Origin: Yuukianura sp. NJ FZ-2021
Taxonomy: Eukaryota
DNA: 64,000 nt
Assembly (NCBI GenBank): GCA_046563655.1
Contig: CM102287.1
Location: forward strand, 6,634,001 to 6,698,000
Direction: 5' to 3'
The first letter of the stretch is position 1; the number at the start of each line of letters is the position of its first letter. This document shows, piece after piece, positions 1-64,000 of the stretch. A program made the position numbers and the translations under genes. Below the pieces are notes generated by a model. The model did not search any database. It saw only the letters and a program-made list of their open reading frames with translations, and was not told where the DNA came from.

Positions 1-729
1 TGGTAACTTAAATTGAGATGCGAAACAGTTCTTGTTGTAGCAGCATAATTTTTAACCTAAAACATTTGTCACAGGAAAAGAACTTTGCGGTTTTCCTCCT
101 ATTTTCAATTCCTCTTCAGCGTTTTGTGCATTTAATGCATGTACGAATCTTCTCAGCTTCAGCCCCTAAACACTGTTTTCATTTGGCGTGCCCCCTTAAA
201 CGACTCTATCAGCCTAAATGTCATGAGGTCACTCTTAAATGTCTTCGTAGAATTTAAAACCTTCAAACTTAAAGATCCAGACCACGCATAACTTTATTCA
301 ATGTGCAAACACAGTCTTTGATGCTTGATTTTCGATGTGAGTCAGAAGTCCAGGGACGAATTTATAGGAATCCTATTTGGTCATTACATCATCAGTAAAG
401 ATGAAGATGACCTCATGCCAAAGAGGGCTAAAGTGAGTAGGGGTTAGAATGATGACAGCTAGACTCTGATATTTGATTTCAACCAATCTTCCTAAATGCA
501 ATGCATTTAAATGTATGTGCGTTTGTAAATGTGTAAACAATTTGATCACAAACATTAGCTGGGAAGGCCCCGTGATTTATGTGATTGGTGGAGTGACAAC
601 TCGGCCTTGGCTGGAGGAAAAGGTTGCATTCGCAAAGAAATCATGATTCACTTACTACCGTAGTCATGTTCATGATTTTGGATTTTTGAAATTTTTGAAA
701 AACAATGTTCAATTTTGATTGTTTTTTAG

Positions 730-1449
730 ATTATGAGCAAGTACAATGAGGAACATGCTCATGAAGTTCTGGATTGGATCAAAGTCGTGACAGCGGAGGA
801 CATCAACACCTCTGGAGACGCAGACAACTTTTACGAAGTCCTCAAGGACGGAACTCTCCTCTGCAAGTAATAAAATCAATTCTACTTAATTTGGAAATAC
901 AAAATTATGATTTGATTTTGAAATTGAGTTTTTTGACAAAATTTATTCACGTGTGTTGAATTTCAAATTTTCAGATTGGTGAACAAGCTCCAGCCAGACG
1001 TCGTCAAGAAGTTCAACCAGTCCACAATGGCGTTCAAATGTATGGAAAACATCAACCATTTCCTAGCCGCTGCGACGACGCTTGGTGTCCCCTCTCAGGA
1101 ACAGTTCCAGACTGTGGACTTGTGGGAGAAGCAGAATCTGAACTCCGTCGTCGTTTGCCTGCAGTCACTCGGCAGAAAGTCAGACAAATTCGGAAAGCCA
1201 AGCATTGGGCCCAAAGAAGCTGCCAAAAATGTCCGACATTTTTCTGAAGAGACGCTCAAGGCCGGTGAAACCGTAATTGGCCTGCAGAGCGGCTCAAACA
1301 AGGTAAGCAACTTCAAAAACACAAGGACTTTGCAAATATTTACTTCCAAAGAATCTTGTTGATTGTTGTGCTTATGAATTTACGTTTGAATTTTGTCATA
1401 GGGTGCGACTCAATCCGGAATCAACTTTGGAAACACCCGACACATGTAA
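730..1449 (+). CDS. Chd64: Transgelin/myophilin (Chd64-like) calponin-homology protein, 5'-partial; exons 730-866, 975-1302, 1402-1449
   Basis: Spliced translation IMSKYNEEHAHEVLDWIKVVTAEDINTSGDADNFYEVLKDGTLLCKLVNK...AFKCMENINHFL...FQTVDLWEKQNL...IGLQSGSNKGATQSGINFGNTRHM*. This is a CH domain plus one calponin repeat. GT-AG junctions keep frame. The first exon is probably upstream of the window. Confidence 0.92.
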
Positions 1450-1697
1450 AACGCCTCCACTTCCATTGACGAAACCAGACAACGAGCAATATCGCCAAAG
1501 AAAAACTTCCAACTTTGCAGAGAGTTTATTACAAGAATTTATTACAAATAATAACAATTCATTTGAATTCAATTGTTTCAAAATTTTGAAGATTAAAGAC
1601 CACTTGAAAGCTTCCTGTCCATAACAAGCAATGCAAAATTTGGTGAAAATAAAGAGAGTAAAGATCAGGTACTTTAGTATACTGGTTTGGTATAATA

Positions 1698-2222
1698 CTA
1701 ATGGAATCCGCCATTGTCTTGACACTGACAAGCATCGAAGGGCCCACCGGACACTGGAGCCCAATTTGAAGTCAAAGCATCTCTGCCGGACACTGACATG
1801 GAAGTGCCCCAGGCTCCGCCACCTTTAAACCAGAACAAGAAGTTATCCATTTCAAATTGTGAAAAGATTTTAGCAAAGTCATGTCAGAGACATTTTCTGG
1901 TCTCTCGGCCATTTTTCGTGTTTGATCACTCTGACCTACGTCGATTTTGACATTCATCGTCACCTTAACCTAAAAATTTCATGAATTCGCGCCAATGCTT
2001 ACCATGGTTGCAGAGTCCGCGTGCATGCAAGGTCTGACTCCCAATGTGTAGGTGGTGGAATGCACCAGAGATTGGATTGACCTTTGTCTGCTTCTCGCTA
2101 GAAATAACGTCCATCACCGCGTCATCCGTAAGTATCGTGAAGTGGTTACTGACAACGTATGGAGAAGAGGGTGACTCAGGATCGCTGTTGTTGCAGCGAT
2201 CCTTGTGAAAACAGGACTCCAT
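1698..2222 (-). CDS. Possible small unknown protein; exon structure ambiguous
   Basis: ATG ORF MESCFHKDRC...ARGLCNH ends at a G|GTAAGC donor near 2002. An in-frame acceptor at 1823 gives GGGAWGTSMSVSG...DACQCQDNGGFH*. Other acceptors give other endings, and no family was recognised. Confidence 0.3.
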
Positions 2223-3365
2223 GCACTCGATAACCTATTGGAGACAAGAATCGTAGTAAACACAGTATTCAAACGTAGGATCGACGGGAAATTTAATAGT
2301 ATTAACGCAAAATAATTTTGACACTTTGATTTACCATGAAGACTCCAATGATCAAAATCGCAGCCATAACTATAAGAATGATGAGCCAAAGTGTATCCAT
2401 GATACTTGTTCACATCAGAAATAAAATGTTAATGGTTATTTAAAAATTTAACAATTAAATTATTGCTGAATTTGAAAAGGGTTAAGGTTAAGGGTTGGAG
2501 ATCTACAGTGAAAATGGCTGTTCGTGAAGTAACTACGTTTGACTGTCCTGTCCGTTCAAGTTCATGACGCTGAAAGAGTCGTCATGTTCGCGGTTAAGTG
2601 ACATCAGGGGCTTAAGGAAACTTTGAAAAAATTTCAGTAGAACTGAAAATACCGAAACCGCAAGGAAATAAAAGCATTTCCCCATATTGCAATCAACGTG
2701 TATGACAATGTCACAGGCTTCAATTTCTGTTTTTAATCGAAATTACGCAACTGAATGCTAACATAAATTGTTTAAGAGAAGAGCTGAATTTCCGAAAAGT
2801 ACTGAAATCATGACTAAATTCAAAATTTTCTGCTTTTATAAAATGAAGTGTATTTTCCAATTACGCGTATACGCATGTACAACTAATATCAATAAACAAA
2901 TACTTGGCAATGCTTTCCAATACATTTACTTCTGAATTGAGTAAAAAGAATCGTTGTGTAGTTGAAAAAGTGTAAAAGTCAATATCACTTCGTCAATCTT
3001 TCGGGATCCACGAGAGGTTTTTAATAATTTGGTCTTCCCAAAAGCATTATTGTTTCTTTTATTTGACAAGAGTACCAGTGTCTGGACTAATATTTTCAAT
3101 GGTTTCCATAATCAAAACTCAAGTAGCAATCGTAATTTTAAAGGAGAAAAAGATAACCATGGGTTGACAAGCAATGATCTATGACGTTCCCTCGAGGGTT
3201 TCGTATTCGCAGATTCCTGTTTTTACTTCACAATCACATTTTTAGTAGAAAATGGACTTTGTATGTTTCAAAGTTTAAAACCCTTAGATTCAATTTGAGA
3301 TTCCAGAAGGAAACATCTCAAAGTATTTCCATAAATAAAATTTCAAAAAGACAACTTTGAATTTT

Positions 3366-4890
3366 ATGGCATCAAAGTTCCAGTCAGAGCAAGAGGGACT
3401 CTTTTCCTCTGGGTCCATTTCCTCGACATCTTCAACAATTACTCCTGCAAAGTCTCCATCACTGTACGTTTTTGGCGGTAGTGGGGTGGCGAAAGGCTGT
3501 AAGTTTTCTAGTTTTCAAACAGTTAGCTAAGATTAGTTTGTTAAAGTTTTTAACTTTTAGTGGCTAAATAAATTCGAATTTGAATTTTGGAGGAATAGGT
3601 TTATAAGAAGTTTAAAAATTTTGTCGCATATAGCAGTGAAAAGGGCGGAAAAACTTAGTTTCGCTAGGAATGGCGAGGAATGGACACGTTTAATGGACAT
3701 GCCTTTGGAACGAAACTACTTTTCTGGAGCTGTGGTGAATGGAATTATTTATGTTATTGGCGGACGAAATGCCAAGAAAGAAGTAGTTCAGTCTATTGAC
3801 TCTTATGATCCAGCAACCGAAGTTTGGAAAACAGTTTTTGGGGTCAAACCGGCATATCCGAGGTCAGAATTTGGTAAGGTATTGCTTAAAGCCCCGGTAA
3901 ATATGATGTTTGGCGAGTTAAGTAAACCTAACGAAACTCCTTTAAAGTTCTTTGATTTCACGTTTTTAGGTGCAGCCGCAGTGCGTGACAAAATTTTCCT
4001 GATTGGCGGCTACGCCGATGCTTGTCGTCGTGTGGAATGCTACGATGTGACGAAAAATGAAATTTCGGAGAGGCGGAGCCTTGAGCGTGGAAGGTGGGGC
4101 CTTGGAGTCGTTTATTGTCGAGGCCGGTAACATTCGTTTATGATTTCTAAGTTTTAAAATTTTATAAACATTTATACTGAACACTTAGCCCATAAGTTTC
4201 ATGAAAGTGTTTTTCTTTAACAAAATGTCAACTATACTATAACAGACTTTATACTGCAAGTTTTTTTCTGACAGGATCTATGCTTGTGGAGGACAATGGT
4301 ACAATTACAGAACGTCCGATGAAAAATCTCGGCGGCAAAGTTCTGTATATTTGAATGATGTTGAAAGTTATGACCCGGTAATTGATCGTTGGGAAAGAGA
4401 ATCCGGGATGCTTCGGCGCAGAGGCTACTTTGATATGGCCGTTTACGAAGATTGCATCTACGCCGTTGGAGGGATGGGTGGTGAATGTAACCAAAGGGGA
4501 TCTAGACGTTTGGACTCCATTGAAAAGTAAACACGGTTGATGACATTTCAAATTACTTTTGAAGAACTCTTTTAGCTTCAAACAATTTTAAAATTGTGTT
4601 TTTTTTTCATTTTCCTCAGGTACGACACTTACACCAAACAATGGTCCATGATTCCAACACGACTGGAAGGGACTGTCTCCAATTTGTGCGTTGTAGTTGT
4701 CCAGTCAAAGTTACTTGCGATTGGTGGAACATGCAATCGTTCACTGGAGAATGAACGTCCTGGAGCCAATTTCCTCAGTTCAATTCAAATGATTGACCTC
4801 AAGATGTCATTTTCGATGCAGACGACTGCAAAGGCATATCCGATTGCGCTTACGAGTCCTAGGCATTCCTTTGTAGCTGTTGTGCTTTGA
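3366..4890 (+). CDS. Kelch-repeat beta-propeller protein without BTB/BACK; 5 exons
   Basis: Repeated Kelch blades LYVFGG, IYVIGG...SYDPATEVW, IFLIGG...CYDVTKN, IYACGG...SYDPVIDRW, IYAVGG...YDTYTKQW, LLAIGG, with consistent GT-AG phases. Confidence 0.88.
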
Positions 4891-5196
4891 CAGAAATATA
4901 ATTTCAATGTAAACCAAAATGCTGAACTTTGTATTTAAAATGTTACAACGAACGTTTCTTAAAAAGGTTGAAGTTCTAGACCACGCTGTGTGCTTTTTAT
5001 CCACTTTGAACGATCAAATCACACAAAATTAAAAATTATTAATTATTTATTTTGAAATATCAAGTTTAATTTATAAATCTCTGCCAAAATATTAAAATAC
5101 TATGCAAGATTTTTTCTTCATAGAATGCATTAATTGTAGGACACGGAAGATGTCCACTGGTATGGGTGTTGCCACTTCATCCATGATTTTTGCAAA

Positions 5197-5443
5197 TTAC
5201 TTCTTGCATGCTCCTGCGCCTGGACATCCCTTGCAGTCCTTCTTGTCTCCAACCTGTCCTGTTTGTGGACACCGCTGACCGCCGCCGCTGCTTCCCCATC
5301 CACCGGAACCGGAAGTAGCTTATAAAAAACAAACAAATTTTTGCAAAATCGATAACGGTAATCCCAAAAATTCAAAAGTATTTACCTTTATTAGCACTGT
5401 CGGCCTGGCCCCATCCACTTTTCTTGTCCTTGTCCGTGTTCAT
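5197..5443 (-). CDS. 59-aa Gly/Trp- and Cys-containing microprotein; exons 5443-5386 and 5318-5197
   Basis: MNTDKDKKSGWGQADSANK|ATSGSGGWGSSGGGQRCPQTGQVGDKKDCKGCPGAGACKK*. GC-rich exons flank a 67-nt AT-rich phase-1 GT-AG intron. A minus-strand AATAAA lies near 5046-5051. Confidence 0.72.
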
Positions 5444-6407
5444 GTTACTGTTTTACCAAAAAGTTGTTTGTGATCAACAAATTTTCAAGAAACTGCAGTG
5501 CTGTGCTCAAAATGGCAGACTGTCAACTAATACTCAAGTTAATCTACACTGGTTGGTTCTGGAAGATGAAAAATGAAAATGGCTTGGGTTTGGCTTACTT
5601 CGCATTTAGTTTTTTCTTTTGTCCTAGGAAAGGTGGTTGCTTTCTGTTTTTAAAGTTGTAAATGGTTTAGCCCAGGGCTTTTCGAGTCTAAAAACCAGCA
5701 GCATCGTGGCAGTTTTACAATAATAAAAATTGCTATAACAAATGTCGGGCTAGGCTAAAAATCTGTCAAATACTATGATATTGCCCTTCGTCTTTCTTTG
5801 TCCCAGGGATTTTAACCCTGTCAAGCCCAAATCCTAGCCAAACACTTCGCACTGCTGCTAACTGGTTATGTACATTTACTTTAAGTACTGTCTACACAAA
5901 ACACGCTTTCATTTTTCGTACTTCTGTTTTTTCTGTGTTCTTAAACACACAGATCAATTTCTTTGTTCTTTTTAGCTGATGCATGGCAATGAAGAGTTTT
6001 TTCGTCCGTACTGAAATACGCCTAAATTTTTAAAATTCTACCACTTTGAAATTTTTTAGAGCCCTGTAAGAGGAATTCATTTTGTTTTTAAGTCTATCGG
6101 TATTTGTAGTGTAATAAATTTCGGTACAAATCCTAATGTCCCAAATTGAGGATGTAGAATGTAAATGTATCAAATTTGAAATCAATTGAAACTAAAGTCT
6201 TGTTTACAGCGCAAATAATTAGCATAATCAGAGGTGAGAATTATACGATAATAGGAAGCGACAAGTAGTTAACCTAGTGTTGGGTTCCTGTAAAGTGGTA
6301 AACAAATTCACGACTTGAAGGAAATTCACTGCTAATTTACCGGGACATAAAGATAAAAGTTATTGTTGGTGACACGGGAAAATGGAAAACGTTGACACCA
6401 AAATTCC

Positions 6408-6445
6408 TATAAAACTGCACTTTCCCGACGAGATGCTCACTTCAC
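6408..6445 (+). promoter_or_regulatory. TATA box plus initiator-like element for the CUB-like gene
   Basis: TATAAAA at 6408-6414, TCACTT about 30 nt downstream, ATG at 6497. Confidence 0.5.
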
Positions 6446-6496
6446 AGTTGACATTTTTAGTAGATCTTCTTTCTCTGGTTTGTTGCTTCTCCTAAA

Positions 6497-8366
6497 ATGA
6501 ATTTAAAAATTCATCAGCTAGGTTTAATTTTTGTATTAGGATTTGTCTTGGCCAGCGTCCTTTCAGACTCAGCTTTTGAAGATGGCCGAGAAGATGGTTT
6601 CCACACAGCCGACTTAGAAGATACTACAGATGAAGATGTCAACGAAAACACTGACGACAGACAAGGAAAATTTTGTAAGAAATTTACAACCAAAATTTAG
6701 TTCCGATATTATAAATTTTGATTTCTGATCTCATGTAGTTTCATTCTACGGATTCCCAAAGTTGGAAAGCGTCCTTCACCATGGGAAAGGAAACGTGCGT
6801 TGCACAAAGGACAGCGGCCACAAACTCAACGAGCGGCACGGCGTTTGCGCTGCAAAGTAATCAAGCGTATACATATTGCAAGGTTAACTTCAATTAGTTA
6901 CTTTTTATTTAATCACATATTTTACAATTAGAGCGAAATGCAGAAACCTTGGCGGGACAGATTTGGAACGTTCGTGTGACCCAAAGTTTGGGTTTACGTG
7001 CTGCCAGCGTTAGTTTTTTTTTCTCAAATTGACATCACAATTGCTTTCATATTTCTTGAATCCGAATTTTGAAAATTTTGTGAAAATTTTTTTTTTGTTT
7101 TGAAAATTTTTTTTGTAGTAAACGTTACTTGTGACCGATCCAAAGACTCCTTAACTGTCACACGGGATTACGTGTACATTAGACACGAAACCAACCAACA
7201 AGAATGTCTGACGGACTACAAATTCCCGAAGGTGAGTTTTTATCATTTCTTGAAACGTACATCTTCTTCTTTTTGCAAATTTTTGAAATAAAAACTGATT
7301 GTGTTTAGCAATCCAACGTTTGCCAATTGCGACTTGAATTTAAGCAATTCAATTTGTCTCCACCAAATCGGACAACCGCGGAATGCTTAGGTGACAAACT
7401 CACAATTAGAAAGGCAGAAAATCTGCGTGACAATTTGATCCTCTGCGGAAAAGCTAATGAAACTGATCACCGTAAGCAAAACTGAAAAAAAATAAATCCT
7501 GTTTTTGAATTTCATGGAAAATTTTGGAAACTTCCAGTGTACCTACACTATGGCGAATCCAATGAAATTGTAATCAATCTGGATGTCGCTCAACAGCCAA
7601 ACTATGGAGAAGTGGAAATTTTAGTTCGACAAATCAAATGCAATGCTCCGGATTTAGGTGACTAGATTTGGCTATGTACTTTTAAATTTTTGAATGAAAT
7701 GTATTGACAATTTGTTTGAAGCTCCGGAGGGATGTACACAGTACTTCACGCAGCAACGCGGAGATGTTCGGAGTTTCAACTTTGACCCGTTAGTCGGGCA
7801 GCAGTTGAACAATCACATATACTCTGTCTGTGTCAAGGGTAGCGAAGGTTCCACTTCTGTTACGGTCAGCATTTCACCATCCTTACAGTATAACTTGGCA
7901 TAGTTTACCGACTGCGTTTCTTTTTGAATTTTTTGTAGTGGTCGCCATGCAATGGGGTTGAAGATTTTGACATAGTGAACCCACCACCAACGACAAGTAC
8001 ATTTTGTGAGACGGATTCAATTACAATTCCAGGCTCAGCCGGAACAAAATATTGTGTACCAGGAAGTTTGGTTACTGCTTACAGTAAGTCGAATATAATA
8101 TAATAATAAAATAGAATGAAATAGTAATATGATTTGAATCTGAAAATTTGTTTTCAGCCGAAGCCAAGCCTTTCCTACTCTATGTACACTTCGACGCACA
8201 GGAATTAATTATTCCTCCACCTCCACCAGGAGGAGGAGTGTGTCCACCTCCATATTGGATGAATTCCGTTCCTGAAACGGTTCCGCCGACTTGCGTACTA
8301 ACTGACGTTGCGCCAATTCCTGACATTAACAACCGCGGCTTTTGTCTTCGTTATCAACGGATGTAA
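6497..8366 (+). CDS. Secreted Cys-rich CUB-like domain protein (arthropod expanded family); about 9 exons
   Basis: Signal peptide and acidic pro-region ending RQGKFF. Motifs NVCQLRLEFKQF, ECLGD, LILCG, ILVRQIKC, APEGCTQYFT...GDVRSFNF...QQLNNHIYSVCVK, PFLLYVHFD, NRGFCLRYQ. Confidence 0.8.
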
Positions 8367-9216
8367 TTGAAATTTTCATAAAAATTACCATCGAATGTGG
8401 GAAAACATATTTATTGGTGAATAAATGTTAAAGTTGTTGCACTTCACTTTTTTGTGCCATGCGGTGGAGATACTTTCGCGAGTAGATCGGGTTTCATTCA
8501 TATGCCTGACTGGAATTAAAAAAATCAATTGCCGATCAGACGTCATCCAGTTCGTTCAAGGTTAACAAGTCAAGTTGTTAATTACAATTCGAATTCTATT
8601 TTCCTACGACTCATTACGCCTAATGTAATGAAGTATTTTTTACAAGTGAGAACGAACCAATATGCTTTGTAGAGCCCTGAAAGTAAACGAACCTTTAATA
8701 TTCACAACACAATTTATTAAAAATCTGCTTCTTTGAATTTGAAAACAAAAAATTCTCGTCTATAGACGATAGCTGCATGTTTCTTAAGTACGTCAAAGAA
8801 TAGGAGCATAGCTGCGGTTTATCATTTCACTTGGAAATAATAAATCGACTATTATACGACACTAAAGTGTAATCAAAAGGGCAAGAACAATTTGGGCTAG
8901 GATTTTAGCAGCAGTCGGAGGCATACTGGATCCTCGCTGATGTTCGCGGTTTAAAACGGCTTAAAGGGAACAAGTATTAAAATTTAACACATTACGTAAT
9001 TAAAATTGTACTACAAGGCCAAAGGGGTTCACTATTATGTCGGTGTCTCGAAAGGCATTTGATCGAATTTTAACTTTTTATACACTTATATTAAGCAGAT
9101 TACTGTGTAGTAAACAGTGCCGCTTCGAAACACACAAATGTGAAATTCCACAAACGTAACTTTTGTGATTAATGAATTAGAAAATAGCAAATCACGGCAG
9201 CGATGTATGATTGGCT

Positions 9217-10143
9217 TTAGCCATGAATCTGCGTAACTGTCATAGCAGAGCTGAGGTCAAGTTGGCGGCCCTCCTTCATCTAAACCGAAAAAAAATCGAT
9301 ATGATTTTTGTTAAACTTAAATTCGAAATAACCAAACTACATATTGATTTTAGTTAGCGTACGTTTTTGTAGTCATCGATCATCTCTTGAAACTTTTTGC
9401 AGTCTATGAGGGAAGAGACTAGCTCGTGTATGTCGCCGTCAATATCGTGCCGACTTTGAAGTTCTGACACGAATCCCTCCATGTCAAACTCCGGCAACAC
9501 TTTCTTTATCTCGTGCTCAATATAGTGGGCCACGACTTGTGAGTATTCCTTGAAGATCTCGAAAAGCACTGCTGGTGTTGGGGAGGCGGCCTCTCCAGAA
9601 AAATGCTGGTAGCAAGATTCCAGTTGACTGTTATGGAGGGTTTGAAATTCAGGACCTAAAAGGGACACCAAATCCTCATTTCCATACACCTTCCGAGTTA
9701 ATTTAATCGGAATTGAACGGCTAAGCTAAACTTACTCATTATGATTTCCTCGATGACACCCATGATCCGGTCAAAAGCAGTGGAATGATAGTGGGAGTAG
9801 ATGTCAAGCTCTTCCCAGTCGTTCTCGTTAGTATCCATGTTCATAGACGAAAGTTCAGCTGTGGCCGAGTTTACTTTTAAACAAACGACAAAGTGTTATA
9901 GTTTAGGTTCTAAATTGGTGAATTATAACTAATTGATCTAAATCTAATGATGCTGAGGGAATACGATACACCCATGCATGTCAAAAACGGTACGCAGTAC
10001 TCATAAAATAAGTGATTTGGAATAAAAACGAAATTACTAGTACCTTGAGCTTCCGTATCAATGTTTCTATTTCTTCTGTTTTGCGTGTCAATGTTTTCCA
10101 GCAACTGATTAGTATTCGGACGTGGTTGATTCGATTCTTCCAT
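9217..10143 (-). CDS. ARL2BP: ADP-ribosylation factor-like 2 binding protein (BART domain); 4 exons
   Basis: FDRIMGVIEEIIMSPEFQ...IFKEYSQVVAHYIE...LPEFDMEGFVSEL...GDIHELVSSLIDCKKFQEMIDDYKN|MKEGRQLDLSS matches the remembered ARL2BP pattern. The upstream exon (MEESNQP...EAQ) joins in phase 1. Confidence 0.85.
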
Positions 10144-10883
10144 TAAATTCACTGGAGGTGTAATTCCTTGTTACCAAATTCCTCAATTAGTTTTTTATTT
10201 AGCTGAAAACCAGTTAGAACTACGTCCCTTCTGAAAATTAATGTCCCCTGTGGCTGGCTGGTCTTGTTCTTGGGTGGCGTAGATACAGTAGTGGTCAAAA
10301 GTACAAAGGTATGGTAATGGTATGGTGTAAAGGGTTAGGTTAGGAGGAATTTCGCCTGTTTACAAACAAAAGTGAAACCAAACAGCATTGCGCAGAAGCA
10401 AAACAAATGTTTATGTAAACAAATTTCAAGTGGTCTTGCAGATAAGCACAACACAGCACACCTCCCTGCGAATTTCATTTTTGCAAAAATAAAAATAACC
10501 AAAAACTTATTACACTTTCGATGTGGGAAAATACTTTACTTTGCAAAACTTAGAACTGCTCGCTCCCAACTCATTGCCCTTTTGCCTTTTGTCCCTGAAA
10601 AACCATTTTCTATTTTTAATTATAATCTCTACGCGTATATTGTATAATGCTTTACTTGTAACATTACAAACCTGTTTGTTACATTCATGGAATTACTTAA
10701 CTATGCTAACTGTTACGTGGGAAGTTGACTAGCTATTATTACACCTATTTAGTAGAACAATTGAAGTGAAAAAAGATTTCTTAATGAAAAAGGCATGAAT
10801 TAAAATGATTAAAAGTTATTAAAAACGTAAATTGTAGGATAAAATTGTAAAATGGAGTATATTAAAGATCGACAAGACAGCTT

Positions 10884-13607
10884 TCATGCAACGGCAACCT
10901 TTGGTTCGAATTTCTCATTCCTTCCATGTCCTTTCTCTTGTAGATATTTGACCCTTGTTTCCAGTCTAAATTCTTCCAGTCGACTATTGGCTACCATCAG
11001 CTTCAGATTCAGTACTTGTTCCTAAATATATCAAATTATAATCAAATAACGAACATTTAGAAGACGCTTTAAACATTTTTAGCACTTGACATATTACGTT
11101 TAGCGTATCGTTTTCCAATTTGACAGCCTGCCATACATTCACGAGCTCGTCATCATCTAGCTGTTCCAAATCCGAACACGTATTTCTCCTGTTCACAAAA
11201 TTATTTCGTAAAATGCAGAGATATTAGATAAAAGTAATGATGTTTTTGTTATTCAGTTTACTTTGATTCCAAACTGATTTGTTGAATTTGACGAATGAGT
11301 TCCTCAATTTGCTCTTCCTCCTTCACAATTTCATCTTGCAACTGTTGGGTAAAGAGAATCAGAGCTTCATTCTCGGCAGCAATAAATTCGTCAGTTTTGA
11401 ATTCTGGTAGAGCAAACGGATCGAAAATTGACGGAGCAGTGACGAATTTTTTCCCGGGTTGGCCATGACTTTTGATGTCCTCGTCGGATCCTTTCTGACT
11501 AGTTGAGTCCGGACATACTTTTAATAAGACATAGTCGCCTTCATCTGGATCAACTTCGCTCCGTGGTGCTTCTGAATCAATTCTTTTTACACTTTCCTCA
11601 CCAGTTGATGAAGGTGGTTCTTCCGATTTTGACTTTGATGATTCTGGTGTCGCAGGAATATGCAGCAGTCGGCGACCTTTTTCAATATTTTCTCTTTTCC
11701 CGGTGGGATTGACTATGTTGTCAGCCTCATTGAAACTCGTGATCTCTTGTTCGTAAATGTCTTCGGGAGTTGGGTTCTCATTGCTGTTAACTTCTTTTGA
11801 ATGAACTTCAACTTTTACTTGAATAGTGTCCCGCCTGTCCAGTTCAACATCCGCCAATCGTATCGGTTGCCCAAGTTCACTTGCTGCAGTTACTTCCGGT
11901 GTCGATTCAATGATGTTCAGTATGATTTCTGAGTTCGGCATTTCCTGTTGTTCAGAAGTTACTGGTTGACTGATAGGTGCATGCACTTCCGCAGGGTTTA
12001 AAGTAGAGGTTGCAGCTGCAAGGTTCGAGGTTGCAATATTCGAAGCTTCTTTTGGGGTCAGCGTTATTGGCTGATTTGCTACCAGTGTTTTCTCTGGCAA
12101 GCATTCAGCACCAGTACTGTGAGAAATTGCTGCCTTTGGGGAAGGAGAGTTTTCGTTTGCAGCATCTGTAACGTTACATTTAACTTCAGTATGAGGTATC
12201 CCTACTCCTACAGGGTCGGATTCTGCTACTGTTGAGGTTGAAACAGAATTCGTTACAGCAGTAGCCGCGGCAGCCGTTGTTGAAGGAGGTGGCACAGAAA
12301 ATGATGCTGAAAGAGCGTTTATGGATCGGAGTTTCCTCTAGAAAAACAGCAAAAGCATAAAGTCGTGCTAAAATCAATCTAGGTTCATTCAGTAGTAACC
12401 TTCAACTGCGTCAGAGTCATCTGAAGTTCCCAGAGCTGGTCTTCCGCCTTCTTGCTGACTTTCTTTCCTGACTTGACTTGTGCATGTGCTTGTTCAAGCA
12501 TTGCCTCATATTTCTTTATTTCCTTCGAAATTAGTTCTGGGTCATCTGGTAAGTGAGAATTCGGACCATGTTGGGCCATATCCTGCCTGGATTGTAAAAA
12601 GATATCAATAAAAAACGGAATATTACAACAATTTTTTTTCCAAGCTCAGTCAAATTTGGGTAACATACCCTGAAGTGGAAGGTTCTTCGAAAGAAGTTTT
12701 GCCAATCTTTTTCAGTTTCAACTTTCCTTTTGAACTACTAGTGGCGCCATCTTCTTTCTTGGAATCCTTTTCTTTATGATCCTTTTTCTTCGACAGTAAA
12801 GGCACTGGTGCGTTGAGGAACACATTCAAGCCTTTCTTTTCGGATGCTGCTGTAGCAGTGACTGCAAGCCCATGGGCCTGAGGCTCATCCAGTACAACAC
12901 TGCTGCTGCTTGCATTTGAAACGCTGTGCTTTAATTTTTTCGAAGACTTCGATAAAACTCCAGCCGCTGCGTGCTTATACCCTTGCCCGTCAAATGGTCG
13001 CCGCTGTACAGGTACTTGTTCAGGAACAGCAACAGCTCCAGTACTATGGGTTTGAGGATCGTCTCGATTTCGCATAACTCTAGTATCTAACTCGTTACAT
13101 AATGACTTTGCCCGTTCCTTGTCGGCTGTTTTCGTTACCACTGCTGTTGCTGGTAACACTTCCTTTTCCTTCTTCTCTTTGTCCTTCTTCTTACTTGTTA
13201 ACTTGAAAGCCTTGATTTTGATACTTTTCCCAGGACTTCTGCGGTTTATAAAGAAGGAAAATGTAATCCATTCATTATCTTTATAATACTAGCATTGGCA
13301 TTAATTAAATTATAGGATAATGTGGATGTGATCCACGTTGAACTTCCGGTTAGAGCAATACTTTGTTTCAGCTTCGTCCTCATCAGGAGAGTCGTTCAGT
13401 GCTGCATATCCTTTATCCTTCTCTTTTTTGGAATCTTTCTTATCCTTCTTCTTCTTAGATTTATCCCAGTCGTCATCTGGTATAACCATGAGTATAAACA
13501 GTGATTTCTACAATGATTCTCAATTCGAGCTTACATTCATTTACGTCGGTGAGTGCCCTGGCAAGGCCAGGGAATTCTTTTGCGACATCAGGGCTATCAA
13601 AATCCAT
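10884..13607 (-). CDS. RALBP1: RalA-binding protein 1 (RLIP76/Rlip)-like, apparently lacking the RhoGAP domain
   Basis: N-terminus MDFDSPDVAKEFPGL, then a Lys-rich region with GYAALNDSPDED. Ral-binding domain LPDDPELISKEIKKYEAMLEQAHAQVKSG...AEDQLWELQMTLTQLKRKL. C-terminal coiled coils ENEALILFTQQLQDEIVKEEEQIEEL and LENDTLNEQV. Confidence 0.82.
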
Positions 13608-14054
13608 ACTCGGTTGTTGTGTGTAAGGATTCGGGAAGAGTCTGGAAATTAAATCAACAAACAATCAAATAATCAAAACATAGTTTAGGTATACATACAT
13701 TAGAAATTAGAAAATGTGATCTGATTTAAGAGAGTGAGCCGAGCCAACGAACAAACCATCCTAAGCACAACAACTTACGAGAGATTGGAAGGATTCAACG
13801 TCAACTTTTGTTGAAGCAGTGCAAACAAGACAAAACACAAGTGGGTCGAAGGTCAAACAACGGCTGGCTTCGAGTGTCAAGAACTTCAAACATCAAAATC
13901 AAGAATAAATTCTATACAGAAGATGAAGAACTTCTAAAAGAGGATTAAAAGTTTTGCTAAACTCGTCTGCAAAATTCTGAATTATCACAAGCAGCTGTTT
14001 TCTCGGTTGGCGTACGGTTCAACTAACGCCATTGAGTCAACCCGCGTAAACAAA

Positions 14055-14210
14055 CAGTGTCTGGCTACAATGAGTGGCTACACTGTGAATAACGTTGTTG
14101 CCACTTCAGGTCTCATAATAGATTAGTTTGAAGTAGCTGCATTAATTTCCACTCCGATATAGCCGCCTATTGTAGCTACACAAGATGGCCGGAGTGGCGA
14201 CACTACAAAA
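14055..14210. repeat. GTAGYC/GGCTAC motif cluster (copy 1 of a possible dispersed element)
   Basis: ctggctacaatgagtggctacac, ttgtagctacac, gtggcgacactaca. Confidence 0.4.
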
Positions 14211-14475
14211 AAACAATGACTATCGTTAATCCTTACAGGCAGATTCCTTCGGTAACAAGCATAACTAATCCTCGGAAACTTCGTACAAGTCTGAAACTAG
14301 AAACGCGTTAACGATTCGAATTATGATGATTTGGCAATTATGAAAGGGTTTAAAATAACAAGCTTTATTTAGATATTTATGATAATCTGATGAGCTTGGC
14401 GTATGTCATATTTAAGGTGGTACGGTACATGTTAAATTTAAGTATTTAATTCTAATTCAGTGGGGATTAGAATAA

Positions 14476-17400
14476 TTATTCCGATTCTTCTTCAGATTCC
14501 TCTGATTCCAGAAGTTCCTTAACTTTGTCTTGTTCCCTGGATTGTAAAAAGATCATTTCTCAAAAAAGCGTCAAAATGAGAAATTCCTTACAGCCAATAC
14601 GAGCATCGCGTTCGAGACGCTCATCTAAAAAAAATAACTTACGCGGTTGGTTCCTTTACATCGTTGATAATCATGTCTTCACTTTGGTCTTGCTCATCCT
14701 CGTCGGGTCTTTTATACCTTGACTTGGGCACATCGTCGTCATTAGCACTCCACCAGTTGTCATCATGCCCGGCGTCTAAGATGTAGAAACGGGGTACATA
14801 ACAAATTATTCGTTTCGTTTTAGTTGAGTGACAGCGTTAAAAGTGTATGTACAGGTAGCATGAATACTTTTTAAATGCCTTTCTCCTCAAGCATTTGTTG
14901 TCAAATTGAGGCGTAAAAACTGAAGCGAAATGCGAAACCGTGAGAATTTGAACAAGAAGCGAAAACAACCGTTCTCCCCTCATATCTTACATGGGGAACA
15001 TAAGGGAACGCTTCCCTCCAATTTTCTTCTGCTTCAAACGTTTCAAAAATGCTTGAAGCATAAAAGAATAATTCAAAAAATAAGAAATATTTACAAAAAA
15101 AAAAGACTTGTTCCACTCCGCATCCCCAAAAGCTGAAGCCAAGGATAGCGTCTGCTTCCGGAGCTTGGCAATCTGCCAATCGACGATCTTCCTCCTCGGT
15201 TGCATTACCTCATCTTGACTCGCAAGTTTAAATGACGTCGTCAATATGACGACACAGTATTTTGGCGAATGTTGGACCAATTGCGGACGTCTTGTCTCAC
15301 AGCCTTCTTGTCATCTAATCCGAAATTGTCAGCGTAGGAAAGCTTTTTACAAATTAATGCATCATATGAACACCAATAGTAAGCAAGCTGGCGTTCAGGA
15401 AAGCGATGTATTTGACTAAAAGTTAGTTTTATAATGTTATTATTTATAGATAGTTTTCACCAATAGCTTTAATATACAAGCCATTTTTGTTGCTGCAACT
15501 GTGAACACAATCGCCTGTTTTAGCGCTGCTTAACATAAGTGAATTAGCTTAACTGCTTAACCTCCCGCCAAATTTTAAACAAGCAATAAGCAGATAATTA
15601 TCGAAAGCGACAATCTCCATATCGTTGTTGAGCGTTTGACTTGAGCGAGTAGTTATAGCCGCTTTGAATTTTAGTGATTATTAAACGATATTACTGCAGC
15701 GTGTTTGATTTATAGCAAAGATGGTAGCAGTTAGGAAATGTCAATTAATTCAAGGTCGAGTTTTGTTCTTAACCTTTGACCTCCTCAGCTTCCTCAGCTC
15801 CGCCATTTAAAATATTATTCGTGTCTGGAGGTATTGTTTCCGCTTGCGGTTCGTCGTGCGCTTCTTCTGCGACGAAGTTGTTATTGGCAGCATTTTCAGC
15901 GTCAGCCTCTACGACTTGTTCGGGTTCTTCGTCACTCAACATTTTCGACGGTGGTGGCGGAGAACTGATAGCTTCAACGTCTGCGGGTTCGTCCCCGGAA
16001 GTGACATCGGCCTGACCATTTACCAAAATTTCATCTTCGATGCAACGTTGATCTGCTTCTGCTGTTGGTGACACGACCTCTTCTACGCGATTTTGATCTG
16101 TTCCTGCTGTTGGTGAAGCAACGTCTTCTTGCCGCGATTCCACTCTCGGCGGTGGTGACGCAGCAACCTCCGGTTCAATTTCAGCCACGGCTTCCTCGAA
16201 TATTTCCGGTTCAGGTTCCGGCTCCACGGGTTCAGGTGATGTTATAGCTTCGATTTCTGGCTCCGACTCTTGCACTTTTGGCGCTTCTTCAATCTGTTCT
16301 TCAACTTCCGGCTCAACAATGTTACTAGACTCGACAGGTTGTTCAAAAGTTTCTTCAACCACTGGTTCCGAAGCTGTTGGTTTCGATTCCAAGGCATCTT
16401 GAAAAACTTCTTCAACTTCAGGCTCAGGCGACGGTTCCTTGACTTTTTCCTCTGCAACAGAGGGATGCGGCGATATCCTTATTGTCTCCTTGACTTCCGG
16501 AAGAATAGGAGATTCTTCCTGTATGGACTTCCTGGAAATCTTAACCACAACTTCCCGCTCGGGTTCAGCCACGATCGACTTAACTTCTTCCGGAACTTCC
16601 ACGACAGATTTTCTTGGAGTCGGTAAGACATAACTTTGTTGCATTTCAGGTTTTCGGATGGCTTTTTCCGCCCTTGGCTTATAATCGACTTCGACATCAG
16701 CAGATCTCGCCACCCATTTAGATTCAACCTCCTAAAAAACACAAACACAAGGTGTGTCAATCTTGTCATAATTAATATTTCTCAAATGTTGTTTTTAGAA
16801 AATATGCTTCTTGGCTCTTACTTTCTTTGGCTTCTTCTCATCGCTGTCATCTTTTACCCCGAGGAGTGACTTCTTACTTTTATAAAGTGGTTGGTAAGTG
16901 ACAGCTATAAAATCAAAAATAGACGGAATTTTAGATAATCTTCTCAGAATTTTATATTCCAAAATTGTTCACTGTTGCATTAAAAAAAGTGATCAGAAAA
17001 GCTCACGTTTCTTGTAAAATGTTCCCAGCGTTGCAGCAACCCTCAGATTATTATAGAATGACCGAAAGTTAATAACATCTCGAATAGAAGTATCTTCTGG
17101 GACGTATCTCAGCTGTCGCTTGGAGATTGGCCGTCCACCAGCAAACGAAAGACATGCCAAATTCCCTTTTCCTGTAAAGATTTTGCACAGATTAACGAAG
17201 CTTTTTAGATTTCAGCTCCTGTTGTTCACGCATGATGGATTTTTATCTATACTTTTGTTATGCTAAAATTTTTACAACTAAAGAACTAGGACTGCTTAGT
17301 TTATTGCCATTGGCATCATTCGTTCTAGTTTCCCTAGTTGCTCCATGTTTTAGAAGAAAAAAAAACAGACCTGTGAGTGGTTTCCGGAGCGGTTCTTGGT

Positions 17401-18322
17401 ACATTGCCATTCTGTAGATTTCCGATTGGATTCTGCTCATTGAGCTTAGGTTGTTCCTGTCCCGAACAAACTTCCTTCGCACGTCAACGACGTCTCGCAA
17501 CTCACTTGGGCTCCTGAAAGACATACGAACGAGATTGATTGACATCTTTTGCAAACGATGTGTTGAAAATGATCTTGAATCAACTTTGTACCTTAGAGCA
17601 ACACCGTTGATGCCACCGTGACCGTAGTGGAGGTTTGGGACCGGCATACCATAGGCTAACCGCATCAGCACATTAGATGCGTCGCGACGGATCTCAGGAT
17701 CGTACAACTGAAAAAAAATTCTTTTTGTAAAAATTGCAAACGAAGTTGATTTTTTTTTGACATACCTGAAGATCCAAACATGAATCGGTTTCATGTTCAT
17801 AATCATGATAGCGATCTCGATCTCCATAGTTTGACAGATCTTCAATGTGAACCACTTTGGTCCGGTACGGTAGACGATACGCTTCCTCCTCAAGGGAATA
17901 AATGTCTTGACCCCGCACATACCGTGACGGTGGCGGAACGCTGACAAGGCGAGAATGAGCCACTCTTGGAATTAGGCGTCCATAACCACTACGACCCTAG
18001 GAATGTAGCGGCAAATTTCAATTAGAATTTCAAACCGTGACGCTGCTTTCATTGTAGTTTTGCCAAGTTCTTCAACATTATGCCCACTCATGCAATGAAT
18101 GAAAACTTCATGTAAAAATTGAATCTTCCAAAAATAATGTAGAACCGTATTAAAAATTGTTAAATTGCACAAAAAAGTTACTTTGACCAGAAAAATCATC
18201 ATGATAAAAATGAAAATGCTTACTCCATAATAGACTGTCGCATGAGGCGCACGACCTGCAGGACGCCGTCCAGGGTGACGCTGATGAGGCGCAGGCGTGT
18301 ACTCTACAACTCGATAAGGCAT
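14476..18322 (-). CDS. Large uncharacterised protein: Arg/Tyr/Pro-rich N-terminal half and long Glu/Pro-rich exon (about 16728-15774); tentatively like insect fau/CG45076-type muscle proteins
   Basis: In-frame GT-AG exon chain MPYRVVEY...|GRSGYGRL...|LYDPEIRR...|SPSELRD...|GKGNLACLSFAGGRPISKR...IRDVINFRSFY|PVTYQ...|EVESKW...EEVK. A phase-1 donor at 15773 links to exons 14775-14643 and 14536-14476; without that splice the protein stops at 15769. The family label is a weak recollection. Confidence 0.65.
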
Positions 18323-19441
18323 TGCGTTTCAGTAGTCGTTGAATGTAATCAGGTTTTTCAGCGTTTTTCTTTCCCACGGATACCGTCCTCGTCGTTCTTG
18401 TCGTCACTGCCACAGTCACAGTGAAGTTCCCTTCTCAGTGAGTCGCTCCCGACTAAAAATTGGTTTCACTGAACCTGTTTTTACAAAGTCTTATTATAGT
18501 TGGGAACTCTTTTCTGCACAAGTAAAATTCAAGAAAACAAGAAACGACTTACTCCAGCAAATGGCGATCCTCATCAAGACCTTTCAAGTTCTCAAGTTTT
18601 GCAAAAGAGGAAGGCGTCGATTCCGCGTAAGATCCTATTTTTAGCATCTTTGGCTACTGCTCAAAGGTTCTGCTCCTCCTCCGGGTTTCTTGTGCAGTAG
18701 ATTATCGCTGATTTGCAGAACGGGGCAACATAGAACGAGGAACTGCTAATAATGCTGCCATACTTTATTCACACCATTCAATCCCTACAAATTTCCAACA
18801 TCCCGCAGATTCCATTCCATTTTATCCATTACACTAACACTGACTCCGTTTCAATCTTCTAGGTCATACGACCGAGTAATTGTTTACATAAGACGAAGCT
18901 GTCAGTCAACCGCAGATTCCCTTAACAGGAGATCTCAATTTCCTCTGTTCAAACTCCGTCTGTGGGCGGTGATTACTTTTTCGGTTTGTCTTCTCATTGT
19001 ATCTGGTTTCACAATTCGTCTGAAAAACTATTAAAAAGATGAGCGTAACAAACAAAACAAAGGAGCTGTAAAATCGGAATGTCAAAGTTCCCAGCTTTCC
19101 TGTGGACTTATGGTGGAAAACCCAGTCAATAGGTAAAATCTTTGACTGAAGATGAGTGAATAATGATCTCTGAGGAATGAATTCTGTTGGCATTCATTCC
19201 CCATTTTTCAATCTCTAAAATAAATCAACCAAGATACCGCTTTCAGTGTCCAATAGAATAAACTGACTACAACCAATTAGGTCCCAAAATAGATTATGAT
19301 GAAAGTTCCGAAAATGGACTCTATAAAGGAACACTAAAAATCATTGACATTTGGACGCTGAAATATAAAAAGGGAGTGGAGATCTCAAATTTTATTGTTT
19401 CATCTAGAACTTACTTGTTCAATAAATCTTGATTAAAACGA

Positions 19442-21909
19442 CTAGGATGCTCCTGTTGTTGTAAGTTCTGATTTTTCACGTATCTTGTGCATTAAAAACG
19501 GTATTTTCTCAGAGTCCAGTAGCTCTTTCCATCTCGCACTGTCAATAGCAATTACGGAGTAGCCAAGATTTTCAATCAGTTTTAGTTCATGTGCGTAAAT
19601 CCCTCGCAGTCGATTCGTATTAGAAGCGTAAGATTCTGGCATCAATACTTTCACCATAACACTGCAAAGTTATACCAACAAATTTTACTCAGTAGTATTT
19701 CCTTGTAAAGTTACGATTTGTAGTAGGTAGACGAATTAGAATTAGATTATAAAATTACACCAACACCACTGCAGAAGTAATTAGATGATGTATTTCGCTT
19801 ACATTTCACTCTCAGGCGGTAATTTCAAATCTTCCAAAGCTATTGGTTCGGTTACATCCAGGGCCACAGGGTAGCCACCTTTCCTAAACGCCACTGCATG
19901 ATCTAAGATTCGATAAAAATCAATAAATGTTGCTTAATTGAATATCTTTAGACAAGGAGAAAGTTTAGTTTAGTACCAATATGAAAACCCTCGTGGAACA
20001 GTCCGGACAGAACGTAATTTGTGCCTCCAATGCCTGCTTTTAATGCCTCTTTGAGGGGGTATGTCTTCGGGATCTTGATAACCGAGCTTTTCCACTCGTT
20101 CACCATGAATGACGGAGGAAATGGACCCGCATAATCGGGATACAACAATTTGACAGATTTGAGAATGAGCAGAGGAATATAAGCAGAGTGGAATTTTATA
20201 TACTGCTCTAAAAGTGTGAAGGAAGGAGGTGAAAATATTTTCTCAATTAATTTTTCAGGGAAGCAATCAAGACTAAGAAAATATAAGGCCAAAGGAAACG
20301 AAGTCATTTCAACATCCTGTAACAAAAAAGTTGTACAGTATAATGAGGTGTTGCAATTTAGGTTGATTGTTACAGAGTAATTCAACATAATAGGCCGAAG
20401 TTGTAGTCAAATTTTTTAAAATTCGAACCTTAGTTAGTAACGGGTGATTCATCAATATTGGCTTCAACTTGTCCCAATTCTCCGGTTTGTAATTGGCAGA
20501 TGAAAAGCCTTTCATGACGATAGCAAAAAGAAAATCGTTGTTAAGGATCAGAGTGGGATCATTCAGGATAACCTCAGCCACACGATCCAAGTATGAAATG
20601 TCTACGTGTCTCTGAAAACAAAAGAAATTGAAAAAAATATAGTGAACAAACAGAAGGCTTGAAGGCTAACAACTCTTATCATTTTACCATTTGAGTAACT
20701 GCACGCAGAGCGAAAAGGACACGTAACGGGTCCCTGTTGGGTTCAACTAGATACTGGCAATACTTTCCAACCAAGTCTTCGTTATAAAAATATGGTGCGC
20801 TTTTCCCATACTTCTTTGAGAGTTTTGCGAATGTTGTAGTAATTTCATCTTCGTTTAAATATTCGAAGGTATTACTCATACCCTGTAGGGCTGGTATAAC
20901 AACAAGTTCCTGGTTCAAGATCTTCCTTTTAGAATCAGCGATGGACCAGATGACACTCAAATTCTGTCGCGGCGATAGGTCATTTAGATGTTCAATCAAA
21001 GGCTCGCTGATTTTTTGTAGCACGACTTCGGATAAGTTATGTTTGACAGCGTAATACAAAGCATCAGTAAGTTGAGTCGGGTCTGTGGCGTCAAGTTTAC
21101 TTACAATCTGGCTTTCGAAAATCACCGGAAGTGCCATTTGTAAAGCCGCAACAACCGTAGATGACCCGATTTTTTCCAAAAGAAAGCTTACGTAAATCAA
21201 CTCCGACAGTGTCATGGAGTTGGCCTGTGTGGAAATTAGTCTCAGTAGCATTTGCAGAGTAGGATTTGATGCAGGCGTGTTTAGAAACACGAAAAACTTG
21301 ACAGCCGTTATCAGTTCCCCCACGTTGAGGAATCGACAATAATGGCGCAGAGTCTTCATTAGCTTCTGCATTCCAACACTATTTAGTAGCTGCTTTTTGG
21401 CTACATCGGATCTGAGAAAATCGAAGTAAATATTTGGTTCCATTTGATGCAACTCTTTCTGAATTCTGCTAAAGCTTACGTTTCATATCGAACTGCTTTG
21501 AACAACCCGCCAAATAACGCATTAAAGTCCCTGTCATCGACCCTGGCGAAATTTGAAGACTCTAGTAAGTCGCTTAACTTTTCTGCAGTGTTGATATTGG
21601 CAATATCTCTGAGCAAGTTCTCAACTTCAGTCCTCGGACCTGGTTTAGCCGGAACAGATACAGTACTCGAAAGCTTCTCCTTTTCAATCAATAGCTGGGA
21701 CGAAACTGGCACTATAGAAAATAACGTACGTCATTGACTAATGCGAAAATTGGGTTGAAGATGCATGTAATCTCACCACCGCCACTTCCTTTGCTCGTGA
21801 AATACTTGGTAGCATTGCACTGGACCGTACTGCGGTAGTTTAGATCAACTGGGGTAATCCGTATTGAAGTCCCTAATATTGAAGTTCGTTTTCGCCAGAA
21901 TGTCAACAT
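19442..21909 (-). CDS. FASTKD1: FAST kinase domain-containing mitochondrial RNA-binding protein (FASTKD1-like) with C-terminal RAP domain
   Basis: Basic presequence-like N-terminus (MLTFWRKRTS), helical Leu-rich body, DHAVAFRKGGYPVA, and RAP motif YASNTNRLRGIYAHELKLIENLGYSVIAIDSARWKELLDSEKIPFL. Confidence 0.8.
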
Positions 21910-22964
21910 CTTATTCTTAACCTAAAAAGTGTATAAAAGAAATTCCGCAATTTAATCATTCATTTTTTTTTACAAAGCAAATGCTTCGCTTAATTAAGCG
22001 TGAATTATCCGGCCGGATAACTGCAATTCACTCGATTCAAAATATGGCATAGGATAAGCTGAAAAGAAAAGGAAAAGAAGGGTAAAAGCAAGGAAAAGTA
22101 AACAAACGAACAAACCTAACCAATGATAAATGTGCGGCGAATCAGGACGACGAGCTTGGTGAACTTTGGAACTCCAACTTTACGAACAATGACTTTTTTA
22201 AGTCAACAAAGTATTGAACAATTGCTGGTTATATAAACTAGTGCAAACACAAAGCAAAGATTGTGAAAATCGTTGTGTTGAATTGTAGATTGTGGAAAAT
22301 GAAAAGGAATTGATGATTCTTGAGAGGGTCTGGCTAAACATCGGGTATGGGGTTCCTCGCATCTCTGTTGAGCGACGCATTCTGTCCTGACGAATTCGGT
22401 GGACTCTCTACGTCGCATGCCCCCGGACTTAAAAATTTCGTTTGACAGAAGTCGTCGACTCAACAATTTGTATAACCTGGTCGAGGTTATATAACCTGCT
22501 TTATATAAATCAGATTCGGTAAGGTTTCTTCCATACCTAAAACTTCAACCTAATCTCTTCAAGCAGAGTGCAAGAAACCCGACCTACCAGATAGTTCGTA
22601 TAAGTTGAATAAGAACATAGCGGAATCCGACGAGTCCGAAATCAAAGATTTAGTCAGATCCTTCTGAAATGCCTTTTAGAACTTTATGTGGTTGCAGTAA
22701 GGTAGAACTGCACATCTGAAACCACGCAATGTAATGACAGCCACGGCGCAAACATTATGCCTGTACCCATTTGGTACATACAGCGATAGTAGTAAGGGAT
22801 AACACATGTAACCTACATAATGCATCAACGGATTAATTATTTGTTAAAAATTCGTAAATATAATTATCTCCTCTTCTAGGATGTTGACGATTACGATGTT
22901 GTTAAATATAATTCCGTGTCATCTCAATCCCCCACATTTTATATGAAATAAGGATTAAGTCGTC

Positions 22965-23165
22965 CTTGTAGTCACCACAGCGTCGCCAATGGGACCATCA
23001 TTTCCGGCTATATGGGATGGCTATGCGACTGAATGGACGGCAACGCACGTAACCACTTTAACTAACCTATCCGAATTTTTTTTGGCCACAACATTGGTTG
23101 TCGTTGTCGTACATTGTAGTCACAATTTGTGACTCACAAATGGTAGCGACGAGTAGCAACATTGT
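22965..23165. repeat. GTAGYC/GGCTAC motif cluster (copy 2)
   Basis: ttgtagtcacca, cattgtagtcacaatttgtgact, ggtagcgacgagtagcaac. Confidence 0.4.
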
Positions 23166-24112
23166 GTGAATACAAATAAGCGGCAATACTTACTCCAATT
23201 CTCTTTTCCATTTTAATTTTTGGCAGCTACTACCCTACGCGCAGACTTTAGTATCCCGTGATACTGAACTCGGTTCGCGGTGCCGTAAAAAGATGCCAAC
23301 TCTGCCATCAGGATACTAATGTCGATGAACTGGGCAGCAACTGCGCACGTAAGTAAGCAGTTTTTTCTGTTTGTTTGTTTTCCCACACCAATCATCTGTT
23401 TGACTTGAGAGGGCACAAAGAATGATTGCGTGGATGAGGATTTAACGCGTAGAAAGATACATCCTTTTAGTGGAGTTAAGTAAGATTGAGATTTTCTTAT
23501 AAAAAGAAAACCTGTATAAAAGCTCTCTAAATTTAGTACAAATCAGCAAATGATATCACTTTTTATAACGACTGTTTTTTGTTACGGACAATCAATCCCA
23601 GTCGTACTATAGCAAAATCGACTATTTATTGCTCACTTTGTGGACTTTTGCAACGAAAGCGTCACCATATTTTAGTTGCGACGCTGAAGATCTCCGTTTA
23701 GTTTAAAAACTGTAAGTGTTTCCATAATGTCGATCTAAAATTTAAATTGTAAATCAATAAATTATACTAAACTAATATTCTTACAACCCGGTTAACCTGA
23801 TTGCTATTTACCTTTTTTCGTTAAAGATTAATTTTAAACCACAACTGGCGGATTTCCGAATCTAAATTTCAACGTAACCTGGCTGCTAATTTAGTTTAAC
23901 AATTATTTGTTCAATCGTTTAGGTATTTGCGATACGGAAGACATAACCGAGAACGACCGTTTCGAGAGAGCGGGCGACCGGCGACGTTTACCGAGTTTTA
24001 AAAAAAGAAAGGTCATTTTCGAACCAATTCATCGTAAGTATTCCGGAAGTATTTCCGAGACATATCTGGCGAAAATTTAATTTTGCTTTGGTTTTTCTAG
24101 TGGTAGCAAGCA

Positions 24113-27100
24113 ATGCGTATACTACAGTTGTTGATAGCAGTCGTGTTCACTTTCACACTGACTCTGTGTAATGCTGAACATCCGGAGGACAGCAATTTTA
24201 TCTCAGACGGAGAAGACAGGAGGTCGCTGGAATCAGACATCTTAGATTCTTACTTCGACGAAAACCGAGAAAATGAAAACGCCCAGCCATTGTGGGAGGT
24301 TGAAAAAGAACCGGAAATTGAGGAAGTAATAGAACCCGTTATAGTAGCGAAGAAAGCTCCTTGTCTAGGCTGTCCGAACCCTATTGATATTCAAGATGAA
24401 AAGATCCAGAACCTCGCATTATTTGCATTCGGCGACTATATGGCTGACGCGGATAAAATGAGTTCTGATAATGACTTGATCGAAACATTGGTTCGTGTCC
24501 TTAAGGCTGAAAGCCAGGTACTCAAAAAAACTAATTTCTAAAGGAAATTCTTCAAAAAAAATATCGCTTTCTACTGGTTTGATTTGGTTTGATCTCAGAT
24601 TGTCTCTGGAGTGAAATACTTGCTTCAAGTAGAACTTGGATGGTCGAACTGCACTAGATCACAGTATCGGGACAACTCAAACACTTGCTCACTGGACGCC
24701 AGCAAACCTACGTTTAACTGCGACTTTCATGTGGTTGAGAAGGCCTGGCAGAACTCCAAAGAAGTGGTGCACAAAGACTGCGAAAAAGATGCTACTGTCA
24801 ACACCGGAAACGCCCTACCAACTGTCGAAGCAGAGCAAGTCCCAGCAATGGACAGTATAAGTCCACTCGACGCAATTGAGGAAGAAATAGAACGACGCAA
24901 GAAGCGTGAAGCCAAATATGGAGAACCCCGGGAAGCTGCCGAGGAGAAGGAGAAATTGATGGAAATTGCTCAATTTGCAGTCGACAAACTTGATGAAGTG
25001 GATGAAGACAATTTGGCACGCTTCGCCGTGGATATACTAAATGCAAATAAGCAGGTACTTCAAAAATGGTAAAATCACTAGTTCTTTTCACGGCATTTGT
25101 TTATTAAGAATGTTGTTTCCTTCTCCTAGACGGTTTCTGGATGGTTGTATCATCTCAAAATTCGAGTAGCACAATCATCTTGTCTTGAGCACTCTGCAGA
25201 CTCCACTCTACAAAATTGCAAAGAAAACATTACGTTGCCATTCCAGCGCTGCGAAGTAAAGGTTTTGGTACAGCCTTGGCAGACCGTTCAACAGAAACTG
25301 GTGCATTCTCAGTGTGTTAAAGAAAAATACAAAACAAGTAAGAAAGCAGCGAAGGAACTTTTCAACGTTGTTGAGAAGAAAGCGAAGAGAGCACAGGGCA
25401 CGATTGGCGGCCCACGAGTAATTGATCCTGAATCGGAAGATATTGCTGACATTGTCAACTTCGCCGTGGAGTCTATGGATAAAATATCGAATGCTTTGCA
25501 TGCACACAAGCTAGTACGTGTCGTTTACGCCGAAAGAAAGGTAAGTCGAAAGTCTTATTCCGTTTACTTTATTTTTGTTTGCGAACGTTTTATGACAAAT
25601 TGTGATTCATTAAAATCCTTAACTGCCTTTAATAGCTGGTGTCTGGGGTTTCGACCAAGCTTGTCCTTGAACTTGGTTACACCAAATGCCGTAAGAGTCC
25701 AAACCTCGACAGATCTGGTTGCTCCATCGATGATGACAGGGTACTCTTCACTTATTTTATTTTAAAGCACTAATGATACACAGAACAGTATTGTTGAAAG
25801 AATTGATGTTCTACTTCGATACAGGATCACGTGTACTGCAACGTAACAATTGTGGAAAAGTCGTGGCGGAGCGAGAAAAAGCTGTTATCTTCAAAATGTG
25901 GGAATCGGAACGAAATCATCGCGCTGATGAGAACTAAACGAGTAAAATCTCTAAAGTCTAAACCCGAGGCTCAAATTGTATCATCATCTTTCAAATTAAT
26001 TACTCATCCATTTTTAATAGGAAACTGTCGATGAAATGGATCTGGACGAAATCGAATTTGGTAGATTTATTGAAACTCATGGGAAAAACTACAGCCCCGA
26101 AGAATACGAGACTCGATTGAAGATTTTCAAAGACAATATCGAGAAAGTGAAACTATTTCAGAGGACAGAGCAGGGAACGGGTATTTACGGACCAACAAAA
26201 TTCGCTGACTTAACAGGTACAAGACTTGAATTTGCTGCGAATTTGATAATTTGAAATTTTAACTGCGGTGTTCGATGTTTATCTTGTGTTAAAAAAAGGT
26301 CATGCAATTGATTTTTGTTCTGAATTCAGAGGAGGAGTTCACAGCGCAATATCTAGGCCTCAGAATTGATTTAAAGCAACGTATGAAACGGAAGCAAGCA
26401 AAAATTCCACAAATCTTGAGCTTACCAGATGCTTTCGATTGGCGAAATTACTCTGCCGTTACGCCGGTCAAGAACCAAGGAATGTGCGGATCTTGCTGGG
26501 CATTTTCAGTTACTGGAAATATCGAAGGGATTTATTCCATCAGACATGGAAAGCTGATGTCATTTTCAGAACAAGGTATATTGAATCGAAATTGATAGTA
26601 ACTCAATTTTGGAAATGTATTCAACTTTCTAACTTTCTTTTGAAATCGTTTTAGAACTCGTTGACTGTGACAAACTGGATGATGGCTGCAAGGGAGGTCT
26701 TCCCGAAAATGCGTACAAAGCTCTGGAGAAACTTGGCGGACTGGAAACTGAAGGGGACTACCCTTACGATGGGCATGATGACAAATGTCAGTTCAATCCC
26801 AGGAAGGTCGCAGCCAAGGTTACGGGATTCGTGGAAATCAGTAAGAATGAGACCGAGATGGCAGCTTGGCTTGTAAAGAACGGTCCCATTTCTATTGGTA
26901 TAAATGCAAATGTGATGCAGGTAAAGGACAACGTTTTATGAAATACTACATTAACAATTATTTGTGAATTCAATTATTTCATTTTTGCTATTTTTTCTCA
27001 AGTTTTATTTTGGTGGAGTTTCACATCCCTGGAAGTTCCTGTGCAGTCCAAAGAATTTGGATCATGGAGTGCTAATTGTTGGCTACGGAGTGCACGGTAT

Positions 27101-27973
27101 GTTTATATGAACGAGACATGATGGCATTTTGCGTTCCATAAATGCTTTACCTTCCTTATGTACTACAACAAAAAAGCCCCCGCATTCGCAAGTTGTAGTT
27201 TACCAATTAATTTCCTTACCGCTTCCTCACTTTCATTTATAAACTTGCAGTGAAGGGGCATAAGACCGTTCCTTACTGGATTGTTAAAAATAGCTGGGGA
27301 CCAAGTTGGGGTGAAAAGGTCAGTGACAGAAATATTAATTCATATTTAATATAAATTTCAGCATATCCAATGTTCAATACTACTTTGCCATACTGGGTGA
27401 TCAAGAATAGTTGGGGAGTAGGGTGGGGTGAACAGGTAAATCAACTGTCGCTGTTTGGATCCGAGCGTCGTATTTTGTCGAGTTTGCGGTGGAGTTAGCT
27501 CTTTCTGAAACGTCTTATAGGGGTAGTGTGTGCGGAAAAATGTCGAAAATGGTTATATTTTTGCATTACCAATAGAGAGGGGCCCTTGCACTAATTTTGA
27601 AAAAAAGATCACCTCTAGGGCTCGTTGAACCCGGATCTTTTCGCAAAGTAACTCCACTTTCGCAGGGTCACCGATAAAGCTGAGGGTTTTGCGCAAATTT
27701 TTTTTATGTTACTTCCGAATCGGAAGTAACATAAAAAATTTTTTTTTTAAAAACAACAACATAAAATCGGAAGTTCCGATTTTATGTTGTTGTTTTTTTT
27801 TTGACGATTTGAAAGTATGCACACATTTCAGGAAGAGTTTATACTCATTGTTAAAATCTGCCTTAAATTTGAGTTGTAACAATTATGTTGTTTGACAGGG
27901 CTATTATCGCATATATCGAGGGGATGGTAGCTGCGGTGTGAATCAAATGGCAACTTCTGCGACGACGGAATAG
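24113..27973 (+). CDS. CTSF: Multicystatin pro-cathepsin F (CG12163-like): signal peptide, 3 cystatin domains, I29 propeptide, papain C1A domain
   Basis: Cystatin motifs QIVSG, QTVSG, KLVSG. ERFNIN-like [16 protein letters not shown] and GPTKFAD. Mature domain [19 protein letters not shown] (Cys), [11 protein letters not shown] (His), KNSWG (Asn), [15 protein letters not shown]. Confidence 0.95.
27251..27318 (+). other. Cathepsin F alternative exon A (catalytic Asn)
   Basis: ttgcag|...|gtcagt, 68 nt, phase 1 to 0, encodes [23 protein letters not shown]. Confidence 0.85.
27362..27435 (+). other. Cathepsin F alternative exon B (catalytic Asn)
   Basis: tttcag|...|gtaaat, 74 nt, phase 1 to 0, encodes [25 protein letters not shown]. 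Confidence 0.88.
27700..27797. repeat. Two adjacent perfect inverted repeats in the last cathepsin F intron
   Basis: 27700-27738 has 19-bp arms around position 27719, and 27749-27797 has 24-bp arms around 27773. Both are built from ttccga/tcggaa and aacataaaa. Confidence 0.9.
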
Positions 27974-28463
27974 TGCTCCCTTTACAAGGTAGAAAATTTC
28001 GAGAATTACTACATACCTACGAACAATTGATCGATCAAAGCGATATACGAAGTCACATAAACTTCACAAAATCTGTTCTTAATCGGATTATTTAGTAATT
28101 ACAATTAGTATGATGGAACTAAATCACTTCTCATCATAACGTTATTAAAAAATATGCAAGTGCATATAGATATGAGCGAAATTTTTTTTTCCATGACTTG
28201 AGTTAACCAATCATCAGACAGACATTTCTTCGTTTATATTGGATGTTTCTAGTGATTCAACCTAACCTAGTGATTCACTTGCTTATAATCTTGAGGTAAT
28301 GCAAATAAAATTCTTGTATTGAAGTATTTTTTTACTCTTGTATTTTTAATGGATTCACCCGACTTTTGTTATTTGGTTCACCATTTTTCAAGGTGTGTAA
28401 TGCTTTGTTTCTAAAATTTTATCATAAGTTCACATTGGACGGGGCACTGGACTGGCTTCGCGT

Positions 28464-30828
28464 TCAACTCAATTTTTTTACTCTGCCGGACCAAACTGGA
28501 AAGTTGCAAACTTTTTTAAATATTTCGAGAACAAAAACAGCAATGGAGACTGCCGAAGAAAACAAATAAATCATGAATGTCGTTACAGCTTTTGTTTCCA
28601 GACTCAGCGGCACTGGACTATTGGGATCCGAATGAACACGATTCAAACTTCGGATTTTCCTTCTCCAGAAGGCATCTTCTTTTATCACTGTTTTCCATTG
28701 TCTCCACCAATTGTAAATCCCTGATGCCAGGAGTCGGCGCATTTTCTTGTACAAAGCGTTGCCTGCTAGATGGGTAAAGACATAGCGTTCATGTGATGGA
28801 AAATGGCAATCCTTACCCTTCTTTGCCACAATTGAACCGTTAGTCCAAACCCACAAGTACTCAGCGATCCTGTCCAGGTTGCGATTGGTGTCGATGTAGC
28901 CGTTCCTATTTTAGGTTACGCTAGGTTACTAACTTGGACAAATTCAAATACAAAATATACAATTACTAGAGACCTAAACCTCACCTACGGCAAGTCGCCA
29001 GGTCGGCAACTAACTGATCATGGTCCAACGGTTGCCCGGCGGGGCTCACGAGGAAGTTGTATTTGTATCTAGGTAGGAACGGAAAAAGGCTGTATGCCCT
29101 TTGACTTCGTTGCTCATCGAAAAATGCAGAGTCACGCTCAGACCGATGCTGCAAAAAATCAGTGTTCGCGACCCAGTACCCCTCCGGGCATGACTCGCGC
29201 GGCGCAGGTTTCACGAATCCATGCGTACTGTTTCCTTTGCAAATGTTTGTATCAAATATTTGGTTGTACTCGCCAAACGTTAGAGATTCTTTTTGATTAA
29301 CTCCGAACTGGGGGTACAAATAAGACTGAATTCTGGAATAGAGGAATCTTTGCGGAGTGATGAAATAGAATGACGCCATCTCCGTGGTATTGTACCATGT
29401 TCCGTATTTTTCGAAAGGAGCTGTGGAGTATGTCGTAATCAAGCCCAGATAGGCGTTCGTCAAAACGACGCCTAAGAGAGACCAGAGGCCGAGGGTTAGG
29501 CGCACTAGCCGGGTCATACCTGGCAGTAACCGAGTAATGTTAATGGCGTCTTGATTCATACCAATTCCTATCAATGTTGTTGACACTGCTTCTGCTGACC
29601 TGTAGAAGATGTAGTGAATACTTGAAAGATTAATTTGCGACGGAATCTGAGCTAACGTTGGCGCCAAATTTGGAAGGGAGCTTTCAAAAATGTAAATGAA
29701 AACGTTAAAAATGGAAATGGCTAGGATGGTTCCTAGAGTGGCGTACCAGCACCACATGTCGTAAGGGAAACTGTAAAAAGTAAAACTCAAATTTTCGTCT
29801 ATGATGGTATCGCAGGTCAAAAAATTAAAATTCAATTCGCGCATGACGACAACCGAAAACTCGTTGTCAGGAACCGGAACTTCTTGCCGAACTCGAAGCC
29901 ATGCTTTAAGTGCGCCGTCGTAAGTCACGAGACCGTTAAGGTTGTAGACGCCCCTGTGATAATAGTATCCCAGGTCTTCAATGAGAAGATACATCAAACA
30001 AACTTCCAGGGAGTGCGCGGTAGAAGAGTTCAACGGGCTCCTGAATTTGTATGCATGATGTCGACTGATCAAATGGTAATCGCTAAAGAATCGTTCCATG
30101 ACAGTCTTGTTCTCGATGGGTGGGCGACATGGTAAATTTCGGCTAATATCAACAAATATGACCCCGAATTTTGTGGGGTCATTTATTGATAGGTGAACGA
30201 TCTTACGAAAATTTCTTAAACTCTGATTTTGGATTGACTCAATCAACAGGATCACTTTCTTTTCGGACGCTGTCGAAATACAATGTGTACCGAATTTAAG
30301 CAAAGAGGTTTTCATCGTAGTATGACCTTGACGGCTTTCAAGGTTAAAGAAAGTCAAATGTAAAAAAAAGTAGTGAGGGCCAAATACTTCGCGATAGTTG
30401 AAGGAAGGGAACTTGTGGGTCAAGTTCACGTTGTTGGAAATTAGGAAATAGTAATCATGTTGATCTCTCCATTTCTGACAAGGTAAATTTCCTAAGCACT
30501 TTCTGACGCTGAAGGTCGGTGGCTCAAATATGTATTGCATGATCTTTGTCGTTTCCGGAAAGAAAGCAAATGAAGCCTCACATGGGAAGATATGCTCACG
30601 TGCGTTAATTTTTCTCGACAGATGAATCACGGGATGTGCCGAGAAGTTGTCCATAAGAAAGGAATGTGTATTCGGCACAAAGACTATTATGTAACATTCT
30701 TTGAACGCTCTAACCCATGACCTCAAGTCAGTACGTAGGCTTAGCGCGTCTCTGTACGATATTATATCGGCCAAAGTTGTTTGTGTAGCTAGCAGAATAA
30801 TATAAATTGAAAATGTTTTGTATAACAT
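28464..30828 (-). CDS. Divergent ionotropic-receptor (IR)-like chemosensory membrane protein; exons 30828-28985 and 28905-28464
   Basis: Signal peptide, NFLTC...LSFTFYSFPYDMWCW plus TM1, LTLGLWSLLGVVLTNAYLGLITTYSTAP (TM2-like), MRRLLASGIYNWW, and PLSL...F plus last TM. The 78-nt intron keeps frame. Confidence 0.75.
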
Positions 30829-31531
30829 TTCGAAGTGTCAAAATAACTACGATGTTCACGCGCAAAAGATCACGGGCGATAGAACTCGAGCGTTTGACTC
30901 CATAGTGGATTCTAGACGCAGGGAAAAGCGCATAACCTCAAATGAGAAAAAGTCAACGGCCAAGTTTGACGATTAATAACCAAAACAAACAAAGTTTGTT
31001 TGCTTAGCCTATTTCATAACTTTTTCCTAAATAAGTTTTTCCCTGCAGAGAATTCCCAGTTCACTGGTACGTTGGTTTGGCACGATGGCAATTTTCTTTT
31101 GAATTTCAAAATTTTGAGCGATGAAAGCAGACAATTTTAGGTTAGCTTTGTTTAAACTAATATTTACCGTAACGAACAGATAAATATTTTATTCTTCGTG
31201 TTGTATGCCAAATAGTAACGAGAAATCTTAGAAATTTACGGCAATTCAATAAAAATTGAGGCGTCCTTTGTGGTAATTTGGAAAAAAAAACATTTTATTT
31301 AAATGTAAATTAAATAATTCCCGACAGGAGTCCTTCGCCCATTATTAGAGAAATAATGGTATGGTAAAAAAAAATTAGCCACGGGAACAGTTAGCTTTTA
31401 ACCAAAAGTATATTATGTCATGTTGTATTGTATGAATGGACCAGTAATTGTATGAAATTGAATTGTATGAATAAGCAGCAATAATGATTTACAATTTAGA
31501 GGATCGAATTTCCGTTAGTCATTTAATTTAC

Positions 31532-32362
31532 CTAAGATTGCGAAGAATCTGACGACATGCCGGCATCTTCACATGGTTTTTCAAATTTTCGGGTAAGGTT
31601 TGTCCATTGAAGGGATACGTTAAACGCGCTGACTGTCTCTTCAACTAATTTCTTTGGCTTTTTTCTACCGTGCGATTGTTGACCTCTTTCGTTGTGATAA
31701 CTTCGTTGATGTCTGTACCTAACAAAATGAGTAGTAAAAGTAGTAGTAAAGATGTTTCATTAAAATTTTCTATCCTTTCATTATAATTTATATTGATAGT
31801 AATTTGTTTTAATTGACATACCTGGCTGCGGATGTCGTATAAAATTTTGGACAGTGGTTACAAGGATATAACCCAGCTTGATTTGGCTTTGAGTGTGCCG
31901 TTTTTGGTCCTGGCTTTTTCATTACCTTTGACACTGCCGTAGTTCCTGAAATAGTGAATGGTGGCGGGTATTTCAAAGGCAATACGAATGATTCGACTCC
32001 ACCTAGATACAATTGCAAAAATAGAAAAGATACAACTTTACTGTAGCACTTATTTCATCATTGAGGAAAGTGAAACGAGAGAAGCTTTAATACTAAAATG
32101 TACCAATCACCTAGCGTTGTTTGGTTTATGCCTTCTTGGAGAAGTGAGAAAGTTGTGTAAGAAGGTGAGAAACCCAATGCCCCGTTTGCGCTTCCGTAAT
32201 TAATTACAATAAAAAACACAACATTTTTATTTTATGCTGAATTACTAGAGACCTTGCGAAATCGTATTCTGACTCTGACTCTAGAAACTTATTTGGCTTG
32301 TAGGTGACGGAGCTAGAATCTGTTTCACAATTATGTACTTTTGTCGGGGTTTGAAAATCCAT
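31532..32362 (-). CDS. Small protein with a single C2H2 zinc finger; about 4 exons
   Basis: YPCNHCPKFYTTSAAR|YRHQRSYH is assembled across a phase-2 GT-AG intron, and the last exon is open to TAG at 31532. Confidence 0.7.
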
Positions 32363-32780
32363 CTCTGGAACGGATTCTGACTGTGGGTAGAATATTTCAA
32401 AGCAGGGAACGCATAAAAGTTGAACTTTGAGTCGGGCTCTCAATTTCAATCTTGAAACGTAGTTTTCGCATTATCACTATCGAAATTAACTAACTTAACG
32501 TTGAACTTAACCATGTTAAGTTACGTGTTTTTCCTTCTTTTAGCTCAATGAGAAAAAACACGTGTCAGTGGAATAGTCAGACCCTAGTTTTTCTTGTTAA
32601 CCAAATGACCATACGGTACTGGGATGTTTTTTTGTCAGATCACACGGTTTTTTTTGTTGTTCCCAGGCTTATTAGCACGGGCAACTTCCTTTGATTTTGC
32701 GACTTCTTCAACGTTTCCCTTTCTGTTGCCATGAACGAACCTAACGACGCTGAATAGGATTTAATTTAAGAACTAAAACT

Positions 32781-33581
32781 ATGGCAGAGGACTCAACAGA
32801 AGCAGAGGGTTCGGTAGTTGTCGAAGTACACGAACGAAATCGTGAGCGTGATAGCGCAGGAGAAATGTCAGCGGAAGCCATACGTAAAGCTCGACGGGAT
32901 AAAATACTGCAGAATCGTGAAGAACGTCTTCAGAAAATCCTTGGACCTAGTAAGTATATTAAAATTGTAAGTATAGTAGTTCTAGATCCGTTGCATCACA
33001 ATCAGCAAAGTATCAATGAAAGTATAACTATATAATAGTAGTTTCGAACATAGTGATTCCGTACTCAATACTGAATGCCGTCTTGTTTCTTAATAGATAG
33101 TGATGCTGCAGCTCATCGAATCGTCGCTTCGACACATCCCGTTGACGATGATGATCCGGTACTTCCGGAGGAATTTCTCACTCTGGATTTCCTACAGAAA
33201 GCAAAAGCTCAGAAATTAAATCAGTTTGGTAATCAGCAAGGTCAGTTCAAGGCATCTACGACTGCAATTCCTCGTTGGAAGAACTATCGCATCTACTTGA
33301 TGTTATTGGGATCACTACTTCCGTTTTTCTGTAACAGTAACTTTATCATTTATTTTCTACTTTTCGAAATGCTAGTTTTGGCCACATATCGCAGAATTCC
33401 GGTTCCACCGTCTCCAGCCAACATGTTATTTACCCTGATTCTGTTAATGGGTCTAAAAGAACCAGATGTAAACCGCCTCAAAGTTTTCTTTAGAGTTACA
33501 ATTTGGATTTCAAAAGATATTTGTCTCTTTATGGTCTCAAGTATCCTTCCCCAAGCAGCATTTCATCTGTTATATTCATAA
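32781..33581 (+). CDS. CAMLG: CAML/GET2-like subunit of the ER tail-anchored protein insertase; 2 exons
   Basis: N-terminal AEAIRKARRDKILQNREERLQKILG (basic Get2/CAML motif) and C-terminal hydrophobic segments ending KDICLFMVSSIL. Confidence 0.72.
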
Positions 33582-33878
33582 ATGGCTGTCAGAGAGGTAT
33601 TTTTTTTTTATTTAATTGGTGGTTTACGTCTGGTGATTCTCGCGGCTTTAAAATTTATGATTTTACTGTTTTCAAGCAATGTTTCCAAAATACAGAATAA
33701 AAAGAGAAAGGTGTTGTTCTCTTTAGCCATTGAAAAACAATTAAATTAACTTTTTTTTTGTTGGAAAACTAAATAATTATTGTAATGACATTACGTAAGC
33801 GACATTTTTTGAATTCTTTGTTTTATACACAGCGTATACAGTTATTCTTAAATTGTTTCACCGAAGAAACGGTTCGTT

Positions 33879-34279
33879 TTAGGACAAGTGTAGTCTGGAC
33901 TCGAGGTGAAATTCTGGATACACTTCCATCTTGCCCATTGCACCCAAATCTGCCGTGACGTTCCCAACGGCGGATCCCACAATGTATATTTCGGGATACG
34001 TGATGACCTTGCTAAAGAACAGCATTCCAAGGAACAGAATTGTCGTGAACAGAGTCATCACGATAACACCGACAACAGATCCTAGGAAAATCACACGACG
34101 AAGTTCTGCTCTTGTCATTTTGGTTGGATTTGTGAACATTGTCACTTTTGATGGATAAACTTGCTTTTCTGAAAATTAATCAAATCATTTAGTTGTTTTT
34201 TTCAGTTTGCACAGTACTATGGCTTACCTTTGTCGTCCATGATTGAAATTGGGATGTCGATCTCACTGATTCTGCTCAT
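33879..34279 (-). CDS. Small single-pass membrane protein of unknown function; 2 exons
   Basis: MSRISEIDIPISIMDDK|EKQVYPSK...RRVIFLGSVVGVIVMTLFTTILFLGMLFFSK...*. GTAAGC donor and ttcag acceptor join in phase 1. Confidence 0.65.
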
Positions 34280-34862
34280 CCCTGGTACTAACAGCTTAAG
34301 CTTAGGTAAGGGAATGGTTTTAAATTGTTGAAATGTCAAGTTATGAGGAAGCTGTACAACAATAGTCAATTAAAATTAAATCTTTTGTTTTTCAGCTGAA
34401 ATAGGATGGATAAAGTTTCATTAAAAACTGGACAATGGACCGGGAAAAGCACGGAATGGAATCATGCGATTTTGATGTAAACTGGAATAAGCAACGTCGG
34501 TCAATAATAGGAAGAGAGCTTCCTCGACCTGAGCGGATGACAAACACAGTGGTTTCGGAGAATTCACTTCCGGTCAGGTAAAGTATAATTTTCGAAATTG
34601 TTATAATTGCCTATTACCTGCAAATATTCATATTCCAGTTACAGGGGTTTTAACTTCACATTTAATTTTAATTCTATTACATATGCATACATATAATAAT
34701 TTATTTGAATTTTCAGAAACGGGGTAAAGAATCTCGACTGGTCATTTATGTGCGAGTCAATTCGAATGAAGGTAAAGGTCATATTAATACTTTCATTAGG
34801 CCTAACTGTCATAATTGTTAAGTTTTGATTTCTTAAGTTAGCATTCTTATGCCACTAGACTT

Positions 34863-36787
34863 TCAATCCGGTCGGGAGCATCCCTTTGCAGCAAGGCGTT
34901 CTTGTACTTCTTTGCTCAGTTGATCCGGTACGAAAAGACTTCCTGGATAATTTAGTGCACCCTCAAAACCCAAGGCATACAGAGCAGGCTTGACGTAGTT
35001 ATCGGCCAATTCCGGGTGACTTTGCATTATTTCGCGTAATAGCAAGTCTCCTCCGGCTTCCAAGATATTTAACTGCCCAACATGTCCACCCAGACTGGCG
35101 ACATTACCGAGAATGACACAGCATGAACGCTAAAAGAATCCAAGAAATAGCAGAAATGAAACTGAAATCGAAATGTGACATTAGGCAATGATTTACCAAA
35201 ATTTCAGATGCTTGACTGTGAAGTTTCATAATTTCCAAAGTGGTAGGGACGCCTTGTTCACTCAAGAATTGAGCGCAACAGCAAGGAGAGCGTAAGGTTA
35301 AGTATGACAAGCAGGACATCGCAATTTCAGTTTCTTCGACATTTTCCTATAAATCAAATGTTCAAGTAGCAAAAATAATAAAACTCGGATATTGTAGGAC
35401 ATGGTTAGAATTGCTGTTGTTTGTATCAAGTTGTGTAATTTTCATACTTTCATTCGATTCGCGACGCCCAAGACGTATTTCACCAAGTAACTGCTTCCAA
35501 CGGTGTCACGCACAGAGTCGCAAACGCAAATGTATCGGAGACATTTAATTGTGCTCATGACTAGTCGCTGAAGAAAGTAAAAATTTCAACCCAGCGTACT
35601 TTTTTTGGTAAAGTGTATTTCAAAATCAATTCGAATATATTTTTACGTCATTTTCAGGATATTTTTCCAGAATCTGTTCCAGAGCTTCCATGGTCCCTGC
35701 TGCATGGATTGCAACACAGTAGGGTTCATGCGTCGCCATCATCGTGATTGCCGTAACGAGTGAGTTCAGAATTTCTTCATCTTGAAATTCTAAACCAAAT
35801 CACAATTAACTTGTAATTTTTGAGGTTTATTTTATTTTGTACGTTTTTACTAATTAAAAAGGCTGCCAGATAATAGATGCCATCCAATTTGAAAATCATT
35901 TGTTGACGTTCTGCCGATCGATTGTAAGCAATTCGTTTGTCATCGTTGAGAGTAAACGCCGTCAGAGCACCACACCACTACAAAGTCAAGCATTTTTAGT
36001 AACGAAAATTTAAAAGATCGAAAACGAAAAAAGCAACACACAAGCGCGGGCAGAATGGAAGTGTCAACTGACCTGACGTATAAAATCTGGCGACGGGTCA
36101 TCAACCTTGACAGTCTCAACGAACCGTGGGATAATTTTCCATTCTGTAGTCAATGTCTCTCGATTTGCTTCAGATTGGATGCAAATGTTACGCATGACCT
36201 TTAGAGCCAAAATTTTGGTCGTCTCCGGAACATTTCCACTGCGGGAGTCAAATCCATCTTAACACATGGTTATTGGAAAACGGAATTTCAAGATCAATGG
36301 AATTACGTACTCAAATGCTTGAAATATAATTTTGAAGGCCGTTCTGTCAACAATTTCAGGGTTACCAGGAGTTAGGGCACCCAATACCAGCAAGACAGCT
36401 TCGCGTACAAGGAAAGCCTCTTCCCTGAAATTCATAGGAATTTTTCTAATCACCACAATACTCTGTTTAATTTGTAAAAATTCTATGATCTAACGTGAGA
36501 ATTTTGATATTGTCTTCTCCAGTGTCACAAAAGAGATTCCACGCCGCAACTGCAATTTGATACCCATTTTTGTCGATCGCCTCCTGCCGAGCCATAGGTC
36601 CAATGTCTTCAATAACTTTCACTAAATTCTCCATCTTGTCTTTTAGTTGGTTGCAATCGGGAAGTAATTTACCATCAAGCATTGTCTTCAGATCGAAAAA
36701 GAAAAACAAAAAGTTTAAGCATCTAAGTTAAAATTATCAGGATATGGAATTCCTAACCTTCAACTCTGCAAGTATGCCAGTCGCCAT
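34863..36787 (-). CDS. ARMC6: Armadillo-repeat protein, ARMC6-like; about 9 exons
   Basis: LKVMRNICIQSEANR, CGALTAFTLNDDKRIAYNRSAERQQMI, CLSYLTLRSP and AGGDLLLREIMQSHPELADNYVKPALYALG parallel remembered ARMC6 motifs (TLDDD.RV.FG.AH, AKAALRDLG). Confidence 0.7.
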
Positions 36788-37109
36788 TTCTCCCGAAAAA
36801 ATTTGGAGGCCTTTGATTAGGCTAAGGACTTTTATTAATTAAAACTGAAGCTTTATGAACGCTTTATTTTTCGAAACATCAACGCACGCGCTTATGAAAT
36901 AAGTTGCGGCTCAAACTGTCATCAGTGGATGTTTGTTTGCAAAAAGTTTCCACCAAAACGTCGCTGGAACGACATCACATCGATATTTATTCATTTCCAA
37001 CAAAATGAATTTCTTATTTAGTAAAGTTGATCTTGAATTTGACATTTTGAAAAAATGAAAAATCACCAAATCAAGCATCAACAAATTGAGCTAAAATGTA
37101 CTAATCCAA

Positions 37110-39014
37110 TTAATCACCGGAATATATTCGTAGTTTTGTTGGTTGAAGTATTTCTACTGCGTCTGCGTCTCTGTGGAATGACAGAAGCAATATTTTCGTT
37201 GTCAGAAGTTCAATTACGAAGAAAGATGAGGACAGGAGGAGTAGAGCCGTCCACAGAATAAACGTCGGAGTGATTCTCCAGTGGGACATGTTGAAAGCCA
37301 TCGGTTGTTCCAGCTCTGTTCTGGCATTGGCTACTTTACGACGGTTCCGCCAGAGGGAAACATGGTTCTCATAGTCGTACAACCACGGAGCAATTCCAGA
37401 GTCAATGAGGCGCAGAACATTGGAATGTAGGGCGTCCTTACCACCTTTGATAAAGAAGTGTTTGAATTTGAGCGCCCTCTTGTCATTCCTCAGTCGATTA
37501 CATTTGATCTCTGGATAGGAATCGAGAGCGTAGAAGGATTCCGGGTCCAGCACAATGTCATCATCCGTCGTCAGGATTGCAACTTGACATTGTGCCAGTA
37601 GTCGAGTTCTCTCCTCCTGCGAACTGTGTTCAAACGAGGTCAAACTGTTGTCCAGTTGACCTTGAGAAAGTCCTTCGCTTTCAAAACTGTCTAACATAAC
37701 TCTGTACACAGGGTCAGAGGGGTCAAGTGTAGGGACTCCCTGGATCTTGTATCTTTTGTCAACAACGAGTTCTCGGAAGGTAGTGATTCTAATGGGCGGA
37801 GAGGGAATAGTCACATCACTGGAGAGGTTGCATTCGTAGATGGCGCAGAGGAGCATGAGCAGAACTGAGCTGTAGATCCGAATACCTGATGTGGTCAACA
37901 ATTTTTCCCTGTAGACCCAGTTGCTGCATTGAATGTGACCTTTGGCACAAACATCCAGCATCACTCCAACAAACATTAACAGAATGATAGACGTTGGGTC
38001 GAGTGCAAACGGGCGAACCCAGAACCAGAGGTCAAGGTCCATAAGGTCAACGTGTGCGACACAGTAGACGAGACTCGTGAAAATGTCACCACGGTATAGA
38101 ATTTGAGCCATGGAGACCAAGGCTGTAGAATTCCATGTACTGGAGGCTAATGGGTCGTCAAGTGAAGCAAGGCCAATGACCTCTGGGTCAAGTGCTTTTT
38201 TGAAGGAAGAGTGATAGTGGAGCGTAGCATTCAGTTTCCTAGCAACCGTTTCCATGATGGACACCACAGCTATTGGCTTACAAGTTGCCGCTCCCCTAGA
38301 ACTCCGCATTCTCGCATGGTAAGAACAATCACGTGCTGTTCTATCCGTCAGTTCCGGATAGCGTCGAGCCACTACTTGCAGTATCCCGCCATACCAATCA
38401 GAATAATTCGGAAGTGTTTGGATACCTACGTGAGTCCAAAGTTCTTCTGAACGCAAACTACTGGACACTTCCGATTGGTTAACAGTAAACGACACAACTT
38501 GGCGTGACCTACAGAAGGCACATCGTTCATACACTGCTTGGAGTCCAGAAAATGTTGAATCCAGTTGAACAGCACGAAACGATCCACTGACAAACGGAAG
38601 TTGCGAAAAATCGGAGTCTGCGCAGTTGACATTCGAAGGAACGACAAAAGCAAAGGAAGAAGTTTCTTTGAAGGGAGATAGGACACTGATCGTTTGGAAA
38701 TCGAAACAAGACTTTGCTACAATCACATTGTGGCGACAAATGACACGATTCAGTTGAAACTTAACAAAGTCAGTTTGGTCAACGTCAGAAGCATTTGAGC
38801 GGCCAAAGATCAATGACCTGCTTAATACAATCTTGGCACCATGTAGATCCTGGCTAGCCAGCATTAGATGGTCAACTATGTTAGTCAATTCGTATTCAAG
38901 CGCAGCAGAATATGAAACGAGGATGTCGTAACTTTGGCAAGTGCGACTTTGTATACCCAAAATTTGGTAGAACAGACAAAGTATCAAACACAGGAAATAC
39001 TTTGGAGAATACAT
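37110..39014 (-). CDS. Intronless divergent ionotropic-receptor (IR)-like membrane protein, 634 aa
   Basis: Signal peptide, SLVYC...LDLWFWVRPF plus TM, LLCAIYECNLSSDVTIPSPPIRITTFREL, VLRLIDSGIAPW, and a C-terminal TM. Confidence 0.72.
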   Translation of the reverse strand: MYSPKYFLCLILCLFYQILGIQSRTCQSYDILVSYSAALEYELTNIVDHLMLASQDLHGAKIVLSRSLIFGRSNASDVDQTDFVKFQLNRVICRHNVIVAKSCFDFQTISVLSPFKETSSFAFVVPSNVNCADSDFSQLPFVSGSFRAVQLDSTFSGLQAVYERCAFCRSRQVVSFTVNQSEVSSSLRSEELWTHVGIQTLPNYSDWYGGILQVVARRYPELTDRTARDCSYHARMRSSRGAATCKPIAVVSIMETVARKLNATLHYHSSFKKALDPEVIGLASLDDPLASSTWNSTALVSMAQILYRGDIFTSLVYCVAHVDLMDLDLWFWVRPFALDPTSIILLMFVGVMLDVCAKGHIQCSNWVYREKLLTTSGIRIYSSVLLMLLCAIYECNLSSDVTIPSPPIRITTFRELVVDKRYKIQGVPTLDPSDPVYRVMLDSFESEGLSQGQLDNSLTSFEHSSQEERTRLLAQCQVAILTTDDDIVLDPESFYALDSYPEIKCNRLRNDKRALKFKHFFIKGGKDALHSNVLRLIDSGIAPWLYDYENHVSLWRNRRKVANARTELEQPMAFNMSHWRITPTFILWTALLLLSSSFFVIELLTTKILLLSFHRDADAVEILQPTKLRIYSGD

Positions 39015-39464
39015 TCAGGAAAAAGTTAACTTCACGCCAATAATCGTGAAGAGACCAAACTAAAAATCTGAAATTATGCAAAAAGTGCGTAGAGCATAGA
39101 TAGGACTTGAGCATGATAAAGACGCTTTTGTTTTTTGTCTAAAGTTGCGTGATTCAAAGCGTGCAACGAAAAGGCTCGTTTGTCTTGAGTTGTCAGTTGA
39201 AACGGGGTCAATTGGAAGAATTCATTAAACCAAAGGATGCCAACCACGTGCCAAGAGTTAGTCAAGAACTATCCAACTCTTCTAAGAATTTCCGAAATTA
39301 TAATACATATAATTCATCAAATTTTGTCAAATTCACAAGAATTTGAATTATATGATTAATATAAACTATATTTTATAGCATACTATGAAAATCAATTGTG
39401 AAAATAAGTCTAACCAGTAAAAAAGTAGAAAAATGGCTGAACTTCGACTACGGCAACCTTCTGT

Positions 39465-42400
39465 TTATGATTCTTCGGTTAGGTCAATCAGGTCATCTGT
39501 TCCGCCAACGACGTCTGTCCTGGCTAAAAAAAAAGTTTACTAAACAACTTGCTTGACTTTCTTTCGAAGTTTAGTGATCTAACCAATTTTGACTGGAGTT
39601 GTTGTGGTGTCCGTGGATTTCCTAATAGAGCTAAGTTTGTTCCTTGCAATCGATCCGTAGGGAATTCTGGAGTTCCAACCTGGCAGTGTGGACGTGGGGC
39701 AGCCGCTGATGTTGTCAGTAAACCTTGTTTGTCTCGTCCAATGTCCCTTGACCTCTGCTCCAGTTTCAAGGTCAACAGTTGCAAAATAAGTGTACTTGGA
39801 AGGAATTCCTAAAAGTAAACCTCACCATGAGTTGTCGCTTGAACTTAAGAATAAGCTATTGTGATCTTACCCTCTCGAGTTGCAATTTGCAGAATCTTTT
39901 CCTTGCTCTTGAGGAAATCAGTTCTTGACTTGCGAGAAGGACAGGAAAGCTTGGGTATCATTTCCTCCAGTTGCTTCAGTCCTTTGGCATAAGCTAACTT
40001 TGTCAAAATGTCCATCGCAACGGTGTGGTCCTCTCGAGCGTCAGTGAGCTATAATTTAAAGTTCTCCGCGTAAACATGTATAATATCAAAAAATCAAACT
40101 TTTATGAGTTTTACCTTGACGTTATAATCGAATTCCAAACTTTCCGATTCCGCGACGTAGGAAACTCCTTGAACATCTAAAGCTGTTGGGTAGAACTTGT
40201 GATTAAAGATTCCAAAAGTGACAAGTTGAGTTCCACTGAAAATGACGCTTGGAGAGTCTGGAACTTGGACCCACGGCATTTTGTGGTTTGGTCCAGCAGT
40301 TTCTTTGATGATTTCCAATTCGTCGTCACCAACTGGTGGAGATGAGCCTGATCGCTCTTGCCAATTCGTCCAACTTAATTTAATATCTGCAAAATCCAAG
40401 CGTTTACTTAACCACATCGTGCCTCGCCCCATACTAATCGTAAGAAAGCAAAACTGAAAAGATGATAACCAGTGAGAGATGGAGAATTAGCGAGTGTCAT
40501 GAGTTCACTCAGAGGCGACTGCCACGAAGAGTCTGTTGATGCAGACGCAGTAACAGGAATCTGAAGAGCTATTCCGCCTCCAGCAACCGCAAGTCCTTCG
40601 AGCTGAGAATATGGGACGCCGATTCCTACAACGAACAAACGAAATTTGTGTGATTTGTTGTGTCGTCTCACGAGAGATTCGCAGGCTTCCATTTCGTCAA
40701 CCTGAGTGATAACCAAGACAAACCATATACAAACCATACTTTATAATCCCCTTATGTATCTGGTGTTGTTTACAAAGTGATTACAAACCTTCAGAGATTT
40801 CTGAAGAACCAAAATGATTTGACAAATAGAGGGAGCAGAAACAACTTCGTCCATAGTGAAAACTTTCTCAAGAAACGTTGAGGTAGAAACACTCCCATCA
40901 TCTTCTTCATCTTCTACAAAACGTAAATACATGAGAACCTATTTAGCAAGTCAAGAACAACACTTACTTACCTAAGGAAATGAGTCTCGAAGCTTTCCGA
41001 ACACTCTCCCCGTTAGTACCGGCTTGAAATTCGGAGAACAGCGGTTTCTGAGACCATGGTCGAACAATATTGAAGGAAGTCTTGGAGCGTAGGGACCTCA
41101 GGAGAAACTTAAAAAAGGAATTTAGCGTTTCAGCGAATATTTAGCGTGGAGAACACGGTGCGTAGAAAAAGAAGTTACCTTTATCGTTCTGTGCATCGTG
41201 AGATTTTTATCTTCGTCGGGACCAGAATCCACAGCAAATAAGAATGACCGATTAGATGAAGGAACGGCCAAGATGGGACAAATTGTGGCCATAAGCACAG
41301 TTTCATCGTTTGTTTCCTGTGAAAGAAATAAGATGTGGGTTTAGGAGCTTTACCTAGTAGTAAAAGACATTTATTATTTATCGTAATGTAATGTTGAAAC
41401 ATACCTCAACGTATATCCGAGGAAGTAGTGGATCTGTGGGTGTAATAGACACCACAAAATCACGATCCATCTCCTCAGAGGTCCCTTCAAATACAATTTT
41501 TGCCATTGTCCAATTCTCTTTGTCACTCATTTGATCAATAACTGCAAGATGGGGAACATGGGAGTCACACTCCAACAAGCCAATGCTTGACTCCCCCTGG
41601 AAAATAAACTCAACATTGATTTTGACAACTCCAGCCCCAGCCACGACCTTGTCAACAACAGAAACCACTTCGGGTAGTTTCTTCTTGGCAGAGTCTTCAT
41701 CATCATCTGAAAGATCGATGCTAAAAAGCAAAGCATGAAAGTAGGTATTATAATTTGACTTGTATTCTGCGGAAAATCTGACTTTCAAACCTCACCATAT
41801 AATATCATCATCACCAAGTTCTTTTCCAATCACCTTCTCCTTCTGAGGCTCAGGTTCAGGAGGCTGTTCCGACGTATGTTGGTAGCGTGGAACTACGGTG
41901 TCCGGGATTTTAAGTTGAATCTTATCGACATTCAACTTGACTTCGGTGACGTACGCTATGGTCACTACAATGCTTTCCCCTGGCTTCAGCACTCCAACTC
42001 TTGTCTATTTCAAGGCAGAATCGCATTAATACAACAACGGATTTGGATTATGCATTTTTATATCGAACACGGTTTATCGTTTAAGAGTAGCAGGCACCTG
42101 ATAAACATCCGGGGGGTCACCTGGTCCAATTGCAAATCTTGTAGGATGGTACTTTACTGCTTCCTCATATGATTTCTCACTGTCCGTTAAGGGTTCCCCG
42201 ATCACAAGATTCTAGAATCCATTGAACATTAGACACTGAATTAATAAGTGATATTAGAAATAGATCCAGGTACAACTTGAATTTATAATTATGTGTGGAC
42301 TTACTTTTCTGATGCCAGAAACAAACTCAACTTCAAATCCCGTAACGAAATCATCCGTGTGGACGGGGAAATAGAATATAGTGTCCACTGCTTTCTGTTG

Positions 42401-42586
42401 TCGGTTGACGTACGTCTGGGTAACGATGACCTCGGCCGCAGCATGTACAACAGTTCCCCGGATTTCAACACACTCCAGTGATACCGGCAGAGGGTCATCC
42501 ACAGAATCAGTCTCTGTTTGCTGCGAAGGAAAGTAGACAAGACCACATCTAACATTTTCAAAATGTTCAAACCTATTTAAAAACAT
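39465..42586 (-). CDS. VWA5A: VIT plus von Willebrand factor A domain protein (VWA5A-like)
   Basis: VIT motifs VSLECVEIRGTVVHAAAEVIVTQTYVN...FYFPV...VTGFEV, VGVLKPGESIVVTIAYVTE, IPDTVVPRY, MDRDFVV. vWA region LLRSL...FNIV, RLFVVGIG, LEGLAVAGGG. Also QVPDSPSVIFSG and GIPSKYTYFATVD. Confidence 0.8.
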
Positions 42587-42779
42587 CTTGACAAGAGTGA
42601 TTTCACTAATCCACGAATCCGATTCTTGAAAACAGTAGTACTAACTAATGAACTTTAAAGTTATATGTGCTTTAACTGCAGTTATCGATTGTAATTAAAT
42701 TCAGTCTTCATTGCTTCCTCAGTTATTTCAGTCCATTTGTTTATGTTTAGTTTTTTTTGGGTTGGAGTAAGGAGCAGCG

Positions 42780-42970
42780 ATAGTCATTGTAGTCGCCAGG
42801 TAGCCACCCCCTGGCAATCTATTGCGGCTACAACGGGTGGCTACCCTGGAGTAGCTACATATCCAGCGGCACCTCCCGGACTTGACTTAACCGAAAGTGG
42901 CGGTAACATAAGGCTGCAGTAGTGTAGCCAAGCCACGCATTCTACCGCTACTACCCGCAAACTACACCGC
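42780..42970. repeat. GTAGYC/GGCTAC motif cluster with internal inverted repeat (copy 3)
   Basis: cattgtagtcgccaggtagccacc...ggtggctaccctggagtagctac and gtagtgtagcc. ggtagccacc and ggtggctacc are exact reverse complements. The segment is locally GC-rich. Confidence 0.5.
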
Positions 42971-43523
42971 GTGGATACGATGACCGTTCTTAAACTGTAG
43001 ACCAACCATTCGTTTTAGAGTTTGTTATGATCTAGACTTTTCGGAATAAGTTCCCGCAGTTTAGTCTCACCATGCAGTAGCAGTAGGAGTAGGTGTCTAA
43101 TCCACGGATAACAAAGTTTGTACCTTTTGATTATCGTATATAATTTTGAAACAAGCATATATTGTTCCCGACGCTGACGAGTAGATGATGATTTTTAAAG
43201 TAATCTTTACGGGAGGACTTTTGAAATCCTTGTCAAACATGTTTAGTGCATTGTCTCCAATATCGCAGCATCCTCTTGAAACTCTAGATTTATGCATTCC
43301 AAATTCCGCCCACTTAGCACATTGTGCTGAAATTGATTAGATTTTTCTAATGGACGTTTTTTGTGGTCCAGAGGTCAATGTGGTTAACCTTATCGAATCT
43401 CGACACTAACTTCTGCCTTAAGTGTTTTCCCACGTCAATGCAAAATAGAAGCATTAGACCACAGGTTCCTTTCTGTACTGTTTGATCAATTCAATTTAGC
43501 AAATCGATCTTATTGTTTAAACC

Positions 43524-44787
43524 ATGTCTGAGGAAATGTTTATTAAAACGCCGCTTCTCGAAAGTCCATTTCTTTCAAGTTGTGTTAATCCGTTAAAAGT
43601 TTTTCTAAAATTGGAAAACTGTCAACCCTGCAATTCGTTTAAGATTCGGGGGATCTCCCACTTGTGTCAAAAGGTTACTCTAACTAATGATAATTTTAGG
43701 TAAGTGATTCTTTTGAACTAAAGATATTTTTCGTAGTTGGTTGCAGATGGATACAAAGAGTTTGTTACTTTTTCTGGCGGAAACGCTGGAATAGCCTTAG
43801 CATATGTCGCTTCTCGCTTAAAACTTCCGTGCCACGTTGTTGTTCCGGCGTTTGTTTCAACAAGAGTTTCGGAGCGAATCAAATTCTTCGGTGGTCAGAT
43901 CCACGTAAGTCGTTTGCCAAAAGTTTTCTAAAAGTTATTTTCCCTCTTATTTTAAAGATGAAAATTTTTAGGTAGCGAAAACAGCCCGGGCTGCCCTCGA
44001 CCTTGCCATCAACATGGGCAAAGAGAATCTGGGCATGGCGTTTGTGCATCCTTATGACGATCCAATTTTATGGTAAACATTTCCGAAACTTTTTGTCGTT
44101 TTTTGAACTATAGTCTAGAATTCATTTGTACTGAAATAATTGCAAATTTGACATGACCTTGACAGGGAAGCATACGCAGACATTGTGACAGAAACGAAAG
44201 AACAATTGAATGGACAAAAGCCATCTTGTTTCGTATTGTCTGTTGGTGGCGGTGGACTTCTGATGGGGATTTTGACTGGACTGGAAGCAGTTGGCTGGAG
44301 TGACGTTCCAGTGGTCACAATGGAAACTGAAGGGGCCGCTTGTTTCAACAAAACGCTTAGGGCTGGAGAAATTGTGGAAAACGTGTTCACCAGTATTGCA
44401 AAGACGCTGGGAGCTCCATCCGTAACTCCCGCTTTGTTAGATGTCCTGCCAAAATTTAAAATCATCTCTGCCGTCCTGCCTGACGCTGAAGCAGTCACAG
44501 CGTGTTTGAAATTCGCAGGTTATTTAAACAAAAAATATAATTTTGGGACATTTTTAAGCACTTTTTTTTTGTGTACAGATCACCATGCTTTTCTGGTCGA
44601 GCCGGCATGTGGCGTATCATTGGCCGTTGTTTACGAGCAGCTTCTGCCTGACATCCTGCAGTCCAACGGTGTTCAAGTTGATGAGTCCGCTGGGCCTGTC
44701 GTAATGATCGTCTGCGGTGGATCTGACACCAACGTAGATATCCTCCGTGACTATGCCCTTCAAGTCGGCGTCTCCGACGAAGTGTAG
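43524..44787 (+). CDS. SDS: L-serine/threonine dehydratase (PLP-dependent, SDS/SDSL-like); 5 exons
   Basis: IKTPLLES...FLKLENCQPCNSFKIRG (PLP Lys), SGGNAG, VHPYDDPILW, LSVGGGGL, SIAKTLG, LVEPACG, IVCGG. Confidence 0.92.
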
Positions 44788-47329
44788 TTGAAGTGATCCA
44801 GTTAATTTTGAAAATTTTCAAGGAGATGTTTTTTTGAAAATTCTAAAAGGGAATGTTTTGTTTTAAAAATTAAATGGGCCGAGGAAGTTCGTTTCCTATC
44901 AGCTCCATCAAATGCCGCTCTCCTGCTCCTTCGCACTGTGTTTTTATAACGAAGGAGTGATTTGGAAGTAAGTGGTTAAATGGGTGCCATGTTCCTATTT
45001 ATCGAGCAGTCCAAACAAGCCTTCCCAATTGATCATTAAACACTTGCACCAATTCTGTTGTCAACATCAAGGGAGCCGCTGTACCACCCACGGAGGCCCT
45101 TAGCCTCATCCCCTGGCCCTTCAAGGGCTCGAAAAGTTTCGTGTAGATTAGAAATCGAGAAAAATCTAACCAGGAGCTGTATTTTTTACGAAGGGAAATC
45201 AGATATGGCTTCCTAGAATCCGTCAAAATGCTTTCTCTCGCCACTCGAGCCGAGATGAGGTTTAAAAAACTCATTTATCATTTTCAAACTTCCTTCAAAT
45301 ATGTCCCTGTCACCGATTTGACACGACACAGAACGCCAGTTTTTGAATTTCAAAAGACGAATAGTCGATAATAACTACTGATTTTTTTTTAGATTTGTCA
45401 GTGCTTTTCCATAATTGCAAAATTCACGAATTTGACGAAATTTCACCGCGAAGTCACTGAAACCTTATTTTTACAAAGACGACATTCTAAAATGATGCTT
45501 TCCTCCCTCCCAAACCAAATAAATGTTTTGATTGGCTTAGAGCTTTCACAGGTCACAATAATGGTTCCTTTTAAAGCTTAAACCATCAACATCAACAGCT
45601 TGAAAACGAGAATTGGGATCGAATTTGATCAGGCAAATGAACTTTTACATCTTTATGTCTCTAGTCCCCTTAATGTGCTTCCATCACTGGTTTTTCAAAA
45701 TTTTCAACAAGTCAGGCCATGCAGTGAATTTATAAAAAAAAAAACTTCGCCGCTAATAATGCTCTCGCAAGCAGTAGTGAAACGGAATAGTTTAAAAAAT
45801 ATTCTCATTAATACATTTTTGAACTTTGTTTTAATAACCGGAGCGTTTGCGTTAGCTGAATCTTTTTTACATGAATGAACTCCGATGGATCCCGTTGAAA
45901 GTCCTGAGATTGAAGGCGTTGGGAGTAATTATTGTCGAATTTAGTCTCTTCGGTATGCCACTACAATGGAATTCCTGTAGGATTCTGCGAGGTCTTCGGG
46001 GAGCATCAAGGTCTCTTTTGTGATGTTGATTCCATTTGAAGAATCTGAGCTTAGTGAAGATGTGAATTTAAAAATAGAAAGCGAGTGGATGGAATTTTGA
46101 TGAGTTTAATTTATATTGTGTTTTAGAAGAACGTTCTAATTCATCCATCCATCCACACGAGGAGCATTAGGCAAGAGGAACAACGAGACTAGGGTAGGCC
46201 ATTCCTCGTTTTAGGTTAGGTTCCTCCGAGCGTTCCATTAACTTTGTACAAAGTAAACTCAAACACTCCGAATTCTCAAATTCTAAATTATGCTCTCCCG
46301 GGAGTTAGTAAAACTGCTCAACGAAAAACCTTTGGTTCTCCAATGTTACCTTTTTTTTTTCTAAAATGCAATCTTTTTCTTATTTCACAACTGTGGGCCT
46401 CTCTAGACAAAAACCGAAAGAAAGCCTCTTCCGTAAAACGTTTTGAGATTTGGGTTCAAGGTTGTCGTTGTTCCAATATGGAGGAAAATTATTTTGAGCG
46501 TGTATAACTAAAAGTAGATAAGATTCATATTTAATATGTATAATGGCTACTCCCATTCCTGCACAAATGAGGTAAACGAGCAATTGAACTGAATATTTTT
46601 GAATTGCACCCAGCCTAATCCGCCGAAAAATTTTAAATGGCGCTGAACAACGACAAAACAGGTTAACAAAACAGGTAGATTTTTGTAACATTCTCACTGG
46701 AGCTTTGTAACTTCAGAATCGAACATGAAAATATGGGACGTTCTGCTTTTGTTAACACTGCGTCTGTTGTGTTTTCACTTTCACCGGTTTTCCTTTAGAA
46801 ATTTGTGGAATTTAAGGCTTGAGGATCATAAATTCCCTGCTCACAAATCCACTTTCAACAGGTTCCTCTTGTGTGGATTTAGAGCAAAACAAAGGTTCCT
46901 CTGTGTCCTGGGCCAAATCCTTTGAATATTTCTCAAGAAACTGGCGTGACGACTCCTGTGAATTCAGTTAACAAACATACTTCCGTCCAACTAATTGGCA
47001 CCACCTTCCCTCTCTCTTGGAGATTCTTCCCAATGGAATGCAACAAGAATGTGCAAATGGAACATCTCTTACCATCCTATTTTCTTAAAATTCCATGCAC
47101 GCTCGTTTTCCACGGTCTAACAATCACTTTTAAACAGGAGAAAGTTCTTTTGAAGTTTCTGGGTTTAGTGCAAAAAGCATTCAGAAGTGCAAAATTTTAT
47201 TAATTGACAGTGGAATACAATTTTTTTTTGACATTTTGGTAATTTCTGGTCTTTTGTCAATACTGTCATCATTATGGAGTTGAAATTGAGGTGTGGATGA
47301 TGTTTGTGGTGCTACTGGTTTTGTGTTTT

Positions 47330-49082
47330 TTAGAATTCTTGGATGTGGATTGATTGCCGCAGAACCATTACTTTGGCCTCATCAATTCCAATTGAGTTCA
47401 TCTTGACGTTAATGGCGTCTTCAAGTTCCAACTGATTGCGCAACAGGTTGCGCAAAACGTTCTTCGTTTGAAGAATTTTTGTGTTGATCTTTTCCATGGA
47501 CTCGTTCAGACGGTGAAGTTCCAAAACCAATCCGCGTTGAACAGCGTCCCTGGAATTTGTTTTACAAATGATGTATTCACGGTTTCAAATAAAAAAGTCA
47601 AATTTTTTTTAAATTTAAAATTTTTGAAATTGTGAGCTTACTTGACCAATTCCATGTTTGGACGCTTTCCACGAATGCAAATTCGTGTTTCAGCGAGCGC
47701 CACGGCGCTCTTTTTTTCTTCAAAAGCTTTCTCCAAAGAGCAGATTGCCCCTTCGATCTCTCTGATATTTACAGAAATCTGAAATTACAGATTTGAAATT
47801 AATTATTAAAAATCATTTTTTCGAATTTCTTTCTGCCAAATTCCAAATTTACATCCGAATGTTGAGCCTGCAATTTCTCCTTTACTTCGATCAGTTCCTT
47901 GATTCGTTTCTGAAAAGCACGATTTGTCATACAAATTTGCTTTTCAATGTCCTCGACTGCTTGTCGCAGCAGACTGTCAATCTGGGTGCGTAATTGGACC
48001 GAATCGTCCACAGCTTTTTGCGCAGCCATTCTGTTGCGCAGAGTCAGTTCTTCCCAGTCCAATTCATCAACATTGCTGTGACAGGATTCAAAAGAGACAA
48101 GAAGTGATGATTTCATTTGACCTGTCACTTGGAACTGGAATTTGATAAGTGAAACAAGTGTGAAAATTCTCACCTGATGTCCACAATGTCCACCATACAA
48201 AGTGGCTGAACTTCTGATCGATGGACATTGAGTGAATGTGCAAACCGATCAATCTCCAGTGCTCGGTCCTTGTCATGTAGCTCCTTGTCAAGATGAAAAG
48301 CAGTCTTGCGAAGAAGCCGAACTTGTTCCTTTGTACATTCGACTGTCGAAATCAGAACTTGCTGGATTCCTCCAACAATCCCCATTTCTTTGACCAAATT
48401 CTTCTGAGGTTCGTCCTCGACCAGATCAACCCCAACACGACACTCACTAGAGAAAGCAATCAAAAAATAATCATAATTTGAATGTTGTACTTAAATTGGA
48501 GGGGAAAATTCAATGTTAACTTACCGCAATCCGATAATTTTTTCATCAATTTCGAGAACGTGATTGAAAGATGCGACGGCATTCTCCAATCGTTTTCTGT
48601 AAATCAACTGAGCATCCACCTCGTTGTTGATTCCAGCAAACTTGAGGCTGAGCTCATTGCGCCAGTGTTGAACATCCGCCAATCGCTGCTTGAAGCGCCA
48701 ATCCACGTCGAGATGAGCTCGCCGAGCCATTTCCTCCGCTTCATCCTTGACGCGGACAGATTCTGCGTGAACATGTTCCGCAACCTGGCGTTCCGCCTCT
48801 GCAGCTTCAGTGGTCAGAACCGTGGCCTGCTTCCACTCCTCTGCGGTGAATAACGGCGGCTAAATTCAAACAATAACGCATTATGCACGTTCAAAATGTT
48901 ATCAATAGACCGTACAAACCACTTACATAGGCGCAATGTTTTGGAACTGGAATGTACCGGTCGACGTCGAACGGTTGAATCTAAATCATTTTCATAAAAA
49001 GTTTACATTCCAAAATTTATTTTAAAAAAACTGATTCCTAAACTTAAACGTGTATTGTACTTACGTTTTTGCAACACTGCAT
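47330..49082 (-). CDS. Tektin (tektin-1/Tektin-C-like), divergent; about 8 exons
   Basis: MQCCKN|IQPF...|PPLFTAEEW, KQRLADVQHWRNEL, RVGVDLVED, LHDKDRALEID, TNRAFQKRIKE, AETR...RPNMELVKD, LEDAINVKMNSIGIDE. Confidence 0.9.
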
Positions 49083-52000
49083 CCTGTTGTTGAATGAAAG
49101 ATTAGTCGAAGAGAGGTCAGAGGTCAACAGAGTCCAACCTTGTAAAAATGGAGGAGTTGCAGAGGAAGTGAAACTGGACGGCGACTGACTGGCAAAGTTT
49201 TTGAAAAGTAAGGAGAAATTCTACTCCGAGCATCGATTTGAACCTCCCAAGCCAAGCTATTGACCAAATAATTTGATCCAACGGTTGCTATGGCAATTTG
49301 TTCAAACTTATTTTTCTGCAAAATTTTTATTTCTTTTGGACATAGTTCAGAAAAAATTGGTAAATATTGAAAAATGGTATTATGTAATTCATATTGGCCA
49401 GTGCTCAAGAGTTTTCATAAATTGGAGGAAGGCCGTTCTTAATTGAAACTTGGAGTCCATTGGGTATAATTTTTGGTGAAATGGGGTGCTTGGCAAAATA
49501 AGTTCGGAAACCGCTACCGCACATCAAACTTAATGACTTTCCCTTGCGTTTTCACCACGAAACTTGGCTTGTTCCGCAATAGAGACTAGAACTGGATGAA
49601 AGTAAGTTGATTCCCAACGCCATGGAGAAAGTTGGTGAAAGTCCTGTTGATGTCGTTGAGGTTTGGAGTTTCAAAAGGCATCAACCGCCCTCCGCCCTCT
49701 AATTTCCAACCAAGAACAAAGTGGATGATGGTCTTTTTGAAGCCAGGGAGAGAGCAACGCCTAGTCATCAAACTTTCATCCAGTCTCCATTTCCCAGAGG
49801 CCTATTTTCCATTACGCCTTCCATTAGGCTCCATCCCAAGCCAAAAGCTCATCTCGAGCATCATTTGACAGAAGATGCGGCGGAGAAAGTCATCCCAGTC
49901 GAAGGGAAGTGGAAGAAAGGAAGTTGGTCCAATTCAAATGGAAATGAAGAAGCATTCTTCTTTCTCCATTTCCAAGTCATCACTTTCTCCTTCTCTTGTG
50001 CAGTTGGTTCTGGCAGAGCAGTTGTGAGTCTCTTGGTTGGAGATAATTTAATATCCTCTTCCGTGGAATGGAATTTGATGTAATAGAAACTTTCCTTGGG
50101 AAGTTGAGTCATGGACTCACTCCAGTATCTTGCTATATCCATATGCTCCTGCGTCCGTGCCAGAGTAATAGACAGAGTAAGGGACAAGGGAGAGGATAGT
50201 GGCTGGATAATTTCCTTTTTACCAGACAAAGATTTCCAAGTATGTGGAGAGAGGAATGTGCGGGGAAAAGGCTGGAGAAAATAAGAAAGAGGCTGGAACA
50301 AAAAGTTTTGTAAGTTTCAGCCTGTCCGCTGCCCCTTAACTTTTCCCATCTCTGTAAATCGTGCTCCGACTTTGAAAGTTTGAACTGGACGCTGTACGTT
50401 TATTATTTTTCAGTTTCGGGTTCACTTGTTTTTCTTGTACTAGAAAAAAAAAGCTTTTCAGTAGTCGAAGTGCCGGCCGACAGACAACGGCGTAGGTCAA
50501 ACAATGTCACACTTTTTTCATGGTTCGCAGCATGTAGTTATAATTGAACTAACAATTTTGATTGATGATCTTCGTAGAAAGTTTTTTCACCACAAAACTG
50601 CTACTAGCACTATACATAAAAAATTCCCTAAATTCACAAATTCATATGACACATTTAGCTTGAAAACCGCAGAAATTTTGTTGTTAGAAGCGCGTGGGGT
50701 ACATATTTTGAATTTGAAAAGTAGTTTGAGAAACCCAGTTCTAAGCGTAACGTTATTCATCAGCCTCTTTTGTGCCTAAGCTGAAAACTTATAGCTTCGA
50801 TTTTCAATTTGTTATGAATTCTGTGCTTTCACTTCTGCTTTCTCAAACACAATTACCATAAATTCACAACTACAAGTTCCCGTCGTAATGAAAGTCATAA
50901 AGTGTGCTTAAACTTTGAGACAATGGAAGAGATCCTTAGGCTCCGAAATGCTGTGTAGCTTTAGGAATTGTATTTGGGAAGGAATAAAACTGTCAGGAGG
51001 TGGAGAATAAAGTGTGCTCATAAATAAAGTCGACAGGAAGGACAGGTTCAATTAATTTTGAAAAGCGATGCGCCAATGTATCCGTCTTCTGGTTGAGCTT
51101 TTCTGTATTGGACAAAGTCCACAATCGAAAAAGGTCACGGCAGTTTGACCTGGCGGGAGCATAGACATCTTCATTCAGGAACCTAATTCATGTTGTTCTA
51201 AATCTGAACTTTGACTTGAGGTTTCTTCTATTGTTTTTCTAAGGTTCTCGAGATCTTGTGGGTTGAAAATGTCGGCGGTCGAAAGAGCCCATTGAGGTAA
51301 GGATTTTGTTCTAAAAGCCTCCTAAGAGTTGCAATTAATTTCCAAGAGGCTTTTGTTTTGGGAAGTGTTTCAAGTGGAGACCTGAGCCAAGAATTATCCG
51401 TTTCCAAAGTCCTAGGACATGAAGTTACAAAAATAAAACAAAAGGAAATCTTTCCAACTTCTCCTATATCGACTCAACCTTTCAAGAGAGCACTGAAGCG
51501 TCGGCATTCCAACAACAAAAATAGTCCAGGACAAAACTGTACAGCAAAGGTCACTCGATTTCGAATTTGAAAAAATGTAAAATTCAAAATTTTCCACCTT
51601 CTCCATTTTTTAAATTTCGCCTCGCCCTAATACAATGTTCTAAATAACAAAAAAGTAAAATGATATTTGAATTTTTTTTCAAAAAGCTAACAAAATCGCA
51701 ATGGTGCTGTGTTTTGCGTAACTTTTGCCCTGGCATGCCTCACTTCACGTTAAGATAAAAGTTAAGAGTGATTGTCAAGTGAAGCGGATTTTGCTTTTGT
51801 TTCGGTTTTCGAAGGAATAATTAGAAGATGGTGCGTTGGCCTAGACAGGAAGGAACGGAGAATCTTAGAAAGCCATTGCTTTAAAAGTGTTTGAGACAGA
51901 AGTCAACCAGAAGGAATGGAGATCACAAAACATTCTTAAGAGACGCAAGAGAGAGAAGATGCTGCTTCTTCTGTTCGTAAATATGCATTTAGAAAAAAAG

Positions 52001-55000
52001 TAGAATTTAGTCTAGAAATTCCTTTGTAGTCCTCATCCTTGGCTCCTGTCGTTGGAAATTGCATCTTCTTCTTCTTGCTCCTTTCCTTTTCCTGCCTGAT
52101 GATGATTACTTACCATTTGTTTCGAAAACTTTTTCATTAAAAGTGTCGTCTTCCTCGTTATTTTTAACCATTAAAAACTATGGATGCAGCTTTTAAAAAA
52201 ATTCGAAAAAGAATAGGCACTTTCCACATGCTGCATTTTGAAGGAATTGCAGTGGAAAGTTTACCATTGAGAAGTGCTCATTTTTACTCTAAAAGTGGTT
52301 CTAAATTTTAACTTTTATTTATTATTGTCGTGCTTTTAAGTTGAAATGAGGTTTCTTTGCAAGAAATTATCAAAATTAACTTTAAAAGTTAGGCCAATGT
52401 AGTGCTTGTTACATTTTGGTTAGGTTTATGCTCGAGACATTCAATTTTTTACTAGGTTCGACGGAAGAAAGTGAGTAATGATGAAGTTGTCTTTGGTTGA
52501 CAAAAAAGGGCAGAAATCTCATCCTGTTTGAATGTTTGTTTTTAAATGTCAAAATTCATCATTTGAGCAAGTGATCTCCTCATAAATCCTGAATTCTAAA
52601 AGTTCAAATTCCGCCTGAAGGTTTATTTAAGTAGTTGAACAATACGTGTGAAAGTTTAGGCGTTGAAAATTGTTAATTACAAAAATTTGAGAGACGCAAC
52701 GATTACACAGCAGAGGAATCTTAAGCGTCGCCGCCTCGTTCCGCGTCGTGTGCTCATGATTACTGCTCCTACTGCTAGGAAAAATGAAGACCATTCCAAA
52801 AATTTGAACCAAAATTCAAAGAATTCCGGGGTAAGTTCCGTATACATTTACACTTAACAAAGCCAACCATGTCATCAACATTTCAGAAACTTAAAAGTTT
52901 TCGTTTCTTGTCAAATGGGCATCGTCCGCAGCATCTTTTGTACAAATTGTTTTAGTTAGGCAACCGATGTTACCACATTTACAAAGTATCCACCACAGTT
53001 CCTGTACGATGACACTTTGGAATTTAGGAATGTTCTTAAGAGCAGTTAATGGGGAGTGTAATTCCATTGTACCACTACTATACACATGGCTCACATTTTC
53101 AGCTTTATTCCAAGAACACAGCTAAAGTCTTTTGTTTACTTTCTTGAGTTGCGGTAGTGCGCAGAAGCAGAACCAATTTTGAACAATGGCTTTAATTACA
53201 CAACACTTGAGAAGTTGTTTCAGGATCTTTAGAGAGATTTCGAAAATATTCACAAAAGTAGTCTAAAAGCGGAAGTTTCTGTGGAAGTTCAGCGACTAGG
53301 CTGCTTAAACTGAAACCGTGGGCTGGAACCGTGGTTGCCATGTTTGGTCATTATAATGATTTAGTAGTGGGACAGTTGGAGAGGCGATGGTTGCCTGATT
53401 AGGCAGAAAACGGATAATTCATGATGAAACTGTGCACACACGGGAACTTGGGAGACAGCGGAAATCAATAACGCCCGGGTATCTCCTCCTCCTGCTCCGT
53501 ACAATTCCCAGGAGAGGACTAGGCGAGCACAGTGTCAAGTCAAAGTGCTCCTCATTTAGCAAATGTGGCAAATCTGCTTCCTTGTCAAAATTTTTAAGTG
53601 ACTAGTTTTTTAAAATTTTGGGAAAGAAAAAGTGTGGGGGAGGGGAACCTTATGCCGAAATGCCTTAATTTCTCACCATCTTTCGTGACTCGAAACTACT
53701 CTAGAGATTTCCATTTCGATAAGAATGACACAAGCCCTTTGCCTCCATTTCCAAATTTAATATTAGGCCTTGCATCATTAGTCATATTTGAAGAAATTTT
53801 CGTTTTTGTTTTTCCTTTTTGTAAAAAAAGAGCTTTCCAAATGAATTTTCCCGGAGTATATAAAAAAGCATCGCTTGTTAAACAATTTTTGCAATTCTTT
53901 CATGAAGTAATTTGGGATGATTTCCATTTCAGTTGTTTAACATTTTTTTAACAATTTAAGCTGCAAAATTTTTTTAAAAAATTAGGAATTTTGGAATTCA
54001 GTGGTTTTAAACTTGTTAAGTGAAAAGAGCGTAGAAGCGATCGAAAGCGACCTTTGCCTTGAATTTTATGTTCTGAATGTTTTAGAAATTGTTTTAATCT
54101 TAAACTACCTCCATTTATTTTCTCCTTCGTCGTCACTTTTGTTCCATGTCGTTTCGTTCCTGTTGTCGTCGTGGAAAGAATGGAAAATCGGAAGAGGACG
54201 AGAAAGCAGGGGAGATTCGTATCTCGCGTGTTCATTGGTAATAAAAGATCAAGTTTCTGTTGGGAGGTCCACTCCCAAGATCAAAGGGGTCCGTCCAGGC
54301 GGGGTAACAAAGGTGCCTTAGTGACTACCACTTCCCACAGAACAATGGGAAGCATAATTAAAATCTTATTATTTACTCTACCAGAGATACAGGAGACATG
54401 GACCAGGATGCTGGGCCAGCAATTCGCAAGGATTCAACTGAAGATCGAAGAACTGTGGAACCCAACTGGGTTCTAATTCACCTCTCCTGGTCCCAGTTAC
54501 TAATTAACCATTTGAACCGATTAGCCAAGTTCATTCCCAAGGAGCACTGAATTTATGATCATGAACCTAGTCCTCAGGGTTCAAGAGCCGCTCTTCGATG
54601 TTTCTCTTCAAACCATCATCATCACTTACTCATCTCTTGACTTTTATGCTTTTATGACGTGTGGTGACACCACTACGCCCAGAGAATACGCAATTTTTCA
54701 AGTTTGTTTTGCAATAGTACTTGACAAAAAAAAAAACTTTTGATTTGCAGCAGTTTATATCAAGACCTTCAAAAATTTGAGTTTCAAGCAGAAACTTTCA
54801 GCTTTTTGAGACACGGTGGATAAAAAGTATCAAAATAAAAGTTTTTGAAAAATGAATTTTTCGTACTTGTAGCACTTTGACGACATTTGAATTTTTGCGA
54901 CTCAGAAGTTGGCCTGTTGTGGATGCCATGCTTCAGTTCAAATTCGCCTTTCTTCCAGTAAATGTAACTATTTGTGAGTTTTCTATTTTTCAGACTAATA

Positions 55001-58000
55001 AATGTTTGTTTTGTTTGTCTATTTTTTATTAAATATGCACTGAAACACTAAGCTTTTCTGAACAATTGAGATGAATCATCTATGTCAATCTTAGTGAATC
55101 TTCATTTTTCATTTTTTCCAAGTCTATTAATAATTCAACTCAGAAGATGAAGATATCAAAAAGGAAAGGTCAGGGGGTCAGCCCTCTGTCAAAATTTCTT
55201 GGTTCACATTAGGTTCTAAAGTTCTAAACAGATTTTCAAGCTTCTTTTTTGAAAAATGTCATTTTGTGAAATACGTGTTTCTTGTGCCCCTAAACGCCCC
55301 AGAGTCTGAACATCTTCTCAGAAGGGATCCACTTAAGCTACCCAGACACATTTGTCAAAAGATGAGCAAGTGACTTGAGTAAGTTGGATTCAGCTTCAGG
55401 ACTTTCAAGAGAGAAAGTGATGAAGATCTAAGTCCGAGTTGTCTAAATTAGTAAAGTCCTAAAAAATAAAAGTTTTGTGATCAATGTTTTGTGGATTGAA
55501 GCTCAAGAGCTAAAAGCGGCCATAAAAGAATGACAATGATGAGAATGACCCGTGAGAAAGTTCTGGACAAAATATTTTAGTGTTTTTTTTTCAAGCTTCA
55601 AAACGGGTTAAAATGGATCTCTTTTCAAAAGCGAGTCCCTTGAAGTCGACGCCGAAGTTTTTCTGTTCTGTAGATCTGAGAGGCTGATAGGGACGGTGAC
55701 TTCGGAAGGTGCCGATTTGACAACGACGATGAACCTGAAGATCAAACTGACTACGTGAACCTTCCAAGAATTGAAAATGTTAGGCTATTTGGGAAATCAA
55801 CAGAAAACTACCACGAAATTGTTAACTTCACTGAAAAGTTTCAAAACAACATAGGACAAGAAATTATTGGTTGCTGGTCATTTATTGAACTGTTGGGGGC
55901 ATTCACAAAAGCTCCTGTCTTAAAAAATTTTCTTGTTTTCTGAAATTTTTTCTTGTTTTTTGAAACTTCTCTGAGTTCCAGGTAATTTAACATGTTTGAA
56001 GATTTAGGTGTTTCAACTCCCTTGTTCATTAAATTTTAATTCTCGAACATTAAATTAGAAGAACTAGCTCTTACTCCCCGTGTGGCCGAATTAATTTGAT
56101 CACAGTTTGAAAACTACCGAAGGATTTCCTATCCAACTGTCGTTTTGTCCAAGTACTTTTCAAATGTAAAATTCTGTTTAAAAGTACTACTAAGGTGCAG
56201 ATGCTGAGCATTGGCTGTTGGGGGTGACTTAACCCGTCTTGTTCTTGATCTTTTGTGACTGTGGAAGATGTGATGGGAAAAGACAAGGAACCGGGAGAAC
56301 TGGTCTTCATCCCTTGGAAGATCATAAATTGAATCTAACGAACTCTTCGCACCTTGATTTATGAGACCATTGTCATCTCTTTGCTTAGTGTAAACTGGGA
56401 GTAAGCATTAAAACCTCCATTGGCTCTAATGACCCCTCTACAGAAGCAGTAACTTGGTTGATTTAAACAAATAAAAATAAAAAATGGGAAAATAATTACC
56501 GCATTTTGCAAAGTTGTTTGCAAAATAGTTTGCCAAATGGCGAATTCCTAGTAGAGGACCTGAATAATGACGATGAAAACAAAGGTGGAAGGAAGCGGGA
56601 GTGGTTGTCACCTCAAGTGCTTATGCTTAGGGGGCAAGTGATTACAATTAAGATGGACAAAGTGTCTTGTCATGTCATGCGCAGTGGGATGTCACTTTTT
56701 CGTTATAAGATTCCTATCTAAATTTCAACACTGAGCAGTGTTTTTCACTTTTACTTTTTGTTGACCAGTAAGACACGCTGTCATCAGCGTGATCTCAGAG
56801 TGTGAAAGCGTGAATTAATTTTGAACTAAATGTTTCAAAAATTTTGAAATTCTGGAAGCCAATAAATTGAAAAGCGCACTATCCGTTATGCATTATGTGG
56901 AAAAAAGTTAAAAATTTCTTTTCTATGCGTAGACTATTGCTTTGTTGGTCACTTTTTGTCCGTGGATAAAAGGAGCAGCAATTCACAGTTTTCGTTAAAA
57001 ATTTATTGACGTTCAAAATTTGAAGAGTTAATTTTTTTTATGTTTGGTGACAATTCCGAATTTCTTTTATACTTTCTCATTGATCTGCTCATTGATAGCT
57101 GAATTCGCTCCAGTTCAATGTCTCTGCACTCTCGAGAGGTCGATCACATCTAGTCTTCGTGTGTCGCCGCTTTCTCCGTTACGAAGTTACATTGATGTTG
57201 ATGTCCCTACGATGTATCTATGGAAATGGATCTGAAGCAACCGGAGAAAGTGAAACGTTGGCAAAACACGATGACGCTGGAAAGATCGAGTTTCGATGGA
57301 GGACAGCATGAAAAAGGCCATTGTGTCTCTCGAGACTTATGCTGTGCCTAGTGTTAGGTAAACTGTTCTGGAGTAAGAAGGTGGGACTGATCCCAAAGTG
57401 GCTTTCGGAGGGGGAGAAAATCCACGATGGGAAAAGTTTAGAAAGGATTTTGGGACCGCCTCCCAACCAACATGCGCCTCCGTCCCACAGTCACAAACAG
57501 TCACTTCTATTGTCATCTTCCGCCAGCCAGAGATCAACTTCCACTTCTGCCCAAGATCCTCTGAGCTAAAGCCACAACACAGCCTCCTACGGACACTCCA
57601 GCTAAACTTAACTTCGAGTGTCGAGAACTTAGCTCTTTTCGGCTATTTAGCTTAATTTCTGCGTATCAAATTCCTTTGAGCAAGTGCGTCTTGCTTAAAA
57701 CGTTGAAAGTGAACATCCCCAAAAATTTCAATCGCGTTGCTACAAAACGTGACTGAACAAAAGCAGTATCCACATCCAGGCTGTGTCTGAAACTTAGAAA
57801 AGTTCGACGTCAATTGTTTAAAAAACTGTTGAAGGTTTCCCTAAAAAAAAATTCGAAGTTGGGAAACTGCTTCTTTCTGCAGCACAAGTTATCAGTAGCA
57901 CCGAAATTTTCTTCCGGGCTGCTGAACTTTGACCCTTGTTGTGCCGTTTTGACGCCAAAAGTGGAAAACTACGTTAATTCGAATTTCTTAAGGCAGAAAA

Positions 58001-58548
58001 TTGTGCAAAGTGCAAATAAACTTAACTATAGTTGAATTTCGTGCAATGTGAAAGTTGTTAGCAGGAAAACGTGACCTGAGCATCCAGTTCCAAACTGACA
58101 GAACAAGGAGATGAAGTGAGATAAAAATTAAACGCGAATTCATGTAAACCTAGGCCCTTCCAAAGTGACTTTTCCTCAATTCGTGACCTTTGTTTTGGCT
58201 GGACATGTTACTTGTCAATGCAAACTAACAAGCAAAACATCTATGAAATCTTCATTAAAAATTCAGGCTTTACAATTCTTAGTATTCACCGCAGGACCCT
58301 ACTCCAGGAAAGTGAATTCTACGTTTGATTAACTGCGGCATTCGACGCGTCACTCCAAATCCTACCTAAAACATTCGTGCGGTTACAGACTTTTCAAAAA
58401 CTTAAAAAAAAAAACTTTCTTCCCCGTTTTTTCTTGGTAAAAAAAGTTTTTTAAAACCCTGTTTTGTTTTTAGTGACACTTTTATTAAGGTTAGGTTTCA
58501 AAGGTTTTTGTTTAGTGGCAAAGGGAGGGACTCCTCGAGGTTGTAAAA

Positions 58549-61500
58549 ATGAGTTGTACAGTGATGTATCAGCCCTATGCTATGTCCTACTCCTCATCCG
58601 CATCTTCAGCTTCATCTTCTTCATCTTCATCTGCCTCATGTGAAAAATCATCTTCTGCTGACAAGGTGAGTCTCTCAGCTTTTCTAAGATGACAGCTCAA
58701 CAATTTGTCAGTTGAGAATCAAATGAACTTTAACTTTTGCAATGAGGAACTTTGAAGCAATGAAAGTTTAGAAAAAATGGTTTAAAAAAATGATGGCAAA
58801 ATGTAATTGTTACTCCGCCGGAGTGATTGAATTGGACAGAGTTTGAGTAATCGAGTAAGTCGTGGTACCCGGCGGATTGTAGAGTTCCCATGCAAAAAAG
58901 AAATCCGACACCAGTTTTGAAGTAGCTGGGAAGATGCAATTTACCAGGGTAGATTGAGTCATAAAAGTCATTCATTTAAGAAAGATGCAAATGTTATGCT
59001 ATTACAGATTATAGAAAATTATGATCTCAATTATTAAGTGCTAATCAGGAGGCATGACCAGCGCAAATGGAATTGAAGCGAAGACGAAGAGGAGGCGGCG
59101 ACAATCAGGAGTCAGCGATTTTTTTTTGTATTGGCAATATTTTTGTGACTTGAAAGCGATATGCCATTAACTTTGAATCGATACGCTGTTAGATTTGTAA
59201 TTGGCGATGACGCAGTAGTTTAAAACTTCAAATCCATTGAATGACTCTGTTCTGTAAAAGAGGAAATGATCTTGCAATTGTAATTTTTTATGATTTTGTA
59301 AAACATGATTTCAAAAACATATTATGGGATCAAGTTAAAAAGTTTCGCTGTTTAGTACTATTTTTGTTTTTAGCAATTAATTCAGATTTTGTCAAAGTTT
59401 TTTTCCTGTTCTGTTCCTTTGTTCCTACAACTTCGTTCAAAATTCAACGAATAAATTTGAAAATTATTTGCTTACGACAGTGTTCTACTTTTTTACAAAA
59501 ATTAACCTAACGGTGTTAAATCCAAAACTTATTATTTTTAATGAAAATTTTCAGAAGGTGTTTAAACTACCCCAAGCTCCTTCACCACCAGACTCTCTTC
59601 ATTCGGATGCATCACCCTACAACAGTCCTGGACCTTCCATCTCAGGCCAATCTTCTAATCACTCGCAATCCCGGCGACCTTTGACCCCCGGAATTTCCCA
59701 TTCAACCTCTCAGCATCTACAACTGACACCTCCTTCAAGGTCAAGCACTTGCACCACAACGTCTTCGCTCCTTGACGACCATCAAGATGGCGGCGGAACG
59801 AGTGCCAACAGTTCTCCAAGACACAGTCATCACCACCAAAGCCACATTCACCATAGTCACTCTCACACGCTCAGTTCAAGACACCATGGAAGTGGTCAAG
59901 GACACACAAGTACTCATGGACAAAGCAGCAGTCAGGGGTCATCGACTGCCAGAGCTGGTCCGAGTGGCAACCAAGTCCAGTACTTGTCAGGGAATGCTGC
60001 AATTTACATTAACTACAATGGAGATGCTTCCAGAACAGTGGACGAACATTTCAGTCGAGCTCTCAGCGAGGCTTACTCTAACGAAAAAGTCTCATCAAAA
60101 TGTAAGTTCCGTGCTGTTTTCATTTTTATTTTAGCGACAAAACTATTTTTTTTTAATTTTAAAATTTCGAAATTGCGCTGCTGATTTTTGAGTTTTAGAA
60201 AAGAAAAGTGAGAGATGTCATAAATAAGTATAAGTTCATAGAGGTTTTAGGTTTCGTGTCAGCGGTGAGCATTTGGGTCGCATTGTGTTCTGCCTTTGAA
60301 ACATGTTTTCAACTTGTAATGTTTTTTTTAACTTCAAGGGTTCCAGGATTTGAGGGAATTTGGATAGATTTTGGGATGAGTTTAAAAGAGGGGTACTTGG
60401 ATTCGTTATTTATGTTATTCTTTGTCATGGATTCGTAGGTGTTCCATTCTTTTTAGAAGGAGACTGACACTTGGAGCACTTACTGTCACTGACTCTTTGT
60501 CTTTGTCCTACAGTTACGTTGTTCTGTTTGAGCACTGGCAAGGGGCAGGAACATGGCCCTGCCTCTGCCATTACATATTTTATGTCCAAAGACGTTTTAG
60601 TCCATGCACAGTCAGACTTTGGTGGAAGTAAGTGGAGAAATGTGGCTAATATTTTATAGGAAATAAATCCTGGGTAACGACCCATTACGACAATGAGACA
60701 GTGAATGAATGCTTTCCACTTACGCCAAGGGAAAGTAGTTTCTAAGTTCACACGCAATGAAAACAAAAAGAAAGTGAAACAGTACCTAAAACGAAAAAAA
60801 AAATTAGGTACAAAAAACGATCTGCTTATTTTGTCCATCAGGAAAAAAGTTTCACTTTTCTAGGGAAAGTTTTTTAAGTCGATTTAGCGACTTTGGAAAT
60901 TCTTGAAGCTTTATTGGAAGATATTTTTTCTATTTTCATAAAAAACTGAATTCTAGGTGCAAGTTTTCGAATTTAGGAATTCAAAATCAAAGAAATCAGA
61001 GTTCGACAACGCCGGATAAAGAAAAACAGCAGTAATACGTCATGAGTTTATTGGTTTATCAGTTGATTGGCTTGAATTCAACTGCAGAACTCATGCTTTA
61101 TTTCGTTTGCGACTGCACAAAGTCCAAAATTTCTGCATTCAGCGTCATATCCTTTTCCCGTGCTCGATTTCCTGGAGGGTTAAGGAAGTGAAAGGCTTAA
61201 GGATCAGATTGTTGAAGTTAAGTCAAGGGTCAAGATGATTTAGGACTAAGATGGTGTAGGGACAACGAGGAAATGAGGCAGGGGGACTTAAGTCCTCATG
61301 TGTTGTCATTGTCACATGGGACAGAGTCTTCTTGTCTTTTCCTGGAATAATGTGTGTTACTTGAAGTGTTCTTTCAGTAAATCTTGAGTTCCGGCATATG
61401 GAAGAACGGGTTGATTTCCTTGGAGCGTCCAGTCACTCTTCCGTTAAAGCAGGGACACAGATGTGGGTTTGCCATTGGAGATTCAGCTCTTGACTCACAC

Positions 61501-63748
61501 CGACTCACCACATTAGCGTCATTCCCGTCACCTTCCAAAAATGTACAGTTTCTTCTACACTTCTAAAGTTCTTATTTCCATTTGTAGAGTTGGGTGCTCA
61601 AAAGCCCACCTAAAGGAACCGACTGACCTTTGGCGGAAGTCAGAAAAGACGCACTTCCGCTTATTGACTTCCTCTGGAAAGTTCGAATTATCAACACTTA
61701 TCCTCACTTTTCATCTGCTGGACATGAAGCTACTTAGGAAGCTACTTAAGCACCTCTAGGTAGTATGTGTAAACAGACTAAAACACTTTCCGTCCACCAA
61801 TTCAATGAAATTTTTCAATCTTATAGATTTTCCATTCCGCTAAAGGATTGCCGAGATCCATATCAAAGACGGTTAAAATATATAATAGCGTAATATTTAG
61901 TTTTGTTATTAGCAATTTTGCAATTTTTGTTTGAATTCTGCAAAAATTAGATATGGATTTTCCAATTCTTCTTATGCTTTGCGTCACTTAAGATCATGCC
62001 AGAAAAATTGAGTTTGTGCAAATCGGGTTCCCAATTCCACGTCGCGCATATCATGCCTGGAAGTTTTGTAATACGACACTTTCGGTATTCGATATTTTAC
62101 TAGGAAAATGTTGAATATAACTACATTAAGTGATTGTCATGAAAAGATTTGTTGCTAAAGTTTAACTTTATGCCTTCATGAATATTCCGACTGTGAGAGT
62201 GATGGGTCATAACGTCAAGGGAGCATTAGTGGTACTGGAGCTGATGCACCGAATGTCAGCGCTTAATTAGACGCACATGGGAAGATGTAGTGTGTAATTG
62301 GGAAGGTAGGATTACAAGGGAGATGTCACAGATAAAGAAACCAAGAAACACCAAATGTTGGAAGTACATTGGCACAACCATAATTTGGAACGGAAATATG
62401 GTTTCTGATGACAGGAACACAGAAATAGGAGGATCCAGGGCCTCAAGTACGCAGTCACTCAATGATGACGCTTCAACTGAAATCTGGAGTGCGATTTCAG
62501 TCTCTTAACTTCCACAATCCACAGACACAAAGTCCCCAGCTCCTTAAAAGTTTTTTTCAAAGTGATTTTTTCTAAACTTATAAAACCCTTCCTGGAAATA
62601 ACTGGAAATAACATTTCCATTACACAATACTTTCAAAAAAAATTTTTTTTTTTGATTTTCTTATAACTGGAAATCCACAAAATAGACTTTAGCTGCGAAA
62701 AAGCAACTAAAACTTCATTAAAACTGTCAAGTAGTGACAAGTTAGATTAAACCTGTAACATAAAATGAGCTTTGAAAAAAAAAGTACAATTTCATTTCTC
62801 CATTTGCAAATCCGGTTTATGGTATTTGGATTTCACTTCCTAGGCCTTCCAATGTCGATGCGGAAATTCCCAGCTTCCTTTTGGAATTCAGCGTACCAAC
62901 CGACTAAATCGCTGACAAACTATGGTGCTGCTGCAGCGGAATTCTATGGAGCAGTCGACTACGGTAGCAGCCTCTCCAGCCTCGGTCACCACCACCAAGC
63001 AGATCCTTGGCACTACCAACTCCCACCTCCACATCAGACATATCACCACAGGCCCACCGAAATACCCTACCCACCAATTACCTCCTCCAGGTTAGAAATG
63101 CCTCAAAATCTCAATTTCCTTTAACATTGACTTTAAAATCAAAATTTTAAGTTATATTGATGTTTACAGAATTGACGCTGTCAATTCTTGTATTTTCTAG
63201 ATTTTCAACCCCCTCTTTTGGTTAAAATCCAGTTTTTCAATCTGGGAAAGCCCAGATTTTCCTGAACTTTTCAGAGTCTGGTTTTACCCAGTTTTTCTTT
63301 AGTTCAGTTGGAAAGTTACTGAACAATTGATAAAAAGTAAAGAAAGACTTGCAGTTGCAACAACTTTTCTATTGTACAACCTCAACGTCATTTTATCATA
63401 ATATTTTCAAATCCCACGTTTAAGGAATTACATCAAAAGTTGTAGATTATTCAGAAAACCGATGTTATTTTTTAATAATTAAAATCAAAAATTTCAGATT
63501 CAATGCAAGTCAATACGGGAGTTTTCTGCTTGCTGGAGCCGCAGCAAGTTCTGGTGCTGGACGCTTTGGAGGCATGGCCACTTCTGGGCAATGTGGTGTC
63601 GTCAATGTCAAGGGCGTGGGTGACGGGGGTAGTTGGCCTGGCGGGCGTTACCACCATCACCACCACGACTCACATGCGCTCTCTGACCTTCATAACCTCG
63701 CAGACTACAGCGCCGCCGCTGCCGCACACTATTCAAACATGGCTGCAG
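58549..63748 (+). CDS. vg: vestigial / VGLL transcriptional co-activator, 3'-partial; exons 58549-58665, 59555-60101, 62844-63090, 63498-63748
   Basis: N-terminus MSCTVMYQPY, Tondu domain QYLSGNAAIYINYNGDASRTVDEHFSRALS, PMSMRKFPASFWNSAYQ, ADPWHY, QYGSFLL, AAAHYSNM. All junctions are GT-AG and in frame. The terminal exon was not found in the window. Confidence 0.93.
58585..58657 (+). repeat. TCN-rich coding microsatellite (poly-Ser) in vg exon 1
   Basis: tcc tca tcc gca tct tca gct tca tct tct tca tct tca tct encodes SSSASSASSSSSSS. Confidence 0.7.
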
Positions 63749-64000
63749 GTATATTTAAAAGACACCACCAATTTTTGCATTTTGTCAAATCCGGTTTCTT
63801 TCCTCATCCTGCTCATTCCCTAACATCTTGGAAACAACTTTTAACATAAAACTGTCATCCAACTGATACTTGAACATACACTTATGAGATGGCATGAAAA
63901 ATGGTTAGTTGGGTGCTCTGGGTGGACAGGGGGATGATGACATCTCTACGAGATCTCATATCAATTACAATAGAAGGGGATGAAAAATCATTAGTTGCTG

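Follow-up and report, generated by a model that had tools for sequence, protein, structure and literature searches.

Can a RalBP1 protein (RLIP76, Rlip) be without its RhoGAP domain and still be a RalBP1? Both the GAP and the Ral-binding domain (RBD) are described as conserved within metazoans in a review (PMC8124665, section 2), and the RhoGAP of RLIP76 is reported to be catalytically very weak and its purpose unsettled (PMC3852207, PMC8124665). The question is raised by a gene of the springtail Yuukianura sp. NJ FZ-2021, located in a 64,000-nt stretch of contig CM102287.1 (here called the window), which had been predicted from its sequence to encode a RalBP1 homologue with the entire RhoGAP domain missing. 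In the literature searched, with subscription papers mostly outside it, no paper on a springtail or GAP-less RalBP1 was found; PMC4432964 concerns RalGAP, not RalBP1.

The gene is the RalBP1/Rlip orthologue of this species. It lies on the minus strand and has seven predicted coding exons with an intact ORF of 749 aa. The six introns, all GT-AG, measure 58, 123, 82, 62, 73, and 76 nt, 474 nt in sum. The parts of the gene, in window coordinates, are:

13535..13607, minus strand: exon 1, coding, with the conserved Rlip N-terminal motif (aa 1-15) at 13607-13563
13362..13476, minus strand: exon 2, coding, Lys/Asp-rich, with a GYAAL motif at 13411-13397
12669..13238, minus strand: exon 3, coding, 570 nt, phase 2 at both ends
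12797..12826, minus strand: N-x-F-L-N-A-P-[AV]-P motif, in 6/6 aligned springtail-type exon-3 regions and also in P0082
12707..12730, minus strand: K-[VG]-K-L-K-L motif, in 6/6 aligned springtail-type exon-3 regions
12587..12668, minus strand: intron 3, the junction at which the GAP is missing, 82 nt, GT-AG, phase 2
12400..12586, minus strand: exon 4, coding, a short linker without a YVPP-type motif, then the Ral-binding helical hairpin from 12552
11262..12337, minus strand: exon 5, coding, completing RBD helix 2 (to 12308), followed by a low-complexity stretch of about 290 aa and, from 11422, the first part of the conserved C-terminal helical region
11098..11188, minus strand: exon 6, coding, C-terminal coiled-coil region
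10884..11021, minus strand: exon 7, coding, last part of the C-terminal coiled coil, with the stop codon

The in-frame intron originally proposed at 12668-12587 is confirmed as GT..AG, 82 nt and phase 2, joining the two peptides that had been quoted, and the low-complexity stretch put at about 300 aa after the RBD measures about 290 aa (aa 326-620) and is poorly conserved. Intron 3 has a tandem acceptor (window 12582-12587), with another AG 4 nt further downstream, use of which would shift the frame.

The identity of the protein rests first on exon 4. In a search of PDB sequences with this exon, the best four of nine matches are RalBP1 (best E 0.002). Its AlphaFold model is a two-helix hairpin, and the top two Foldseek matches are the RLIP76 RBD (rmsd 1.1 Å, E 0.6), the 62-aa hairpin having no Foldseek match at E ≤ 0.001. 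The ESM Atlas returned only unrelated matches below 0.8 and a homologue search with exon 4 alone returned none, while 65 of the 66 matches in the homologue library are Rlip-like. Against PF20924, the Ral-binding family, the window exon alone scores 12.3 bits, below the cut-off of 24.5, whereas all three named springtail orthologues score above it. A Pfam scan had been expected to give a Ral-binding match and no PF00620; the latter part holds, and the former fails for the window exon. Taken together, exon 4 is the RBD of RalBP1/RLIP76, a two-helix coiled coil homologous to RLIP76 393-446.

The flanking modules are also present. The N-terminal 75 residues are 40-49% identical to the N-termini of three GAP-bearing Rlip proteins and 31% identical to a fourth. 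The motif of exon 1 matches two metagenomic loci (L038, L039) and insect Rlip N-termini, and the GYAAL motif of exon 2 is common to insect and crustacean-type Rlip; the window protein thus has the basic N-terminal region of Rlip with both of these motifs. The C-terminal region shares 38-53% identity with the other springtail proteins and aligns weakly with the GAP-bearing ones; in the Folsomia model, helices of high confidence span residues 692-734 and 748-800. The N-terminal motif, the RBD and the coiled coils, all said in the original prediction to remain, are each found by sequence comparison or in models. In its N-terminal motifs, RBD hairpin, Ral hot spots and coiled coil the protein resembles canonical RalBP1 (human; Photinus P0035, Timema P0055, and Clastoptera P0061).

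The RhoGAP domain, in contrast to these modules of canonical RalBP1, gives no signal at the locus by Pfam, custom HMM or profile comparison, which bears out the central claim of the prediction. Pfam finds no RhoGAP in any of the six window ORFs that cover the exons, and none of the at least 35 PF00620 matches in the 98.7-Mb genome (41 best candidates scored) lies inside the window. Exon 3, at the position expected for the RhoGAP, is a charged low-complexity region with no GAP signal. Neither the protein nor the minus strand of 10000-15500 contains an FGxxL or GIYR-type motif; FGxxL has two matches in that interval, both on the plus strand, so the statement that the gene has no FGxxL or EGIYR motif is upheld. 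The argument that the intron is too short for a hidden domain extends to all introns, since their 474 nt compare with about 560 nt for the 186-aa Rlip GAP, too little to hide it. Compared with canonical RalBP1 of human and insects, the springtail protein is without the RhoGAP and hence without equivalents of Arg232 and Lys268. As the RhoGAP, its arginine finger and its secondary lysine are absent, the protein is an orthologue by descent and not a member under a two-domain definition. It is not a RhoGAP family protein: the PF00620 fold with its catalytic arginine is absent.

That this absence reflects an assembly collapse, a mis-prediction or a pseudogene is hardly credible. The splice join at 12669/12586 is a predicted one, with the second AG just past the acceptor, and this would be the opening for such an error. 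Against it, positions 12247-13738 are covered by a single 1498-nt contig of another study (X5), in which 65 letters of intron 3 are exchanged for 75, and one 210-nt contig of X4 crosses intron 3 without a break. No RNA run is listed as containing the gene; all four compared runs are DNA contigs, and X1, X2, and X4 are one sample that may be the source of the assembly. An independent DNA contig thus crosses the junction, and the assembly collapse named as a possible refutation is not borne out. The ORF is intact, and 15 of the 25 listed coding differences are synonymous versus 22% expected (p 5e-5; mutation bias uncorrected); eleven of the twelve listed indels are intronic, the twelfth being an in-frame 6-mer. 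Behind these counts are the 40 best-supported differences out of 251, and 12 indels out of 67. From these sequence differences the gene looks to be under constraint, and the same layout recurs in other springtails, as described below. A decoy paralogue, rivalling a canonical, GAP-bearing Rlip encoded at another locus, is very improbable, if a shade less so than an artefact. Exon 4 and two GAP-bearing Rlip proteins, used as queries, each find this gene as the one RBD locus among the best candidates and no second Rlip, and a genome search with PF20924 gives one unrelated match below the cut-off. Other GAP matches to insect and crustacean-type Rlip in the genome are weak, with E values of about 1e-9 to 1e-10 at best; from their flanks, we take these loci to be other RhoGAP subfamilies. 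With a custom Rlip-GAP HMM, the best 30 ORFs from 34 RhoGAP loci score no higher than 0.70 bits per column, as against 1.0-1.55 for five longer, hand-picked true Rlip fragments. This test is not airtight, because short true Rlip GAP fragments (P0062 and P0064, about 0.6; the divergent P0020, 0.55-0.77) score as low as other RhoGAPs, and a gene in tiny exons could escape a search in which only the best candidates were scored. The check for a second, GAP-containing RLIP thus yields none among the best genome candidates, and the suggestion of a decoy, there being no canonical copy found to compete with, becomes unlikely.

The GAP-less layout is not confined to Yuukianura. The closest full-length relatives (3/3 NCBI matches) are RalBP1 of Orchesella, Folsomia, and Allacma, which represent two orders of Collembola. 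All three (Orchesella cincta ODM93594.1, Folsomia candida XP_021950844.1, Allacma fusca CAG7821472.1) have PF20924 without PF00620. These entries are automatic annotations, and the GAP-less architecture is already visible in them as public records. The window protein shares their architecture and motifs and is 62-69% identical over the RBD exon; it differs in having Met for Arg434, and its basic motif ahead of intron 3 has diverged further. The GAP-less junction also occurs in three of the four metagenomic loci, with a phase-2 intron of 81, 96, and 99 nt in L037, L038, and L039, respectively. The comparison with related species that had been proposed therefore gives the same layout in three named springtails and three metagenomic loci. 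The fourth locus is a chance match; among the chance matches rejected are L040, P0005, and L032.

Outside springtails the picture is different. PF00620 is present in 14 of the 24 scanned library relatives, among them all five of the non-springtail proteins in which the N-terminus is preserved, and the named PF00620-bearing relatives are insects. The other ten comprise three springtail-type exons, six ORFs whose start coincides with the RBD exon or lies shortly before it, and a chance match. Many non-springtail GAP-less ORFs begin at the RBD exon and are for that reason uninformative on the presence of the GAP. None of the matches was identified as dipluran or proturan. In a tree of 69 rows, the ten springtail-type RBDs form one clade (support 100/98) on a long stem branch of 1.09 changes per column; the tree is built on 49 columns only, and three of the ten springtail-type rows come from named species. 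Thirteen rows were left out of it: P0005 as a chance match, P0003 and P0020 with a repeated RBD or GAP, P0077, a Ral, P0082, which has no RBD, and the near-duplicates P0067, P0069-P0072, P0076, P0004, and P0078; P0012 and P0065 are also missing. P0003 is an Rlip fragment with two RBD repeats in tandem. Given the shared architecture and the single clade, a single loss early in collembolan history is the most parsimonious account: the GAP and the linker would have been lost once, before the split of Symphypleona and Entomobryomorpha.

What stands in place of the GAP? Four springtail-type proteins have 257-281 aa between the GYAAL-type motif and the tryptophan of the RBD, versus 314-378 aa in six GAP-bearing ones. 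The RhoGAP of about 190 aa is missing as claimed, but the region is shorter by only about 60 aa, not by 190, which implies that the GAP was replaced by other sequence and not simply cut out. The replacement amounts to about 125 extra residues, with K, E, D, and S making up 42-65%; hydrophobic residues account for 13-21% of the springtail-type exon-3 regions versus 39-42% of GAPs. On six such regions the Rlip-GAP HMM does no better than on shuffles (85-300 of 300 as high). Profile-profile comparison with the GAP gives a probability of 0.2%, on a GAP segment other than FLRELP, and 5 of 100 column shuffles score as high. Nearly all of residues 17-273 of the Folsomia AlphaFold model are at pLDDT <50, with GAP rows included, although this is weak evidence, as the alignment has only eight sequences. 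The charged sequence is probably disordered. Relative to canonical RalBP1, then, the springtail protein has a longer charged N-terminal region, which carries FLNAP, and the low-complexity stretch of about 290 aa after the RBD.

Two short motifs, FLNAP and KLKL, are conserved in 6/6 of the otherwise unalignable exon-3 regions, and they point to different histories. The KLKL motif resembles a basic motif just before the GAP in P0033, P0041, and P0055, which would suggest a deletion, although the likeness is not significant (hhalign E 0.32; BLAST E 1.6). MAFFT, on the other hand, aligns FLNAP onto the FLRELP block of the GAP in collinear order, which would suggest decay in place, and this match is likewise not significant. 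Many insect ORF fragments show intron-like sequence up to an R-Y-V-P-P that is placed equally far from the RBD, which makes intron 3 probably, on sequence comparison, the old intron preceding the RBD exon. Deletion of the GAP-coding exons upstream of this old phase-2 intron, together with expansion of the charged N-terminal region, is slightly favoured over decay in place.

The RBD itself has kept its Ral face and changed the face turned to the GAP (positions in human numbering, from the PDB sequence alignment). L409, H413, W430, T437, and K440 are reported as hot spots for both RalA and RalB (PMC8124665). Residues L409, H413, L429, W430, Q433, and T437 are invariant in the springtail-type rows (helix-1 columns were computed for nine of ten rows and the tenth was read directly), and K440 is also kept. 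R434, a RalA contact, is Met in the window protein only and Arg in the other springtail-type rows. Changes shared by the springtail clade near the Ral face are Q405 to Tyr, L412 to Ala or Thr, and Q417 to Lys. In the human didomain the linker makes packing contacts with F407/L408, I435, and A438, and for RalB the isolated RBD is as tight a binder as the GAP-RBD didomain (PMC3852207). The structured GAP-RBD linker of canonical RalBP1, YVPP-type in invertebrates, is missing from the springtail proteins: it is found in 50 of 52 other rows versus none of the nine springtail-type rows with linker sequence. Position I435 is Thr or Asn in 10/10 springtail-type rows, while 58 of the other 59 rows carry one of the four commonest residues there, all hydrophobic. 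At position 407, Ser is found in 57 of the 59 others, and the springtail-type rows vary; L408 and position 438 are essentially unchanged.

The partners of RalBP1 are encoded in the same genome. It has two Ral genes, both with an intact effector region, and a Reps-like gene whose EH domain best matches REPS1/POB1 and whose last exon is coiled-coil-like; co-occurrence with Ral and Reps is thus another likeness to canonical RalBP1. One Ral (L042, G000:C5:2912154) is canonical, with 203 aa and a CAAX-like end. The other (L041, G000:C3:1121199) is divergent, 121 of 175 residues being identical to L042, and its second intron was modelled with a GC donor. Intersectin-like EH exons occur twice on G000:C5, near 3.16 Mb and 3.30 Mb (L044, L045, L050, L051), with identical scores of the main matches; this is either a recent duplication or a haplotype assembled twice.

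RalBP1 and its partners have been studied in other animals. In mouse adipocytes, exocytosis depended on the RBD and the Reps1-binding C-terminus of Ralbp1 but was rescued in full by a GAP-dead version, and Ralbp1 was proposed to stabilise RalA-GTP (PMC9946360). In the fly, it is reported that Rlip knockdown is lethal at 25 C and that Rlip and Reps are binding partners of Minibrain, with which they may form a ternary complex (PMC11540318). The springtail protein resembles the GAP-dead R232A/K268A Ralbp1 of the Reps1-Ralbp1-RalA module in keeping the RBD and the C-terminus while having no GAP to act; the difference is that two catalytic residues were engineered there (PMC9946360), whereas here the whole GAP fold is gone by natural evolution.

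We consider it likely, though well short of certain, that springtail RalBP1 is a GAP-independent scaffold for Ral/Reps trafficking. The reading starts from the architecture, its conservation and the partner genes, and to these it would add binding, stabilisation of Ral-GTP and a lack of Rac/Cdc42 regulation. The helical hairpin of the RBD would bind Ral-GTP, as the retained hot-spot residues suggest, and the C-terminal coiled coil would bind Reps by analogy with the mammalian and fly module. The long basic N-terminal region, probably disordered, may contact membrane or endocytic adaptors through short motifs. Ral would then be held in its GTP state and linked to exo- and endocytosis, as reported for mammalian Ralbp1, and springtail RalBP1 itself would not act on Rac or Cdc42. 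Of the original proposal of a GAP-less Ral adaptor or decoy uncoupled from Rac/Cdc42, the adaptor appears to survive, with the GAP absent and the Ral residues and the Ral and Reps genes kept, and the decoy does not.

The scaffold reading has to be weighed against others that assign the RBD or the GAP replacement a new role. It is unlikely, but deserves some weight, that the RBD switched partner or lost useful affinity for Ral when the GAP was lost, leaving a protein that is mainly a Reps or other scaffold. The long stem branch, the changes at 405, 412, and 417, the Met at R434 and the sub-cut-off Pfam score of the window exon all point this way, and the second, divergent Ral would fit a shift in partner. 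They are offset by the retention of all five hot spots for both Ral proteins, by the modelled hairpin, which superimposes on the Ral-bound RBD at 1.1 Å, and by the intact effector region of both Ral genes. Slightly less probable still is a link to Rho in trans, by which FLNAP or another short motif would recruit a separate RhoGAP or some other Rho regulator. FLNAP may in that case be a repurposed remnant of FLRELP, which would mean that the GAP decayed in place. The presence of FLNAP in all six aligned regions amid unalignable sequence, its collinear placement on FLRELP by MAFFT and the region being only about 60 aa shorter speak for a link of this kind; the HMM scores no better than shuffles, the profile-profile probability and the low hydrophobic content of the region speak against it. 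A broader version, doubtful though rather more plausible than either, is that in the only RalBP1 of springtails the GAP was swapped for a conserved docking motif (FLNAP), possibly derived from the GAP core block, next to a fast-evolving RBD hairpin. If true, the output of Ral would have been rewired from Rac/Cdc42 to another partner across a whole hexapod class.

Under the preferred reading of a GAP-independent Ral/Reps scaffold, at least two springtail orders kept the gene, the Ral surface and the coiled coil and dropped the GAP, which suggests that the indispensable core of RalBP1 is the Ral/Reps scaffold. Springtails would then be a natural test of the purpose of the weak GAP, and could separate GAP-dependent from GAP-independent functions. 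The comparison also points to FLNAP as a new conserved short motif.

The surroundings of the gene offer some further observations. An ARL2-binding BART gene (PF11527) lies at window 9354-9895 on the minus strand, about 1 kb downstream of the Rlip stop. Two long uninterrupted ORFs with hydrophobic segments, 28981-30837 and 37110-39014, both on the minus strand, encode 618 and 634 aa; they have no Pfam match at E 0.01 and may be divergent ionotropic receptors, which they resemble. A GET2/CAML-like gene stands head-to-head upstream of Rlip in L038 (4244-3237) and L039 (601-1), and its homologue in the window lies 19 kb upstream of Rlip, at about 32780-33580 on the plus strand.

Follow-up and report, generated by a model that had tools for sequence, protein, structure and literature searches.

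Mutual exclusion of exons 2 and 3 of alpha-tropomyosin is achieved through an intervening intron that is too short, and Dscam-like exclusion depends on docking and selector sites, conserved complementary intronic elements that lie upstream of and beside each variant. Insect serpin genes carry alternative exons for the reactive-centre loop, which are mutually exclusive and offer many alternatives. For OGDH, passages of one study describe exons 4a and 4b as mutually exclusive, with a restricted intron length (PMC7969005). Excerpts of a human survey state that most events in which tandem-duplicated exons replace one another are ancient (PMC9741552), and arthropod myosin heavy chain appears as an example of such a substitution in the section of the work cited here (PMC2257972). 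In the literature searched, neither cathepsin F nor any other papain-family protease was found among these events.

The window analysed here, a stretch of 64,000 nucleotides from Yuukianura sp. NJ FZ-2021, holds a cathepsin F-like gene in which the exon for the catalytic Asn is present in two tandem versions, A and B. Judging from sequence comparison, we consider it likely, with a probability of roughly 80%, that A and B are a true mutually exclusive exon pair, which arose long ago when the next-to-last coding exon of arthropod cathepsin F was duplicated in tandem. The arrangement resembles the alpha-tropomyosin and OGDH type in that two homologous exons are adjacent, the spacer between them would be too short for joint use of the first exon's donor and the second exon's branch point, and only one of them would be included. 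The spacer length also appears to be restricted (30-51 nt in five genomes), as in the passages on OGDH. Unlike in these two systems, the host is a gene for a secreted or lysosomal protease and not a cytoskeletal or metabolic one, the branch points are putative, and incompatibility of the reading frames provides an extra safeguard. With the substitution events mentioned above the locus shares isoforms that are identical except for one homologous segment, an ancient origin and selection on both copies.

Results

A cathepsin F-like gene in the window

The coding region of the gene extends on the plus strand from the ATG to the TAG at 24113..27973, according to an exon model that was guided by the full-length related protein P0005. 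The start ATG leads into a signal-peptide-like stretch. The transcript plan comprises 9 constitutive exons, followed by A or B and by the last exon, and the predicted product has 812 aa in the A form or 814 aa in the B form. In a global alignment of 833 columns, 559 positions are identical between the predicted isoforms and P0005, which is an A form. The constitutive exons 1-8 (24113..26920, plus strand) are located at 24113-24517, 24599-25054, 25130-25540 and 25636-25740 (exons 1-4) and at 25825-25941, 26021-26216, 26330-26575 and 26655-26920 (exons 5-8). The eight upstream introns, with lengths of 81, 75, 95, 84, 79, 113, 79 and 82 nt, all have GT..AG borders. Exon 9, referred to as the His exon, covers 27003..27096 on the plus strand and contains the catalytic His codon (27063-27065); it closes after the first base of a codon and is followed by GTATGT. 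The intron between the His exon and exon A (27097..27250, plus strand) has 154 nt and is not conserved in relatives.

Several features identify the product as a cathepsin F of the papain family C1A. Peptidase_C1 (Pfam PF00112) matches two exons with E-values of 6e-19 and 4e-22, and Pfam Cystatin is found in two upstream ORFs (24593-25069 and 25130-25762) ahead of the propeptide. The catalytic Cys (codon 26494-26496, plus strand), His and Asn are all present in conserved contexts, with the Asn being supplied by A or B. The translation of exon 6, which encodes the propeptide, follows the pattern E-x3-R-x2-I-F-x2-N-x3-V-x3-Q. This is the ERFNAQ-type spacing by which the cathepsin F motif is defined, with V replacing the A of the motif. 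When the related protein P0007, which is 78% identical to exon 8 of the window and stood in for the window protein, was compared with solved structures, human cathepsin F (1m6d) was the best match with an E-value of 2.6e-81, and the best cathepsin L reached 3.5e-62. In its Peptidase_C1 domain, its Cys, His and Asn, its ERFNAQ-type propeptide and its N-terminal cystatin-like domains the gene resembles cathepsin F (human CTSF, 1m6d; Drosophila CG12163 by database name). It differs from human cathepsin F at the site of the segment encoded by A or B, where the hairpin loop of the human enzyme is 6 residues shorter in the alignment. To our knowledge, human cathepsin F has no alternative exon at this place.

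With exon 8 (88 aa) as query, 620 proteins among 739 candidates matched at E ≤ 1e-10. Among the 120 matches listed, the closest named one is from the springtail Allacma fusca with 80% identity to exon 8, and closer matches reach 91% and 86%, which makes a springtail or an animal close to springtails the most likely source of the window. In the neighbourhood of the gene, two minus-strand ORFs (28984-30837, 618 residues; 37113-39014, 634 residues) have no Pfam match at E ≤ 0.001. Neighbouring exons at 937-1359, 3561-4127, 9357-9725, 42257-42640, 44152-44784, 47802-48248 and 59381-60181 bear domains of an ordinary animal, including CH, Kelch, BART, VIT, PLP-dependent enzyme, Tektin and Vestigial. 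The window is typical nuclear animal DNA.

Two homologous exons for the catalytic Asn

The original prediction, which had been made from the window alone, placed two homologous exons with AG/GT sites behind a His exon with a phase-1 donor, each of them entering in phase 1 and leaving in phase 0. All of this was reproduced, and the tandem exon pair is confirmed as described: A and B are adjacent and each has its own splice sites. Exon A (27251..27318, plus strand, 68 nt) has the acceptor TTGCAG and the donor GTCAGT, carries the Asn codon at 27289-27291 and, together with the carried-over G, reads [23 protein letters not shown]. Exon B (27362..27435, plus strand, 74 nt) has an acceptor ending in TTTCAG and the donor GTAAAT, carries its Asn codon at 27406-27408, and its translation is [25 protein letters not shown]; the NTT that had been noticed in it is an N-x-T sequon at 27376-27384. 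The spacer between the two exons (27319..27361, plus strand) has the expected length of 43 nt, begins with GT and finishes with AG. Downstream of B, an intron of 463 nt (27436..27898, plus strand) leads to the last coding exon (27899..27973, plus strand), which is entered in phase 0 and ends with the TAG stop at 27971-27973.

Counted from exon 8, the His exon joined to A and the last exon is open over 166 residues, and with B in place of A over 168 residues. When A and B are joined, a stop follows after 11 out-of-frame residues, and when both are skipped, after 10 residues, in agreement with the frameshifts that had been predicted for both cases. Retention of the spacer likewise meets a stop. 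Exactly one of A and B can be included productively, as these frames show. A tblastn search of the 64-kb window with P0005 matched both exons (E-values of 7e-6 and 6e-4), so that their homology is no product of chance, and neither this search nor a six-frame motif scan revealed a third copy of the exon in the window. For the final 16 codons, comparison of A with B gave differences at 5.0 of 8.3 synonymous and 7.0 of 39.7 non-synonymous sites, which bears out the earlier observation that synonymous codons differ between the copies.

The intron 3' of exon B additionally contains two adjacent hairpins with 24-nt arms at 27695-27743 and 27749-27797. The arms of the first (27695-27718/27720-27743) are 92% complementary and those of the second (27749-27772/27774-27797) 100%. 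The paired hairpins are probably a small foldback insertion.

Differences between the two segments

Out of 292 collected proteins, 235 matched the pattern of the segment and comprised 87 A (48 unique), 134 B (106 unique) and 14 other sequences. Both types share an invariant proline, first Trp and K-N-S-W-G as well as, within W-G-E, the W-G; the E is present in 47 of the 48 A segments and in every one of the 106 B segments. Type-specific, by contrast, is the loop that comes after the strand leaving the catalytic His. The A loop is rich in threonine/serine and basic, with a mean of 3.4 K/R/H, and a sequon is found in none of the 48 segments. In B it has the motif Y-P-x-F, with a mean of 2.2 K/R/H, and an N-x-S/T sequon is present in 25 of 106 segments, that of the window included. 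The two residues after S-W-G also differ by type in most species, while varying considerably within the types as well. P is the commonest first residue after SWG in both (23/48 A, 39/106 B), and acidic residues account for 4/48 in A and 18/106 in B. The last residue, after WGE, is K in 18/48 A segments vs 1/106 B segments.

In the AlphaFold model of P0007 (pTM 0.85), the His starts a strand (residues 203-214), which is followed by a turn (215-220), a second strand (221-228) and the Asn at 229, with pLDDT values of 87-91 in the hairpin. According to this model, most type-specific residues are at the far end of the hairpin, with strands of 8-12 residues, the distance between loop and cleft being judged from strand lengths alone. 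The exon swap had originally been understood as that of an active-site segment. This is overstated: A and B have the same catalytic Asn and the same two Trp, those of SWG and WGE, which shield it, and the type-specific residues lie in the hairpin's distal half and directly behind SWG.

Our best guess is that the switch affects some property of the surface or of an exosite, and that the chemistry of catalysis stays as it is. The main rival to this reading is that the swap retunes substrate specificity directly, with post-SWG and Asn-adjacent strand residues reshaping the primed-side subsites, which we regard as possible but doubtful. A direct effect on these subsites is conceivable because the two variable post-SWG residues adjoin the conserved Trp. 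Moreover, both Trp and the catalytic Asn are encoded in the exon, A and B of most species have different residues between SWG and WGE, and the frequencies of acidic residues after SWG and of K after WGE are uneven between A and B as given above. However, most type-defining positions (columns 22-30, 25-column segment) would be located in the turn and the outer strands of the hairpin, a dozen residues from the catalytic His in the model, A and B do not differ at the positions closest to the catalytic residues, and the post-SWG residues vary a good deal inside each type. On balance we favour a surface or exosite property, and candidates for it would be an N-glycan (B types only), a basic patch (A types only) and the susceptibility to two-chain cleavage. 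With less confidence, partner binding may be counted among the differing features.

Conservation in related genomes

A scan of metagenome contigs yielded 80 loci, the first 40 of which were inspected. Five of the inspected loci are unspliced genomic DNA covering exon A (L001, L003, L006, L007 and L008). In each of the four that extend beyond exon A (L001, L003, L006, L007), A is followed by B; the contig of L006 stops 12 nt into B, and that of L008 inside A. The A-B spacer has 43 nt in L001, 30 nt in L003, 51 nt in L007 and about 43 nt in L006. Among the window, L001, L003 and L007, the mean pairwise nucleotide identity is 0.73 for A and 0.74 for B, compared with 0.32 in the intron upstream of A and 0.38 in the spacer, and the introns flanking A and B cannot be aligned among the relatives. 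In Nei-Gojobori estimates, which are rough with 22-24 codons only, exon A has a pS of 0.35-0.86 vs a pN of 0.12-0.25 (10 pairs) and exon B a pS of 0.59-0.91 vs a pN of 0.06-0.20 (6 pairs), with pS exceeding pN in every pair. The His exon is tighter still (pN 0-0.07). Since pS is well above pN in every pair, A and B are both under purifying selection. This agrees with the original prediction of selection on both copies, as does the higher identity of the exons compared to the introns, and a search of related genomes for decay or absence of one copy found both kept in 4/4 contigs past A.

It is very unlikely that one copy is a dead or dying pseudo-exon in this genome, so that a single protease would be made. 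Relaxed constraint could explain that the A loop of the window has a 2-codon deletion compared with the common A type, and the B of the window continues with V-G behind SWG, in place of the E-S, E-N and E-H of its three relatives. Nevertheless, both exons have retained open frames, AG/GT sites and all invariant residues, and pS is well above pN in the comparison with three or four related genomes, among which the flanking introns are unalignable. The short-loop A is spliced into mRNA in the relative L002/P0005, and the short form is also present in L001. In addition, the A and B types have both persisted since before the decapod-hexapod split (see below).

As to length, the A loop is 2 residues shorter in the window, in L001 (a 91% relative whose exon A lies at 1675-1742) and in the spliced L002 than in the A type of all other species seen. 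The shortening of the A loop is a deletion specific to this lineage, within a region whose length is otherwise constant. The contrast of a short A loop and a long B loop, which had been part of the original prediction, is accordingly correct for this lineage but does not extend to most species, whose segments are of equal length.

Both forms in other arthropods

Spliced contigs of relatives have one exon each, A in L002, L004 and L009 and B in L005 and P0006. The spliced contig of L002, from which P0005 derives, has an unbroken frame of 821 aa and a short-loop A type like that of the window, without B. An all-against-all blastn of the metagenome loci returned near-identical groups, none of which differed solely in the segment, and hence no A and B transcripts of one species.

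For 23 arthropod species, public records contain annotated A and B forms of the same gene; these species were found via 90%-identity clusters and the listed matches in a survey that left out Diptera, myriapods and most chelicerates. Fourteen of them belong to Frankliniella, Zootermopsis, Schistocerca (six species), Gryllus (two species), Cryptotermes, Periplaneta, Allacma and Lycorma, a further seven to Neocloeon, Hetaerina, Homalodisca, Bacillus, Procambarus, Cherax and Homarus, and two to Diorhabda. The groups with both forms include, among hexapods, springtails, mayflies, damselflies, grasshoppers, crickets, stick insects, termites, a cockroach, thrips, planthoppers, leafhoppers and leaf beetles, and, among decapods, crayfish and a lobster. 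When 15 pairs of equal length were compared residue by residue, they had 9-12 differences, all of them 48 to 24 residues from the C-terminus; two Diorhabda pairs are an exception in that they differ additionally at the very C-terminal end. Given the way annotation pipelines work, we assume that many of these annotated isoforms are backed by transcript data.

Several public models depart from this plan. A and B are read in tandem in P0165 (Ephemera), P0175 (Petrolisthes), P0168 (Timema) and P0162 (Allacma), both exons are skipped into a shifted frame in P0139 (Schistocerca nitens X3), and in P0146 (Gryllus) part of the end of the His exon is deleted along with the segment. Such aberrant models are probably annotation errors due to the tiny spacer, or rare unproductive transcripts. 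The 90% cluster of P0114 from Trichogramma mixes cathepsin F with proteins named pre-mRNA-processing factor 39, which suggests fused models of neighbouring genes in this genus.

Although the models that read both exons or skip both are plainly wrong, it is hardly credible that the A and B proteins elsewhere are paralogous genes or annotation artefacts and the tandem exons a lineage-specific oddity, as the two members of each compared pair are equally long, come from one contig and show no difference outside about 25 residues, the tandem layout is seen directly in four springtail-like genomic contigs, the erroneous tandem models themselves place both exons side by side in mayfly, crab and stick insect, and the forms stem from several independent sources, namely RefSeq XP_ records and the submitters' own records.

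Other taxa were seen with one type. In Anabrus, all three proteins seen have B. In 10 clusters of Hymenoptera and Lepidoptera, B is found in 44 of 44 segment-bearing proteins and the A type in none of these 44; 24 further members of the clusters are without the segment. Ticks (P0211, P0234, P0245, P0251-P0253) have an A-like basic loop only, and spiders (P0244, P0250, P0254-P0257) the B loop only. This pattern could be due to reciprocal loss from an older exon pair or to convergence. With this split between ticks and spiders, the pair may have arisen before the arthropods. A lancelet protein (P0047) has an A-like loop, too.

Age of the duplication

A tree was built from 32 segments of 16 species, using the 25 columns where the pairs differ and leaving out L003 and L007. 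A and B form the two sides of one branch, with a support of 97/99 in the maximum-likelihood analysis and in 96% of 200 bootstrap trees; with 25 columns only, the inner branching is unresolved and the A/B split is clear. Between species, the mean identity of the segments is 0.67 for A-A and 0.74 for B-B, and that of A-B within a gene is 0.58. In 232 of 240 comparisons, B resembles the B of another species more closely than the A of its own gene, and the corresponding count for A is 181 of 240. Since the A/B split falls on one well-supported branch, the duplication predates the decapod-hexapod split.

Discussion

We propose that in each mRNA the His exon would be joined to A or B and then to the last exon, which would result in two otherwise identical pro-enzymes of 812 and 814 residues. 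The claim that one gene makes two proteases by exclusive exon use was the core of the original prediction, and it is supported by the comparison with relatives, i.e. by the 4/4 contigs, by purifying selection and by the 23 species with both forms. As a first step of exclusion, the A-B spacer would be too short to be removed as an intron. It has 43 nt (30-51 nt in the five genomes) vs 75-113 nt for the 8 upstream introns, and the only branch-point-like motifs for the B acceptor, which are putative, are located 19-30 nt from the donor of exon A. Steric exclusion may not be absolute in every species; the 51-nt spacer of L007 is not far under the length of the 75-nt introns. As a second step, inclusion of both exons or of neither would shift the frame and lead to an early stop, so that the frame rule would serve as a backstop.

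Exclusion by docking/selector RNA pairing was considered as well and rejected: four genomes showed no conserved intronic blocks, and only imperfect pairings of 10-12 nt, at chance level, were found at the exon flanks.

At the protein level, the switch would exchange the outer half of the His-Asn beta-hairpin, the two residues that follow SWG and the exon's final residue. In cathepsin L, cleavage at a hairpin loop gives rise to the heavy and the light chain. In an alignment to 3hwn, the A/B loop falls on the loop that connects the GYG and YW strands of cathepsin L, and we take this position to be the site where cathepsin L is cleaved into two chains. Unlike the loop of arthropod cathepsin F, that of cathepsin L is fixed and not alternatively spliced. 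Since the A/B loop aligns with the cleavage loop of cathepsin L, for which parts of a preprint deal with the processing of a single chain into a form with two chains (bioRxiv 10.1101/2025.08.17.670765), isoform-specific processing is a concrete hypothesis.

The serpin genes offer a further comparison from the world of proteases and their inhibitors. There, too, exclusive exons swap a short functional segment, and one serpin gene gives rise to several specificities. However, serpins exchange the bait loop of an inhibitor, whereas here the protease's own structural hairpin would be exchanged, with exactly two alternatives since before the decapod-hexapod split.

Only tentatively, and with somewhat less than even confidence, we extend this to a wider scenario. 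The switch would predate the decapod-hexapod split and be undescribed in papers, the hairpin tip would be basic and never glycosylated in A vs Y-P-x-F and often glycosylated in B, and this tip would form an exosite or processing site at the place where cathepsin L is cut. The two isoenzymes would then differ in maturation, partners or location and hence have separate roles, and A would have been lost in several holometabolan orders. If this is true, the loss of exon A would account for its absence from exon catalogues based on flies.

Tandem exons of which one excludes the other are familiar, as is exclusion through a short spacer, and the locus reveals no new principle. A description of the A/B switch was not found in full-text literature, in a search that had subscription journals and supplements outside its range, and the available passages of a paper on papain-family evolution and of a survey of hemipteran cathepsins contain none. 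The assertion that there is no prior description therefore stands for searchable papers but not for sequence databases, in which the isoforms are already present. What we report is a real and very old isoform switch in a much-studied enzyme family that has apparently not been written about.

The diversity of papain-family cathepsins is commonly attributed to gene duplication, and here one gene has two versions of a structural hairpin. The locus would also provide a clean natural example of exclusion via a conserved ultra-short spacer, and it flags a recurrent annotation error, with tandem reading of the exons in at least 4 species and skipping of both in at least one. Since the two versions have been kept since before the divergence of crustaceans and insects, each presumably does something that the other cannot, and the hairpin tip and the post-SWG residues are pointed out as a functionally important surface. 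Studies on pests and crustaceans that treat 'cathepsin F' as one protein may average two.
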